Origin: an uncultured Candidatus Rokubacteria bacterium
GTDB taxonomy: Bacteria; Methylomirabilota; Methylomirabilia; Rokubacteriales; CSP1-6
NCBI GenBank assembly: GCA_963771355.1
Contig: CAVYTA010000006.1
Location: forward strand, 2,560,001 to 2,624,000
DNA: 64,000 nucleotides
Reading direction: 5' to 3'
Positions 1-64,000 of the stretch are shown here, piece after piece (the first letter of the stretch is position 1; every line of letters begins with the position of its first letter). A program made the translations under genes and the position numbers. The notes under the pieces were generated by a model. That model saw only the letters and a program-made list of their open reading frames with translations, did no database searches and was not told the DNA's origin.

Positions 1-456
1 ATAGTGGTAGCGGGGGCCGCGGTGGTCGAGCACCTCGCTGGTCAGCCCTTGCAGCACGATGGCCAGCGTCTCCTGATAGATCTCCTCGGTCTCCAGATGG
101 TGGAGGTCGAAGAACGCCATCTCGTACGGCACGATACCCCGGCCCACGCCGAAGTCGAAGCGGCCGCGCGAGAGGTGGTCGAGCATGCACACCTCCTCGA
201 TGAGCCGCAGCGGGTCGTAGAGCGGCAGGCAGTAGACGCAGGGGCCCAGACGGATGCGCCGCGTGCGCTGGGTGGCGGCGGCGAGGAAGAGTCCGGGCAC
301 CGGGGCGAGGCCTAGCGGGGTGGCGTGATGCTCGGCGAGGTGATAGGAGTAGAAGCCCGCCGCGTCGTACTTCTCCAGCAGCCGCAGCCGGCTCTCGTAG
401 TGCTCGTGCAGCGGCACGTCCCGCTTGTCCAGATGATCGAAGACCCCGAGCTCCAT
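1..456 (-). CDS. LLM-class flavin-dependent oxidoreductase, N-terminal part (runs off window start)
   Basis: Hand translation from CAT 454-456: MELGVFDHLD...YHLAEHHATPLG...RIRLG...PLRLIEEVCMLDHLSRGRFDFGVGRG, a luciferase-like signature. Not in the ORF track. Confidence 0.9.
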   Translation of the reverse strand, partial: MELGVFDHLDKRDVPLHEHYESRLRLLEKYDAAGFYSYHLAEHHATPLGLAPVPGLFLAAATQRTRRIRLGPCVYCLPLYDPLRLIEEVCMLDHLSRGRFDFGVGRGIVPYEMAFFDLHHLETEEIYQETLAIVLQGLTSEVLDHRGPRYHY

Positions 457-595
457 GGCGCCCGCCAGCGTATACCGCGCCCCCGGGGGAAGGAAAGCGT
501 CGAAGAAAAGCTCCCTGGAGAAGGAGCCGCCCGGTGGAGTACCATGGGCCCACGATCGAGCGGTACACCCCGGGCGCATCGAAGAGGAGCGTTCC

Positions 596-2311
596 ATGGC
601 CTACGATCTCCTGATCAAGAACGGCTGGGTGGTGGACGGGTCCGGTCGGCCGCGGTACCGGGCCGATGTGGGCGTGAGCGGGGGACGCATCGCGGCCATC
701 GGTCGCATACGTGAATCCGCCCGCGAAGTCCTCGACGCCGAAGGTCAGGTGGTCTCCCCCGGCTTCGTGGACGGCCACACCCACATGGACGCCCAGGTGT
801 TCTGGGATCCGCTCGGGACCTGCTCCTGCTGGCACGGCATCACCACCGTGGTCATGGGGAACTGCGGCTTCACCCTCGCCCCCTGTGCCAAGGAGGACCG
901 GCACCTCGTGATCCGCAATCTCCAGCGCGCCGAGGACATCTCGCTGGAGGCGATGGAAGCGGGCATCGAGTGGAAGTGGAAGACCTTCGCCGAGTTTCTC
1001 GATACCGTCGACGGGCTCCCCAAGGGCATCAACTACTCGGGCTACATGGGCCACTCCGCGCTGCGCACCTATGTCATGGGCGAGCGCGCCTTCGAGCAGG
1101 AGGCGTCCGAGGACGATCTCCGCGCCATGGAAGCCGAGCTGCGCAGCGGGCTGCGCGCCGGCGCCATCGGGTTCACGACCTCCCGGTCGCCGAGCCATGA
1201 GACCCCGGACCGCCGGCCGGTGGCGAGTCGGCTCGCCAGCTGGGACGAGGTCCGGCGGCTGGTCGGCGTGATGGGCGACATGAACGCCGGCATCTTCGAG
1301 CTCGCCGGTGAGGCCGTGGATCGCGACCCCAACAATCCCGGCCTCGTCGACTATCACCGGCGCCTGCGCGAGCTGGCGGTCGAGACGGGTCGGCCCGTCA
1401 CGTTCGGGCTCTTCAGCCGTCGGGATGCCCCGGACGCCTGGCGCGCGTACGTGAAGCTGCTCGAGGACACCGCCGCCCAGGGCGGGCGCATGACGGCCCA
1501 GGTGCATAGCCGCGCGCTGTCCGCCGTGCTCTCGTTCAAGACCCAGCTCCCCTTCGATCGGCTGCCGGTGTGGCGCGAGCTGCGCGCGCTGCCGCTGGAG
1601 GAGCAGAAGCGGCGTCTGCAGGATCCCGAGCTGCGGAGGAAGCTGGTGGCGGCCGCGCGCGAGCGCGAGGACCGCAAGGCCATCGGCACCGAGGCGCGTC
1701 CGGCCGTGTACGAGTGGATCCACGTCATGGAGAGCGTGCACGGCCCCCACAAGTCGGTGGCGGAGATCGCGCAGGCGCGCGGGGTGGATCCGGTGGAGGC
1801 CATGATCGACCTCGGCATCGAGACCGACATGGACGTGTTCTTCCTCCAGCCCATCGCCAACGAGAACCAGGAGATCGCGCTGGAGCTGATCAAGAACCCG
1901 CGCACCGTCGTCACGTTCTCCGATTCGGGCGCGCATGTGTCCCAGTTGATGGACGCCTCCCTCCAGACTCACCTCCTCGCCCACTGGGTGCGCGCCAAGC
2001 AGGCCCTCACTCTGGAGGAGGCGGTGCGCATGCTGACCTTCGACACCGCCACCATGTGGGGCTTCTCGGACCGCGGGCTGGTGCGCGAGGGCATGGCGGC
2101 GGACCTGGTGGTCTTCGATCCCGACACCATCGCCGCCGAGATGCCGGAAGTGGTGAACGACCTCCCCGCGGGGGCGCGACGCCTCATCCAGCGCTGCCGG
2201 GGCGTGGCCGCCACCGTGGTCAACGGCGAGATCCTGCTCCGGGACGGCAAGCATACCGGCGCGCTGCCCGGCAAGCTCCTGCGGGGGCCGCTGGCGCGCG
2301 CGGGAGTGTGA
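596..2311 (+). CDS. N-acyl-D-amino-acid deacylase family amidohydrolase
   Basis: MAYDLLIKNGWVVDGSG, PGFVDGHTHMD, SDSGAH, G..ADLVVFDP motifs; GAGGAG RBS before ATG 596. Confidence 0.9.
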   Translation: MAYDLLIKNGWVVDGSGRPRYRADVGVSGGRIAAIGRIRESAREVLDAEGQVVSPGFVDGHTHMDAQVFWDPLGTCSCWHGITTVVMGNCGFTLAPCAKEDRHLVIRNLQRAEDISLEAMEAGIEWKWKTFAEFLDTVDGLPKGINYSGYMGHSALRTYVMGERAFEQEASEDDLRAMEAELRSGLRAGAIGFTTSRSPSHETPDRRPVASRLASWDEVRRLVGVMGDMNAGIFELAGEAVDRDPNNPGLVDYHRRLRELAVETGRPVTFGLFSRRDAPDAWRAYVKLLEDTAAQGGRMTAQVHSRALSAVLSFKTQLPFDRLPVWRELRALPLEEQKRRLQDPELRRKLVAAAREREDRKAIGTEARPAVYEWIHVMESVHGPHKSVAEIAQARGVDPVEAMIDLGIETDMDVFFLQPIANENQEIALELIKNPRTVVTFSDSGAHVSQLMDASLQTHLLAHWVRAKQALTLEEAVRMLTFDTATMWGFSDRGLVREGMAADLVVFDPDTIAAEMPEVVNDLPAGARRLIQRCRGVAATVVNGEILLRDGKHTGALPGKLLRGPLARAGV

Positions 2312-3393
2312 CCCCGGCGGCCTCCGTCCCAAAGCCTGTCCGGAAGGGCGGCGGCGCGCACCTCGTGGGGAGCGTGCCGCTGCCCGACACGGAGTCGGTG
2401 TTCCGCACGCTCACCACCGCGCTCGGCCCTCACCTGCGGCGGCTCCCCGACGGCGAGACCGGCGAGCGCCGCCGCTGGATCTTCTTCCAGAGCGTGATGC
2501 TCAAGAATCATCCCGCCATGGAGGAGGACCCCACCGTCCCGCCCTTCGCGCTCCGCCAGTGGGACGGCAAGCTCCTGCGCGAGATGACGCTGCTTCGCTT
2601 CCGCGCCGGCGTCGATCCCCAGCAGGTCCACTTCGAGACCGGCTATGCGCAGGCGGCGCTGGCTTCCTACGACGTGTTCCGGCGCCTTCACGCCGAGATG
2701 GTGATCCCCCCGGGCGTGCGCTTCCAGGTCTGCCTCCCCACCCCCATGGCGAGCGCCTTCATGTACGTGAGCCCGGCGGCGCGGGACGCTTACGTGCCGG
2801 CCTACGAGCGCGCGCTGCGCCGGGCGCTCGGCGATATCGTCGCCGCCATCCCCCATGCGCAGCTCGCCATCCAGTGGGACGTGTGCCAGGAGGTGCTCCT
2901 CTACGAGGGCTTCTTCCCCGATCGGCCCGCGGACTACAAGCAACGCATCGTGGCGGAGCTGGCGCGGCTGGGTGACGCGGTGCCCGAGGGCGTGGAGATG
3001 GGCTATCACCTCTGCTACGGCTCCCCCGCCGACGAGCACCTCGTCATGCCGAAGGACACCGCCATCATGGTAGAGATGGCGAACGCCGTCCGCGCGGAGC
3101 TGAAGCGGACGATCGAGTTCCTCCACGTGCCGGTGCCGCAGGACCGCGCGGACGCGGACTATGTCCGCCCCCTGGCCGGCCTCGCGGGCTTCGACGACAC
3201 CGAGCTCTATCTCGGGCTCATCCACCACCAGGATCCCATCGGGGACCTCACGCGGATCAATGCCGCGCGCAAGGTGGTGGGGCACTTCGGGGTGGCGTCG
3301 GAATGCGGCTGGGGGCGAACGGATCCCCAGCGCGTGTCGGGGCTGCTGGAGAGCCACCGCGCCGCGCTGGAGCGCATGCGCGAGGACGGCTGA
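2308..3393 (+). CDS. Cobalamin-independent methionine synthase (MetE) catalytic-domain-like protein
   Basis: GTGA overlap with upstream stop; HLVGSVP, PDGETGER, IQWDV, HLCYG (H-x-C Zn ligands) and C-terminal ECGWGR. Confidence 0.75.
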   Translation: MTPAASVPKPVRKGGGAHLVGSVPLPDTESVFRTLTTALGPHLRRLPDGETGERRRWIFFQSVMLKNHPAMEEDPTVPPFALRQWDGKLLREMTLLRFRAGVDPQQVHFETGYAQAALASYDVFRRLHAEMVIPPGVRFQVCLPTPMASAFMYVSPAARDAYVPAYERALRRALGDIVAAIPHAQLAIQWDVCQEVLLYEGFFPDRPADYKQRIVAELARLGDAVPEGVEMGYHLCYGSPADEHLVMPKDTAIMVEMANAVRAELKRTIEFLHVPVPQDRADADYVRPLAGLAGFDDTELYLGLIHHQDPIGDLTRINAARKVVGHFGVASECGWGRTDPQRVSGLLESHRAALERMREDG

Positions 3394-3402
3394 GGGCTTC
3401 TC

Positions 3403-4593
3403 TCAGTCCTTCGGCAGGCCGAGCACCCGCTCGCCGATGATGTTCCGCTGGATCTCGCTGGTCCCGCCCGCGATCGTGTACTGCCGCGCGCTGACGACAC
3501 GGTTGTACCAGCGCGGCGCGTCGGGGACATCGGCGGTGGGCTGATTGACGAGCACGCGGGGCCCCAGCAGCTCCCCCGCGAAGTCCGCGATGCGCACCCC
3601 CAGCTCGGAGCCGAAGAGCTTGAGGATGGAGCCCTCGGGCCCGGGCGGCTCGCCGCGGAGCTGCCGGGTGAGGTTGCGGTAGCGCGTGTACTTCAGCGCG
3701 GCGGCGTCGATGACGAGCTGCGCCCAGCGCTGGCGCACCACCGGGCTCTCCCACGCGGGCGCCCCGTTCACGGCCAGCTCGCGCGCGAGGGCGCCCAGCC
3801 GCCGGACCTGATCGTCGTGGCCGCGCCCGCCGCCCGCCTTGCGCTCGTACATGAGGGTGGTCATGGCCACGCCCCAGCCCTGGTTGACCTTGCCCACGAG
3901 GTTTTCCTTGGGCACCGCCACGTCCACGAAGAACACCTCGTTGAAGTGCCGGTGGCCGTTCATGAGCACGAGCGGGCGCACCGTGATCCCGGGCGTCTTC
4001 ATGTCCACCAGCAGATAGCTGATGCCTCGGTGCTTCGGCGCGGCCGGATCCGTTCGCACCAGGAGATAGATCCAGTCCGCGAACTGGGCGCCCGAGGTCC
4101 AGACCTTCTGGCCGTTGACGAGGAAGTGATCGCCCTTGTCGATCGCCCGCGTCTGCAGGCCGGCGAGATCCGAGCCCGCGCCGGGCTCGGAGAATCCCTG
4201 GCACCAGATGTCCTCGGCGGTGAGGATGCGCGGCACGAACCGCGCCTTCTGCGCCGGCGTCCCGCACTCGATGAGGGTGGGCCCGATCATGCCGATGCCG
4301 GAATAGCCCGGCAGCACCGGCGCCCGCACGCGAAAGCACTCCTCGTCGTAGATGAGCTGCTCCATCAAGGTGGCGCCGCGCCCGCCGTACTCCTTGGGCC
4401 AGGAGACGCCCACCCAGCCCGCCTTGCACATGGTGCGCTGCCAGGCCACGCGCTTCTCGAAAGTGGGGCGATCGGGCGCCACGCGCTCGTCGGTGGGATC
4501 GTCCACGCAGAGCTCGCGCGGCAGATTGGCGGCCAGCCAGCCGCGCAGCTCCTGGCGGAAGGCTTCCTGCTCCGGTGTGTTCTGGAAGTCCAT
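3403..4593 (-). CDS. Acyl-CoA dehydrogenase family protein
   Basis: WCQGFSEPGAGSDLA, VNGQKVWTS, FNEVFF, IAGGTSEIQRNII. Confidence 0.93.
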   Translation of the reverse strand: MDFQNTPEQEAFRQELRGWLAANLPRELCVDDPTDERVAPDRPTFEKRVAWQRTMCKAGWVGVSWPKEYGGRGATLMEQLIYDEECFRVRAPVLPGYSGIGMIGPTLIECGTPAQKARFVPRILTAEDIWCQGFSEPGAGSDLAGLQTRAIDKGDHFLVNGQKVWTSGAQFADWIYLLVRTDPAAPKHRGISYLLVDMKTPGITVRPLVLMNGHRHFNEVFFVDVAVPKENLVGKVNQGWGVAMTTLMYERKAGGGRGHDDQVRRLGALARELAVNGAPAWESPVVRQRWAQLVIDAAALKYTRYRNLTRQLRGEPPGPEGSILKLFGSELGVRIADFAGELLGPRVLVNQPTADVPDAPRWYNRVVSARQYTIAGGTSEIQRNIIGERVLGLPKD

Positions 4594-4617
4594 CGCGCTC
4601 GATACTACCGCAGGTGC

Positions 4618-5088
4618 TCAGTCGCTTGCGAGGCGCTCGACGCGGGCGCCGGAGAGACGCAGGTAGTCGGCGGCAGCCATCACGATGGACACGTCGTTGC
4701 TCCCGGCATTGAAGGCGATCTCCTCGCGCGCCGCCAGCGCTTCGTCCACGAGGACCGGCAGGCCGAAGAGATTGCCGAAGGGCGGGACGGCGCCGGGGAC
4801 GCAGCCGGTGAGGGCGAGCAGCTCCTCCGGGGTGGCGAAGCGCAGGGTGCGGGTGGAGAGGAGAGCGCGGACGCGGGCATTGTCCACCCGCCGGCTCCCC
4901 GGCAGCACCACCTGCACGGGCGCGTCGGCGGCGAGGAGCACGAGGGCCTTGGCGCCCGACTCGGGAGGCGTGCCGCGGACGCGCGCCGCTTCCGCGCTGG
5001 TGAAGACGGGCGCGTGCTCGAGGAGGCGGTAACGCGCCCCCTGCTCGCGGAGCCAGGCCTCCAGGCGCTCTGTCACCGGCGTCCGCAT
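4618..5088 (-). CDS. YbaK/ProXp-family aminoacyl-tRNA deacylase (trans-editing domain)
   Basis: LEHAPVFTS, GAKAL (catalytic Lys), GCVPGAVPPFG, FNAG; start placed at ATG 5088. Confidence 0.85.
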   Translation of the reverse strand: MRTPVTERLEAWLREQGARYRLLEHAPVFTSAEAARVRGTPPESGAKALVLLAADAPVQVVLPGSRRVDNARVRALLSTRTLRFATPEELLALTGCVPGAVPPFGNLFGLPVLVDEALAAREEIAFNAGSNDVSIVMAAADYLRLSGARVERLASD

Positions 5089-5131
5089 CCGCGGTAGTAT
5101 AGACGCCCATCGCGGCCAACGGAGACTGCCC

Positions 5132-6220
5132 ATGAAGATCACCCACGTCCAGACCCACGTGCTGCGCACCCCGGCGGGCAATCCCCTGGTGGTGGGGCTG
5201 CCCGCGCCCACCGACACGCGCGAGTTCGTCACCGTGGAGCTGGGCACCGATCAGGGTCTGACCGGGCTCGGCCTCACCTTCTTCGGCGGCGCGCTCACGC
5301 CGGCGCTGAAATCCGCGGTGGACACCCTCGCCGGGCTGACCATCGGCGAGGACCCCACCCAGACGGAGCTGATCGCGGCGAAGTGCCGTCGCGCCGCCAG
5401 CCACGCCGGGCCCGGCGGGATCTACACGCTCGCGCTGTCCGCCATCGACATCGCGTGCTGGGACCTCAAGGGCAAGGCGGTCGGGCAATCCGTGTGCGCG
5501 CTGCTGGGCGGGCTGCGCGACCGCGCGCCGACGTACGCCAGCGGCGCCCTCATGCGGCCGCATCCGGTGAAGTACCTGGCCGAGGCGGGCCCACGGCTGG
5601 TCAAGATGGGGTTCCGCCAGATGAAGATGCAGTGTGGGAGCGAGGCCACGGTGGCGGAATCCATCGAGCGCGTGCGCGTCATGCGCGAAAGCATCGGCCC
5701 CGATGTGGACCTCATGTGCGACATCAACCAGCTCTGGAGCGTGAACCAGGCCATCGAGATCGGCCACCGGATCGCGGACTACCACCTCTTCTGGCTAGAA
5801 GACCCGGTCGCCCACGACGACTTCCCGGGACTCGCCCGCGTGGCCGACAACCTCATCACGCCCATCGCCGCCGGCGAGTATCACTACGGCATCGTGCCCT
5901 TCCGTCACATGCTCGAGCACCGTTCCATCGACATCGTGATGATCGACCTCCTGCGGGCGGGCGGCATCACGCAGTGGATGAAGATTGCGGGCATGGCGGA
6001 AGCCTTCAACCTGCCGGTGGTCAGCCACCTCATCCCCGAGTTCCACGTCCACCTCATCGCTGCCATTCCCAACGGGCTCACGGTGGAGTACATGCCGTGG
6101 ACGCTCGAGCTCTTCGAGGAGACACCCGCCATGGATGCGGGCCAGCTGATGGTGCCGCGCAAGCCGGGCTTCGGGCTCTCGTTCGACGCGGCCGCGATCA
6201 AGCGCTACAGGGTCGGCTGA
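5132..6220 (+). CDS. Mandelate racemase/muconate lactonising enzyme (enolase superfamily)
   Basis: [33 protein letters not shown] motifs; GGAG RBS. Confidence 0.9.
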
Positions 6221-6245
6221 GGCCGACACAAAGGAGACGAACGAC

Positions 6246-7004
6246 ATGGCTACCGAGAACAAGGTCGCGATCATCACCGGCGCGGGCAGCGGCATCGGCG
6301 AGGCCACCGCGCTGGCGCTTCTGGCCGAGGGCTATTCGGTGGCGCTGGCGGGACGCCGTAAGGACCAGCTCGAGCGGGTGGCGGCTTCCGCGGGACGGCG
6401 GGAGTGATCGGGCGCTGGTGGTGCCGACGGACGTCGCGGATCCAGGCTCGATGCGGAATCTCTTCGCGCGCACCAAGGAAGCGTTCGGGCGCCTGGACCT
6501 CCTCTTCAACAATGCCGGCATCGGCGCGCCCGCCATCCCCATGGAGGAGCTGACCTACGAGCAGTGGAAGGCGGTGGTGGACATCAACCTCACCGGCTCC
6601 TTCCTCTGCACCCAGGAAGCCATCAAGATCATGAAGGACCAGGACCCGCGCGGCGGCCGTATCATCAACAACGGCTCGATCTCGGCGCATGCCCCGCGGC
6701 CCAACTCGGTCGCTTACACCTCCACCAAGCACGCCATCACCGGGCTCACCAAGTCCACCTCGCTGGACGGCCGCAAGTACGACATCGCCTGCGGCCAGAT
6801 CGACATCGGCAACGCGCTGACGCCGCTGGCGGCGCGCATGTCCAAGGGCGTGCCCCAGGCCAACGGCACCGTCGCGCCGGAGCCGCTCTTCGACGTGTCA
6901 CACGTCGCCAACGCCATCGTCTCCATGGCCAAGCTGCCGCTGGATACCAACGTGCAGTTCATGACCATCATGGCGACGAAGATGCCCTTCGTCGGAGGGG
7001 ATGA
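6246..7004 (+). CDS. SDR family oxidoreductase (frameshifted near 6390 and near 6996)
   Basis: [18 protein letters not shown] in one frame; [31 protein letters not shown]...MPFVG in another; expected GRG-stop at 7002-7004 needs one more indel. Confidence 0.85.
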
Positions 7005-7008
7005 TCGA

Positions 7009-8211
7009 CTAAGCGCGGGGCTCGGCGGCCAGCTCCTTCGCGAGCGCGTCGGCGAGCCGCGCGTACTGCGCGCGGTGGTTGTAGAGCTGGGCGGACACGC
7101 GGATCACCCGGTGCGGCGCGCCGGGCCAGCGCATGATCGGCACCTCGATGCCCCAGCCCTCGAAGAGCCGGGGCTGAAGCGGGTCGGCCTGGCGCCAGGC
7201 GGGGTTCTTGAGCGGGCTCTCCGGAAGGCGCACGCTGGCGATGGAGCCGATCATCTCGTCCGGGCACGCCGGCGCCGTGCCCGCCGCGGCGCACAGGAGC
7301 CGACGCGCCTCCAGCGCCAGCGCACGATTGCGCGCCATCACCGCGGGCCAGCCGCCGGGTAGCAGCCCGCCCACATAGTCGATCGCCCTCGGCACCGTGA
7401 GCCAGCCGGTGGGGTCGCTGGTTCCCGTCCAGTCGAACTCGAGGCGGAAGCGCGTCCGCCCCGGACGCTCGCCGGTGGCGCCGTGGCTGATGGTGAGCGG
7501 ATGGACCTCGGGCTGGCGGTCGCGGCGCGCCCAGAGGAAGGCCGAGCCCTTCGGCGCGCAGAGCCACTTGTGGCAGTTGCCGCTGTAGTAAGCGGCGCCC
7601 AGCCGGGTGAGATCGAGCGGCACCATGCCCGGCCCATGCGCGCCGTCCACCAGCGTGTCGATCCCCCGCGCGGCCAGCGCCTCGACCATTCTCTCGATGG
7701 GCAGGATGAGCGCGGTGGGGCTCGTGATGTGGTCGAGCAGCGCCAGCCGCGTGCGCGGCGTCACCTTGGCGAGGACGATCTCCACGACCTCGTCGGGGGA
7801 AGACACCGGAAACGGGATGGTCGCCACCACGACGCGCGCCCCCGTCCGCCGGGCCACGAAGTCGAGCGTGTTCTTGCAGGCGCCATAGGCGTGATCGGTG
7901 GTGAGGAGCTCGTCGCCCGTCGCGAAGGGGAGCGAGCGGAGCACCGCGTTCACCCCGCTGGTGGCGTTGGAGACGAAGGCCAGATCGTCGGGATCGGCCC
8001 CCACGAAGGCACCCAGCGCGCGCCGCGCGACCTCCAGACGCGCATCCAGCTCGCGGCCGAGGAAGCGCACCGGCTCCGCTTCCAGCTCGGCGCGGAGCGC
8101 GGCCTGATGGCGCAGCACCTCGGCAGGGCAGGCGCCGTACGAGCCGTGGTTGAGGAAGGCGACGGCGGGGTCGAGCGGCCAGAGCGCCGCGAGGTCCGGC
8201 GGGGTGGTCAC
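7009..8211 (-). CDS. Class V PLP enzyme (isopenicillin N epimerase / cysteine desulfhydrase-like)
   Basis: [34 protein letters not shown] (PLP Lys), RVSAQLYN. Confidence 0.85.
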
Positions 8212-8224
8212 GGCCGGGCCCGGC

Positions 8225-9268
8225 TCAGAGCGGCTTGACGTCGACGGCCTGGCCCGACGCGGCGCTCTTCGTCACCGCGTCGGTGAACTCCATGTAGCGG
8301 ACGCCGTCCTCGAAGGTGGTGTGGGTGATCTTCTCTCGCCCGCGGATGGCGTTGATGAACTCCTCCTCCACCCGCCAGCCGATCCGCTTCTCCTTCGCGA
8401 TCGGGATCTCCTTCAGCGCGCTCTCGCCCTTGCGCGCGCCCGACAGCCGCTTGGCGTCCGCCTCGAGACGAATCGTCCCCTCGGTGCCGAAGATCCACAC
8501 CTCGGGCGGCGGGGCCAGCGCGGTCACGGAGCTGAAGCGCAGGTGAGCGGTCGCGCCATTGCCGAGCTCGGTGAGGATGTCGGCGTGATCAGGCACCTTC
8601 ACGTCGTGCATCTTGCCGTCGGCGTCTTTTCTCCTGGGCACGGTCACGCGGGTGAAGGCGGTGAGCCGCTTCGCGTGCCCCAGCCAGCGCGACATGGCCT
8701 CGTACCAGATCCCCATGTTGAGAATGTTGTGGCCGGAGAGCGAGAGGTCCTGGCGCCAGTGGAGCGGGGCCGCCGGGTCCACGAACTTTCCCTGCCCCGC
8801 CTGGAGCTCGACCGCCACCACCTCGCCGACGAACCCGTCGGCGATCAGCGCCTTCAGCGTCGGGTCGGTCTCGAGCGTATGCGGCGCCGGCACCAGCTGG
8901 GCCACCAGGTTCGGCGCCTTGCGCGAGGCCTCGAGCATGCGGCGCCCCTCCGCCGCGTTCATGGCCATGCGCGCCTCGCAGAGCACGTGCTTGCCCGCCG
9001 CCAGCGCGGCCAGCGTCAGCTCGCAGTGCATGTAGGGCCAGGTGCCGATGCAGATGGCGTCCACGTCGGGCGAGGCGATCAGCTCGCGCCAGCCGCCGTA
9101 CACCTTGGGGATGTCGAACTCCTTGGCCACGCGGTCGCCGGACTCGACGCTGCGGTTGGCCACCCCCATGAGGACCACGCCGGGCTGGGCCCGGAGCTTG
9201 GGGATGTGATGGAGACGGGTATTGGCGCCGGCACCGACGAACCCTACGCGGATGGCCTGTTCGCTCAT
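8225..9268 (-). CDS. Gfo/Idh/MocA family oxidoreductase
   Basis: IRVGFVGAG, VDAICIGTWP, GKHVLCEARMA. Confidence 0.88.
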   Translation of the reverse strand: MSEQAIRVGFVGAGANTRLHHIPKLRAQPGVVLMGVANRSVESGDRVAKEFDIPKVYGGWRELIASPDVDAICIGTWPYMHCELTLAALAAGKHVLCEARMAMNAAEGRRMLEASRKAPNLVAQLVPAPHTLETDPTLKALIADGFVGEVVAVELQAGQGKFVDPAAPLHWRQDLSLSGHNILNMGIWYEAMSRWLGHAKRLTAFTRVTVPRRKDADGKMHDVKVPDHADILTELGNGATAHLRFSSVTALAPPPEVWIFGTEGTIRLEADAKRLSGARKGESALKEIPIAKEKRIGWRVEEEFINAIRGREKITHTTFEDGVRYMEFTDAVTKSAASGQAVDVKPL

Positions 9269-9294
9269 GCGCGACATGATAGCATCGCTCCGCC

Positions 9295-10144
9295 ATGGAA
9301 GATCGCCACGGCCGAGGGCCGCTTCACCGCGGACGTGGCGGGCCCGGCCGGCGCGCCGCTGGTGCTGCTGCTGCACGGGTTCCCCCAGTCGCGGCACTCC
9401 TGGCGCGAGCAGGTGCCCGCGCTCGCCGCCGCGCGCTATCGCGTCATTGCGCCGGATCAGCGCGGCTACTCGCCCGGCGTGCGGCCGGATCCCGCCGCGG
9501 GCCTTGCCGCCTACAGCGTGGATCGGCTCATCGCGGACGTGCTCGATCTCGCCGCCGCCGAGGGGCATGGCGCGAAGCCCTTCCACCTGGTCGGCCACGA
9601 CTGGGGCGGTCATGTCTCGTGGGCGGTGGCGCACCGGCATCCCGAGCGTGTGGCATCCCTGACCATCCTGTCGCGGCCCCATCCGGCCGCCTTTCGCCGC
9701 GCCTTTCGCGAGAACGCGGACAATCAGCAGCATCGCTCCCGTCACCACAAGATCTTCCACGACCCCGCCACCGCGGACCTCTTGCTCGAGGACGGAGGCC
9801 GGCGCTTCAAGCGCAACCTCGCGAATCAGGGCGTGGGCGAGGCGGCGATCGAGGAGTACTACTCGGTGCTGGGCGAGCGCCCGGCGCTCGAGTCGGCGCT
9901 GGCCTGGTATCGCGCGGCGGGCGCGCTCACAGGCACCGAGGTGGGCTCAATCACGGTGCCCACCCTGTATATCTGGGGCGACGCGGACGCCACCGTTGGC
10001 CCGAGCGCGGCTCAATGGACGGCGGAGCACGTGACGGGACCGTATCGCTTCGAGACGGTGCCCGAGGCCGGCCACTTCCTGACGGATCAGGCACCCGCCG
10101 CGATCACGCGGCTGCTCCTCGAGCATCTGACCGCCCACCGCTGA
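9295..10144 (+). CDS. Alpha/beta hydrolase (epoxide hydrolase-like); probable 1-nt indel just after the ATG
   Basis: LLLHGFPQ, APDQRGY, VGHDWGG, IWGDAD, AGHF. ATG 9295 is out of frame by one base with KIATAEG. Confidence 0.85.
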
Positions 10145-10145
10145 G

Positions 10146-13100
10146 CTAGCGCCGCGCGCGGTCCTCGATCTCGAGGATCGCGGGCAGCGACGCGAATCCC
10201 GCCTGCAGGCCGGGATCTCGAGTCCGCGCGCGGAGATCAGATATGGTGGCCAAGGCCGCGCGATCCGCGGCCCGCGCCTCCTCCGCCCGGCCGCATGCCG
10301 CGTGGAGGCGCGCGAGGGCGGCATGGCTCTGCCAGATCAGCCGAGGCTGGCCGATGGCCTCCACGATGGCGAGCGCGCGACGGAGCGCATCCTCCGCCTC
10401 GCCCCAGGCGCGCCGTGCCACCGCGCTCTCGCCTTTGATCCGCCACGCCCAGCCCTCGTACTTGGGCGAGCTCCCCGGCGGCGCCGTCTCGAGGCTCTGC
10501 GCGGCGAAGCGCCGGGCGGCGTCGGCGTCATCCCGCAGCAGAGCGAGCTGGCCCAGGCTCGCGTAGCAGTGCGTCCCATAGCGCCACGTCATCCAGCGGG
10601 ACGGTGGCGGATGCTTGACGGTGTGGAGCGACTCGTCCAGGGCCTGGGCGGCGCTCGCGAGATCTCCCCGAGCCATGAAGGCGTCGGCCTCGTTGTTGCG
10701 GATGAAGGCCCGCCGCTCCGCCCCGCTGCCGTGGCCGGCGCGGGAGGAGCGTCCGGTGACCTCGTAGGACTGCTCGGACAGCGCGATGCCCGCGTCGAAG
10801 TCGCCGCAGTCGAGCCGGAGGAACCCGAGCGTATTGAGGAAGCGCGGGATCAACGCCTCGTCGCCGACTTTCTCGGCCAGGGCGAGGCCTTCGACCAGCG
10901 TGGCGAGCGCCCGATCGTACTCCCCCATCTCGTGGCAGGCCAGCCCCTGGTTCCATAGGCAGCGGATGAGGGGAATGACGAGGCGATGCTCCCGGGCGAG
11001 CCGGACGCCTTCTTCGCCGAACGCCAGACTCTCGCGATACTGCCCCTTCCAGGTGCGGTTGGCCGCCATGAGTTGCAGCACGAGCGCCTGGCGGTTTGCG
11101 TCATCCATGGTCCGCCCGATCTGCAGGGCGCGGGCGAGGTCGACTTGGGCCACCTCGAGCCGACCATTGAGCGCGTTCAGATAGCCTCGAGTGTAGAGTC
11201 CCCCTCCCAGCGGGCCCTGCGCCCCCACGGTCTCCGCGATCTCGATCGCGTTCCGCGCGCGCTCGTGAGCCGCGGGGAAGTCCTCGAGCCACTGGAACGC
11301 AATGGCCACTTGCACGAGCGCGTCCGCCTCCGCGGGACGATCCTGGACGCGCCGCGCGAGGGCGACGAGCTGCTCGGCCTCCTCGCGCGAGCGGACGAAC
11401 TCGCCGAGTCCGAACAAGAGGTCGGCTCGCGCGCGGTGGATGGCGATGAGGGTGGCCGCGGGCACCCGATCCGCCAGCCGGCCCGCCGCCACCAGGGCCT
11501 CGGCGTAGTAGGCCACCGCCTGGCGGAGGCCGAAGGCCTGGGTGGCTTTCTCGGCCGCCTTGACGAGATAGTCCAGCGCGCGCGGCCAGTCCTCGGCCTT
11601 CGAGAAATGGTGGGCGAGCATTTCGTAGTGCTCGGGCAGCCGGTCTGCGTACAGCTCCTCGATGGCCCGGCCCACGAGGGCATGCAGCTCCCGGCGCCGC
11701 TGGACGAGGAGGGAGTCGTAGGCCACGTCCTGGGTGAGCGCGTGCTTGAACATGTAGGCCAGCTCGGGATAGAGCCGGCGCTCGAAGATGAGCTCGAGCG
11801 CGGTGAGCTCCCGGAGGAAGTCGTCACTGCGCTCCCGGATCTCCGCGAGGCGCTCCACCAGACGCCGCGTGAACTCACGGCCGATCACCGCGGCGAGCTG
11901 GAGCGTTCGCTTGGGGGCCTCGGCGAGGCGGTCGATGCGGGCGGCGATCACGTCCTGGATCGAGCCCGGAACGGCCAGTGCGGTCAGGGGTTGCGTCAGA
12001 GCGAAGCGACCTTCCACGCGGCGGATCGCCCCGCTCTCCTCCAGCGACTTCACCAGCTCCTCGACGTAGAACGGGTTGCCCTCGGCCTTGGCGCCGATCA
12101 CCGACCGCAGCGCGTCGGGCAGAACGTCGGCGGCGAGGACAGCGGCGGCCATGCGCGCGCTGTCGTCCGCCGAGAGCGCGGCGGGCACCACCCGGGTAAA
12201 GTAGCTCCGCTCGCCGAAGGGATTCGCGTAGCCCGGCCGGTAGGTGAAAATGAGGAGGACCCGCCGGGCCGGGATGCTGTCCATCAACGTCGCCAGGAAC
12301 TGCTCACTGGCGGTGTCGATCCAGTGCAGGTCTTCGATCACGAGCACCTGCGGCCGGCGCTCGGCGGCGCGGACGAGCAACCGCCGTACCGCGTCGAAGG
12401 TCTCGTTGCGCCGCTGGCGCGGACTCATGGCTCGCACCTCCGCGTCGCCTGGGTCCACCGACAAGAGCGCGCGCAGATACGGCGTGATGGGCGCCGGGTC
12501 CTCGCCCGTCAGCGCCACGCCGCTCTCGATCTTCGCGCCGATGGCCGCCTCGTCATCCGTATCCTCGATGCCGAACCCGCGCCGCACCAGATCGATGAGG
12601 GGATGGAAAGTCATGGCGCCGCCGAAGGAAAGGCAATGCCCTTCCTGCCACGTCGCGTGGTCGCTCACCCGCCGCCTCAGCTCGAGGAGGAGCCGCGACT
12701 TCCCGATACCCGCGTCGCCGACGAGGAATACGGCCTGGCCCTGGCCGGCGCGAGCTCGCTCGAAGGCGTCGAGGAGCAAGCTCAGCTCGCGCTCCCGGCC
12801 GACGAACGGGGTGAGACCCCGCTCCGATTCGACCTCGAGCCGCGTGCGCGTCTCATGCTCGGCGATGATCTCCCACGCGCTCACCGGCTCGGCCTTGCCC
12901 TTGAGGTGGACCTCGCCGATTCGCCGGGTCTCGAAGTAGCCGTGGACCAGGCGGTGGGTGGCCTCGGAGATGGTTATCCGCCCCGGCTCTCCCGTCTGCT
13001 GGAGCCGCGCCGCCACATTGGTGGTGTCGCCCACCGCCGTATAGTCCATGCGGAGGTCGCCGCCGATGCTGCCCACCACCACCAGCCTGTATTGAGGCCT

Positions 13101-13636
13101 TGCCGGGCCCGGAACGTGATGCCGCGGGGAGCGAGCTCTTGCTGGAATCCCGCGAGGGCGCGCTCGATGCCCAGCGCGGCGCGCACCGCCCGGCGCGCGT
13201 GGTCCTCGTGCGCGATGGGCGCGCCGAACAGCGCCATGATGCCGTCGCCCAGGAACTGATTGACCGTACCCTCGTTCCGGTGCACCTCGGCGAGCATGAG
13301 CTCGAAGGCACGGCTCATGAGCCCGTGGACGTCCTCGGGATCCAGGCGCTCGGACAGCGACGTGAAGCCCGACACGTCCACGAACAGCACCGTCACCTGC
13401 TTGCGCTCGCCCTGGAGCGCGCTCGCGCTGGTGAGGATCTTCTCGGCGAGATGCTTGGGGGTATAGGCGCGAGGCGACACGGCTCCCTCGAGCGAGGCGC
13501 CGCACTGATGGCAGAAGCGATTGTCGGGCGGGTTGGGCGCCCGGCAGGCGGGGCAGCGCGTCTCGAGGGGCGCGCCGCACCCGCCGCAGAAGCGTACGCC
13601 CGCTGGATTATCCTGGGCGCAGCCCGGGCAAATCAA
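10146..13636 (-). CDS. Double zinc ribbon + class III nucleotide cyclase + AAA/STAND ATPase + TPR protein (frameshift near 13086)
   Basis: CPGC/CGGC/CPAC/CHQC ribbons; VTVLFVDVSGFT, FLGDGIMALFG, GLNTG, YTAVGDTTNVAARLQ; GDAGIGKS P-loop, IEDLHW, GNPFY, FKHALTQDVAY; helical repeat C-terminus. Split between ORFs 12974..13636 and 10146..13580. Confidence 0.9.
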
Positions 13637-13641
13637 TTCAC

Positions 13642-14422
13642 TCAGCTACGGTACGAAGGATCGGTACGGTCGAGCCGCCGCAGCAGCCCCGGCCAGACCA
13701 GCGCGCCCTGCCCGCCGCGCGGCCGCTGGGCCGTGGCCACCCGGGCATACCCCTCGTCCATGACTTGCTTGGGCACCGGGATCAGCTCCCCGCCGCCCGA
13801 TTGCGCCCGCACCTGGATGGCGCAGGAGGCCTCGAGGTAGTACATCGCGACGAAGGCGTCGGCCACTGTCTCGCCCACGGTGAGGAGGCCGTGGTTGCGC
13901 AGGATGAGCGAGGAGTTGTCGCCGAGATCCTTCGCGAGGCGCGGCTTCTCGTCGTCGTTCAGCGCGGGCCCCTCGAAGTCGTGATAGCCGAGGGTCTTGA
14001 GCACGAACATCGAGTGCTGCGAGATGGGCAGGAGGCCGGCGCGCTGCGCGGACACCGCCACCCCGTTCAGCGTATGGGTGTGGAGCACGCACTTGGCGTC
14101 GTGGCGCACGGCATGGATGGCGCTGTGGATCACGAAGCCCGCCTGGTTCACCGGGTACTCGGAGCCGTCCAGCTTCTGACCCTCCTGGTCGATCTTCACC
14201 AGGCTGGAGGCGGTGATCTCGTCGAAGAAGACGCCATAGGGATTGATGAGGAACTGGTCCTCGGTATCCGGGACCCGCGCCGAGATGTGGGTGAAGACGA
14301 GATCCTCCCAGCCGTAGCGGGAGACGAGACGGTAGGCGGCGGCGAGGTCCACGCGCACCGCCCATTCCTCGGGAGACACCTTGCCCTGCAGCGACGGAAA
14401 CTCGAGCGCGGATGCCGGACAT
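13642..14422 (-). CDS. Class II aldolase/adducin family protein (1-nt indel near start)
   Basis: RVDLAAAYR, FTHISAR, IHSAIH, LHTHT, LRNHGLL. ATG 14422 has an AAAGGA RBS and is one base out of frame. Confidence 0.88.
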
Positions 14423-14438
14423 GGGACGGTCCTTTTCT

Positions 14439-15587
14439 CTAGCGAAGGTTGTAGAGTCGCGCCACGTTGTCGTGGGTGATCTTGCGGCGCACGCTGTCGG
14501 AGAAGCCTGCGAGGTTCTTGCCGAGGATGGTGTGCGAGTTCGGCCACAGGCAGTCGGGGTGCGGGTAGTCCGCGCCCCAGATGATGTTGTCCTCGCCGAT
14601 AAGCGGCACGATGGGCTCGAGGTACTGGTCCTGCTGATACGTGACGAAGCCCTGGCGCCGGAAGTAGTCGCTGGGCTTGAGCTTGAAGCCGAGCGCGCGG
14701 GCGCGATCCTCATACTCGGTGTCGAGCCGGTCGAACACGTACGGCAGCCAGGTCACGCCGGACTCGCCGAGCACGAACTTGAAGTTCGGATACTCCTCGC
14801 AGGCGCCGGAGGCGATGATGGACACCAGCACCTCCATGGTGTCGAGCTGGAACAGGGCGGAGCGCACCAGCCGCCACTGCACCATGTAGTCCTTCTCCAT
14901 CTGCGGATTGTCCGGCGTGCGGAGGCCCTTGAAGCCGGTGGAGTGGAAGGAGATGGGGAAGTCGCACTCCGCCGCCGCTTCCCACAGCGCGTACCAGTCG
15001 CGGTGATAGATGGGCAGCGCCATCCGCTTGAAGGCGAGATCGCCGCCGCGCAGGCCCAGCTTGGCGCAGCGCCGGACCTCGGCGGCCGCGTCCTTGGGAT
15101 CGTTGTTGGGGATGATGGCGAGCGGGAACACCCGGTTCGGATCGCTCGCCTTGGCGAAGTCGGCCGCCCACGTGTTGTAGATCGAGTTCGCCCACGCGCG
15201 CTGCGCGCCGTCGGCGATCAGGTCGTTGATCATCAGGCAGCCGTAGATGATCTCCTTGTCGAGGCCGTCGCGATCGAGATCGGCCAGGCGCAGCTCCGGG
15301 GTGGTCGGGCGCGGCCGGGCCCCGCGCGTGTAGTTCCACTCGAAGCCCGCGTCCTTCATCTCGTCGATGTGGGCGAAGACGCCCTTGGTGTACGGGAGGA
15401 AGCCCGGCCCCACCCCGTTCCACATGCCCCGGTCCACCGCGTCCACGAACCAGTGGCAGCCGTCCTCGAGCTCCTCCACCCGCGGGACCAGGAGCTTCCA
15501 CTTGGCCGGGGCCTGGGACGACCAGAGGTCGGGCGGGCAGTAGGTCAGGTCGATGTGGTTGTCGCCCGAGATGAGCCGGTCGGTCAT
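14439..15587 (-). CDS. Amidohydrolase_2 family protein
   Basis: ISGDNHID, RLADLDRDG, ISFH, LGESGVTW, WGADYPHPD. Confidence 0.88.
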   Translation of the reverse strand: MTDRLISGDNHIDLTYCPPDLWSSQAPAKWKLLVPRVEELEDGCHWFVDAVDRGMWNGVGPGFLPYTKGVFAHIDEMKDAGFEWNYTRGARPRPTTPELRLADLDRDGLDKEIIYGCLMINDLIADGAQRAWANSIYNTWAADFAKASDPNRVFPLAIIPNNDPKDAAAEVRRCAKLGLRGGDLAFKRMALPIYHRDWYALWEAAAECDFPISFHSTGFKGLRTPDNPQMEKDYMVQWRLVRSALFQLDTMEVLVSIIASGACEEYPNFKFVLGESGVTWLPYVFDRLDTEYEDRARALGFKLKPSDYFRRQGFVTYQQDQYLEPIVPLIGEDNIIWGADYPHPDCLWPNSHTILGKNLAGFSDSVRRKITHDNVARLYNLR

Positions 15588-15646
15588 GACGCGCTCCTTT
15601 GCGGGACGAAGGACAAGGGGGCTACGGATCGGTTCCCGGCATCATA

Positions 15647-16543
15647 TCAGATCTGACCCTCCCAGGAAGCGGACGCCACGGCCTTCCAGCGGGCGCGGAT
15701 CCGCTCGCGCTCGGCCTCGGGCAGCCGGCCGTCACCCAGCAGTGCCGCGTTCTGCCGCCAGCGATCGGGCTTGGTGGTGCCGACGATGGCGGTGTGCACG
15801 CCCGGCACGCCGAGGGTGAAGCGCAGCGCCGTCTTCACCGCGGCGTCGCCCTTCCCCGGGAGAAAGGGATAGTCCAGCTTCCGGAGGCGCTCCCAGTACT
15901 CCTGGTAATAGGCTTCCGCGGGCTTTCGCGCATAGCGCCAGGCCACGTTGGCCAGCGGTCGCTTGGCGATGACGCCCAGCCCCGCCGCGCGCGCCGCCGG
16001 CAGGGTCAGCTCGATCGCCTCCTGATCCGCGATGCTCACCGAGGTCTGCAGCGTGTCGAAGCGGCCGGACTCCACCGCCCAGCGCGCGGCCTCGCCGTCG
16101 CCGCTATAGCCGATGTAACGGGTCCACCCGCGGCTCCGCGCTGACTCCAGGGCGGTGATGGCGTCACCGCGCTGGAGCACCTCCAGCCCGCACGAGTGGA
16201 GCTGGATGAGATCGAGATGGTCGGTGGCGAGCCGGCTCAGGCTGCGCTCGATGCTGCGCAGGAGCGCCCCGGGCCGCCAGTCCGACCGCGCCTCCGCGCG
16301 CGCGTGGCCACACTTGCTGAAGAGGTAGACTTCCCGCCGCCGCCCCCCGAGCGCCTTGCCGATCAGCTCCTCGCTGTCCTCGTAACATTCGGCGGTGTCG
16401 ATCACGTTGAGCCCCGCGTCGAGCGCGCCGCCGAGGAGCCGCGCCACCGTCTTCGCGCTCACGCGCTGGTACCCGATCTCCGAGCCGCCGAAGCCCAGCA
16501 CGCTCACGTCCATGTCCGTCTTGCCCATGCGCCGCCGTTCCAT
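15647..16543 (-). CDS. Aldo/keto reductase
   Basis: VSVLGFG, IDTAECY, FSKCG, SLSRLATDHLDLIQLH, IGYS. Confidence 0.9.
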   Translation of the reverse strand: MERRRMGKTDMDVSVLGFGGSEIGYQRVSAKTVARLLGGALDAGLNVIDTAECYEDSEELIGKALGGRRREVYLFSKCGHARAEARSDWRPGALLRSIERSLSRLATDHLDLIQLHSCGLEVLQRGDAITALESARSRGWTRYIGYSGDGEAARWAVESGRFDTLQTSVSIADQEAIELTLPAARAAGLGVIAKRPLANVAWRYARKPAEAYYQEYWERLRKLDYPFLPGKGDAAVKTALRFTLGVPGVHTAIVGTTKPDRWRQNAALLGDGRLPEAERERIRARWKAVASASWEGQI

Positions 16544-16578
16544 CGTGCGTGAAGTCCTCCGTGCTATGATCCGTCGCC

Positions 16579-17547
16579 GTGAGCCCCGAGCGTGTCGAGG
16601 TCGGCGTGCTGCTGCCCACGCGCGACGCGGTGATGTCGGGCCGCTTCGAGACCGCGCCGCTCCTCGCCATGGCGGAGCAGGTGGAGGCGGCGGGGTACGA
16701 CTCGATCTGGGTGGGCGATTCGTTGCTCGCGCGCCCGCGCTTCGAGCCCCTCACCCTCCTCGCCGCGGTCGCCGCCCGCACACGCCGCGCCCGACTCGGC
16801 ACCGCCGTCCTCCTGCCCGCCCTCCGCCATCCGCTCGTGCTCGCGCATCTGGTGGCCACGGTAGATCGCCTCGCCGAGGGTCGCCTCCGGCTCGGCGTGG
16901 GCATCGCGCCCGACTCCCCGGCGGTGCGACGCGAGTTCGAGGCGGCGGGCGTGCCCTTCAAGCAGCGCGTCGGCCGCCTCGAGGAGACTCTGGCGATCTG
17001 CCGGCGGCTCTGGGCCGACGAGGGCGGCGAGCGCGGCGTGACGGTGGCGGGACGCTACTGGAGTCTCGAGGGCGCGCGCCTCCTCCCCACCCCGCATCTG
17101 CCCGGCGGCCCGCCCATCTGGATGGGCGGCGAGGTGGAAGCGGCCACGCGCCGGGCCGGCCGCCTGGCCGATGCCTGGCTCCCCAACAGCGTCACGCCCG
17201 AGGCCTGGGCCGAGGGCTGGGCGCGCGTGCGGGAGACCGCGCGCGCGGAGCGCGGACGCGCCGAGGCGATCACCCCCGCGCTGTACACCACCATCAATGT
17301 GGGGCGCGACACGCGGAGCGCCGAGGTCGAGCTGCGGCAATTCGTGGAGACCTACTACGCGGCGCCGTACGAGACCATCGCCCGCATCCAGGGCTTCCAC
17401 GCGGGCGATGCCGCGAGCTGTCTCGAGCGTCTCCAGGGTTTCATCCGGGCCGGCGTGCGGCACATCGTCCTCCGTTTCGGCGGCGGTGACCAGGCCACCC
17501 AGCTCGAGCGCGCCACGCGCGAGATCTTGCCGCGGCTCCGGGGCTGA
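16579..17547 (+). CDS. LLM-class flavin-dependent oxidoreductase
   Basis: GYDSIWVGDS, RARLGTAVL, GRLRLGVG, PPIWMGG. Confidence 0.9.
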   Translation: MSPERVEVGVLLPTRDAVMSGRFETAPLLAMAEQVEAAGYDSIWVGDSLLARPRFEPLTLLAAVAARTRRARLGTAVLLPALRHPLVLAHLVATVDRLAEGRLRLGVGIAPDSPAVRREFEAAGVPFKQRVGRLEETLAICRRLWADEGGERGVTVAGRYWSLEGARLLPTPHLPGGPPIWMGGEVEAATRRAGRLADAWLPNSVTPEAWAEGWARVRETARAERGRAEAITPALYTTINVGRDTRSAEVELRQFVETYYAAPYETIARIQGFHAGDAASCLERLQGFIRAGVRHIVLRFGGGDQATQLERATREILPRLRG

Positions 17548-17599
17548 TCTTGCACCCATCCCGCGCGCCACGCTAGAGTGGCTCCAGGAGGATCACCCC

Positions 17600-18100
17600 A
17601 TGGCCCAGACCCTCGAGCAGTTCGCCGCCGCCTGCCGCCGCGTGCTGGAATCCGATCCCGGCCCGGAGGGACGGAAGAAGGTATGCGCCCTCGTCCAGGA
17701 CATGCTCAAGGACAAGGCCTTCACCGACGCGCATCTGAGCGACGAGACGCCCGAGCGGAAGATCCTCTACGAAGATCCCAAGCTCGGCTTCTGCATCCTC
17801 GCCCACGTCTACAAGGGCGCCAAGGAGAGCAACCCCCACGACCATGGCTCGACCTGGGCCATCTATGGCCAGGCCGACGGCTCCACCGTGATGAGCGACT
17901 GGGAGGTGCTCCAGCCCGCCACCGCGACCGTGCCCGGCAAGGTGCGCCGCGCCCGGAGCTATACGCTCGAGCCCGGCATGGCGAAGGTCTACAACGAGGG
18001 CGACGTGCACTCGCCACGCCGCGAGGGACCCACCCGGCTCATCCGCATCGAGGGCCAGAACACGGACCGCATCAAGCGCTTCGCCTTCGAGAAGGCGTGA
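17600..18100 (+). CDS. Cupin, cysteine-dioxygenase-like
   Basis: PHDHGSTWAIYG and GDVHSP give a 3-His metal site; AGGAGG RBS. Confidence 0.7.
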   Translation: MAQTLEQFAAACRRVLESDPGPEGRKKVCALVQDMLKDKAFTDAHLSDETPERKILYEDPKLGFCILAHVYKGAKESNPHDHGSTWAIYGQADGSTVMSDWEVLQPATATVPGKVRRARSYTLEPGMAKVYNEGDVHSPRREGPTRLIRIEGQNTDRIKRFAFEKA

Positions 18101-18110
18101 GCCGCCGGCG

Positions 18111-18443
18111 GTGGTCAAGAGCCTCTCGCTGCTGACGCGCAAGGCGGGGATGACCCACGAGCAGTTCGTCAAGCACTGGGTGGAGGTGCACGCTCCCCTC
18201 GCCCATGCCGTGCCCGGCCTCCGGCGCTACGTGCAGTCCCATATCCTGGAGGAGCGCCGGCGGCCCGACATCCCCGCCACCGAGGTGGAGGTGGACGGCA
18301 TCGCCGAGCTCTGGTTCGACGACGCGGACGCCCTCGCGCGCGGCTTCGCCTCGGCGGAAGGGAAGGCGCTGCACGCCGACGGCGCGCTCTTCATCGGGCG
18401 GATCAAGAGCTACACGACGGAAGAGCGCGTCATCATCGGCTGA
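18111..18443 (+). CDS. EthD domain protein
   Basis: LLTRKAGMTHEQFVKHW..VHAPL, PGLRRYVQSH, DGIAELWFD. Confidence 0.85.
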   Translation: MVKSLSLLTRKAGMTHEQFVKHWVEVHAPLAHAVPGLRRYVQSHILEERRRPDIPATEVEVDGIAELWFDDADALARGFASAEGKALHADGALFIGRIKSYTTEERVIIG

Positions 18444-18453
18444 AGACTCTCCG

Positions 18454-19817
18454 CTAGGAGCGCAGCGGACCAGCCAGCGGGTGCAGCACGTCGATCGCCC
18501 AGCCCAGTTCCAGGCGCTCGCCCAGCCAGTCCGGGTGGGCCGTCGCGCGCCGATGCGAAGGCCCTCGGCGTCGTGACGCGCCCGGAGGATCGCGACAGAG
18601 TCTCCGGGGCCTGCAGCGGAGGGCGGCACCTCAGGGAGCGGGCGGCCGTCGGGTCGCCGGAACTGGAGCGTCCCGTCAGGCCCGCGCGCGACCTGGTAGC
18701 CCTCCTCGTGCACCGCGCGGTGATGCCGGCGGCAGAGCAGCGCGAGATTCGAGAGCTTCGTCGGGCCGCCCTGCGCCCAGTGGTGGAGATGATGGGCCTG
18801 AACGACCCGCACGCCGCACCCGGGAAAGCGGCAGGTCCGGTCTCGATGCAGGAGCGCGCGGCGCAAGGCGGGCGGAATGGTCCGGGTCCGCGCTCCGATC
18901 TCCACGACACGCCCCCCTTGGTCGTGGCGCACGACTACCCGGCTCGCGTCACACGCCAGGCGGCGGGACGTTCCCGCGGGAACGTGGGCGCCGTCCTCGA
19001 GAGCGGACTGGCCCGGCTGATCCGGATCGGCCAGCACCGCGGCGTCGACATGGACGACCACTTGGTAGCGCTCCCCCGGCGCGCCCGGATCGAGGGCGTG
19101 GTGCAGCGCCGACTCCGCCACCAGCGCTAGCGCGTCCGCCTGCTGCTGGGCCACCGTCGGACGCTTCTCCACCGGCTCTGCCGGCTCCGCCGCTCTACCG
19201 CGCCGGCGTGCGGTTCCCGCTGGGCCTTCTGATAGAGCACCTCGCGCCCCGCCTCCAGGGCACGCCGCAGGAGTGCTCCCGCCTCCGGCGTGAGCCGGCC
19301 CCGCACCACCACCATGCCGTCTTCGTCATCGTAGACCTGGAGCCCCCGGCCTTCGTGGTGCCGGGCGGCCTTCCGCGCCTCGGCCCGGCGATCCACTTGC
19401 CGCCAACTCTGCACGATGCGCTCGACATGCTCGGCCGTGCCCGCCCGCCCGACGGCAAGCAGCCGAGCTTCGGTCTCCGGCGTGGCGACGCGAGTGAGCG
19501 CACGGACCTTGGAATAGGACAGCTCCCCGCGGGCCAGGGCCTCGGTCAGCCGGGGCAGCGTCCCGAGGGCGCGCGCGACACGGACCCGCTCCCGAGCCGC
19601 GCCCTTGTCCAAGCCCTACCCGCCAGCCGAGCCACTCGGCGCAGGAGGGGAAGCCCGTGTTCCACCCGCCCCGCGCGTCGAACTCGCGGATCAGGGCCAG
19701 CAGGCGCGCGGTGGCGGCATCGAGGTGCGCGGACAGCTCCGCGATCTCGTCGCCGAGCCGCTCCAGCTCGGCGGTGGGTGGGGGCGTGGCCAGCACGGCG
19801 GATGTTTGGGATCCCAT
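18454..19817 (-). CDS. DUF222 + HNH endonuclease protein (13E12/Rv1128c-like); three frameshifts, intact versus pseudogene status unresolved
   Basis: Pieces: MGSQ..LLALIREFDARGGW..CAEWLGWRVGL / DKGAARERVRVARAL..RGELSYSKVRALTR..GRLTPEAGALL / QADAL..RRLACD..ALRRALLHRDRTCRFPGC..AHHLHHWAQGGPTKLSNLALLCRRHHRAVHE / PDWLGERLELGWAIDVL-stop 18454. GGGAGG RBS. Confidence 0.85.
18968..18985. repeat. Perfect 18-bp palindrome ACGTTCCCGCGGGAACGT inside the DUF222-HNH coding sequence
   Basis: Reverse complement checked by hand; flanking CGGCG (18961-65) and CGCCG (18989-93) can extend the stem. Confidence 0.95.
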
Positions 19818-20061
19818 GGCGAGTCCTCCCTCTGCTTGGACGACTCTACACCCTGGTTTTCGCGACTCCGGAACGCGCACGGAGCGAGCGATCAGTCGGC
19901 GTCAAATGATTTTCGGTCGCCACCCGGCTGAACGCGTTCCGATGGGCCCGGGCGGAGCGCTGAGCCCGCACGTCACGAAGGCCGTCGCCGCGCGGGGAAT
20001 TCACCCGCCAGGAGTGTCAAGCCGAAAAACTCGTCAGGACCGGAGAGGTGCTCGCCCGGGC

Positions 20062-20982
20062 TCACCCGTGAAACGTCCGCCGCCCCTCGTCGCGGTTCCA
20101 GAGCCGGATGAGATGGCGCCGGCTCTCTGGCGTGCCGCCGTCCGTGAACGGCGTGCGGGCATGCGCGAAGCGGCGGTTGTCGAGATACTGGAGCTGACCG
20201 CGCGCGATGGTCAGCTCGATCCAGCGCTCCTCCGACTCCACCATCGAGCGCATCGCGTCCAGCGCTTCGAGGCCCTCCGCGTCCACGGGCTTCCCCGCCA
20301 GCGACGCGCCGGTCTCGATGAGCACCCGGTTGTAGCGGCAGACCACGCCGCGCGGATCGTCGGCGAACACGGGCTGCCAGTCCACCTTGTCGTCGTCGGG
20401 CGCATGCTCGGCCTGGCGGTCCCAGGGGAAGGGCTGGTAGAGGCGCTTCCGCAGACCGGGCGCGGTGCCCTGCAGGGTCGAATGCGCGTCGGTCAGGCTG
20501 ACGAAGCGGCTCACGCCGCCCTCGGCCGCCGTGTTCAGGCAGAGGAGGCCGACGTACTCCGGCGGCAGGTCGAGCCAGGGGGCGTCCGTGTGGAACTGCA
20601 GCTCGAGGTTGGTGACCGAGCGTCGCACGCCGTACTCGAGCTTCTTGCCGGTGTCGCGGACGTCGTAGAGCATGGTCCCGTCCCATTTCTGGGCGACGAG
20701 CCGGCCCAGGAGCGACCCCAGCACCCAGCCGAGCGCGCGGTTCTCCTCCTCCGAGAACCGCTCCACGGGCACGCGGTCGAGCACGGCCAGGCCGACGGGA
20801 CCGCGGAGACGGTCACCCACCTCCGCCATGACCTCGCGACAGCACGCCAGGCCCGACGGCGGCGGAGAGAGCAGAAGCGTGGGCAGCGGATCGCGCCGGA
20901 GGCCCTCGACGAAGGCCTCCAGCTCGGCCACGGCCGGCCCCGGCAGCGGGACCAGCCAGTCCACCGCAGTGAGCCGGCTCAC
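20062..20982 (-). CDS. TauD/TfdA family Fe(II)/2-oxoglutarate dioxygenase
   Basis: LQFHTD (H-x-D), VGLLCL, GGVSRFVS, DNRRFAHART, RHLIRLW; GTGA overlap with upstream gene. Confidence 0.85.
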   Translation of the reverse strand: MSRLTAVDWLVPLPGPAVAELEAFVEGLRRDPLPTLLLSPPPSGLACCREVMAEVGDRLRGPVGLAVLDRVPVERFSEEENRALGWVLGSLLGRLVAQKWDGTMLYDVRDTGKKLEYGVRRSVTNLELQFHTDAPWLDLPPEYVGLLCLNTAAEGGVSRFVSLTDAHSTLQGTAPGLRKRLYQPFPWDRQAEHAPDDDKVDWQPVFADDPRGVVCRYNRVLIETGASLAGKPVDAEGLEALDAMRSMVESEERWIELTIARGQLQYLDNRRFAHARTPFTDGGTPESRRHLIRLWNRDEGRRTFHG

Positions 20983-22031
20983 GCGCAGGCGACCGTGTAG
21001 GCGTCCGCGGTGCCCTCGGGCAGGGGGTACTCCTGCCACTTCGCTCCGCCGTCCTGGGTGCCGAAGACCTGCCCGCAGCGCGACACGCAGTAGATCTGCT
21101 CGGGGTCCTTGGCGTGCAGCGCCACGCTCATCATGGTGGCCCGCGCCTTCACCCCGCGGTCGACGCGCTTCCACGAGCCGCCGAGGTCGTCGCTCCGATA
21201 GAGCGAGCCGTCCTCGCTGCGCGCGGCGGGGCTGAGACAGGTGAAGAGCGTATTGGGATTGTGCGGGGACACGCAGACGTCGCGCGAGTAGGTGAGCGGG
21301 GAGAAGCGCCCGATCTCCATGTCCTCCCAGGTGGCGCCGCGGTCCGCGCTGCGGAACATGCCCATGCGCGCGGCGAGGAATACCGTGCCGGGCGCCGCGC
21401 TGGAGACGCAGAGGGCGTGCGAGTCCATCATGCCCTCGATCTCGGTGTCGCTCACGATGCGGCTCTTGAGGTGGGGCCGGTCGGCCAGCTTGATCAGGGG
21501 CTGGCTCACGTCCTCCCAGGTCTCCCCGCCGTCGCGCGAGCGCATGACGCCGTCCACCTCGAGCCCGGCATAGAGCTCGCGCGGATTGCTCGGGTCGGCG
21601 GTCATCCGGGTCACCCGGCAGTCGAAGCTCATCTTCACGTGACCGGCCGCCTTGAGCCCGAGCTTCCGCCAGGTGTCGCCGCCGTTCTCGCTCTTGTAGA
21701 CGGCCGCGGGCGAGGTGCCCGCGTACATCACCCGCGGGTCGCGCGGATCGAAGAGGAAGGACCAGACCTCCTTGGCCCCATCGGGGAACGGGATGGCCGT
21801 CCACTTGTCCCCGCCGTCCGTGCTGCGATACGGCCCTTCCTGCGTGCCCGCGTACACCACCTGGGCATCGCCTGGGTGCACCGCGATGGCGTGGATCTCG
21901 GCATCGGCCGGCAGCCCGCCGGCCAGCTTCTGCCAGCGGTCGTCTCCGAGCGCGCGGCGGAAGAGCCCGCCCTGTGCCGTCGCCGAGCCACCGAATCCCC
22001 GCGCCGCCCCCGCATAGATCTTGGTGACCAT
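20979..22031 (-). CDS. BNR/Asp-box beta-propeller protein, cytoplasmic
   Basis: Repeated S-x-D-G-G-x-T/S-W motifs (RSTDGGDKW, KSENGGDTW, RSRDGGETW, RSADRGATW, RSDDLGGSW, TQDGGAKW); no signal peptide. Confidence 0.85.
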   Translation of the reverse strand: MVTKIYAGAARGFGGSATAQGGLFRRALGDDRWQKLAGGLPADAEIHAIAVHPGDAQVVYAGTQEGPYRSTDGGDKWTAIPFPDGAKEVWSFLFDPRDPRVMYAGTSPAAVYKSENGGDTWRKLGLKAAGHVKMSFDCRVTRMTADPSNPRELYAGLEVDGVMRSRDGGETWEDVSQPLIKLADRPHLKSRIVSDTEIEGMMDSHALCVSSAAPGTVFLAARMGMFRSADRGATWEDMEIGRFSPLTYSRDVCVSPHNPNTLFTCLSPAARSEDGSLYRSDDLGGSWKRVDRGVKARATMMSVALHAKDPEQIYCVSRCGQVFGTQDGGAKWQEYPLPEGTADAYTVACA

Positions 22032-22062
22032 GTCGGCCTCCTGGCCTGGATTGGCTTCGACT

Positions 22063-22989
22063 CTATCCCTTGTCCATGACTTCGCGCACCTTCTCGACCG
22101 GCACCGCGATCTTCACCCCGGCCCGCTCCTCCTGCAACAGCATGGCCACCCGCGAGTCGCGCCCGGCCCAGCCGCGGTTCATGGCCTCCGTCAGCTCTTC
22201 CAGCGCCAGGTTGGCGATGCGCATGGGCACGCCGAACTCACGGCCCACCGCGGTGGCCAGCGAGACGTCCTTGTGCGCGAGCTTGAGCGCGAAGGACGGC
22301 GGCTCGAAGGTGCCGGGCAGGAACTGATCGGCGAGACCGTCGAAGGTGCGCCGGCGGCCCTGGGCGCCCTGGCGCACCGCCTGCCAGAGCGTGAGGGGAT
22401 CCACGCCCGCCTTGACGCCCATGGTGAAGACTTCCGCCAGCGCCGTCTGGATGGCATAGCCCGCGCAGTTGTGCACGAGCTTGGCCACCGAGCCCGCGCC
22501 GATGGGTCCGACGTAGTAAGCCTGATCGCCGATGGCGTCGAGCACCGGCTTGAACTTGTCGAACACCGCGCGCTCGCCACCCACCCACAGCGCGAGCTTA
22601 CGGGTCTTCGCGCCCTTCGGCCCTCCGCTCACCGGGGCGTCGAGCACGTGGAAGCCCTTCTCCGCGAACGTGGCATGGAGCCGCCGGACCAGGCCCGGGG
22701 AGTTGGTGCTGAGGTCGAAGAAGGCCGCGCCCCGATTCATGCCGCTGATGAGCCCATCCGCGCCCAGCGCCACCGCTTCCACCTCGGGCGGGCCGGGGAG
22801 CGAGGTGAAGATCACCTCCGCGTCCTTGGCGACCTCCCGGGGCGTGGCGGCCCAGATGGCGCCCGCGGCCAGATGCGGGGCCGCCGCGTCTTTCCTGACG
22901 TCGTTGACGATGAGCGCATGCCCCGCTGCCTGCAGATTGGACGCCATGAAGGCGCCCATGGTGCCGACTCCGATGAACCCGATCTTCAT
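22063..22989 (-). CDS. Beta-hydroxyacid dehydrogenase (3-hydroxyisobutyrate/tartronate semialdehyde reductase family)
   Basis: KIGFIGVGTMG, FDLST, LDAPVSGG, AKLVHN, LAHKD. Confidence 0.9.
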   Translation of the reverse strand: MKIGFIGVGTMGAFMASNLQAAGHALIVNDVRKDAAAPHLAAGAIWAATPREVAKDAEVIFTSLPGPPEVEAVALGADGLISGMNRGAAFFDLSTNSPGLVRRLHATFAEKGFHVLDAPVSGGPKGAKTRKLALWVGGERAVFDKFKPVLDAIGDQAYYVGPIGAGSVAKLVHNCAGYAIQTALAEVFTMGVKAGVDPLTLWQAVRQGAQGRRRTFDGLADQFLPGTFEPPSFALKLAHKDVSLATAVGREFGVPMRIANLALEELTEAMNRGWAGRDSRVAMLLQEERAGVKIAVPVEKVREVMDKG

Positions 22990-23330
22990 GCCGGCTTCTC
23001 CTCGAAGACCTGCTTGGCGATCTTGGCGGCGGACATCGCGCTGGGCCAGCCGGCATAGAACGCCAGATGGGTGATCAGCTCGCCGATCTCCTCCTTGGTC
23101 ACGCCGTTGGCGAGGGCGCGCGCGGTGTGGCCCTTGAGCTGATCGGGCCGGTAGAGCGCCACCAGAGCGGCCACCGTGATCAGGCTGCGATCCCGCTTGG
23201 ACAGGCCGGGGCGCTCCCAGATGTCTCCGTACACGAGCGACTCGGTGAGCTCGATGACCCGAGGGATCACCCCGCGGACCTCGTTGCGGGTGGCGAGCGT
23301 GGCGGGCGAGGTCGAGGACGGCGTGGCCAT
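22986..23330 (-). CDS. Carboxymuconolactone decarboxylase (CMD) family protein
   Basis: YGDIWERPGLSKRDRSLITVAAL, ALANGVTKEEI, HLAFYAGWP; AGGAGG RBS. Confidence 0.9.
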   Translation of the reverse strand: MATPSSTSPATLATRNEVRGVIPRVIELTESLVYGDIWERPGLSKRDRSLITVAALVALYRPDQLKGHTARALANGVTKEEIGELITHLAFYAGWPSAMSAAKIAKQVFEEKPA

Positions 23331-23393
23331 GGCTCCTCCTTGAACGTCGGGTAACAACGGGTAGAATCCTCGCACGAGAAAGGAGAGTTGACC

Positions 23394-24158
23394 ATGCCCA
23401 TCGCGCCCTACCGGATTCACGCCGTTCGCTACGCCCACCGCAAGTGCACGACCTCGGAGGCGTTCTACGGCGACCACCACAACGGCCCCATGACCATGGA
23501 CTACTTCGTGTGGGCCCTCACCAACGGCAGCGAGACGGTGGTAGTGGACCTCGGTTTCACCGAGCCGGTCGGCACCGCGCGCGGGCGCCAGTTCCTCCGC
23601 CCCATCGACCGGGGCCTCGCCGAGGTCGGCGTGGATTGCCGGAAGGTCCAGCACGTGGTGCTCAGCCACTTCCACTACGATCACGTGGGCAACTATGCTC
23701 TCTTCCCCAACGCCACCTTCTACGTCCAGGACGCGGAGATGGCGTTCTACACCGGGCGGAACGTCTCGCTCGGCGCCTTTCGCCGCTCCGTCGAGGTGGA
23801 GGACATCTGCGCCCTCATCCGGCTGAACTACGAGGGAAGGCTGGTGTTCGTGGACGGCGAGCGTGAAGTGGTGCCCGGGGTGAGTGTGCACAAGGTGGGC
23901 GGACATACGGCCGGCATGCAGATCGTCACGGTGGCGCACGCCAAGGGGCGCGCGGTGGTGGCCTCGGACGCCTCGCACTATTACCGCAATTTCGAGGAGC
24001 GAATTCCCTTCAATACCCTGCACGACCTGCCCGGGATGTACCGCGCCTTCGATCGCATCGGCGAGCTGGCGTCGAGCCCGGACCTGGTGATCCCGGGCCA
24101 CGATCCGCTGGTTCTCGAGCGGCTGCGCCAGGTTGGGGACGGGATCGTGGAGCTGTGA
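23394..24158 (+). CDS. MBL-fold metallo-hydrolase, N-acyl homoserine lactonase family
   Basis: SHFHYDHVG, GGHTAG, ASDASH, PGHDP; alternative TTG start at 23388. Confidence 0.85.
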   Translation: MPIAPYRIHAVRYAHRKCTTSEAFYGDHHNGPMTMDYFVWALTNGSETVVVDLGFTEPVGTARGRQFLRPIDRGLAEVGVDCRKVQHVVLSHFHYDHVGNYALFPNATFYVQDAEMAFYTGRNVSLGAFRRSVEVEDICALIRLNYEGRLVFVDGEREVVPGVSVHKVGGHTAGMQIVTVAHAKGRAVVASDASHYYRNFEERIPFNTLHDLPGMYRAFDRIGELASSPDLVIPGHDPLVLERLRQVGDGIVEL

Positions 24159-24173
24159 CGACCGGCAATGCTG

Positions 24174-24218
24174 TACGACCAAGGTCCTATGGACAGTGGC
24201 GGCCGCCGCTCGTATCAC
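24174..24218 (+). promoter_or_regulatory. Putative operator (TACGACCAAGGTCCTA) directly upstream of a TGGACA-N17-TATCAC promoter for the porin gene
   Basis: Near-perfect inverted repeat 24174-24189; hexamers at 24190-95 and 24213-18. Confidence 0.4.
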
Positions 24219-24277
24219 TTTGTGGCGGGTACTGACGCGGCGACCTGGCTCTACACCGGCTCAAGGGAGGGGTTTCG

Positions 24278-25633
24278 ATGAGAGCAGAAATGAGGGTCTC
24301 CAGTCTGGCGTTGAAAGGCGTCCTGATCGCCGGCGTCGCCTGCCTCGCGCTGCTGGTGCCGGCGCCCAGCCGCGCGGATCACGACCAGGAGGAGCACTTC
24401 GGGGTCATGCAGCCTCCGCCTCCGCCGCCGCCCCGGAGCACCCTCGACCGCTTCTTTCCGTCACTCCAGGAAAACCGGGCCACGTGGAATCCGTTCTTCC
24501 GCGACGCCGACCTCACGGCGCGCTTCCGGTCCTTCTACTTCAACCGCCAGAACGACACCGGCAACGACAGCGAAGCATGGGCGCTCGGCGGCTGGGCGCA
24601 GTTCTCGTCCGGCTGGCTGCTCGACACCTTCGCGATCGGCGGAGCCTACTTCACCTCCCTGCCGGCCTACGCTCCCGAAAGTCGGCCCGGCAGCCTGTTG
24701 CTCACGCCGGGGCAGGACGCGATCGGGGTCTTCGCCGAGGCGTGGGCCGCCTTGCGGTACAAGGAGTACGTGCTCCTGAAGGGGGGCCGGACGAGGATCG
24801 ACGAGGGGTACGTGAACTCGCAGGATAACCGGATGCTCCCGAACACCTTCGAGGCGGTGATGCTGTCCGGCAAGATCGACTGGTTCCGCTACGACGTCGG
24901 CTACATCTGGACCATCAAGCCCCGCGACTCGAACGACTTCATCTCGATGTCCCGCCAGGCCGGCGGGACGGGTGACGACGAAGGGTTGGTCCTCGGCGCG
25001 GTCGAGCTCACGCCGATCAAGGGCCTCTCGCTCTACGCTGGGAACTTCTATGGCGTGAACACCTACAACACCCTGTTCGCCAAGGGGGAGTACCTGCACG
25101 CGTTCACCAAGGACCTCTCCATGCAGTTCGGCGTCCAGTTCACCGACCAGACGGACGTGGGAGACGCGCAGGTCGGCGCTTTCAACACGTGGAACGTCGG
25201 GTTCGGCGCGCGGCTCTTGTGGCGAGGTCTCACCCTGGGGGTGGCCGCGCACTTCAACGGGGACGGGGCCGACCTCCGCTCGAACTACGGCTCGTGGCCG
25301 GGCTACCTCTCCTTGCTGGTGACGGACTTCAACCGGGCGAACGAGAAGGCCTTCGGGCTCGGCCTCAGGTACGACTTCGGCGGGACCCTGCTGCCCTTCC
25401 AGCTCCCCGGCTTCAAGGTGCACCTGCTCTATGCCCGGGGCGGCGACCGCATCAATCCGGCGTCCGACGCCGGGCTGCCGACGACGCACGAGGGAAATCT
25501 GGACATTATCTATGACGTGCCGCAGGTCAAGGGCCTGCAGTTCCGCTTCCGCAACGGCTATGTCGGGCGGGGCAACGACCAGGTCGTCAAGGACTTCCGC
25601 ATCATCATCAACTACGAGCTCGACGTGTTCTGA
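24278..25633 (+). CDS. OprD-family outer membrane porin
   Basis: Signal peptide, FFRDA..RSFYFNR, SGW, QDNRMLPNTFE, DFNRANEKA, amphipathic strands, C-terminal YELDVF (terminal Phe). Confidence 0.8.
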   Translation: MRAEMRVSSLALKGVLIAGVACLALLVPAPSRADHDQEEHFGVMQPPPPPPPRSTLDRFFPSLQENRATWNPFFRDADLTARFRSFYFNRQNDTGNDSEAWALGGWAQFSSGWLLDTFAIGGAYFTSLPAYAPESRPGSLLLTPGQDAIGVFAEAWAALRYKEYVLLKGGRTRIDEGYVNSQDNRMLPNTFEAVMLSGKIDWFRYDVGYIWTIKPRDSNDFISMSRQAGGTGDDEGLVLGAVELTPIKGLSLYAGNFYGVNTYNTLFAKGEYLHAFTKDLSMQFGVQFTDQTDVGDAQVGAFNTWNVGFGARLLWRGLTLGVAAHFNGDGADLRSNYGSWPGYLSLLVTDFNRANEKAFGLGLRYDFGGTLLPFQLPGFKVHLLYARGGDRINPASDAGLPTTHEGNLDIIYDVPQVKGLQFRFRNGYVGRGNDQVVKDFRIIINYELDVF

Positions 25634-25650
25634 TCGGCCGGGGACAGCCC

Positions 25651-26400
25651 CTAGTGGAAGGCGAGGCCGCCGTCGACGACCAGAACCTGGCCGGTGACGC
25701 TGTCGGCGCGGCAGAACGTCTCGACCTGGGCGGCGATGTCGCCGACGTCGGCGCCCCGGCCCAGCACCACCATGCGGCGCACGCTCTCGGCCACCTCCGG
25801 CGGGATACGCTGGGCCATGCGCGTGCCCTCGATGAGGCCGGGCGCCACGCAGTTCACGGTGATGGCGGGGGCCAGCGCCACCGCCAGGCAGCGCGTGAGG
25901 TGCACGAGCGCGGCCTTGCTGGTCGCGTAGCCGATCGAGCTGCCGGTGGGGCGCAGTCCGGCGATGGAGGCGATATTGACGATGCGCCCCGCCCCCTGCT
26001 TGCGCATGTGCGGCGCCGCCGCCTTGGCGAGCAGGAACGGGCCGCGCAGGTTCGTGTTCTGGAGCCGGTCCCATATGTCCGCGGTGAGCGCGTCGAGATC
26101 CGGGAACGGGATGCCGATGTTCCAGCCCGCGTTGTTGACGAGGATGTCGAGACGGCCGAGCGCGGCGGCGGCGGCGCTCACCGCGGGCTCGCAGGCGGCC
26201 GCGTCCGCTTGATCCACCTGCACCATGGTCGCGCGACGGCCCAGGCCTTTCACGAGGCCGGCCACCCGCTCCGCGCTCTCGCGATTGCCCACGTAGCCGA
26301 CCGCGATGTCGCAGCCGGCACGGGCCAGCCGCTCACAGATCGCGGCACCGAGATCGCCGGAGCCGCCCGTCACGAACGCCACCCGCCCCTGAAGGTCCAT
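25651..26400 (-). CDS. SDR family oxidoreductase
   Basis: VTGGSGDLG, LVNNAG, IVNIAS, YATSK, NCVAPG, VDGG. Confidence 0.92.
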   Translation of the reverse strand: MDLQGRVAFVTGGSGDLGAAICERLARAGCDIAVGYVGNRESAERVAGLVKGLGRRATMVQVDQADAAACEPAVSAAAAALGRLDILVNNAGWNIGIPFPDLDALTADIWDRLQNTNLRGPFLLAKAAAPHMRKQGAGRIVNIASIAGLRPTGSSIGYATSKAALVHLTRCLAVALAPAITVNCVAPGLIEGTRMAQRIPPEVAESVRRMVVLGRGADVGDIAAQVETFCRADSVTGQVLVVDGGLAFH

Positions 26401-27260
26401 CACTCCTCCACGATGAAGCGCCACGTCTCGCCGTGGCGCCGGATCCGCCCCGCGGTCGGATGGTGGAAGTGGGTGCCCAGCACCGTGACCGGCCCGTCCG
26501 CATAACGCTCACAGAAGGCCCGCCGGGTTTTCCGCGCCTGCTCCATGTCGGTGTCGAAGTGGCTGCCCCAGCGCGGCTCGGCGATCTGCACCGGATGATG
26601 CATGAGATCGCCGGTGATGACCGCGTCGCCATCCCCCGAGCGCAGCCGCACGCTGACATGCCCCGGCGTATGACCCGGCGTGGGCTCCAGCCACAGCTCG
26701 TCGGAGACGCGGTGGTCCATCTCCACGAGGGTGGCCAGGCCGGCGTCCAGCACCGGCTGCACGCTGTCCGCCAGGATGCGCCGCGTGTCGTCGTCGCGCT
26801 CGCTCGACCAGTGCTCCCACTCCTGGCGCGCGAAGAGGTGACGCGCGCGCGGAAAGGTCGGCACCCAGCGGCCACTGTCCAGCCGCGTGTTCCAGCCCAC
26901 GTGATCCACGTGGAGATGCGTGCAGATCACGAGGTCCACGGACTCGGGCGGCACGCCGGCGGCGCGCAGATCCTCGAGAAAGCCCGTGCGCATCATGTGG
27001 AAGGGCGCGCGCCCGCCGCGGTCCTTGTCGTTGCCCACGCAGGTGTCCACCAATGCGGTGAGCCCCGGCGCGCGGAGCACGAAGGCGTGGATGCTCTGGA
27101 GAAAGCGCCCCTTGTCGTCGAGGAAGTGCGGGGCCAGCCAGTCGCGGTGGCGCTCCAGCGCCTCGGGCGTGGCGTCGGGGAGCAGCCAGGTGGGGCGCGT
27201 CGGGCCCGCGCGCTCGACCACCGCGGAGATGCGGAGCCGTCCGAGGGCGAGGTCGCGCAT
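26400..27260 (-). CDS. MBL-fold metallo-hydrolase
   Basis: LVDTCVG, THLHVDHVGWN, TPGHTPGH, TGDLMHH, GTHF; TGATG coupling to downstream SDR. Confidence 0.88.
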   Translation of the reverse strand: MRDLALGRLRISAVVERAGPTRPTWLLPDATPEALERHRDWLAPHFLDDKGRFLQSIHAFVLRAPGLTALVDTCVGNDKDRGGRAPFHMMRTGFLEDLRAAGVPPESVDLVICTHLHVDHVGWNTRLDSGRWVPTFPRARHLFARQEWEHWSSERDDDTRRILADSVQPVLDAGLATLVEMDHRVSDELWLEPTPGHTPGHVSVRLRSGDGDAVITGDLMHHPVQIAEPRWGSHFDTDMEQARKTRRAFCERYADGPVTVLGTHFHHPTAGRIRRHGETWRFIVEE

Positions 27261-27266
27261 CGCGGG

Positions 27267-28182
27267 TCAGTTCACCTCGGCGCGCAGGCGCCCGTGCAGA
27301 AGCTCCAGCCCCTCGATCATGGCGTCCACCGAGCGCGCGCCGGCCTGGAACATCGCGGTGGCATTGAGCGACACCCACTGAAAGCCCATGGACTGGAGCG
27401 CGGCGGCGCGTGCCACCACCCGATCGGGCTCGGCGTAGAAGCGCTTGCTCTCGGCGTCCCGCGGCGGCGGCGCCACCATGCTCTGGAGCCCGATGCTGGC
27501 GGGATCGCGGCCGGCGGCCTCGGCGTGGCGGCGGATGGATTCCAGCGCGCGCTTGGCATCCTCCGCGTCGGTGACGCGGCTGGCGAGCCAGCCGTCCCCG
27601 AGCCGGCCCACACGGCGGAAGGCCGCCTCCGAGTAGCCGCCGATCCAGACCGGGAGACGGCGGCCCTGCGGCGGCTTCGGCTCCATGGCCATGGCATGGG
27701 CTCGGTAGTGCTTGCCGGAGTATTCGACCTGCGCGTCGCCCCAGTACGCGCGCATCAGCGCGATGGCCTCGTCCATGCGCGCGCCGCGCGTGTGGAAGTC
27801 CTCGCCCATGGCCTCGTACTCTGATTCCTGCCAGCCGACGCCGATGCCCAGTCGCACGCGCCCACCGGACAAGGTGTCCAGCGTGCTCACCTGCTTGGCC
27901 ACGAGCGTGGGCTCTCGCTGCGGGAGCACCAGCACTTCAGTGCCCAGAGTCACCCTTGATGTCACCGCCGCCATGTAGGAGAGCCCCATCAGCGCTTCCA
28001 GGATGGGCATGGCCGGGTTGTAGGGGCCCGGGGGGCGGCCGTCCCCGGGGAACGCCCATGACCACGTGGTCGAAGATGTCGATGTGGTCGTAGCCGATCT
28101 GCTCGATGGCCCGGGCGAGGCGGAGGACGCCCGCGGGGCCTTCCCGGTACGCGACGCTGGGAAACTCGACGGAGAGCTTCAT
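27267..28182 (-). CDS. LLM-class (possibly F420-dependent) oxidoreductase; frameshift near 28045 in a G/C run
   Basis: MKLSVEFP..IGYDHIDIFDHVV then ILEAL..TLGTEVLVLPQREP..GRVRLGIGVGWQESEY..VWIGG. Confidence 0.88.
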
Positions 28183-28199
28183 GGGTCGGATCAGGCCGG

Positions 28200-28228
28200 A
28201 GTTTAGGCGCGCGGTCACTTTCTGTCAA
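28200..28228 (-). promoter_or_regulatory. Sigma70-type promoter TTGACA-N17-TAAACT
   Basis: Consensus -35 and 17-nt spacer, 17 nt upstream of the LLM ATG at 28182. Confidence 0.75.
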
Positions 28229-28256
28229 AGGCGATTTGCGCTAAGGTGAGTCCCTC

Positions 28257-29042
28257 ATGCTCGTGGGAGCCTTCGCCTGCGCCCATACGCCGCAGCTCCT
28301 CATCCGGCCGGAGACGGAGGACCGTGACCTCGTCCTCCGCGTCCACGCCGCCTTCGCGCGCGTGAAGCAGCGCCTGGAGGCGCTCCGGCCCGACGTGCTC
28401 GCGGTGGTGGCGGGGGATCACATCGAGGCCTTCTTCCTCGACGCGGTGCCGGCGCTGGCGGTCTACGTGGGCACGGAGTGCGCGGGCACCTTCGGCCCCT
28501 ACCAGTACCGGATGAAGATCCACGAGCCGCTCGCGCGCGCCGTGGTCGAGCAGGGGGTGGAGCGCGGGTTCGACCTCACCTATACGCAGCACGCGCCGCT
28601 CGACTACGCCTTCTACGTGCCGCTCCACTTCACCATGCCGGAGCCCGCGCTGCCCATCGTGCCCCTGCACGTGAACGTCTACCTGCCGCCTCAGCCCACG
28701 CCGCGCCGCTGCCACCAGTGGGGCGCCGCGCTGGGCGACATCCTGCGCGCCCGGCCGGAGCGAGTGGTGCTGATGGCCTCGGGCGGCATGTCCCATTTCC
28801 CCGGCACCGACCGCTATGCCTCGCCCGACTTCGACTACGACCGCGAGCTCCTGGACACGCTACGGGCCGGGCGCGGCCGCGAGCTGGCGCGGATCTCCGG
28901 GGAAGAGCTGGACAAGCGGGGCAATATCGAGCTGCGCACCTGGATCACGCTCCTCGGCGCGGTGGGCGACGTGCCCGCGGAGGTCTACTGCTACGAGCCG
29001 TCCTGGCACCATGGCAATGCGGTGGTGGAGTGGGCGCTCTGA
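28257..29042 (+). CDS. Extradiol ring-cleavage dioxygenase, LigB/class III catalytic subunit
   Basis: ACAHTP, AGDHIEAFF, PIVPLHVN, ASGGMSH, GNIELRTW (His/His/Glu Fe ligands). Confidence 0.88.
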   Translation: MLVGAFACAHTPQLLIRPETEDRDLVLRVHAAFARVKQRLEALRPDVLAVVAGDHIEAFFLDAVPALAVYVGTECAGTFGPYQYRMKIHEPLARAVVEQGVERGFDLTYTQHAPLDYAFYVPLHFTMPEPALPIVPLHVNVYLPPQPTPRRCHQWGAALGDILRARPERVVLMASGGMSHFPGTDRYASPDFDYDRELLDTLRAGRGRELARISGEELDKRGNIELRTWITLLGAVGDVPAEVYCYEPSWHHGNAVVEWAL

Positions 29043-29055
29043 TGTGGATGCGCTG

Positions 29056-29334
29056 ATGGACGAGGGCGCGCACTACCAGTTCCCGCCCGCCGCCGCCTAC
29101 CCGCTGAACCGCTGCCTCAAGGCGCTCAAGTCGGACCGCGCCTTCGCCGAGCGCTTCGTCAAGGATCCCCGCGCCGCCGCCCGCGAGCACGGGCTCGCGG
29201 AGGACGAGGTGCGCCTGCTCGATCCCCTGGATCGCGACGCGCTGGTGGCGCGCGGGGCGCACCCGTACCTCGTCTTCATGGCGGGACTGCGCCTCAAGAT
29301 GCTGCGCGAGCCCGGGACCATGGAGCATTTCTAG
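29056..29334 (+). CDS. LigA-like small dioxygenase subunit
   Basis: YPLNRCLKAL..ERFVKDP..GLAEDE..L..GAHPY; directly after the LigB-like gene (alternative GTG start 29044). Confidence 0.75.
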   Translation: MDEGAHYQFPPAAAYPLNRCLKALKSDRAFAERFVKDPRAAAREHGLAEDEVRLLDPLDRDALVARGAHPYLVFMAGLRLKMLREPGTMEHF

Positions 29335-29352
29335 TGGAGCACTTCTAGTGGA
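29321..29352. repeat. 14-bp tandem duplication TGGAGCATTTCTAG/TGGAGCACTTCTAG
   Basis: Two units with one mismatch plus partial TGGA; spans the ligA-like stop and the next GTG start. Confidence 0.85.
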
Positions 29353-30235
29353 AGACCGGCTCGAGGGCGTGCTCCACCCGCAGGCCGCGCTGCTGCGCCG
29401 GCCCGCCTGGAACCGGTCCCTCCGCCGGGTGTCCCGGAGCACGGTGGTGGTGGCGGGCGCGATCTGCGCCGTCCTCATCATCGGCATCGCGCTGTTCGCC
29501 AATGCGCTGGCGCCCTACCCGCCCGACGAGCAGAATTTCGACCTCATCGAGACCCCGCCCAGCGGGAAGGCGCTCTTCGGCACCGACCGCTTCGGCCGTG
29601 ACGTGCTGAGCCGGGTCATCCACGGCTCGCGCATCTCGCTCTACGTGGCGACGGTCTCCATCTCCATCGCGATGCTGGCGGGCGGCGCGCTCGGGCTCAC
29701 CGCCGGCTATCTCGGCGGCGCCTGGGACAACGGGATCAACCGCGTGCTCGACGTCTTCTTCAGCGTGCCCGGCCTCCTCCTCTCCGTGGGCATCGCGGCC
29801 ATGCGCGGCCCGGGCGTGAACAGCGCGGTCATCGCCATCGCCATCGTGTACATCCCGCTCCTCGCCCGCGTGATGCGCGCGCCGGTGCTCGCCGAGCGCG
29901 AGAAGGAGTACGTGGAGGCCATCCGCGCCCTGGGCGCCACCCGCTGGGTGGTGGCCCTCAAGCACGTCCTGCCCAACGTGCTCTCGCCCTTCGTCGTGCA
30001 GGGCACCGTCGCGTTCTCCCAGGCCATTCTCATCGAGGCCTCCCTGAGCTATCTCGGGCTCTCCGCCCAGCCCCCGACGCCCTCCTGGGGCAATATGCTG
30101 AACGAGGGGCGCACCTATCTCGAGACCGCCCCCTGGATCTCCGTGTTCCCCGGCATTGCCATCATGGTCGCCGTCCTCGCCTTCAACCTGCTGGGCGACG
30201 GCCTGCGCGACGTCCTCGACCCCAACGAGCAGTGA
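29348..30235 (+). CDS. Peptide/nickel ABC permease (DppC-like)
   Basis: FGTDRFGRDVLSR, EYVEAIRALGA, HVLPN, PSWG, NLLGDGLRD. Confidence 0.93.
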   Translation: MEDRLEGVLHPQAALLRRPAWNRSLRRVSRSTVVVAGAICAVLIIGIALFANALAPYPPDEQNFDLIETPPSGKALFGTDRFGRDVLSRVIHGSRISLYVATVSISIAMLAGGALGLTAGYLGGAWDNGINRVLDVFFSVPGLLLSVGIAAMRGPGVNSAVIAIAIVYIPLLARVMRAPVLAEREKEYVEAIRALGATRWVVALKHVLPNVLSPFVVQGTVAFSQAILIEASLSYLGLSAQPPTPSWGNMLNEGRTYLETAPWISVFPGIAIMVAVLAFNLLGDGLRDVLDPNEQ

Positions 30236-30257
30236 TCACCGCAGAGGAGGGCACCCC

Positions 30258-31826
30258 ATGACCAGCAAGGATCCCGCGCCCCGCGAATCGAACCACCTGA
30301 GCCGCCGCCAGCTCCTCCAGGCGAGCGGCCTCACCCTCGGCACCCTCGCCCTCGGCCGCACCGCGTTCGGCCAGACCCCGAAGGCGGGGGGGACGTTCAT
30401 CTCGGCGCGGACGACCGAAGCCACCGGGCTCGATCCCCAGCTGGTGCCGGCGTTCTCGCGGAGCGCCCGCTCGCCCATGATGTACAACCAGCTCGTCCGC
30501 TTCGAGCCGGACATGACCCCGGTGCCGGAGCTGGCCGAGTCGTGGGAGGTCAGCAAGGACGGCTTGACCTGGACGTTCAAGCTGCGGCAAGGCGTGAAGT
30601 TCCACGACGGGCAGGAGCTCACCTCCGAGGACGTGAAGTTCACCTTCGATCGCCTGTTCGAGAAGTCGCCGGGCAAGTCCGACTTCATCGCCGTCGACAA
30701 GGTCGAGCCCGCGGGCAAGTACGGGGTCAAGTTCATCACCAAGGAGCCGTTCGCCGGGCTGCTCGCCGCCCTGGGTGGGTTCTGGGGCTTCATCATCAGC
30801 GAGGCCGGGATCAAGAAGCACGGCGACCTCAACAAGGCCGCCGTCGGCACCGGGCCCTTCATGCTGGACGACTGGAAGGTCGAACAGCAGATGACGCTCA
30901 AGCGGAACCCCAGCTACTTCAAGAAGGGGCTGCCCTACGTCGACGGGGTGCTCCTGCGCGTCATCCCCGACGAGGCCAACATCGTCGCCGCCCTGCGTAC
31001 CGGGCAGATCCATCACGCCTTCATCGAGGACAACAAGAACTTCAACCTCCTCAAGGACGAGAAGTCGCTCACCGGCTACCGCTCCTCGCGGCTGGGGTAC
31101 GACTTCCTCAACATCAACGCCTCGCGCGGCCCCCTCAAGGACGTGCGAGTACGTCAGGCCATCTCGTGGGCGGTGGACCGCGCGCAGGTGATGCGGGTGG
31201 CCGCGTCGAGCTTCGGCCGCCTCACGCCACCGGCCACCGCGCCCATGAAGCAGTGGCAGCTCCCCGAGGATAAGTGGATGCCGTACTACCGCCCGGACGT
31301 GGAGAAGGCCAAGAAGCTCATGGCCGATGCGGGCCACGCCGCCGGATTCACCGTGAAGCTCGGCGTGATCCCCACCTTCCCGACCATGGTCTCCGGAGCC
31401 CCCGTCATCGCCGCCCAGCTCAAGCGGATCGGCATCAACGCCGAGATCGAGAACGTGGAGTACGCGATCTGGATCAAGCGCTGGCAGGCCAAGGACTTCG
31501 ACCTCACCATGAACACCACGCCGGGCTACGCCGATCCCGACACCGCCTTCTTCCGCGCGCTGCACTCGACCAAGGGACAGAACTGGAACTCCTGGAGCGT
31601 GCCGGACCTCGACGCGATGCTGGAGGAGGGCCGCCGCACCATGGACTTCCGGCGGCGGAAGGAGATCTACGATCGCGTCCAGATCATGATCCTGGAGCAC
31701 GTGCCGCACCTCTGGCTCTTCTCCGCCGACACCATCGACTTCACCCAGACGGCGGTGAAGGGTTTCCGGCAGCATCCGACCACCCTGCTCTACGGCTTCG
31801 AGGGCGTCTGGCTCGACAAGGCGTAG
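30258..31826 (+). CDS. Family 5 ABC substrate-binding protein, Tat signal
   Basis: SRRQLL; LAESWE, FKLRQGVKFHDG, GTGPF, VRVRQAI. Confidence 0.92.
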   Translation: MTSKDPAPRESNHLSRRQLLQASGLTLGTLALGRTAFGQTPKAGGTFISARTTEATGLDPQLVPAFSRSARSPMMYNQLVRFEPDMTPVPELAESWEVSKDGLTWTFKLRQGVKFHDGQELTSEDVKFTFDRLFEKSPGKSDFIAVDKVEPAGKYGVKFITKEPFAGLLAALGGFWGFIISEAGIKKHGDLNKAAVGTGPFMLDDWKVEQQMTLKRNPSYFKKGLPYVDGVLLRVIPDEANIVAALRTGQIHHAFIEDNKNFNLLKDEKSLTGYRSSRLGYDFLNINASRGPLKDVRVRQAISWAVDRAQVMRVAASSFGRLTPPATAPMKQWQLPEDKWMPYYRPDVEKAKKLMADAGHAAGFTVKLGVIPTFPTMVSGAPVIAAQLKRIGINAEIENVEYAIWIKRWQAKDFDLTMNTTPGYADPDTAFFRALHSTKGQNWNSWSVPDLDAMLEEGRRTMDFRRRKEIYDRVQIMILEHVPHLWLFSADTIDFTQTAVKGFRQHPTTLLYGFEGVWLDKA

Positions 31827-31832
31827 AACCGC

Positions 31833-32786
31833 GTGACCCGTTATCTGATCGTCCGGCTGTACTCGATGGCCCTGACCCTGGTGGGGCTGACGGTGCTGAT
31901 CTTTCTCATGCTGCGGCTCATCCCGGGCACGGTGGTGGAGCAGATGATCGGCGCGGACGCGATCGCCAGCCCCGCCATGGTGGCGCAGCTCAAGGCCTTC
32001 TTCGGCCTGGACCAGCCCTGGTACCTGCAATACGGGCGCTGGATCGGCCAGCTCTTCCAGGGGGACCTGGGCACCTCCTGGCGCACCGGCAAGCCGGTGG
32101 TCGGCCTCATCCTCGAGCGCCTGCCGGTGACGCTCGAGCTCACCATGCTCGCGGTGGTGTTCGCGCTGGCGCTGGGAATGCCGGCGGGCGTGCTGTCCGC
32201 CGTTCGCCGCAACGGCGCGCTCGACAACATCACGCGGGTGGGCACCCTCCTCGGGCTCTCGGTGCCGGTGTTCTGGCAGGGCACCATGCTCATCCTGTTC
32301 TTCTCGCTCTATCTCCGCTGGATGCCGCCGGTGGTGTGGGTGGACTTCTTCACCGACCCCCGGCGCAACCTGACCATCATGCTCCTGCCCGCCCTCTGCC
32401 TCGGCACCGCGGCGGCGGCCAACATCGCGCGCACCACGCGCGCCTGCATGCTCGACGTGCTCCGCTCCGAGTACATTCGCACCGCCTCCGCCAAGGGGCT
32501 CGCCCGCGGCGCGGTGATCCTCAAGCACGCGCTCCGCAACGCGCTCATCCCGGTGGTGACGGTGGTGGGGTTGCAGATGGGCATCCTCCTCGGCGGCACC
32601 GTGGTGGTGGAGGAGGTGTTCACCCTGCCGGGGGTGGGGAGGCTGGTGCTCTGGTCCATCTACCAGCGCGACTATCCCCTCACCCAGAGCACCATCCTCT
32701 TCATCGCCTTCCTGTTCATGTCGCTGAACCTGATGGTCGACCTCGTCTACGGCTACCTGGATCCCCGGATCCGCTACAGCCGCTGA
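31833..32786 (+). CDS. Peptide/nickel ABC permease (DppB-like)
   Basis: GDLGTS, RLPVTLEL, YIRTASAKG, KHALRNA, RDYP, LDPRIR. Confidence 0.93.
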   Translation: MTRYLIVRLYSMALTLVGLTVLIFLMLRLIPGTVVEQMIGADAIASPAMVAQLKAFFGLDQPWYLQYGRWIGQLFQGDLGTSWRTGKPVVGLILERLPVTLELTMLAVVFALALGMPAGVLSAVRRNGALDNITRVGTLLGLSVPVFWQGTMLILFFSLYLRWMPPVVWVDFFTDPRRNLTIMLLPALCLGTAAAANIARTTRACMLDVLRSEYIRTASAKGLARGAVILKHALRNALIPVVTVVGLQMGILLGGTVVVEEVFTLPGVGRLVLWSIYQRDYPLTQSTILFIAFLFMSLNLMVDLVYGYLDPRIRYSR

Positions 32787-32802
32787 CCCAGGAGGCAATC
32801 CC

Positions 32803-33894
32803 ATGCGTGCGTCGGTTCTCTTCGAGCAGGGCAAGCCGCTCCGCGTGGAGGACGTGGAGCTCGAGGCCCCGCGGGTGGGCGAGGTGCTGGTCCGCATGAC
32901 GGCGAGCGGCGTCTGCCATAGCTGCCTGCACGCCGCCGACGGGAGCTGGCAGGGCGTGCCGGTTCCCATCGTGCTGGGCGACGAGGGCGCCGGGGTGGTG
33001 GAAGCGCTCGGCGCCGGCGTGGTCGGGCTCGCGCCGGGCGACCACGTCATCCTGTCCTGGGCACCCACCTGCGGCCGCTGTCATTTCTGTGTGATCGGCC
33101 GGCCCAACCTCTGCGAGCGCCGGCAGCCCGGGCGCGGGGTGCTGCCCGACGGGACCACGCGGATGACGCTCAACGGTCAATCGGTCTACTCCTACGGGCA
33201 CGTGGCCACATACGCCTCGCGCACGGTGGTCCACGAGTCCTGCGCCATCCGCATCGACCCCGCCATGCCGCTGGACCGCGCGGCCCTCGTCGGCTGCTCG
33301 GTGATGACGGGCGTGGGCGCGGTGATCAATACCGCCGCGGTACCGCCGGGCGCGAGCATGGCCGTGTTCGGCGTGGGCGGCGTGGGGCTCAACGTCATCC
33401 AGGGCGGCGCCCTGGTGGCGGCGCATCCCATCATCGCGGTCGACGTGGTGGCCGCCAAGCTGGAGCATGCCCGCGCCCTCGGTGCCACCCATCTCGTCGA
33501 CGCCTCGAGGGAAGACCCGGTGGCGGCCATCCGCCGCCTCACCGGCCGCGGCGCCGACTTCACCTTCGTGGCGGTGGGCGCCACCCGCCCCGTCGGCCAG
33601 GCCATCGAGGCGCTGTCGCCCGGCGGCACCTGCGTGCTCATCGGGGTGCCCGAGTCCGGCGCCACCCTCCCGCTCGACGTGCGCCCGATGGTGACCGGCG
33701 AGCGCGTCGTCCGCGGCTCGAGCTATGGCAGCGCGCGCACGCGCGAGGACCTGCCCCGGCTGGTCAACCTCTACCTGGCGGGCAAGCTCCGCATCGACGA
33801 GCTGATCAACCGTCGCTATGGCCTCGACGAGGCCAACGAAGCCTTTCGGGCGCTGGCCGCGGGCGAGCTCGCGCGCGGGCTCATCGTCTTCTGA
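32803..33894 (+). CDS. Zn-dependent alcohol dehydrogenase
   Basis: GVCHS, GDEGAG (GHE normally), CGRCHFC..C, GCSVMTG, GVGGVG. Confidence 0.9.
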   Translation: MRASVLFEQGKPLRVEDVELEAPRVGEVLVRMTASGVCHSCLHAADGSWQGVPVPIVLGDEGAGVVEALGAGVVGLAPGDHVILSWAPTCGRCHFCVIGRPNLCERRQPGRGVLPDGTTRMTLNGQSVYSYGHVATYASRTVVHESCAIRIDPAMPLDRAALVGCSVMTGVGAVINTAAVPPGASMAVFGVGGVGLNVIQGGALVAAHPIIAVDVVAAKLEHARALGATHLVDASREDPVAAIRRLTGRGADFTFVAVGATRPVGQAIEALSPGGTCVLIGVPESGATLPLDVRPMVTGERVVRGSSYGSARTREDLPRLVNLYLAGKLRIDELINRRYGLDEANEAFRALAAGELARGLIVF

Positions 33895-34343
33895 TGCGCG
33901 AGCTCGTCTTCGCGCTCGAGTTCCACGGCCGCGGCGAGGCGGTGCCGGGATCGTCGACCCTACGCCAGGCGCGCACCACCGCGCCCAGCCAGGCCTTCCG
34001 CACCGCACTCGCCGCCGACGGCATCCACACGGCGGCGGAGCCGATCGCGGGCGAGACCGCCGTGCTCGAGTCCCGCGTCGAGCGCTTCCCCGACGGCACC
34101 TTCGTCGAGGACGGCACCATCACCTATGGACGCGCCGGCCGCCTCACCTTCGTCACGGTGGGCCACGGTCACGTGGGACCGAGCCCGCAGCCGGGCCGGG
34201 TGCACGGCACCGTGATGTGGCGGGTGACCGGCGGCGAGGGCGGGCTGGCCGGCGCCCAGGGGCTCATCACGTCCAACTTCACCGTCACCGCGGACGGCGA
34301 GGTGATCGACGACCACTTCACGCGGCTCTTTCTACCCGACTAG
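33894..34343 (+). CDS. Uncharacterised 149-aa beta-rich protein, dirigent/AOC-barrel-like; paralogue of 57455-57904
   Basis: TGATG coupling to the ADH; WRVTGGEGGLAGAQG motif; gapless alignment to the second copy. Confidence 0.8.
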   Translation: MRELVFALEFHGRGEAVPGSSTLRQARTTAPSQAFRTALAADGIHTAAEPIAGETAVLESRVERFPDGTFVEDGTITYGRAGRLTFVTVGHGHVGPSPQPGRVHGTVMWRVTGGEGGLAGAQGLITSNFTVTADGEVIDDHFTRLFLPD

Positions 34344-34353
34344 GAGGCGTGCC

Positions 34354-35130
34354 ATGTGCTTCGATTCCGACTCTCGACCCCCCATTCACCCGATCTTCGG
34401 CGGCGCCACCGACGCGCGCGACCTCCGGCTCACCTCCGCCGACGGCACGCGCTTCATGGCCTATGCCGCGCGGGCGACCAGCCCCACCGGCGCGGGCATG
34501 ATCGTGATCCCCGACGTGCGCGGGCTACACCAGTACTACAAGGAGCTGGCGCTGCGCTTCGCGGAGGCGGGGGTGGACGCGGTTGCCATCGACTTCTTCG
34601 CGCGCACCGCGCCGAGCGACGACCGGAGCGATAAATTCGACTTCATGAGCCAGGTGCCGCTCACCACGCCGGAGACGCTCCAGGCCGACATCGCGGCGGC
34701 GGCCGCCTATCTCCGCGGGCGCGAGGGCGGCGGCGTGCGCTCGCTCTTCTCGGTGGGGTTCTGCTTCGGCGGCGCCCTGTCCTATCTCCAGGCCGCCAGC
34801 GGCCTCGGCTATGCCGGGGTCATCGGCTTCTACGGCTGGCCGCTCGGCCTCAAGCGCTGGCCGGATCGGCCTCGCCCCATCGACGCGGTGCCCCGCTATG
34901 CCAATCCGGTCCAGTCCGTCTGGGGCGGCGCCGACGAGGGTATCCCCCCGAGCGCCATCGAGGAGTTCGACGGCGCCTGCCAGAAGGCGCGCGTGGCGCA
35001 TGACTCCAAGGTGTATCCCGGCGCGCCACACAGCTTCTTCGACCGCAAGCAGACGGAGTTCGCGGAGGCTTCCGCGGATGCGTGGAGCCGGGTGAAGAGC
35101 TTCGTGGGGCGAAACACCAAGGCGGCCTAG
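34354..35130 (+). CDS. Dienelactone hydrolase family protein
   Basis: PDVRGL, VGFCFGG, FYG, GGAD, YPGAPHSF; GGAGG RBS. Confidence 0.9.
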   Translation: MCFDSDSRPPIHPIFGGATDARDLRLTSADGTRFMAYAARATSPTGAGMIVIPDVRGLHQYYKELALRFAEAGVDAVAIDFFARTAPSDDRSDKFDFMSQVPLTTPETLQADIAAAAAYLRGREGGGVRSLFSVGFCFGGALSYLQAASGLGYAGVIGFYGWPLGLKRWPDRPRPIDAVPRYANPVQSVWGGADEGIPPSAIEEFDGACQKARVAHDSKVYPGAPHSFFDRKQTEFAEASADAWSRVKSFVGRNTKAA

Positions 35131-37463
35131 GCCGGGCGCGCGGCGGCCTCCGCCTGGGCCGCGATGGCCAGCGCGATGCGCTCCGGGGTCAGCGGCAGCT
35201 CGGTGAGGCGGACGCCCGTCGCGTCCTGGATGGCGTTGGCGATGGCGGCGGGGGCGGGGATGATGGGCGGCTCGCCCACGCCCCGCGCCCCGAAGGGCCC
35301 GGAGGGCGACGGCACCTCCACGATGATGGTCTCGATATTGGGCAGGTCGGCGGCGGTGAGCTTGCGGTAGTCGAGCAGGCTCGGGTTGGTGAGCCGCCCG
35401 ACGTCGTCGAAGGCCAGCGCCTCGGTGAGCGCCATGCCCAGGCTCTGGACGGCGCCGCCCTGCATCTGACCCTCCACCCCGAGGGGATTGATGGCGCATC
35501 CCACGTCCTGGACCACCACGAAGCCGTGGAGGGTGAGCTCGCCGGTGTCCGCGTCCACCTCGATGCGCGCGAGCTGCGCGGCGAAGCCCGGTGCCTGCTG
35601 GGAGAAGGCGGGATGGCTCACGCCCAGCACCGGCTCGATCTTGGACATGTAGAGGTTGCCCTTCTTGCCGATGGAGGCCAGCGTGGTGGAGCGATCAGGC
35701 ACGCCGCGCACCACCACCTTGCCGTCCTCGATCTCGAGGTCGTGGAAGGACGCCTCCAGCTCCTTGGCCGCGATCGTGAGCGTCTGCTTTCGCGCGTCCT
35801 TGGCCGCCTCCATCACCGCCACCCCGACGGTGTAGATGGTCTTGCTGCCCGCGCTGAGTCCGGTGACCGGCGCCACATCGGTGTCGCCGGTGGTGATGCG
35901 CACCTTGTCGATGTCCACGCCGTAGGCGGACGCCGCGATCTGCGCCAGCGCGATATTGGTGCCCGCGATGTCCACCTGGCCGGTGAGGACGCTCAGCGAG
36001 CCGTCGGGATTGAGCCGCACGGTAGCCCCGGTGGGCTGGAGCCCGCCGAGCCAGCCGCCCACCGCGAGGCCGGTGCCGCGCAGCCCGTGCCCGTCGCGAT
36101 TACCGCTCTTGGCCCAGGCCGCCCGCTCCGTCCAGAACGGGTGCTGGGCCACCCGCTCCAGCACCTGCTTGCCGCCATTGCTCTGCCAGGGCTGGTCGTT
36201 CACCATCGGGTCGCCTTCCTGGATCATGTGACGCCGGCGGAACTCGACGGGATCGAGGCCTAGCGTCCGCGCGATCTGCTCCATGTGCGACTCGATGGCG
36301 AAGATGGTCTGCGGCGCCACCGGCGCGCGATAGGCGGCCACGCTCGGCTTGTGGGTGAGCACCTCGAAGCCGCGGATGTCGAAGGCGGGCCACTTGTACA
36401 TGCTGCCCAGGAACACCGCGCTCACCGCGAGCACCGCGCCGGAAAACGCGCCGGACTCGATCACGGTCTCCGCGTCGAGCGCCATCAGGGTGCCGTCCTT
36501 CTTCACTCCGGTCTTGAGCCGGATGATCACCTGCGGGGCGGGCATGCCCGCCTCCAGCTCTTCCCGCCGGGTCATCACGTAGCGTACCGGGCGCTTGGTC
36601 ACGCGGGAAAGCTCCGCAGTGATGGGCTCGCACAGCGCGCGGATCTTGCCGCCGAAGCCGCCGCCGCACTCCATGGGAATGACGCGGATCCGGTTCTCCT
36701 CGAGGCCCAGCACGTCCGCCACCTCGGAACGGGTGTTGAACGAGCCCTGGGTGCTGGCCCAGAGCGTGAGGAGCCCGTTGCGATCCCACTCCGCCAGCAC
36801 CGCGTGGGCCTCCAGATAGCCCTGGTGGACCATGGGCACCCGGTAGGTCTTCTCCAGCACGAGGTCCGACTCGGCGAAGCCCTTGGCCGCGTCGCCGCGG
36901 TGCACGCGGGACTGCTGAGCGATGTTCACCGCCTTGGCGGGTCCGGTGGCCTCGTTCTTGAGCGCCACCGCCGAGTGCGCGAGCGCCTCGCTGGTGTCGG
37001 CCTCGGTGCCCGCATCCGCCACCGGCGGCGCGCCGGGCTGCATGGACTTCAGCGGATCCACCGAGGCGGGCAAGACCTGGTACTCGACCGTGATCAGGTC
37101 CAGGGCCTCCTCGGCAATGGCCAGCTCGTCGGCCGCCACCGCGGCCACCGGCTGCCCCACGAACACCACGCGGTCGATGGCGAGCACGGCATGCGCGCGC
37201 GTGGGCGCCTTCTTCTTGAGCTGCGGCATATCCGCGGCGGTGAGCACCGCGCGTACGCCGGGAAGCGCTTTCGCCCGGGAGGTGTCGATGCGGACGATGC
37301 GGGCATGCGCGTGCGGGCTCCGGAGGAGCTTCGCGTGCAGCAGGCCGCGGGGCTGGAGATCCGCCACGTACTGGACGCGGCCGGTCACCTTCTCGGGCCC
37401 GTCGGGCCGGGGAATCGAGAGGCCGACCCCCTTGACGTCGCGCGTGGTCTTCATCACGGCCAT
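35127..37463 (-). CDS. Xanthine dehydrogenase family molybdopterin-binding subunit
   Basis: DGPEKVTG, RSPHAHA, GGGFGGK, AYRAP, INPLGVEGQMQGG, GARGVGEPP. Confidence 0.92.
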   Translation of the reverse strand: MAVMKTTRDVKGVGLSIPRPDGPEKVTGRVQYVADLQPRGLLHAKLLRSPHAHARIVRIDTSRAKALPGVRAVLTAADMPQLKKKAPTRAHAVLAIDRVVFVGQPVAAVAADELAIAEEALDLITVEYQVLPASVDPLKSMQPGAPPVADAGTEADTSEALAHSAVALKNEATGPAKAVNIAQQSRVHRGDAAKGFAESDLVLEKTYRVPMVHQGYLEAHAVLAEWDRNGLLTLWASTQGSFNTRSEVADVLGLEENRIRVIPMECGGGFGGKIRALCEPITAELSRVTKRPVRYVMTRREELEAGMPAPQVIIRLKTGVKKDGTLMALDAETVIESGAFSGAVLAVSAVFLGSMYKWPAFDIRGFEVLTHKPSVAAYRAPVAPQTIFAIESHMEQIARTLGLDPVEFRRRHMIQEGDPMVNDQPWQSNGGKQVLERVAQHPFWTERAAWAKSGNRDGHGLRGTGLAVGGWLGGLQPTGATVRLNPDGSLSVLTGQVDIAGTNIALAQIAASAYGVDIDKVRITTGDTDVAPVTGLSAGSKTIYTVGVAVMEAAKDARKQTLTIAAKELEASFHDLEIEDGKVVVRGVPDRSTTLASIGKKGNLYMSKIEPVLGVSHPAFSQQAPGFAAQLARIEVDADTGELTLHGFVVVQDVGCAINPLGVEGQMQGGAVQSLGMALTEALAFDDVGRLTNPSLLDYRKLTAADLPNIETIIVEVPSPSGPFGARGVGEPPIIPAPAAIANAIQDATGVRLTELPLTPERIALAIAAQAEAAARPA

Positions 37464-37465
37464 GG

Positions 37466-37951
37466 CTATCTCCCCTTCCCGGCGGCCACGGTACCCGCGG
37501 CCTCGGTGATGGCGTCCAGCATCTTGGTATAGCCGGTGCACCGGCAGAGATTGCCGGCGATCCCGTAACGGATCTCGCTCTCGGTCGGGCGCGGATTCTC
37601 GGCGAGGAGCGCCACCGCCGCCATCAGCACGCCCGGGATGCAGAAGCCACACTGGGGGACGCCCAGGCGGACGAAGGCCTCCTGCAGCGGATGGAGCGTG
37701 TCGTCCTTGGCCAGGCCCTCGATGGTGCGCACGGACCGCCCGCGGGCCTGATGCGCGAGCATCAGGCAGCTCGCCACCAGCTTGCCGTCGACGTGTACCG
37801 AGCACGCGCCGCAGTCGCCGGTGCCGCACCCTTCCTTGGGCCCGGTGAGCCCGAGCTCCTCGCGGAGCACGTCGAGCAACGTCTCGTAGGGGGGGACCAG
37901 CACCTCCACCGCCTCGTCGTTCACGGTGCAGCTCAGGATCTGCTTCGCCAC
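37466..37951 (-). CDS. Xanthine dehydrogenase family 2x[2Fe-2S] subunit
   Basis: GCGTGDCGAC, QCGFC, GNLCRCTGY. Confidence 0.93.
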   Translation of the reverse strand: MAKQILSCTVNDEAVEVLVPPYETLLDVLREELGLTGPKEGCGTGDCGACSVHVDGKLVASCLMLAHQARGRSVRTIEGLAKDDTLHPLQEAFVRLGVPQCGFCIPGVLMAAVALLAENPRPTESEIRYGIAGNLCRCTGYTKMLDAITEAAGTVAAGKGR

Positions 37952-37967
37952 GGGCTCTCCTTCCAGC

Positions 37968-38834
37968 TCAGGCGCCCGCCCGCTCGCGCGCGGTGATGAG
38001 CGTGCGGCGGGTGAGGACGCGGACAAGGTGACGGCGATACTCGGCGGAGCCGCGCTGGTCGCTGATGGGGCTCGCGGCGGACACCGCCAGCGTGGCGGCC
38101 GCCTCGATGCGCTCGGCGGTGAGGGGCTGGCCTTCCAGCGCGTGCTCTGCCTCGGTGGCCCGCACCGGCGTGGGCGCCACCGACGCGAGCGCGATGCGCG
38201 CCTTGGCGCAGACGCCGTCGCCGAGCGTGAGCTGGGAGGCCACCCCTACCACCGCGATGTCGAGCTCGCGCCGCGGCGTATGGCGCAGGTAGTTGCCCCC
38301 GCTGCGCGGGGCGGGCGGGGGGACGATCAGCTCGAGCAGCAGCTCATCGGGGCCGAGCACGGTACGACGGACCCCCTGGAAGAACGACGCCAGCGGCACT
38401 CGGCGCCGACCCTTGGGGCCGATGATCACCGCCTCCGCCTCCAGCGCGATGAGCGGCGGGGCCATGTCCGCGGAGGGCGCGGCATTGCAGAGATTGCCGC
38501 CGACGGTGGCGAGGTTGCGGATCTGGATGGAGCCGACCAGCGCGGCGCTCTCGGCGATGGCGGGATACTCCTTGCAGACGCGCGCGTCCTGCTCCAGCTC
38601 CCGCGCCGTCACCGCCGCGCCGATCCGCAGGCCGCCGGCGCCATCGCGCTCGAGCGCGCGCAGCTCCTTCACGCCGGACAGATCCACCACCAGCGCGGGC
38701 TTGAGGAGGCTGTTCTTGAGCTGGGGCAGGAGATCGGTCCCTCCGGCCACCAGCTTGACGTCCGGCCCATGGCCCGCCATGGCCTTGAGGCAGTCGTCCA
38801 CGCTCGTCGGCAATGCCAGATCGAATCGTCTCAC
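37968..38834 (-). CDS. Xanthine dehydrogenase family FAD-binding subunit
   Basis: AGGTDL, QIRNLATVGGNLCNAAPSAD, PISDQRGSAEYR. Confidence 0.93.
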   Translation of the reverse strand: MRRFDLALPTSVDDCLKAMAGHGPDVKLVAGGTDLLPQLKNSLLKPALVVDLSGVKELRALERDGAGGLRIGAAVTARELEQDARVCKEYPAIAESAALVGSIQIRNLATVGGNLCNAAPSADMAPPLIALEAEAVIIGPKGRRRVPLASFFQGVRRTVLGPDELLLELIVPPPAPRSGGNYLRHTPRRELDIAVVGVASQLTLGDGVCAKARIALASVAPTPVRATEAEHALEGQPLTAERIEAAATLAVSAASPISDQRGSAEYRRHLVRVLTRRTLITARERAGA

Positions 38835-38909
38835 GCGGTATCTCCGGTTCCTGACGCGGGTTGGCTCGGGACAGCAGGCTCGCGAGGGGAGATGTTACCA
38901 TCTGCCGCG

Positions 38910-40124
38910 GTGCTTCGCCGCTGGTTCCTCCTCACGATCCTCACCGTGGCCTACGGCTTGGGCGCCTTCGGCATGCTGGGCGTCTCCCCGCTCACCCCCA
39001 GCCTCGTCGAGGGCTTTCACCTCACGCGCCTTCAGGTGGCCTTCATCGTGCCGTCGGTGTACGTGGGCGGACTGCTCTTCTCGCTGCCCGCCGGGCGGCT
39101 CGCCGATCGCTGGGGCGTGCGGCCGACCTTCCTGGGCGGCATGGCGGTGGGAGCAGGTGGCCTTGCGCTGGCGGGAGCGGCGCCGGAATTCTCGCTCTTC
39201 CTCTTCTGTCTCTTCGTTGCCGGAATCGGCTGGAGCGTGGTCAATCCTGTGCTGGGCAAGGCCATCGTGGATCTCTTCCCGGTGCGGGAGCGCGGCGTGG
39301 CGATGGGGATCAAGCAGATGGGGCTCACGGTGGGGGGCGTCCTCTCGGCGCTCATCCTCCCGCGCGTGGCGGCGGCCTGGAGCTGGCGCGTCGCGATCGC
39401 CGCCTGCGCCCTCACCATGGGCGCGCCGGTGCTGGCGGCGTGGCGCACGCTGGCGCCCCTGGCCGTCGCGCGCGTCGACGGCACCAGAACCGCGGGCGAG
39501 CCCCGCGCCGACAACTGGTGGTGGCTGCGCCAGCCGCCGCTCCTCACGCTCTTCGGGGCCGGCCTTGCGCTCGGCATGGTGCAGTCGGCCGTGCTCGCCT
39601 ACCTGCCGCTCTACGGCGTGGAGGTGCTCGGGCTCGGCGCGGTGGCCGCGGGCGGGCTGGTGGCGGCGGCCCAGGCGGGCGGCGCCGCCGCGCGGCTCGG
39701 GCTCGGCGCGGCGAGCGATCGCTGGCTCGGGGGTCGGCGGCCGCCGTGGCTGGTCGTCTCCTCGCTCATCGGCGCGGCCGTGTTTGCCTCCTACGCGATG
39801 CGACCGACGCCCGACGGCCTCACCGCGGCAGCCCTCGCCTTCGCGGCGGGCATCGGCGCGCATGGCTGGGTGGGCGTGTACTTCATCGCCAGCGCGGAGG
39901 CAGGCGGCCCGCGCCAATCGGGGCTGCTCAGCGGCGTCTCGTTCGCCGCCATCGTGGTCGGGCTTCTCGCGGGGGCGCCGTGCTTCGGCGCCATCCTCGA
40001 GGCCACCGACTCCTACCGCGCGGCCTGGGGCGCGTTCGCGGCGCTCTCCGTCCTGGTGGCGGGGGTGATGGCGCTCGCCGGCGGCGCCATTCATCGGGAG
40101 TGCGAGCGGGCCCAGGCCCGCTAG
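38910..40124 (+). CDS. MFS transporter
   Basis: About 12 hydrophobic segments, GRLADRWGVR motif A, ERGVAMGIKQ; start at GTG 38910 (alternative ATG 38892). Confidence 0.88.
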   Translation: MLRRWFLLTILTVAYGLGAFGMLGVSPLTPSLVEGFHLTRLQVAFIVPSVYVGGLLFSLPAGRLADRWGVRPTFLGGMAVGAGGLALAGAAPEFSLFLFCLFVAGIGWSVVNPVLGKAIVDLFPVRERGVAMGIKQMGLTVGGVLSALILPRVAAAWSWRVAIAACALTMGAPVLAAWRTLAPLAVARVDGTRTAGEPRADNWWWLRQPPLLTLFGAGLALGMVQSAVLAYLPLYGVEVLGLGAVAAGGLVAAAQAGGAAARLGLGAASDRWLGGRRPPWLVVSSLIGAAVFASYAMRPTPDGLTAAALAFAAGIGAHGWVGVYFIASAEAGGPRQSGLLSGVSFAAIVVGLLAGAPCFGAILEATDSYRAAWGAFAALSVLVAGVMALAGGAIHRECERAQAR

Positions 40125-40135
40125 GTCAGGGCCCG

Positions 40136-40486
40136 CTAGTTCACCGGAGAATGGCGCACCACTGGCCAGGGCACGTCGACTTCGACCGTGCCGTCGCCGG
40201 TGACGAAGCGCAGGCGGACGAGATCATGGCCGGGCAGCTCCACCATTCTCTTGGCCGCGATCGGGCGCCAGTCGCCGTTGAGGAAGGCGTAGACCCAGAC
40301 GCCGGCGTCGGCGGGACCGCCGTAGTAGAGGTAGCCGCGTCCCGCTCGGCGGTGGAAGTCCACCGCGTGTCCGCCGGACGTCGTCTGCACCACCACGTCG
40401 AAATGCACCTGGGGCGGCTCGGCCGCGCGAGCGACGTGGGGCGAGAGGAGGAGCAATCCCAGCATCAGAGGCGCCAGTGACATCAT
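40136..40486 (-). CDS. Hypothetical secreted protein
   Basis: Signal-peptide-like N-terminus (LMLGLLLLSPHVARA), GAGGAG RBS; fills the gap between two genes. Confidence 0.6.
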   Translation of the reverse strand: MMSLAPLMLGLLLLSPHVARAAEPPQVHFDVVVQTTSGGHAVDFHRRAGRGYLYYGGPADAGVWVYAFLNGDWRPIAAKRMVELPGHDLVRLRFVTGDGTVEVDVPWPVVRHSPVN

Positions 40487-40492
40487 CGCTCC

Positions 40493-41801
40493 TCAGGCTG
40501 CGCCGGTCGCCGTCTCGGCCTGGGCGAGCCAGCGCGCGTCGCGCGCGGAGGCGCGGCCGGCCAGCCGGCGCCGGAGCAGCCGCGCCGCGTCCGCGTTCCG
40601 GCCCAGCCGCAGGTAGGACACCACCATGGTCTCCTCGAAGAGCTCCCACTGCGCATGGCTGCCACCCATGCGGTGGATCTCTCCCTCGATCGGCTCGAGC
40701 TGGGCCAGGGTCTCCGCGTGATCGCCGGCCGCGAAGGCCGCCGCCGCGCGCACCAGCGGCAGCCCCACCCGCCCCGCGATGGGATGGCCCTTGGCGTCGA
40801 GGGCCCGCATCCCGTCCATGAGCCGATCGAGCGCGCGCGCGTCGCCGCATGCGGCATAGGCCAGCGCGGCGTGGATCTCGCCGAAGACGAAGCCCGGCCG
40901 CGCCACGCGCGTGGCGATCTCGGTGAGCGGCTCCCAGCGCAAGGGGCCCTCCGCGCACTCATAGAGGAGGAAGCGCCAGAGGAGGGACGAGCCGTCCATC
41001 ACCGCCAGGCGCGCGTTGACACCGCCGAGGATGTCGCGCTCGTAGATCTCCAGCGCGCGGCGCGGCCGGTCCCGGTGCAGCTCGAAGAGGGCGAGGTGCC
41101 ACGCCAGATGGCAGTGATAGGGCGCGAGACGGTCGTAACCGGCGAGCCAGTCGGAGAGAAAGGCCGCGCCGCCGTCATTGTCCAGGGTCTCGAAGTAGAT
41201 ATGCGCGATGTTGTGGCTGGCATTGGCGTTGGCGGGGTACTGCGCCAGCGAGCGCTCGGACAGGCGACGCGACTCCGCATAGCGGCCCGTCTCGTGATAG
41301 ACGAAGCCCAGCGCGGAGAGAAACCACCAGTCCTCCCCGAAGGCGGGCGCCAGGCGCTCGAGGAAGGCCGTCCGGTGGGCCTCGCGGTCCGCGCGACCGC
41401 CCAGGCCGATGCTGCTGCTGGCCTGATTCACGAGGAGCGCATCGCGCGGGAACTCCGCCACGTGCTCGTCGATGAGGGCAAGCCCGCGCGCAGTCTCACC
41501 GCCGACCAGCGCCGCCAGCGCCGCCACGTGCTGGCGCTCGCGCCGGCTGGCGCCCGCCACCCGCTCGCCGGCCAGCGCAATGGCGGAGCGCGCGGTGTCG
41601 GCATCGCCGAGGAAGAGCGCGACGAACGCGCGCCCGGCATGGGCCACCGCCAATCCGTCGTCGGCGGCCAGCGCGGCGGCGAAGGCCTCGCCGGCCCCAC
41701 GCCCGTAGGCGAGCAGCAGATCCATCCCGGCCTGATAGCGCTCGGCGGCGAGGGGCGGAATCGGTGGAGACGGGCAGGCCGTAGCGGTCGGTGGCAGCCA
41801 T
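40493..41801 (-). CDS. TTC38-like tetratricopeptide repeat protein (frameshift near 41756)
   Basis: MAATDRYGLPVST then RRERQHV, FPRDAL, HNIAHIYFE, HLAWHLALF, MGGSHAQWELF. Confidence 0.75.
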
Positions 41802-41822
41802 GCGGGTGCCCTGATCCTACCA

Positions 41823-41851
41823 TTGACAGGCGCAGCCGCCCGGGCCACAGT
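41823..41851 (+). promoter_or_regulatory. Promoter TTGACA-N17-CACAGT, 8 nt before GTG 41860 (leaderless geometry)
   Basis: Consensus -35, 17-nt spacer, no SD before the start codon. Confidence 0.55.
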
Positions 41852-41859
41852 CGGGGGCC

Positions 41860-43482
41860 GTGGACACGCCCTTCGACGCGTTCATGCACACGGCCGCGGC
41901 CGCGCCCGATCACGCCTTCCTTTGCGCGCCGCCCGCCGCCGGCCGCGCGTATCACCCGGATGGGATCGAGCTCACCTACGCCCAGGTGCGGGCGGAGGTG
42001 CTGCGCTTGCGCGCCGCCTATGCCGCCGCGGGCTATGGCCATGGCCATCGGGTGGCGCTCCTGCTCGAGAATCGGCCGGAGATGTTCATTCACTACCTCG
42101 CGCTCAACGCGCTCGGGTGCGGCATCGTGCCGGTCAATCCCGACTACCGCCACGACGAGGTGGCCTACCAGTTGGACCACTCGGAGGCGGATCTCGCGGT
42201 GGCCGTCTCCGAGCGGACGGCGGCGCTGGAGGCGGTGGCGCGTGAGCGCGCCCGGCCGTTACCGGTCATCGACGGCGGTGCCTGGCCGGCCGCGCTGCCC
42301 AAGGCGGGCCCGCTGCCGCGCGCGGGCGCGCCGCGCCTGGACACCGAGTGCGCGCTCCTCTACACGTCCGGCACCACCGGCCGGCCCAAGGGCTGCGTGC
42401 TCGACAATTTCTACATGCTCAATGCGGGCGCGTGGTACCGCGACCTCGGCGGCCGCCTCGCCCTCGCGCCCGGGCGCGAGCGCATCCTCAACCCCCTGCC
42501 GCTCTTTCACATGAATTGCCTGGGGGTGACAGGCACCTGCGCCATCCTCACCGCCAACTGTCTGATCCTGCCGGAGCGGTTCAGCCCGCGGCGCTGGTGG
42601 GCGGACGTGGTCGCGACCCGCGCCACCGCCGTCCACTATCTGGGCGTGATGCCGCCGCTACTCCTCAATCAGGCGCCCGTGCCCGAGGAGCGGCAGCATC
42701 AGGTCCGCTACGGTCTGGGCGCCGGCGTCGAGCCCCAGCTCCATGCCGCCTTCGAGGAGCGGTTCGGGTTTCCACTGGTCGAAGTCTGGGGCATGACCGA
42801 GACCGGCCGTATCTACGCGGACCGCGAAGAACCGCGCCAGATCGACACCCGCGCGTTCGGGCGCCCTCACGGCGGCTTCGAGGCTCGCGTGGTGGACGAC
42901 GCCGACCGCGAGGTCGCGCGCGGGACCGCGGGCGAATTGCTCGTGCGCTGGGGCGGTGCCGAGGGCCCGCGCCACGGCTTCTTCTCGGGCTATCTCAAGG
43001 ATGCGCGCGCGACGGAGGAGGCCTGGCGCGGCGGCTGGTTCCATACCGGCGATACGGTCCGACAGGCCGAGGACGGGATGCTCGTCTTCGTGGACCGGAA
43101 GAAGAACATCATCCGCCGCTCCGGGGAGAACGTCGCCGCCGCCGAGGTGGAAGCCGTGCTGCAGGCGCACGAGGCGGTGGCGCAGGTCGCGGTGCTGGCG
43201 GTGCCCGACGAGCTGCGCGAGGAGGAAGTCATGGCCTGCGTGGTGCCGATGGCGGACGCGGCCCCGGACGCGGCGCTGGCCGATCAGCTCATGGACTGGT
43301 GTCTCGGGCGGCTCGCCTACTTCAAGGCCCCGGGCTGGATCCTCTTCGTGGAGAGCCTGCCCACCACCGGCACGCAGAAAGTCCAGAAGACCCAGATCTT
43401 CCCGCGCGGGGAGGACCCGCGCCGCCGCGCCGGTGTCCTCGACCTCCGCACGCGGAAGAAGCGGACCTCATCCGGGCCGTAG
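41860..43482 (+). CDS. AMP-binding acyl-CoA ligase (CaiC-like)
   Basis: YTSGTTGRPKG, WGMTE, WFHTGD, DRKKNIIRRSGEN, TGTQK. Confidence 0.9.
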   Translation: MDTPFDAFMHTAAAAPDHAFLCAPPAAGRAYHPDGIELTYAQVRAEVLRLRAAYAAAGYGHGHRVALLLENRPEMFIHYLALNALGCGIVPVNPDYRHDEVAYQLDHSEADLAVAVSERTAALEAVARERARPLPVIDGGAWPAALPKAGPLPRAGAPRLDTECALLYTSGTTGRPKGCVLDNFYMLNAGAWYRDLGGRLALAPGRERILNPLPLFHMNCLGVTGTCAILTANCLILPERFSPRRWWADVVATRATAVHYLGVMPPLLLNQAPVPEERQHQVRYGLGAGVEPQLHAAFEERFGFPLVEVWGMTETGRIYADREEPRQIDTRAFGRPHGGFEARVVDDADREVARGTAGELLVRWGGAEGPRHGFFSGYLKDARATEEAWRGGWFHTGDTVRQAEDGMLVFVDRKKNIIRRSGENVAAAEVEAVLQAHEAVAQVAVLAVPDELREEEVMACVVPMADAAPDAALADQLMDWCLGRLAYFKAPGWILFVESLPTTGTQKVQKTQIFPRGEDPRRRAGVLDLRTRKKRTSSGP

Positions 43483-43851
43483 CTCGGCGTACAGGTCATC
43501 CATGCCGAGGCCGACGGCCAGATCGTGGGCCGTCTTGTCCGCAAAGCCCGGGGCTCCGCTGCCCTTGACCCGCAGATCCGCCCCGGCTCGGGCCAGCACT
43601 CGCGCCACCTCGGCGTGACCGGCGATGATCGCGAGCATGAGGGCGCTGAGATTGAACTTGGCCGTCACGTTCAGATCCGCTCCGCCCTCCACGAGGACCT
43701 CGACCATCTCGCGGTATCCGCGGTGAGCCGCCAGCATGAGGGCGGTCTGTCCGTGGCGATCCCGGGCGTTGACCTCAGCGCCGGCGCGCAGCAGTGCCCG
43801 CACCGTCGCGACGTCGCCCCCGGTGACCGCGCCTTCCCAGGCTTTTTCCAC
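43468..43851 (-). CDS. Ankyrin repeat protein
   Basis: GAEVNARDRHGQTALMLAA, GADLN..SALMLA, KTAHDLA. Confidence 0.88.
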   Translation of the reverse strand: MEKAWEGAVTGGDVATVRALLRAGAEVNARDRHGQTALMLAAHRGYREMVEVLVEGGADLNVTAKFNLSALMLAIIAGHAEVARVLARAGADLRVKGSGAPGFADKTAHDLAVGLGMDDLYAELRPG

Positions 43852-43860
43852 GGCTCCGAC

Positions 43861-44433
43861 CTAGCTTCGTCCCTCCAGCCGCGCCTCTTGCGCGGCCAGG
43901 AGCCGGGACATCTGGTGGAAGCCCCGGGCCTCGGCGATCTCCCGAGGTGATTCGCAGTAGTCGATGCGAGTGCGGAGCCGCGGGTCCGCCCCGGCCTCGA
44001 GAAGCAGCTCGACCGCCCGCAGGTTCTCCTCGCCCACCGCCATGTGCAGCGCGGTGTAGTCGTTGATGCCGCGCTGATCGGGATCGGCCCCGAAGGAGAG
44101 CAGCAGCGCGATGATCTCGGCAACGTCCGGCCGCCCGGGAGCGCCGGGTTGCGGTCGGCTACAGGACAGTGCCGCGATCAATGGCGGAAATCCGATGTGG
44201 TGCTCGGGATTGGGATTGGCGCCGATCTCGAGCAGGGTCCGGATGAACGGCAGCGGGCTGTGGTAGATCGCGTACTCGAGGCACGGCCCGATCGTCAGCG
44301 GCATGGCGCCATTGGGGACGCTGTCGGGATCCTCGACGGCCGCCCGTAGCCCGGCGAGGTCGCCCGCGCGAAAGGCGCCGTCGATCTTCTTGAACCGCTC
44401 GTACTCCGCGCACCGTTCCTCGCGTGATTGCAT
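43861..44433 (-). CDS. Ankyrin repeat protein
   Basis: LLEIGANPN, LLSFGADPDQRGINDYTALHMAV, LLEAGADP. Confidence 0.85.
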   Translation of the reverse strand: MQSREERCAEYERFKKIDGAFRAGDLAGLRAAVEDPDSVPNGAMPLTIGPCLEYAIYHSPLPFIRTLLEIGANPNPEHHIGFPPLIAALSCSRPQPGAPGRPDVAEIIALLLSFGADPDQRGINDYTALHMAVGEENLRAVELLLEAGADPRLRTRIDYCESPREIAEARGFHQMSRLLAAQEARLEGRS

Positions 44434-44488
44434 TCTTCTTTAGCGTATCATCGCACTCCGCGTCACTGACGGGGGAAAGGAGACGGCG

Positions 44489-45232
44489 ATGAGACTCGGC
44501 GACAAGGTCGCGTTGATCACAGGGGGCGCCAGCGGCATGGGTCAGAGCGAGGCGGTCCTCTTCGCGAAGGAAGGGGCCAAGGTCGTCGTGGCCGACGTGC
44601 TCGAGGCCGAAGGGCGGAAAGTCGCGGACAGTCTGGGCGGCGCGGGGCGCTTCGTGCGCCTCGACGTGACGAGCGAGACGGACTGGGAGCAGGCGATCGC
44701 GGCCGCGGTCTCGACCTTCGGCAAGCTCGACGTCCTCGTCAACAACGCCGGCATCAGTGGCACCTTCGACCCGGACACCCTGAGCACCTCGGCCTGGGAC
44801 CGGCTCATGGACGTCAACGCCAAGGGCACCTTCCTCGGCATGAAGCACGCCATCCCGGCGATGGAGAAGGCCGGCGGCGGCGCCATCGTGAACATCTCGT
44901 CGGTGTCCGGCTTCGTGGGCCAGAACGGCATCCACATGGCCTACAACGCGTCGAAGGGCGCCGTGCGGCTCATGACCAAGTCGGCGGCGGTGCAGTACGC
45001 CCGCAGCGGCATCCGGGTGAACTCCGTGCATCCCGGCGTCCTGCCCGCGATGCGCAGCTCCAAGGCCACCGCCGATCCCGCTTTCCGCCAGAAGATGCTC
45101 GCCGGCGTGCCCATGCGGCGCGAGGGCCGCGTGGAGGAAGTCGCCTACGCGGTGCTCTTCCTGGCCTCGGACGAGGCCTCGTACATCACCGGCACCGAGC
45201 TGGTGGTGGACGGCGGCTGGCTGGCGGTATAG
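44489..45232 (+). CDS. SDR family oxidoreductase
   Basis: TGGASGMG, LVNNAG, YNASKG, VNSVHPG, VDGG. Confidence 0.93.
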   Translation: MRLGDKVALITGGASGMGQSEAVLFAKEGAKVVVADVLEAEGRKVADSLGGAGRFVRLDVTSETDWEQAIAAAVSTFGKLDVLVNNAGISGTFDPDTLSTSAWDRLMDVNAKGTFLGMKHAIPAMEKAGGGAIVNISSVSGFVGQNGIHMAYNASKGAVRLMTKSAAVQYARSGIRVNSVHPGVLPAMRSSKATADPAFRQKMLAGVPMRREGRVEEVAYAVLFLASDEASYITGTELVVDGGWLAV

Positions 45233-45334
45233 GGCGCGGTCATGACGTCCGCGAGGAGCCGGATCCCCGCCCGGATCTGCGCCTCACGTCGCGGCATTCG
45301 GCCTCGAGTTGTGGCAAGGTACACTGGCGTGGCC

Positions 45335-46729
45335 ATGATCCAGACCGATGCGGTGACCCTTGCCCGGCAGATCCGCACGAAGGCCATCTCCCCCGTCGCG
45401 GTGGTCGACGCCGTGCTCCGTCGGATCGAGGCGCTCCAGCCGACGGTGAACGCCTTCATCACGGTGACCGCGGACGAGGCCCGGGAAGCCGCCCGCCGGG
45501 CTGAGGCGGCGCTGATGGCGGGCGGGCATCTCGGCCCCTTCCACGGCGTGCCGTTCTCGGTCAAGGATCTGCTCTTCACCAAGGGCACCCGGACGACGAT
45601 GGGCTCGCTGATCTTCGCCGACCAGGTGCCGGCCGAGGATGCGGTGCCCGTTCGCCGGCTGCGCGAAGCCGGCGCCATCCTCATCGGCAAGACGACGACA
45701 CCGGAGTTCGGCCACAAGCCCCTGACCGACAGCCCGCTCTTCGGAGTCACGCGGAATCCGTGGGATCTGTCGCGCACCGCGGGCGGCTCGTCCGGCGGCG
45801 CCGCGGCGGCGGTCGCCACCGGCCAGGGACCGCTGGCGCTGGGAACCGACGGCGGGGGCTCCATCCGCCTCCCCGCCGCCTGCTGCGGTGTCGTCGGACT
45901 CAAGCCCACCCTGGGCCGCGTTCCTCACGTCCACCAGGCCGATCTGTTCTCGACCACGTCCTACATCGGGCCCATGGCGCGGAGCGTGGGTGAAGTCGCC
46001 GCCTGCTTCGACGTGATCGCCGGATTCGATCCCGGTGATCCCTATTCGCGCCCGGAGCCACCCGACGACCCGCGTGATATCGAGGTGCGGGGCCTCCGGC
46101 TCGGGTGGATGCCCCAGGTGGGCAATCGGCTCGTCGACCCGGAGGTGCTCGCCTCCAGTGAAGCGGCGGTGCGCCATCTGGAGGGCCGGGGCGCTCAGGT
46201 GGAGACCGTGAAGGAGGACTTCGCCGTCTTCGAGCAGGCCTTCCTGGTGTTCTTTCAGGGCGGGCTGGCCGCGCGCGTCGGCCCGCACATGGCGAAGTTC
46301 GGCGACAAGGTGGCGCGGAGCCTGCGGGAGTCGATCGAGCGGGGCGCGCGGTGGTCGGCGGTGGACTGGGGGAACGCGCTCGGCCAGCGGACCGCCGTCT
46401 ATCGCCGCGTGCACGCCCTCTTCCAGCGCTTCGACTTCCTCGTGTCCCCCACCCTCGCCCGTCCTCCGCTCGCCGCCGACCACGACCCCTTCGAGCCGAT
46501 CTCCATCGGCGGCGAGACCGCCGGCTCGATTCGCGGGGCCTGGTATCCCTACATGTGGCCCTTCAACCTCTCCGGCCACCCGGCCGTCTCGCTGCCGTGC
46601 GGGTGGTCATCCGACGGTTTGCCCCTCGGGCTCCAGATCATCGGTCCCTGGTACGCCGACCGCCGCGTGCTCGCCCTCGCCGAGCACCTCGAGCGCGAGC
46701 GCCCGTGCGCGCGCCCGATGCCCCTCTGA
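45335..46729 (+). CDS. Amidase (amidase signature family)
   Basis: VKD, GKTTTPEF, GGSSGG, GTDGGGSIRLPA. Confidence 0.92.
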   Translation: MIQTDAVTLARQIRTKAISPVAVVDAVLRRIEALQPTVNAFITVTADEAREAARRAEAALMAGGHLGPFHGVPFSVKDLLFTKGTRTTMGSLIFADQVPAEDAVPVRRLREAGAILIGKTTTPEFGHKPLTDSPLFGVTRNPWDLSRTAGGSSGGAAAAVATGQGPLALGTDGGGSIRLPAACCGVVGLKPTLGRVPHVHQADLFSTTSYIGPMARSVGEVAACFDVIAGFDPGDPYSRPEPPDDPRDIEVRGLRLGWMPQVGNRLVDPEVLASSEAAVRHLEGRGAQVETVKEDFAVFEQAFLVFFQGGLAARVGPHMAKFGDKVARSLRESIERGARWSAVDWGNALGQRTAVYRRVHALFQRFDFLVSPTLARPPLAADHDPFEPISIGGETAGSIRGAWYPYMWPFNLSGHPAVSLPCGWSSDGLPLGLQIIGPWYADRRVLALAEHLERERPCARPMPL

Positions 46730-46758
46730 CCCCTCGTCCCCCGTCTCGGAGGCCCCGC

Positions 46759-47592
46759 ATGTCGCTGTCGCCCAACGGATTCCCGGTCCTGCTCAGCTTC
46801 GACATCGACGCCGAGACCATGTGGACGGGGCGCGACCCCAAGAACGCCGACCGCCCCATCGTGATGAGCCAGGGGGCCTACGGCTGGAAGGTGGGCATGC
46901 CGCGCATCCTCGACCTGCTGAGCCACTACGGCCTGAAGGTGACCTTCTTCGTCCCGGGCCTCGTCATGGAGCAGCGACCCGCGATGGTGGAGGAGATCCT
47001 GAAGCGCGGCCACGAGATCGCCCATCATTCCTGGTCTCACGCCTGGATCGTCAACCTGACGCTCGAGCAGGAGCGTGAGGAGATGGACAAGGGCATCGAC
47101 ATCATCCAGCGCATGACGGGCCGGAAGCCGGTGGGCTATCGCTCGCCGGCGGCGGAGTTCAGCCCCCACACCCTGCGGATGCTGGCGGAGTACGGGTTCG
47201 GCTACTCCTCGAACTACTTCGATGACGACTCGCCGTATCTCCACACGATCGACGGCCGGCTCACCGACATCGTCGAGTTCCCCTTCGCGTGGGTGCTGGA
47301 CGACGCGCCCTTCTTCCAGTACTCGATCACGCTTCCCGGGCGAACCATGCAGGCGCCGTCGGCGGTGTTCGAGGCCTGGCGGCGGGAGTTCGACGTCCTC
47401 TATCGCGAGGACCGGTACTTCTGCCTCGCCATGCATCCGCAGATCATCGGGCGCCCGTCGCGCATCACCCTGCTCGAGGAGCTGATCCAGTACATCCTCG
47501 GCCATCCGCGGGTCTGGCTGGCCCGCTGCGACGAGGTGGCCGACGCGGTGCGGCCGGCGCTGCGCGCGGCGGCGCGCGCCCCCGGCCGATGA
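46759..47592 (+). CDS. Polysaccharide deacetylase family (PuuE/HpPgdA-like) protein
   Basis: LSFDIDAE, TFFVPG, HEIAHHSWSH, GYRSP, DDAPFF, AMHPQIIGRPSR. Confidence 0.85.
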   Translation: MSLSPNGFPVLLSFDIDAETMWTGRDPKNADRPIVMSQGAYGWKVGMPRILDLLSHYGLKVTFFVPGLVMEQRPAMVEEILKRGHEIAHHSWSHAWIVNLTLEQEREEMDKGIDIIQRMTGRKPVGYRSPAAEFSPHTLRMLAEYGFGYSSNYFDDDSPYLHTIDGRLTDIVEFPFAWVLDDAPFFQYSITLPGRTMQAPSAVFEAWRREFDVLYREDRYFCLAMHPQIIGRPSRITLLEELIQYILGHPRVWLARCDEVADAVRPALRAAARAPGR

Positions 47593-48332
47593 GGCTCGCC
47601 GGGCGGCGGGTGCTGGTGACCGGCGCGGCCTCGGGAATCGGGCTCGCCATCGCGCGCCTGTTCCAGCTCGAAGGCGCTCGCGTGGCCACCCTCGATCGCG
47701 ATGGGGCGCGCTTGAGCGCGGCGCCGGTCGAAGGCGCGGTGCCTCTGGTGTGCGACGTCGCCGAGGAGCGCCAGGTGCGGGACGCGGTGGCCCGGGCCGC
47801 CGCCGCACTGGGGGGACTCGACGGCGTCGTCAACAGCGCCGGGATCGATCTGATGCGGCCCTTCGAGGACATGACAGCGGCGGAGTGGGCGCAGGTGATG
47901 GCCGTCGACCTCACCGGCCCCATGCTGGTGTGCCATGCCGCGCTGCCGGCGCTGAAACAGGCCGGGCGCGGCACCATCGTCAACATCGCCTCCGGCGCCG
48001 CCCTCCGGCCGCTGGAGCAGCGGACGGCCTACTGCGCCGCCAAGGCCGGACTCGTCATGTTCGGCAAGACCCTTGCCGTGGACCTCGCCGCCTACCACAT
48101 CCGCGTCAACGCGATCTGCCCCGGCATCATCGACACGCCCCTGTTCCGCTCGTCCTGGGCGGGCGCCGACGACCCGGCGGCCGAGCTGGCCCGCATCCTC
48201 GACCGCTACGTGATCAAGCGCCCGGGCCAGCCGGAGGAGATCGCCCAGGCCGCTCTCTACCTGACCAGCGACGACTCGTCCTTCGTCACCGGCGCCGCGC
48301 TCGCCGTCGACGGCGGGCGGACATTCCACTGA
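47589..48332 (+). CDS. SDR family oxidoreductase
   Basis: TGAASGIG, VNSAG, YCAAK, NAICPG; ATGA overlap. Confidence 0.92.
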   Translation: MRLAGRRVLVTGAASGIGLAIARLFQLEGARVATLDRDGARLSAAPVEGAVPLVCDVAEERQVRDAVARAAAALGGLDGVVNSAGIDLMRPFEDMTAAEWAQVMAVDLTGPMLVCHAALPALKQAGRGTIVNIASGAALRPLEQRTAYCAAKAGLVMFGKTLAVDLAAYHIRVNAICPGIIDTPLFRSSWAGADDPAAELARILDRYVIKRPGQPEEIAQAALYLTSDDSSFVTGAALAVDGGRTFH

Positions 48333-48354
48333 GGATGACCGCGGCGCGGGCGGG

Positions 48355-49125
48355 TCAGATCATCCACCGCCCGCCGTCGATCAGGATCGACTGCCCGGTG
48401 ATGTAGCGGGCGTCGTCGCTGGCCAGGAACGCGACCACGCCGGCCACGTCCTCGGGCTCGGCCACGTAGCCCATGGGCACGCTGGTCCGCACCTTGTCGA
48501 TCACTTCCTTCGGCAGGCGGTCGTGGGCCCGGGTGCGAATGGCGCCGGGACACACCGCGTTGACGTTGACGTGAAAGGGCGCCAGCTCGCGGGCGAGCGA
48601 GCGGGTGAAGCCGACCACGCCCATCTTGGCCGCCGCATAGTCGACGAACCCCACGTCGCCGTAGAAGGCGGACTCCGTCGACATGTTGACGATGCGCCCA
48701 CTGCGGCGCGCGCGCATCTCCTCGACCACGAGCCGCGTGGCCCGCATGGTGGTGAGGAGGGACACCTCGATGACGAAGCGCCACGTCTCCTCCGTCGAGA
48801 GGTGGAACTCGCTGGCACGCTCGCGGGCGCTCTGGCCGACGTTGTTGAAGAGGATGTCGATGCGCCCGAACCGCTGCCGGACGGCCGTCACCGCCGCCTG
48901 CACGGCGTCGGGATCGGTCCAGTCCGCCACGATCGGCAGCGCCGGCCGGCCCGCCGCCTCGACGGCGCGCGCCGCCTCCTGCAAGGGGTCGCCCTCGCGG
49001 TCGACCAGGACGAGGTCGGCGCCCTCGCGGGCCAGGCGCAGCGCGCTGGCGCGGCCGATGCCGTTGGCGGCGCCGGTGACCACCGCGATCCGGCCGGAGA
49101 GCCGGCCCTCGACGAGCGTTGCCAT
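48355..49125 (-). CDS. SDR family oxidoreductase
   Basis: TGAANGIG, FNNVG, YAAAK, NAVCPG; GGAGG RBS. Confidence 0.92.
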   Translation of the reverse strand: MATLVEGRLSGRIAVVTGAANGIGRASALRLAREGADLVLVDREGDPLQEAARAVEAAGRPALPIVADWTDPDAVQAAVTAVRQRFGRIDILFNNVGQSARERASEFHLSTEETWRFVIEVSLLTTMRATRLVVEEMRARRSGRIVNMSTESAFYGDVGFVDYAAAKMGVVGFTRSLARELAPFHVNVNAVCPGAIRTRAHDRLPKEVIDKVRTSVPMGYVAEPEDVAGVVAFLASDDARYITGQSILIDGGRWMI

Positions 49126-49139
49126 GGCATGTCCTCCCG

Positions 49140-49931
49140 TCAGACGAATCGGTGGAAGCCGATCCAGCGCTCGGCGGCGGCGAGGCCGAGGCCGGTGAGC
49201 ACGATCAGCATGGTCGAGATGGCGGCGATGGAGGGATCCACCCCGTACTCGATCGCGGTGAAGATCTTCACGGGGAGCGTCATCTGGCCCGCCCCCAGGA
49301 CGAAGATCGACACCGGGACGTTGTCGAACGACACGATGAACGAGAAGAGCGCCCCGGCCGCGATTCCCGGGCGGATGAGGGGCAGGGTGACGGTGAAGAA
49401 CGCCACCGGCCCGCTCGCGCCCAGGACGCGGGCGGCGCTCTCCAGCTCCGGATCGATGCCCTGCAGGCTCGCCATCACCGCCCGCACGACATAGGGCACG
49501 GTGATCACCATGTGGGCGAGGGCCAGACCCGCCAGCGTCCCGTTCATGTGGACCAGCGCGTAGAACTGCAGGAGCGCGACGCCCACCACCACGCCCGGAA
49601 AGATGAGGGGCGCGTTCAGCAGGGCGGAGACCATGGCGCCGCCGGGCACACGCCGCCGGATCAGCGCGTAGGACGCCGCCACGCCGGCCCCGAGCGAGCC
49701 GACGGTCGCGATCGCGGCGAGGACCAGGCTGAAGCCGATGGCGTGAACATACTCGGGATCGCCCAGGACCGCGCCGAACCAGCGCAGCGTCAGGCCCTTC
49801 GGGGGCACGGTGAGGTAGGACGTGCGGCTGAACGACGCCAGCGCGATCACCACGACGGGCAGCATCAGGAAGGCGAAGACCAGGGCCACCCATCCCCGCA
49901 AGAGCCATCCGCGGAGCCGCGCCGCCGTCAC
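49140..49931 (-). CDS. ABC permease (PotC-like)
   Basis: TLRWF, LESAARVLGA, VTLPLIRPG, SFDN, TLPV. Confidence 0.9.
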   Translation of the reverse strand: MTAARLRGWLLRGWVALVFAFLMLPVVVIALASFSRTSYLTVPPKGLTLRWFGAVLGDPEYVHAIGFSLVLAAIATVGSLGAGVAASYALIRRRVPGGAMVSALLNAPLIFPGVVVGVALLQFYALVHMNGTLAGLALAHMVITVPYVVRAVMASLQGIDPELESAARVLGASGPVAFFTVTLPLIRPGIAAGALFSFIVSFDNVPVSIFVLGAGQMTLPVKIFTAIEYGVDPSIAAISTMLIVLTGLGLAAAERWIGFHRFV

Positions 49932-50773
49932 GCGCGCGCCCCCGTCCGGCGGGCGAGGACACCGGAGCAAAAGACCAGGGCCAGCACCATCACCGTGAGC
50001 AGCAGCGCCTCCGCGGAGCCGGCCGGCCAGTTGAGCCGCTGGAGGAACTCGTCGTAGATGAGCGTCGACATCACCTGGTAGGTGGGACCGCCGAGGAGGC
50101 GCGGCGTCACCAGGGCGCTGATGGTGAGGACGAACACGAGAATCGAGCCCGAGAGGATGCCCGGCGCCGACAGCGGCAGGGTCACGCGCAGGAACGTGCT
50201 CCCCCAGGAGGCACCCAGCACGCGGGCGGCGTCCTCGACGTCGCGCGGGATGTTCTGGATGGGGCCGAGGAGGACGAGCACCATGAAGGGCAGGAAGATG
50301 TGGGTCAACGCGATGAGGAGGCCGGCAAAGTTGAACAGGAGCTTCACCGGCTCCTGGATCACCCCCAGCGCCTGGAGCGCCTGGTTCACCAGCCCGTTCT
50401 GGGCGAGCAAGGCGATCCAGCCAAAGGTGCGCACGACCAGGTTCAGGAGGAGGGGAAAGACGACGAGGATGGTCAGCCAGTTCCGCCACCGCGAGCGGGT
50501 GCGCGCCAGGAAGAAGGCCATCGGATAGCCGATCACCAGCGTGGAGAGCGTGACCATGAGCCCCAGGGCGAGGGTGCGGCCGATGATCTCGAGGTAGTAC
50601 GAGTCGGTCACGAGCCGGGTGTAGTAGCCGACGGTGAACCCGGAGGTGATGCCGACCAGCGGCACGTAGGGGCGGAAGCTGGTCGGCACCAGCATGCCCA
50701 CCGGCAGCAGGAAGGCCACCAGCAGGAGCAGGATCGCGGGCAGCAGCAGCCCCCAGCCGCGGGCGGCCGTCAC
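49928..50773 (-). CDS. ABC permease (PotB-like)
   Basis: IGYPMA, VRTFGW, EDAARVLGA, TPRLLGG, NWP. Confidence 0.9.
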   Translation of the reverse strand: MTAARGWGLLLPAILLLLVAFLLPVGMLVPTSFRPYVPLVGITSGFTVGYYTRLVTDSYYLEIIGRTLALGLMVTLSTLVIGYPMAFFLARTRSRWRNWLTILVVFPLLLNLVVRTFGWIALLAQNGLVNQALQALGVIQEPVKLLFNFAGLLIALTHIFLPFMVLVLLGPIQNIPRDVEDAARVLGASWGSTFLRVTLPLSAPGILSGSILVFVLTISALVTPRLLGGPTYQVMSTLIYDEFLQRLNWPAGSAEALLLTVMVLALVFCSGVLARRTGARA

Positions 50774-51882
50774 CGGGTGTCTCCCACTCCGGTCTCGCCG
50801 CCGGCCAGGAGCACGACGTCTTCCGGACCCCACGCGATGGTCGCCCGCGCCCCGCGCGCGAGCGGCAGCGCGGCGCCGGGCGCCGTCACTTCGAGCTCGC
50901 GCCCGTCCGCGAGCTGCACGACATAGTGATGCGCCTGCCCTGCGAAGGCATGGAAGACCACCGTCGCCGCGAAGCGGTTGGCGCCGCCGGCGCCGGCGCC
51001 GGAGGGCTCGAGGCGGATATTTTCCTGGCGGATCGCCACCTGCACCCGCTGCCCGGCGGTCAGGCCCGGGCGGGGACCGGCCACCACCGAAAGCCCGCCC
51101 TCGACCGTGACGACGATGCCGTCCGCCCCGGTCTCCGCGACGGTGCCGGTGAGAAAGTTCGCCCGGCCCAGGAAGCGCGCGACGAAGGGGGTGGCCGGGC
51201 GGCGATAGACCTCCTCCGGCCGCCCGATCTGCTCCACGCGCCCGGCCTGCATCACCACCACCCGGTCGGACAGGATCAGCGCCTCCGCCTGATCGTGGGT
51301 GACGAAGATCATCGTCGTCCCCAGGCGCTCCTGCAGCCGCTTCAGCTCGACGCGCATCTCGTCGCGCAGCAGCGCATCGAGGTTCGATAGCGGCTCGTCG
51401 AGCAGGAGCACGCCGGGCTCGGTGACCAGCGCGCGGGCGAGGGCCACGCGCTGCTGCTGACCGCCGGACAGCTCCCGCGGGTATCGCGCGCCGAGCGGAC
51501 CGAGCCGGACCAGCTCCAGCATGCGCTCGACGCGCGGACGCAGCTCGGCCTCCCCCACCGCGCGGCGCCGGAGGCCGAAGGCAACGTTCTCGAGCACCGT
51601 CATGTGCGGGAAGAGGGCATAGGACTGGAAGACCAGGCCGAGGTTCCGGCGGTGCACGGCCACCCGCGTGATGTCCTCCCCCGCCAGCACGACCTGGCCC
51701 CCGTCGGGCTCCACGAGCCCCGCCACCATGCGGAGCACCGTGCTCTTGCCGCAGCCCGAGGGCCCCAGGAGGGAGAGGAACTCGCCGGGCGCGGCGTCGA
51801 GGGACACCTCGTCGACGGCGAGGACCGCGCCGAATGACTTGCGGAGCCGGCGTATGCTCAGCGCCGGCGCGGCGACGCTCAC
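50770..51882 (-). CDS. ABC ATP-binding protein (PotA-like, TOBE domain)
   Basis: GPSGCGKS, LSGGQQQR, LLLDEP, VTHDQ; start approximate. Confidence 0.92.
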   Translation of the reverse strand: MSVAAPALSIRRLRKSFGAVLAVDEVSLDAAPGEFLSLLGPSGCGKSTVLRMVAGLVEPDGGQVVLAGEDITRVAVHRRNLGLVFQSYALFPHMTVLENVAFGLRRRAVGEAELRPRVERMLELVRLGPLGARYPRELSGGQQQRVALARALVTEPGVLLLDEPLSNLDALLRDEMRVELKRLQERLGTTMIFVTHDQAEALILSDRVVVMQAGRVEQIGRPEEVYRRPATPFVARFLGRANFLTGTVAETGADGIVVTVEGGLSVVAGPRPGLTAGQRVQVAIRQENIRLEPSGAGAGGANRFAATVVFHAFAGQAHHYVVQLADGRELEVTAPGAALPLARGARATIAWGPEDVVLLAGGETGVGDTR

Positions 51883-51913
51883 CGCCGGCGACGCGCCCCC
51901 GGCGAGGCGGGGG

Positions 51914-52936
51914 TCAACGCGCGATCTCGCGCCCCCAGCGCTCCGACCACTCCGGGAACTTCCGTGCCACGAAGTCGGTGTCGGGGAAGTACATGCGCTG
52001 GACGATCTCGCCAAAGGGCACGAGCTTTCCCAGCTCGGCCGGGAGCTGGACCTTCTTGTTGGTGGGGCCGGCGAACTGCGACTGCGCGAAGCAGAGCTGG
52101 CCCTCCGGCGAGAGGAGGGCGGCGATGTACTTCTGGGCCAGCTCGCGCTTCTGACTGGCCTTGGGAACGGAGACGGTGGGCACGATCCCGATCGCGCCCT
52201 CCTTCGGGTAGGCCGCGGCCACCGGCACTCCCTTCGCCGCGGCGGCGCCGGTGCGGTCCGTGTACCACACCGCCAGCGCGATGTCGCCCCGCTCGAACAG
52301 CGGGATGATCTGGTCGGGCTGCGTGTACATCATCTGAACGTTCGGCTTGAGCTTCTTGATCGCCTCGAAGCCGGGATCGATGTTCTCGATGGAGCCCCCG
52401 TGGAGGCGCGCCGCCGCCATCAGGAACTGCTGGCCCGAGGTGCCGGAGATGTCGGGGATGGCCAGCTTGCCCTTCCATTCCGGCTTCCAGAGGTCGGCCC
52501 ACGAGGTCGGCGGCGTCTTCACCAGGTTCGTGTTGTAGGTGATGACGGTCCCGGCGAACATCATCGACACCCAGTAGCCGTCCTTGTCCCGCGAGGCGTC
52601 GTACAGGTCACCCCAGTGGCCGATCTTCGCGGGCTCGAGCGGCTGGAGCAGGCCCTCCGCCTTCGCCTGCTTGACGATCTGGCTGTCCATGTAGGCGACG
52701 TCGAACTCCGCGCGCGCGCCCGCCGCGCGCAGCTTCGCCATCGTCTGGACGGAGCTGCCGAGCACGTACTTCACGCTGGCCCCGGTGGCCTTCTCGAAGG
52801 CGGCGGCGTGGCATTTCTTGGAGTTGTCGACGAAGGTGCCGCCGAAGGTCGCCACCACCAGCTCTTCGGCGGACGCCGGCAGTACGAAGCCGGCGGCGAT
52901 CAGGCACATCAACACGGTCGTTCGAAGCACGGTCAT
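51914..52936 (-). CDS. ABC substrate-binding protein (PotD/PotF-like)
   Basis: Sec signal, LVVATFGG, ITYNT, PTSWADLW, YPKEG. Confidence 0.88.
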   Translation of the reverse strand: MTVLRTTVLMCLIAAGFVLPASAEELVVATFGGTFVDNSKKCHAAAFEKATGASVKYVLGSSVQTMAKLRAAGARAEFDVAYMDSQIVKQAKAEGLLQPLEPAKIGHWGDLYDASRDKDGYWVSMMFAGTVITYNTNLVKTPPTSWADLWKPEWKGKLAIPDISGTSGQQFLMAAARLHGGSIENIDPGFEAIKKLKPNVQMMYTQPDQIIPLFERGDIALAVWYTDRTGAAAAKGVPVAAAYPKEGAIGIVPTVSVPKASQKRELAQKYIAALLSPEGQLCFAQSQFAGPTNKKVQLPAELGKLVPFGEIVQRMYFPDTDFVARKFPEWSERWGREIAR

Positions 52937-52971
52937 GGTCGGTGGTTCCTCCCGGAGCGCGTGGTGGCGCG

Positions 52972-53036
52972 ATTATTCGTCAGCCGCGCCGAGCAAGTCA
53001 ACCCACCTTGACGGCACCGCTCGCGCGGAGGACTAT
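52972..53036. promoter_or_regulatory. Back-to-back divergent promoters: minus TTGACT-N18-AATAAT, plus TTGACG-N17-GACTAT
   Basis: The two -35 boxes form GTCAA-N6-TTGAC (52997-53012) between divergent ABC operons. Confidence 0.55.
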
Positions 53037-53125
53037 GGCAAGACGTCGCTGGGGACGCGGAGGCGCGCCGCGGCGGCCGATCTCGACGCGGCAGTTCACC
53101 GGCACGAAAGGATCCGGAGGGCGGC

Positions 53126-54736
53126 ATGACGGACCGCACCGAGCACCCGAGGCATTCCCAGCCCGATCCCACCCGGCGCGCATTCCTCGGAGCGGGCGCG
53201 CTCACGCTGCTGGGCCTCGCGGCACCGCCGCTCGTCGGCCTCGCCGCCGCCCAGGCCCCGAAGCGCGGGGGCACCCTGGTCGTCGCCGCCGACGTCAGTC
53301 CGCCCGGGCTCGACCCGCAGAAATCCGCGGCCGCCCACAGCTGGATGATCGCGGAGCACGTCTACTCGAACCTGTTGCGCCGCGACCCACGGATGAACAT
53401 CGTCGGCGACCTGGCCGAGTCCTGGCAGGTGGTCGACGGCACCACCTTCGTCTTCAAGCTGCGGAAGGGCGTGGTCTGGCACCACGGGCGCGAGCTCGTG
53501 GCCGAGGACGTGAAGTACTCGTTCGAGCGGATGCTCGACGAGAAGACCGCTTCGCCCTGGCGCTCCAACTGGATGATCATCGACCGCATCGAGACGCCGG
53601 ACCGGTCCACCGTGCGCTTCGTCATCAAGCGGCCGTTCGCCCCCTTCTTCTCGTACCTGGCCACGCCCCACTACTCCGCCATCGTCCCGCGCGACATCGT
53701 CGAGAAGCAGGGCGACCTCCAGAAGACCGCCTCCGGCACCGGGCCCTTCGTGCTCGAGCGGTTCGTTCCCGACAACACCGTCGTCCTCAAACGGAACCCG
53801 GCGTACTACGAGGGGGGCCTGCCCTATCTCGACGGCATCGAGTACCGGATCATCCCGGACGAGGCCGCCCGCCTGGCCGCGCTGCGCGCGGGGACCGTCG
53901 ACTATCTCTGGTCCGTCGACCCACTCATCGACCGGCAGCTCCAGGGCGCCCCCGGCGTCGTGCTCCGGGAGCCGGACGGCTATTGCGCCCAGCACGGCAT
54001 GGCCTTCAACCAGCTGAAGCCCCCCTTCGCCGACGTGCGCGTGCGGCGAGCGGTCAGCGCGGGGATCAGCCGGCGGGAGATCATCGCCAGCGTCCTGCGC
54101 GGCCGTGGCGCCATCACGACGAAGATCCCTCCGTGCGATGCGCCGTTCGGGTATAGCGGCGACGACAAGGGCCTCCCCTACTATGCCCACGACCCCGCCC
54201 TCGCGCGGCGCCTGCTCGGCGAGGCCGGTCTCGCCAATGGCCTCGACACCACCCTCGAGGTGTCCCCCCGCTTCCCCCAGACCATCCGGACGGCCGAGGT
54301 CATGAAGGAGCAGCTCTCCGCGGCCGGCATCCGCGTGACGCTCAAGCAGGTGGAGTGGGGGGCGGCGCTGAAGAACTTCGTCCGCACCGAGTACGAGGGG
54401 ATGAGCATGATTCCCCTGGTGTGGCAACCCGACCCCGATGCCCACGCCTACGACATCTTTCACAGCGGGTCGAACATCAATCTTGGCAAGTTCAAGGACG
54501 CGCAGGTGGACCAGCTCCTCGAGCAGGGCCGGACGACCCTGGACCGGGACAAGCGGATCGCGATCTACCGGGACCTCCAGCGCCACATGGCGGACCAGGC
54601 CTACCTGATCTTTCCCTACGCCTCGGGCGCGACGGAAGCGCTGCGCGACACGGTGAAGGGCTACCTCTCCATTCCCGGGACCCAGCCGGGAAGCCGGAGC
54701 CGGCACTTCTTCAAGCAGACGTGGCTCGATCGCTGA
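53126..54736 (+). CDS. Family 5 ABC substrate-binding protein, Tat signal
   Basis: TRRAFL; GDLAESW, FKLRKGVVWHHG, GTGPF, DVRVRRAV. Confidence 0.92.
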   Translation: MTDRTEHPRHSQPDPTRRAFLGAGALTLLGLAAPPLVGLAAAQAPKRGGTLVVAADVSPPGLDPQKSAAAHSWMIAEHVYSNLLRRDPRMNIVGDLAESWQVVDGTTFVFKLRKGVVWHHGRELVAEDVKYSFERMLDEKTASPWRSNWMIIDRIETPDRSTVRFVIKRPFAPFFSYLATPHYSAIVPRDIVEKQGDLQKTASGTGPFVLERFVPDNTVVLKRNPAYYEGGLPYLDGIEYRIIPDEAARLAALRAGTVDYLWSVDPLIDRQLQGAPGVVLREPDGYCAQHGMAFNQLKPPFADVRVRRAVSAGISRREIIASVLRGRGAITTKIPPCDAPFGYSGDDKGLPYYAHDPALARRLLGEAGLANGLDTTLEVSPRFPQTIRTAEVMKEQLSAAGIRVTLKQVEWGAALKNFVRTEYEGMSMIPLVWQPDPDAHAYDIFHSGSNINLGKFKDAQVDQLLEQGRTTLDRDKRIAIYRDLQRHMADQAYLIFPYASGATEALRDTVKGYLSIPGTQPGSRSRHFFKQTWLDR

Positions 54737-54763
54737 CGGGGGCGCCCTGCCGCCGGTGAGGGC

Positions 54764-55714
54764 ATGACCGGCTACATCGGCAAGCGGGTCCTGCTCCTGA
54801 TCCCGACGCTGCTCGGGGTGTCGGTGCTCACCTTCCTGCTCATCCACCTGATCCCCGGAGACCTCGTGACCATTCTCCTCGGGATCACCGCGAGCCAGAA
54901 CGAGCAGACGCGGCAGGCGCTGATCCACGCGCTCCACCTCGACCGGCCGCTCGCCGTGCAGTATCTCCTGTGGCTGGGCGAGGTGCTGCGGGGCGATCTC
55001 GGGCACTCCCTCGTCACGGGATTCTCCGTGCGCGACGAGCTGGTGCGGAGCTACCCGGTGACGCTCCAGCTCGCGCTGATGGCGATGTCCATCGCGCTGG
55101 CGGTCGGCATCCCCCTGGGTGTCCTCGCGGCCACCCAGGCCGGGCGGGCCCTCGACGCCTCCACGCGCGTCTTCTCCCTGCTCTTCATCTCGGCGCCCGC
55201 GTTCTTCATCGGGACGGTGGTGATCATCGCGGGGGCGCGCTACGCCCCGTGGCTGCCCACCCTCGGCCACGTGCCGTTCACGGAGAGCCCGGCCCGGAGC
55301 CTCCTGACCATGCTGCCGGCGGCGGCATCGCTGGGCCTGGCCATCTCGGCGATCATCGCGCGCTTCACGCGGAGCAGCATGCTCGAGGTGCTGGGGCAGG
55401 ATTTTGTCCGCACCGCCCGCGCCAAGGGCGTGGCCGACGGGGCCGTGGTCTACAAGCACGCGCTGCGGAACGCCCTCATCCCGGTGGTCGCCATGGCCGG
55501 CACCCAGTTCGTGTACCTCATCGGCGGCGCGGTGATCATCGAGGAGGTCTTCGCGCTGCCCGGCATGGGGCGTCTGGTCGTCAACGCCATCTACCAGCGG
55601 GACTACACGACGATCCAGGGCGCGGTGTTGCTGCTGACCTCGGCGGCGGTGCTCGTCAACCTCGCCCTCGATCTCCTCTACCACCTCATCGACCGCCGGA
55701 TCCTGTACGCGTGA
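54764..55714 (+). CDS. Peptide/nickel ABC permease (DppB-like)
   Basis: GDLGHS, FVRTARAKG, KHALRNA, RDY. Confidence 0.93.
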   Translation: MTGYIGKRVLLLIPTLLGVSVLTFLLIHLIPGDLVTILLGITASQNEQTRQALIHALHLDRPLAVQYLLWLGEVLRGDLGHSLVTGFSVRDELVRSYPVTLQLALMAMSIALAVGIPLGVLAATQAGRALDASTRVFSLLFISAPAFFIGTVVIIAGARYAPWLPTLGHVPFTESPARSLLTMLPAAASLGLAISAIIARFTRSSMLEVLGQDFVRTARAKGVADGAVVYKHALRNALIPVVAMAGTQFVYLIGGAVIIEEVFALPGMGRLVVNAIYQRDYTTIQGAVLLLTSAAVLVNLALDLLYHLIDRRILYA

Positions 55715-56583
55715 GCGGCGAGCCCGGCGGCATGAGGAGCGGGGGCCGGCCCCGCGCGCTGCGAAGCGGATCGTTTCTCGTCGGCGGTCTCATCGTCGCC
55801 GGCCTTCTAGTGGTGGCGGTGGCGGCGCCGTGGCTGGCGCCATACGCGCCCACCGCGATCTTCCCGGGCGCGGAGATCGCGCCGCCCGGCCCGCGCTTCC
55901 TGCTCGGGACGGACGAGGTGGGCCGCGACATCCTGAGCCGCGTCCTCTATGGCACCCGCGTGTCGATCGGGGTCGCGATCCCGTCGGTGGCGCTGGCGGT
56001 GCTGGCGGGGACCACGCTGGGCGTGGGCCTCGGCTACTGGGGAGGCGCGCCGGATCTGCTCGCCATGCGGCTCTTCGACGTGCTCTTCGCCTTCCCCCCG
56101 ATCCTGCTGGCCATCGCCCTGGTGGCGGCGCTCGGCCCGAGCACCGTCAACCTCGTCCTCACCATCGCGGTGCTCACGCTCCCGCAGTTCGCGGTGCTCG
56201 CGCGGAGCGCCACCCTCGCGCTGAAGCCGCAGGACTTCGTCCAGGCCGCCCGCGCGCTCGGAGCGTCCCACGGGCGCATCCTCGGTGCCCATGTCCTGCC
56301 CAATATCACGCCGACCCTCGCCGTCCAGACGAGCCTGAGCCTCTCGATCGTCATCCTGGTGGAGGCGGCGCTGAGCTTCCTCGGGCTCGGCACGCAGCCG
56401 CCGGCGCCGAGCTGGGGGAGCATGCTGAGCCGGGGCCGCCAGTACATGACCATCGCGCCGTGGCTGGTGCTGGCTCCGGGGCTGGCCATCATGCTCGCCG
56501 TGCTCGGCTTCAACCTGCTCGGTGACGGCCAGCGCGATCTCCTGGATCCGCGCCGGGCGGGAGCGGGCCGGAGGACCCCATGA
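55711..56583 (+). CDS. Peptide/nickel ABC permease (DppC-like)
   Basis: LGTDEVGRDILSR, FVQAARALGA, PSWG, NLLGDG; GTGA overlap. Confidence 0.92.
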   Translation: MSGEPGGMRSGGRPRALRSGSFLVGGLIVAGLLVVAVAAPWLAPYAPTAIFPGAEIAPPGPRFLLGTDEVGRDILSRVLYGTRVSIGVAIPSVALAVLAGTTLGVGLGYWGGAPDLLAMRLFDVLFAFPPILLAIALVAALGPSTVNLVLTIAVLTLPQFAVLARSATLALKPQDFVQAARALGASHGRILGAHVLPNITPTLAVQTSLSLSIVILVEAALSFLGLGTQPPAPSWGSMLSRGRQYMTIAPWLVLAPGLAIMLAVLGFNLLGDGQRDLLDPRRAGAGRRTP

Positions 56584-57413
56584 GCCCCGTCCGAATTGCG
56601 GCGATTCAGGCGCGTCCGGTGTCCGATCTCTTCGACGACATGTGGAACGGCGGCGACGTCGCCCGCGCGGTCGCCTTGCTCGAGACCGCGGCCGCGGCGG
56701 GCGCCGCCTGCGTCTGTTTCCCCGAGCTGTATCCTCGGGTCGGCGAGGAGGAGCTCCGCGCGGCGGCGCGGCGCCTGAGCGTCTTCGTGGTGGCCGGGCT
56801 GATCGAGGGCACGCGGGCGCGCTGGTACAACACGGCCACGGTGATCGGTCCCGACGGGCGCATCCTCGCCCGGCAGCCGAAGTGCTTCCCCACGCAGGGC
56901 GAGATCGACAACGGGGTGATGGCCGGCCACCGCTATCGGGTGATCGAGACCGACATCGGCCGGCTGGGCATCGTGATCTGCGCCGACTTCGCCTTCTTCT
57001 CCGAGGGGGCCGATGCCCTCGTCGAGCAGGGCGTGGACATCATCTTCAACCCGTCGTGGTGGTTCGCCCTCGGGGAGGCCTATCCCGCCACCGTCATCGG
57101 CCGCCACATGCAGTACGGCAAGCCGGTGATCGGCGTCGACATCGCGGCGTGCTCGCTCCGGCTCCAGGACGCGGACGGCCGGCTGGTGGAGCGGTTCCCC
57201 CGCGCCGGCGGCTACAGCACGGTGTGCGTGCCGCCCCCCATCGCCTCCCTGGCCGAGCTCGCCGAGTGGTTCCGGGCCAAGCCCGGCGGCACCAACTCGG
57301 CGCAGGGCTTCATCCAGAGCCTGGGGGAGGACGAGGGCATCCTCTACGCCGACGTGGACATCGCGGCCGTCCGGCGATTCCCCGGGTATTTCTACCGGAG
57401 CACGAATCCGTGA
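56580..57413 (+). CDS. Carbon-nitrogen hydrolase (nitrilase superfamily)
   Basis: Triad FPE / QPK / ICAD; YNTA; EGILYADVD; ATGA overlap. Confidence 0.88.
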   Translation: MSPVRIAAIQARPVSDLFDDMWNGGDVARAVALLETAAAAGAACVCFPELYPRVGEEELRAAARRLSVFVVAGLIEGTRARWYNTATVIGPDGRILARQPKCFPTQGEIDNGVMAGHRYRVIETDIGRLGIVICADFAFFSEGADALVEQGVDIIFNPSWWFALGEAYPATVIGRHMQYGKPVIGVDIAACSLRLQDADGRLVERFPRAGGYSTVCVPPPIASLAELAEWFRAKPGGTNSAQGFIQSLGEDEGILYADVDIAAVRRFPGYFYRSTNP

Positions 57414-57454
57414 GCTAGGAGAACCGAACCGCCGACGCCAGGATCTTCAGCCCG

Positions 57455-57904
57455 TCACGCCGGTAAGAACAGGCGAACGGAGTGGTTGTCCACGACGTCT
57501 CCTTTCGGCCCGACCGTGAAGTTGGAGGTGATGAGTCCCGTGGCACCGGCGAACTGGCCGGTCCCCTCGGTCACCTCCCAGATGACGGCGCCGCGTTGAA
57601 GACCGTCGATGCCGCTCGGCCCGAGGGTTCCCTGGCCAACCGTTTCGAACGTCAACCGTCCGGCCTTGCTGTAGCTGATGCGTCCGGCCTCCACGAACGT
57701 TCCGGCGCCGGTGACTTGCACCTCCGACTCGAACGTGGCCCGCGGACCCGGCCGGGACTCGATCTTGCCGACCACCCCTTTGGGGGTCAGCGCGGTCCGC
57801 GACACCTGGCCGCTTGCCGTCGTCTTGGCGGCCATCTTTCCCTCGGCGCCGGCCACTGGACGTGCCTTGCCCTTGAACTGCAACGCGAAGACGAGCTCTT
57901 TCAT
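57455..57904 (-). CDS. Uncharacterised 149-aa beta-rich protein, dirigent/AOC-barrel-like; paralogue of 33894-34343
   Basis: MKELVFALQF...WEVTEGTGQFAGATGLITSNF; AGGAGG RBS. Confidence 0.8.
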   Translation of the reverse strand: MKELVFALQFKGKARPVAGAEGKMAAKTTASGQVSRTALTPKGVVGKIESRPGPRATFESEVQVTGAGTFVEAGRISYSKAGRLTFETVGQGTLGPSGIDGLQRGAVIWEVTEGTGQFAGATGLITSNFTVGPKGDVVDNHSVRLFLPA

Positions 57905-57959
57905 CGTCGGTCCTCCTCCTTGCGCTGGTCGCCCAGCCATCGGTCGGATCGGTGCCGAG

Positions 57960-57988
57960 AGCTTAGTCGGCGGCATCCGAAGGGTCAA
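57960..57988 (-). promoter_or_regulatory. Promoter TTGACC-N17-TAAGCT
   Basis: Near-consensus hexamers upstream of the gene starting at 57904. Confidence 0.6.
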
Positions 57989-58156
57989 GTCCGCCTACGT
58001 GCGGCCGTCGGCGATTCGCCGGATACTTCTCCCGGACCACGAGTCCATGAGCTTGGCCCCGGGCACACCGATACGGACGCTTGAGTCCGGGCGGAGATCG
58101 TGTAACCCTCAGGGCCCTGGAGACTGGGACCCGGTCCTGAAATCGAGCGAACAGCC

Positions 58157-59015
58157 GTGGAGAACATCGTCAGCGTCGGCTTCGACCTCGCGAGCTTCAG
58201 CGCCATCATGGTGCTGATGGTCACCGGCCTCGGCGTGATCGCGAGCATGATGGGGATCTTCAATTTCGCCCACGGAGAGTTCCTGCTGCTGGGTGCGTAT
58301 ACCGTCTACCTCACGCACAGCCACGGTTATCCCGTGTGGGCCGGCATGGTGGCCGCGCCGTTCGTGGTGGCGCTCATCGGCCTCGCGCTCGAGCGTGGCG
58401 TGATCCGGTTCTTCTACGCTGAGCCGGTTGTCGCCATGCTCGGTACCTATGCCATCGGCCTCGTCATCCGCGAGAGCGTGCGGGGGCTCATCGGTGGCCT
58501 CTACCACTCGGTGCCCGATCCCCTCATCGGCTCGTTCAGCCTGGGCGCGCTCCAGCTCTCCCGCTGGCGCTGCATGATCATCCTCGTCGCGGCGGTCGTG
58601 CTGGTCGGATTCTGGATCCTTCTGACGCGCACCGGCATCGGCCTCACGATCCGGGCCTCCCTCGAGAACCCCGCGCTCGCGCGCGCCTCCGGCATCTCGA
58701 CCAACCGCGTCTACGCGCTCACCTTCGCCGTCGGCGCCGGCCTCGCCGGCCTCGCCGGCGGGTTGATGGTGCCGATTTTCTCGATGTTCGCCGACCTCGG
58801 CGTACGCTTTCTGATACAGGGCTTTCTCGCCGTCCTCCTCGGCGGCATCGGCACGTTCGAGGGGCCCGCCCTCGGGCGCCGCCGTGATCGGCGTCCTGAG
58901 CGCCGGGCTGCCGTGGATCCTCAGCCCGGTCCTCGCCGACGTGCTCGTGTTCGTGATCGCCATCGTCGTCGTCAAGTTCCGGCCCGCTGGTCTTCTCTCC
59001 ACCGAAAGGAGCTGA
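58157..59015 (+). CDS. Branched-chain/urea/amide ABC permease (LivH/UrtB-like); frameshift near 58873
   Basis: MGIFNFAHGEF, GLTIRASLEN, GLAGLAG, VLLGG; C-terminus KFRPAGL in a shifted frame. Confidence 0.88.
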
Positions 59016-59019
59016 ATCC

Positions 59020-60247
59020 ATGCACCGAGAGCCCGACTTGGTCCGCTCGACCGCGTCGCTGGACCGCCGCTCACTCCTCACCGGCGCCGCGTGGGCGGTC
59101 GGCGCGGTGGCGCTCGGGCGCGGTAGCTTCACCGTGCCCCCGGCATGGGGTCAGTCGAATCCCATCAAGGTCGGTATCGCCACCGACCTCACCGGCCCCA
59201 TCGGCTTCGCGGGCAAGGCCAACGCGAACGTGGCGACGATGGTGGTCAACGAGATCAACGCCAAGGGCGGGGTGCTGGGACGCTCGCTGCAGCTCTTCAT
59301 CGAGGACACGGCCTCCAACGAATCGGTGGCGGTGAACAACGTGCGCAAGCTCATCCAGCGCGACCGCGTCGACGTGGTGTTCGGCGGCATCACCAGCTCG
59401 ATGCGCAACGCCATCAAGGACGTGATCGTGACGCGGGGGCGGACGCTCTACATCTATCCTCAGCTCTACGAGGGCCAGGAGTGCACGCCGTATATCTTCT
59501 GCACCGGGCCCACCCCGGCCCAGCAGTGCGACGAGTTCATCCCCTGGCTGATCAAGAACGGCGGCAAGCGCTTCGCGCTCCCCTCCGCGAATTACATCTG
59601 GCCCAAGGTGCTCAACCAGTATGCGCGCAAGGTCATCCAAGCCAACGGCGGCGAGGTCGTGTTCGAGGAGTACTACCCCCTCGACCAGATCGAGTACAGC
59701 GCGACCGTGAACAAGATCATGACCAACAATGTGAACGTGGTCTTCAACACGGTCATCCCGCCCGGCGTCGGCCCCTTCATCAAGCAGCTGTACGAGGCCG
59801 GCTTCACCAAGCGCGGCGGCCGCCTGTCCTGCGTGTACTACGACGAGAACACCCTCAACATCAACGCCGCCCACGAGTTCGAGGGGCTGGCGAGCTGCCT
59901 CGACTATTTCCGCACCATCAACGACCCGTTCAGCGCCAAGCTGCAGGCCGATTACGACAAGCTCTACCCGGGCACCGTCCTCTTCACCGCGGGCAGCGCG
60001 GCCACCGGCATGTATCGCGGCCTCAAGCTCTGGGAGACCGCCGTCAACCGAGCCAAGAAGCTGGACCGCGAGAGCGTGGCGGCGGCGCTGGATCGCGCGC
60101 GGATCGAGCAGGGGCCCGGCGGAGGCGGCCGAGATGGTCCCGGGCAAGCGTCACTGCAAGATGAACATGTACATCGCCGTCGCCAAGAATGGGAACTACG
60201 AGGTGGTCTCGCAGAGCAAGGGGCTCGTCGACCCCAAGGAGTGCTAG
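59020..60247 (+). CDS. Urea/amide ABC substrate-binding protein (UrtA/AmiC-like); frameshift near 60125
   Basis: DRRSLL Tat-like signal, EINAKGGVLGR, GGITSSMR, YPQLYEGQEC, NYIWP; C-terminus ..LVDPKEC-stop. Confidence 0.85.
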
Positions 60248-60260
60248 AGCGAGGCGCCGG

Positions 60261-61256
60261 ATGATCCTCGTCCTCGAGTTGGCGCTGCTCGCGGTGGGGC
60301 TCGCCTTACCGCTCGCGCTGGACCACTTCTGGATCGTCTTGGCGACGCGTATCGTGCTCCTCTGCCTGCCCGCGCTGAGCTTCGACCTGCTCTGGGGCTA
60401 CTCCGGTATCATGAGCTTCGGGCAGGCCCTCTTCTACGGCACGGCGGCCTACAGCGCCGCCCTCCTTGGCCCGCGACGCCGGCTTCACGTCGATCTTTGT
60501 CATCGTGCCCGCGTGCACCCTGATCGGCCTCGTGCTCGCGCTCGTCATGGCGTGGTTCCTCCTGCTCGGCCGCTACCCGCCCAGCACGATCTTTGTCGCC
60601 CTCGGCACGCTCACCGGGGCCTACGCCGCTGACCGCCTGGCCCGCGGCTGGTACTACCTCGGCGGGCAGAATGGCATCCCCTCGATCCCGCCCCTCACGG
60701 CCGGTCCCTTCACCATCGCGGAGGGGCCGGTCTACTACTACCTGGCGCTCGCGGTCCTCGTCGTCGTCTACGCCCTCTGCCGCGTGCTGGTGCGCTCCCA
60801 GTTCGGTCTCGTCCTGGCGGGTATCCGGCAGCAGGAGGAGCGGCATCAGCTTTCTCGGATACCGGGTCCAGCACTTCAAGGCCATCGTCTTCACGCTGGC
60901 CGGCGGCATCTGCGGTCTTTCGGGCGCGCTCGCCGCCTTCCACGATGGCTTCGTGTGGCCGAACTTGCTGGGCGTGCTCCTGTCCACGCAGATCGTGCTC
61001 TACGTGCTCTTCGGCGGGCGTGGGCATGCTGGTGGGCGCCGTCATCGGCGTCGCCAGCATCGAGTATGTGAGCTTTCTCCTCGCCGATAGGTTTCAGACG
61101 TTCTGGCCGATCCTGCTGGGGCTGCTCCTGCTCTTCGTCGTTCTCTTCCGCCCCAGCGGGCTCGTCGGGCTCGTGGTGACCGAGCGCGAGCGGTTCGGCC
61201 GCTTCGGCCGCGCGCCGGCGCGCACGGAGGCGGGCCGAGGCCATGGCGCTGCTTGA
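60261..61256 (+). CDS. ABC permease (LivM/UrtC-like); about 3 frameshifts
   Basis: DLLWGYSGIMSFGQALF, GGQNGI, RSQFG, FRPSGL spread over three frames. Confidence 0.85.
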
Positions 61257-61978
61257 GGTCTCGGGCGTCAGCAAGCGCTTCGGCGAGCTCCGGGCCCTGG
61301 CGGGGTGGACCTGCGCGTCGAGGCGGGCCAGATCCACGGGCTCATCGGGCCCAACGGCTCCGGCAAGAGCACGCTCATGAAGTGCATCGCCGGCGCGCTC
61401 ACGCCCGACGCCGGGGTCATCCGCTTCGCCGACCGCGACCTCACGCGCGCCGCGCCCTCGGAGCGCGCGCGGGCCGGCCTCAGCATCAAGTTCCAGATCA
61501 CGAGCGTGCTGCCCGCGCTGTCGGTGTACGACAACATATTGCTCGCCCTGCAGGCGCCGCGACTCGCTCGTGTCGCTGCTCCGCTCGGCCACGCGACGGG
61601 CACGGCACGAGTCCGTCATGACCGCGCTCGAGCGATTCCCGCTGCTCGGCCGGGCCGATCAGCTCGCGGGCGCGCTCTCGCACGGCGAGCAGCAATGGCT
61701 GGAGATCGCGATGGCGCTCGCGACCGATCCGACCCTTCTCCTGCTGGACGAGCCCACCGCCGGGATGAGCCTCGAGGAGCGCCGTCTCACCGGCGAGCTG
61801 CTCGCGCCGATCAAGAGCCGTTGCGCCATCCTCATCGTCGAGCACGACCTCGACTTCATCCGCGACGTGTCCGACGTCGCTCACGGTGCTCGACCAGGGC
61901 AGCGTGCTGGACACCGGCTCGGTCGAGGCCATCCAGGCCAGCCCCAAGGTGCAGGAGGTCTACCTCACCCGTGTCTGA
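61243..61978 (+). CDS. ABC ATP-binding protein (LivG/UrtD-like); about 3 frameshifts
   Basis: [35 protein letters not shown]. Confidence 0.87.
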
Positions 61979-62674
61979 CGCGCCCCTGCTCGCCGTCCGC
62001 GGGCTGTCGACGTACTACGGCCATAGCCAGGCCCTGTTCGACGTCGACCTGGTGGCCGGCCAGCGGGGGGCGGTGGCCGTGCTCGGCCGCAACGGCGCCG
62101 GCAAGACCACGCTGCTCAGGACGCATCGTGGGAGAGCTGACGCCGCGGCAAGGGCAGATCGCCTTCGAGGGCCGCGACGACACCCGCACGCCGACCGAGC
62201 AGCGCGTGCGGCGTGGCCTCGGGTACGTGCCGCAGGAGCACGCGGTCTTCGGCCGGCTGTCCGTGCGTGAGAACCTTGCCGTCGGTGCCGTGACGCGGCG
62301 CGACCCCGGCGCCGTCGACGAGGTCGCTCACCCTGTTTCCCAAGCTCGGCCAGCGGCTGAACCAGCGCGCCGGCACCCTCAGCGGCGGCGAGCGCAAGAT
62401 GCTCGCGGTGGGCCGCGCGCTCCTCACGCGTCCGAAGCTCCTCCTGCTCGACGAGCCCACCGAGGGCGTCTGGATCGGCGTGATCGAGGAGATCGCCACT
62501 CGGCTCGCCGAACTCGCGAGCCGCATCGGGCTCGTTCTCGTCGAGCAGCATCTCGAGCTGGCCCTCTCCGTCGCCCAGTACGCCTACGTGCTGGATCGCG
62601 GCCGGGTCGCGCTCGAGGGCCCGTCCGCGACGATCAGGAACGACCCCCGGCTTCTACGCTATTTGGCGCCGTAG
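61971..62674 (+). CDS. ABC ATP-binding protein (LivF/UrtE-like); 2 frameshifts
   Basis: [32 protein letters not shown]. Confidence 0.87.
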
Positions 62675-62731
62675 AGGCAGGGCCCCGAGGACCACCCGAA
62701 GCATCATGACCAACTGACCAAGGAGGCTCCC

Positions 62732-64000
62732 ATGGCCGTGTCACCGCCGACCTCAGATCAGCTCAAGGTAATCGCCGACGCGATGGGGCTCGCCCTCACC
62801 GAGAGCGACCTCGCGTCCTTCGTCGCGCTGATGAAGCCGAGCATCGACGGCTACAATGTGGTCGACGCGCTGCCCGGACAATTTGCCGGCGGTGAAGTAT
62901 CCGCGCACGCCGGGCTGTCCGCCCCCAGCCCGAGGAGAACACGCGCAACGCCTGGTACGTCAAGACGCGCGATGGAGGGCGCCCCGAGCGGCAAGCTCAA
63001 GGGGAAGACCGTCGTGCTCAAGGATAACGTGATGCTCGCGGGCGTGCAGATGATGAACGGCGCGTCCACGCTCGAGGGCTACACGCCGGAGATCGACGCC
63101 ACCATCGTCACCCGCATCCTCGATGCCGCCGGCACCATCGTCGGCAAGGCGCACTGCGAGTACTTCTGTCTGTCCGGGGGCAGTCACACCAACGCCACCG
63201 GCCCCGTCCACAACCCACACAAGATGGGCTACTCGGCCGGCGGCTCGTCGTCGGGGAGCGCGGTGCTGGTGGCGCTGCGCGAGGTCGACATGGCGATCGG
63301 CGGAGACCAGGGCGGGTCGATCCGCATGCCAGCGTCATTCTGCGGCATCTACGGAATGAAGCCGACCCACGGACTCGTCCCTTACACCGGCATCATGCCG
63401 ATCGAGATCTACGTCGACCACACGGGGCCGATGACGGGGACGGTCCGGGACAACGCCCTGCTCCTCGAGGTGATCGCGGGCGCCGACGGGTACGACCCGC
63501 GCCAGTACTCGCCGAAGGTGCACCCCTACACCGAGGCCCTCGGCGGCGGCGTTGACGGCCTCAAGATCGGCCTCGTCAAGGAAGGGTTCGGCCTGCCCAA
63601 CTCCGAGCGCGACGTGGACGCCAAGGTGCGCAAGGCGGGCGAGCTCCTCGGCAAGCTCGGCGCGAAGGTCACCGAGGTCTCGATCCCGTGGCACACGCTG
63701 GCGGGCGCGCTGTGGCTCCCTATCGGGGTGGAAGGCCTCACTCAGACGATGATGTGGGGTGACGGGTACGGCCTCAGCCGTCCCGACCTCTACGTGGCCA
63801 GCCTCATGGACTTCCACCGTGGCTGGCGGCAGCGCGCCAACGAGCTCTCGGAGACGACGAAGCTCTTCACGCTCCTCGGCACCTACATCCACCAGGAGCA
63901 CGGCAGCCGCTACTACGGCAAGGCCATGAACATCACGCCGTCGCCTCACCGCCGCCTACGACGCCGCCCTCGCCGAGCACGACCTCCTGATGATGCCCAC
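62732..64000 (+). CDS. Amidase of the C-x3-C signature subgroup, partial and frameshifted
   Basis: Hand translation: AGGAGG RBS, MAVSPPT..; KGKTVVLKDNV, GKAHCEYFCLSGGSHT, GYSAGGSSSGS, GGDQGGSIRMPA. Absent from the ORF track. Confidence 0.88.
   Translation, partial: MAVSPPTSDQLKVIADAMGLALTESDLASFVALMKPSIDGYNVVDALPGQFAGGEVSAHAGLSAPSPRRTRATPGTSRRAMEGAPSGKLKGKTVVLKDNVMLAGVQMMNGASTLEGYTPEIDATIVTRILDAAGTIVGKAHCEYFCLSGGSHTNATGPVHNPHKMGYSAGGSSSGSAVLVALREVDMAIGGDQGGSIRMPASFCGIYGMKPTHGLVPYTGIMPIEIYVDHTGPMTGTVRDNALLLEVIAGADGYDPRQYSPKVHPYTEALGGGVDGLKIGLVKEGFGLPNSERDVDAKVRKAGELLGKLGAKVTEVSIPWHTLAGALWLPIGVEGLTQTMMWGDGYGLSRPDLYVASLMDFHRGWRQRANELSETTKLFTLLGTYIHQEHGSRYYGKAMNITPSPHRRLRRRPRRARPPDDAH

Follow-up and report, generated by a model that had tools for sequence, protein, structure and literature searches.

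Genes of the REP13E12/13E12 group encode a DUF222 domain (PF02720), usually together with an HNH domain (PF01844), and fall into 15,939 clusters at 50% identity among matches with E values up to 1e-10. In M. tuberculosis, members of the group have been reported as insertion elements under LexA control (PMC3381160) and as the breakpoints of inversions (PMC13157036), and the available portions of these two accounts give no DNA-binding fold, cognate site, or mechanism. Within the openly accessible main texts of the literature, nothing was found on the fold, the site, or the covariation of DUF222-HNH proteins, and searches with three of the site sequences discussed below likewise found nothing. 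Free-standing HNH homing endonucleases provide a further point of comparison, as selfish genes in which a DNA-binding module is joined to an HNH domain; such enzymes cut the empty allele, while their own allele is without an intact site.

The other systems of interest are the site-specific DNA-binding proteins of the ParB and Noc type. Among the features given in the available parts of the sources are the CBM2 motif G-H-A-R (PMC3597684), the link between ParB position 201 and base pair 6, and the contribution to the interface of two helices that follow the helix-turn-helix (HTH) (both PMC7383237). Here, a stretch of 64,000 nucleotides from an uncultured Candidatus Rokubacteria bacterium (the window) was analyzed, in which a multi-copy DUF222-HNH element keeps a parS-like 16-bp palindrome inside its own gene (Table 1).

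Table 1. Positions in the window of the element, its parts, and its neighbors
Feature	Position	Strand	Remarks
EthD-family neighbor gene	18111-18443	plus	
Whole insert, ~1.6 kb	18444-20061	none	between convergent EthD- and TauD-family genes
DUF222-HNH gene, frameshifted	18454-19817	minus	breaks at ~19617, ~19200, and ~18544
HNH nuclease domain	18705-18824	minus	Cys/His/Asn residues conserved
Conserved 16-bp palindrome CGTTCCCGCGGGAACG (family core GTTYCMGCKGRAAC)	18969-18984		reads V-P-A-G-T in frame; probably bound by the protein of the element itself
ParB/Noc/KorB-type DNA-binding domain (predicted)	19391-19736	minus	~residues 28-142 of P0001; interrupted by the +1 frameshift
A128 codon	19433-19435	minus	first residue of the helix matched to ParB S-V-R-D-T-E-R; T or V at this codon accompanies A6:T9
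S102-K-V-R105	19502-19513	minus	aligned to ParB G201-H-A-R204 (CBM2 motif)
TAGAGT, -10-like box	19843-19848	minus	followed by ribosome-binding site 19823-19829
Spacer, 166 nt	19849-20014	minus	length conserved (165-168), sequence poorly so
TTGACA, -35-like, invariant	20015-20020	minus	near left edge of inter-copy similarity
TauD-family neighbor gene	ends 20062	minus	

The gene, its copies, and its insertion site

By its domain matches, the window gene belongs to the DUF222/13E12-HNH family, with DUF222 scoring 40.7 and 38.6 bits against a Pfam cut-off of 24.4 and the C-terminal HNH domain 30.7 bits against 21.4. A Pfam search of the protein returned these two domains and nothing further, with no match to an HUH or RuvC family, and the middle domain (residues 155-305) matched only unnamed atlas clusters (0.90-0.91). 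The HNH residues from C323 to H364 are each retained in 129-136 of the 144 aligned rows, 5-9 of the rows being gaps. The genome carries four dispersed copies, including an intact paralogue of 448 residues (P0001; G000:C6:298384-299727), relative to which the window gene has indels of +1 (~19617), +17 (~19200), and -1 (~18544). Elsewhere in the window a gene on the minus strand (10146-13636), by eye adenylate-cyclase-like or an ATPase, is also split over two frames, so the assembly may hold indel errors, which bears on whether the frameshifts of the element are real. Gene matches occur in 34 of 61 related genomes, where several full-length copies can be present and where the distribution is patchy and many copies are broken.

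The EthD- and TauD-family genes abut one another in two congeners that lack the element (L198 and L200), and in two other congeners this position is occupied by the element. The interval that follows the TauD-family gene is a variable spot (18444-20061 in the window), holding different inserts in different congeners (L197, L199, and L201). Neither empty junction contains such a palindrome. Since the site is intact within the gene, a homing endonuclease was rejected as an explanation, on the assumption that the palindrome is the recognized site.

Similarity between copies sets in immediately ahead of TTGACA and tapers off past the final H-P codons. Terminal repeats, a target duplication, and exact ends were not seen among the copies, and the available empty sites have diverged; a DDE, HUH, serine, or tyrosine enzyme of the classical insertion sequences was not seen either. 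No very recent copies were found, the closest at different places being ~92% alike. From the lack of terminal repeats, target duplication, exact ends, and very recent copies it follows that mobility and its mechanism are what we infer. Targeting of tRNA genes was considered and dropped, as the calls made by ARAGORN under relaxed settings were scattered and shared no position. At one locus (L176) a sequence that by eye resembles the 5' half of a tRNA-Ser, encoded on the opposite strand, lies directly next to the 3' end of the gene. The pattern matched 21 times in viral contigs, and none of these matches was homologous.

The palindrome and its distribution

The preliminary description drew attention to ACGTTCCCGCGGGAACGT at 18968-18985, read on the minus strand as H-V-P-A-G-T, as the longest perfect palindrome of the window. 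Its position and reading were confirmed, but for length it ties with CTCGCGCCCGGGCGCGAG at 42463-42480, also of 18 bp. The latter is almost entirely G/C and likely arose by chance. The 5.53-Mb genome contains 139 perfect palindromes of at least 18 bp, the longest of which spans 36 bp (G000:C7:179656-179691), and 71 of its 83 windows of 64 kb have one or more of at least 18 bp; length is thus at chance level and was ruled out as evidence. The conserved unit spans 16 bp and not the 18 bp first proposed: among 130 loci, the first outer pair beyond the palindrome core is retained in 121, where 108.3 would be expected, and the second in 61, where 58.7 would be expected.

A genome-wide count of GTTYCCGCGGRAAC found three occurrences, all three inside DUF222-HNH copies and one of them in the V-S-A-E-T form. 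The decayed fourth copy has a shorter symmetric palindrome (CACGTTCCGCGGAACGTG), which was set aside because two homopolymer errors would yield the same sequence. The alternative peptide V-S-A-E-T encoded by GTTTCCGCGGAAAC, suggested in the preliminary description, does exist, in a paralogue of the same genome (C6:542669), and among 120 close proteins the peptide at the site is VPAGT in 51, VSAET in 53, VPAET in 8, VSAGT in none, and another in 8.

Across the 61 genomes the motif tracks the gene, with 115 matches to the motif against 15 to a control; in the 27 genomes where the gene has no match, the corresponding counts are 3 and 6 (hand tallies). The gene and motif tallies for the 61 genomes include two unpublished genomes (G030 and G016; loci L009 and L029), and no conclusion rests on these alone. 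This distribution bears on the idea that the protein and its site serve the host, through defense against parS-like DNA or chromosome organization during DNA damage, with the intragenic position being incidental. Conservation of the HNH residues and the LexA control of 13E12 genes in M. tuberculosis, as given in the available part of PMC3381160, would suit such a role. Because the motif follows the gene, the gene is patchily distributed, and many copies are broken, we regard a host function as improbable.

Conservation at the DNA level

Loci came from two sources, a protein search of relatives and a pattern at the peptide level (120 loci). This pattern leaves pairs 3/12, 4/11, and 6/9 free and fixes the other four, so that those four carry no evidence in the pattern-collected loci. 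A tree could be built from the 144 of 150 sites with sufficient residues; one duplicate was removed from it, and its first split separates 124 ingroup loci (Rokubacteria, Acidobacteria, Gemmatimonadota, Gammaproteobacteria, and myxobacteria) from 19 outgroup loci (Actinobacteria, Chloroflexi, Dormibacter, and one other). The palindrome is conserved in homologues: the 14-mer is perfect in 80 of the 124 ingroup loci, with one mismatch in 40 and two mismatches in 4. No perfect 14-mer occurs among the 19 outgroup loci, which have similar peptides.

Both members of pair 6/9 are synonymous third positions; this pair is complementary in 111 of the 124 ingroup loci where independence predicts 70.6, and ranks first among 386 such neighboring pairs in the gene; pairs 4/11 and 3/12 are complementary in 107 (87.5 expected) and 112 (95.1 expected). 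On the tree, all 20 branches with a double change at pair 6/9 stay complementary (14 to A:T, 3 to G:C, and 3 to T:A), alongside 12 single changes. It should be noted that gene conversion between copies may inflate such counts of independent change. A held-out metagenome sample was chosen solely for sites with non-C6 and non-G9, and 5 of its 120 sites were dropped for want of homology; of the 115 homologous sites, 108 are complementary, against 53.6 expected from a hand count of the marginals. The suggestion that compensatory changes maintain the palindrome and not the peptide is borne out by this covariation in both samples.

Conservation extends beyond symmetry. In the ingroup, the valine codon GTT is used at the site in 108 of 123 cases and in 209 of 3251 elsewhere, GAA in 92 of 109 cases and in 604 of 2962 elsewhere, and when 225 codon columns are ranked by A/T at the third position, the two codons of the site come first and second. 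Retention of these rare codons indicates that both sequence and symmetry are conserved, and since C:G at the same positions would pair more strongly, symmetry by itself does not account for them. Palindromes as long as this one are common in the genome, which could make the site a by-product of the peptide and GC-rich codon use. That explanation, to which we attach next to no weight, is refuted by the ingroup and the held-out sample: the outgroup has the same peptides and no perfect palindrome (0 of 19), synonymous positions covary, rare codons are fixed, and the trees show no dominance of one recent lineage.

A predicted ParB-type DNA-binding domain

The N-terminus had been compared by eye with the HTH region of ParB, and fold and profile searches back that likeness. 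The predicted model of P0001 has a mean pLDDT of 89.1. Foldseek with this model gave no match at an E value of 0.001 or better, with ParB and Noc among its top rows, and realignment of residues 28-141 to Noc gave Z 8.2 and rmsd 2.6 over 101 residues. With the domain folded alone, ParB, Spo0J, and two KorB entries took the first four ranks among 48,161 chains (Z 7.9-6.1; next 5.2), the best of them aligning over 104 residues with Z 7.9 and rmsd 4.6. Scores of Z 6-8 lie where the tool warns of a common helical arrangement, and we take them as moderate for helical domains. The top two matches of a sequence profile search are ParB (best E 0.019), and against the host ParB by itself the profile gave a weak result (probability 0.9%, E 0.064).

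Taken as structure predictions, these results support a DNA-binding fold of the ParB/Noc type, composed of an HTH and a CBM2-type motif, for the N-terminal domain. R105, in the CBM2 equivalent, is retained in 142 of 144 rows, and residue 128 would start the second helix after the HTH. A CTPase domain is absent: the match spans just ParB residues ~120-230, only ~27 residues precede it, and Pfam assigns DUF222 and HNH. Without the CTPase domain of ParB, the protein is not a ParB.

Covariation between protein and site

In a scan of ~400 protein columns against pair 6/9, residue 128 came first. Threonine occurs there in 10 of 92 loci, all of them A6:T9 and at ~six separate places in the tree, and in 0 of 78 non-A6 loci; four A6 loci are without T128. 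The window copy pairs A128 with a C6:G9 site. In the held-out sample, residue 128 is T or V in 15 of the 29 loci with A6:T9 and in none of the 24 without it. The prediction set beforehand, that held-out A6:T9 loci would mostly have T128, was half met (12 T, 3 V, and 14 A among the 29). Two held-out rows (L241 and L277) are near copies of discovery rows, and the remaining held-out loci lacked the domain or were duplicates. Independent pairs on a 144-locus tree built without these columns agreed in direction in 8.3 cases and ran opposite in 0, of 10 (median p 0.008).

When 858 column states were ranked against A6:T9, residues 128, 102, and again 128 took ranks one to three. S102 is present in 40 of 42 A6:T9 loci and in 24 of 64 C6:G9 loci; its independent-pair test is weaker (median p 0.03, ranging up to 0.69). 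Residue 102 aligns with ParB G201, the position tied to base pair 6 in the available part of PMC7383237. Self-recognition, as put forward in the preliminary description, thereby gains comparative support from residue-base covariation at residues 102 and 128, and the protein is likely to bind its own site, presumably as a dimer. Conversely, T6:A9 (11 changes on the tree) and G6:C9 (5 changes) have no protein covariate that could be found, which suggests some symmetric copying of mutations and is at odds with a model of readout alone.

Formation of a hairpin or cruciform by single-stranded DNA or RNA, or symmetry produced by template-switch repair, with no sequence-specific reading by the N-terminus, could draw on these same T6:A9 and G6:C9 sites, on the occurrence of all four complementary pairs at 6/9, and on the tolerance of the two central bases for mismatches. 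It is disfavored, and we consider it quite unlikely, given that pairing at 6/9 would leave a loop of 2 nt, that A/T pairs are kept despite strong GC bias, that the arms do not extend past 16 bp, and that double transversions to A6:T9 (14 branches) outnumber double transitions (3). It would also leave unexplained the covariation with residues 102 and 128, which are encoded 450-540 nt away.

Recruitment of the host ParB, with the site acting as a decoy parS, had also been proposed. The site has the same length and the same GTTYC...GRAAC arms as the host parS, and one variant (L190) is a single base from parS. Against this, the commonest forms of the site have C6 and a GC center, the covariation is with the element's own protein, and the host ParB has A6-type residues (canonical R173/T179/G201), with two canonical parS sites beside parAB on contig C3. 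Such recruitment is therefore very improbable.

Extra sites, leader, and regulation

Extra copies of the palindrome are present in 42 of 130 ingroup loci, amounting to 52 in 367 kb, compared with 15 matches in the 5.53-Mb genome. They lie mostly in linkers or after the gene, and in three loci also upstream; near the gene, 43 of 48 are in frame, mostly in the variable linker. Of the 16 extra copies that accompany an A6:T9 main site, 12 are themselves A6:T9, as are 0 of the 25 that accompany a C6:G9 main site. Among 27 extra copies with a non-modal main site, just 7 are identical to it. The window copy has no extra site. In three loci (L262, L284, and L132) palindrome copies bracket the gene on both sides, and the Pseudonocardia copy among them (L132) has the shorter GCGTTCCGCGGAACGC on both sides and no intragenic site.

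TTGACA and a TAGAGT-type box are separated by 165-168 nt in 60 of 65 leaders that had been preselected for TTGAC, and likewise in 27 of 28 from a held-out set without such preselection. Removal of ~150 nt of the leader would leave a consensus promoter. The arrangement is not a promoter type of the host, as genome-wide spacing peaks at 17 and 18, with six hits at 164-169, two of which are these elements. The joined promoter, with the spacer removed, had 0 matches in metagenome contigs, in a weak search whose pattern fits, in its right part, 10 of 89 leaders; nor was a joined leader found in the contigs (as distinct from raw reads) of seven public runs. An RNA-associated HNH system of the IscB or HEARO kind was rejected, since 44 leaders gave 0 consensus pairs on the sense strand and no Rfam match at the gathering score.

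Comparison with the DNA upstream of recA and lexA revealed no recognizable LexA-type box in the leader of the window copy. Upstream of several distant homologues (L078, L083, L104, L108, L112, and L119; L120 and L129; L063, L070, L076, and L106) there are, by eye, what we take to be the LexA-type boxes of their host groups, presumably of the patterns CTGT-N8-ACAG, GAAC-N4-GTTC, or GAAC-N7-GAAC-like. GTATC stands shortly before TTGAC in the recA promoter (G000:C7, L336) and in eight leaders (L018, L019, L021, L025, L055, L059, L097, and L100), and in the first three of these it forms a GTATC-N6-GATAC palindrome that is possibly the site of a host regulator.

These observations bear on an autoregulatory operator, in which binding of the protein, as a roadblock or through a loop with the leader, would limit a toxic nuclease and have no role in movement. 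All of the evidence for binding applies equally to an operator, and the fixed-length leader with its A/T tracts could be the other end of a loop. However, the extra sites lie mainly in linkers or downstream and not at the promoter, the leader half-site TTTCCGC does not covary with the palindrome, and for the distant copies with host LexA-type boxes (identified by eye) repression would already be available. An operator without a part in movement is thus unlikely, if still a serious competitor.

Proposed mechanism and significance

The reading that we prefer, to which as a whole we assign a probability of roughly 0.55, is that of a selfish element whose protein would bind its own gene as a dimer and nick nearby to spread. 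The dimer would bind the palindrome through the predicted ParB-type domain, and the HNH domain would nick nearby DNA and start copying of the element. The site would serve as a cis-acting self-recognition mark by which each lineage may mobilize its own copies, and the spread would probably occur through nick-initiated, recombination-dependent copying during DNA damage. Provided that the protein binds, the site is probably such a mark for mobilization rather than a simple repressor operator, because the sites gather in the gene body and flanks, lineages match their own site, and the behavior of the element is that of a dispersed repeat.

A bolder version is offered tentatively, and we consider it doubtful in its entirety: DUF222-HNH genes would represent an undescribed selfish class that combines a ParB DNA-binding domain with an HNH nickase, each lineage reading its own parS-like word by a simple residue-base code to mobilize itself. 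In this clade, a split promoter, with -35 and -10 boxes 150 bp too far apart, would be switched on by looping or removal of the spacer.

The DUF222/13E12 genes are very numerous and have no known mechanism in the literature consulted, and the predicted domain, the 16-bp site, and the two predicted specificity residues make the family testable. The data set also provides a natural series of repeated protein-DNA co-evolution inside one gene, at the very base pair by which ParB is distinguished from Noc. Should the proposed reading hold, ParB-derived DNA-binding domains would extend from segregation and repression to selfish nucleases.

Comparison with known systems

The element shares with REP13E12/13E12 both domains and the dispersed, multi-copy state. 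Within the broader family, the in-frame palindrome is a property of the clade that extends from Rokubacteria to myxobacteria, and the sampled genes of actinobacteria, Chloroflexi, and Dormibacter are without it at that position. Compared with homing endonucleases, the site of the element is intact inside the gene and its copies occur at unrelated loci. RAYT-REP and IS200/IS605 resemble the element in that short palindromes are tied to a mobile nuclease gene, and its HNH domain resembles that of IscB; the element differs from these systems and from IscB/HEARO in that its palindrome is read in frame and it has no HUH or RuvC match.

The likeness to ParB-parS, Noc-NBS, and KorB-OB is seen in the predicted HTH, the CBM2-type helix, and the conserved arginine. 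With ParB-parS in particular it extends to a 16-bp palindrome with parS arms, in which base pair 6 is tied to the equivalent of G201, going by the available parts of PMC7383237 and PMC3597684. Unlike ParB, Noc, and KorB, the element is without a CTPase domain and is fused to an HNH domain, and unlike ParABS it has no neighboring parA, its neighbors being EthD- and TauD-family genes. Finally, the center of its site is MGCK rather than the ACGT of parS, and the site lies within a dispersed, multi-copy gene.
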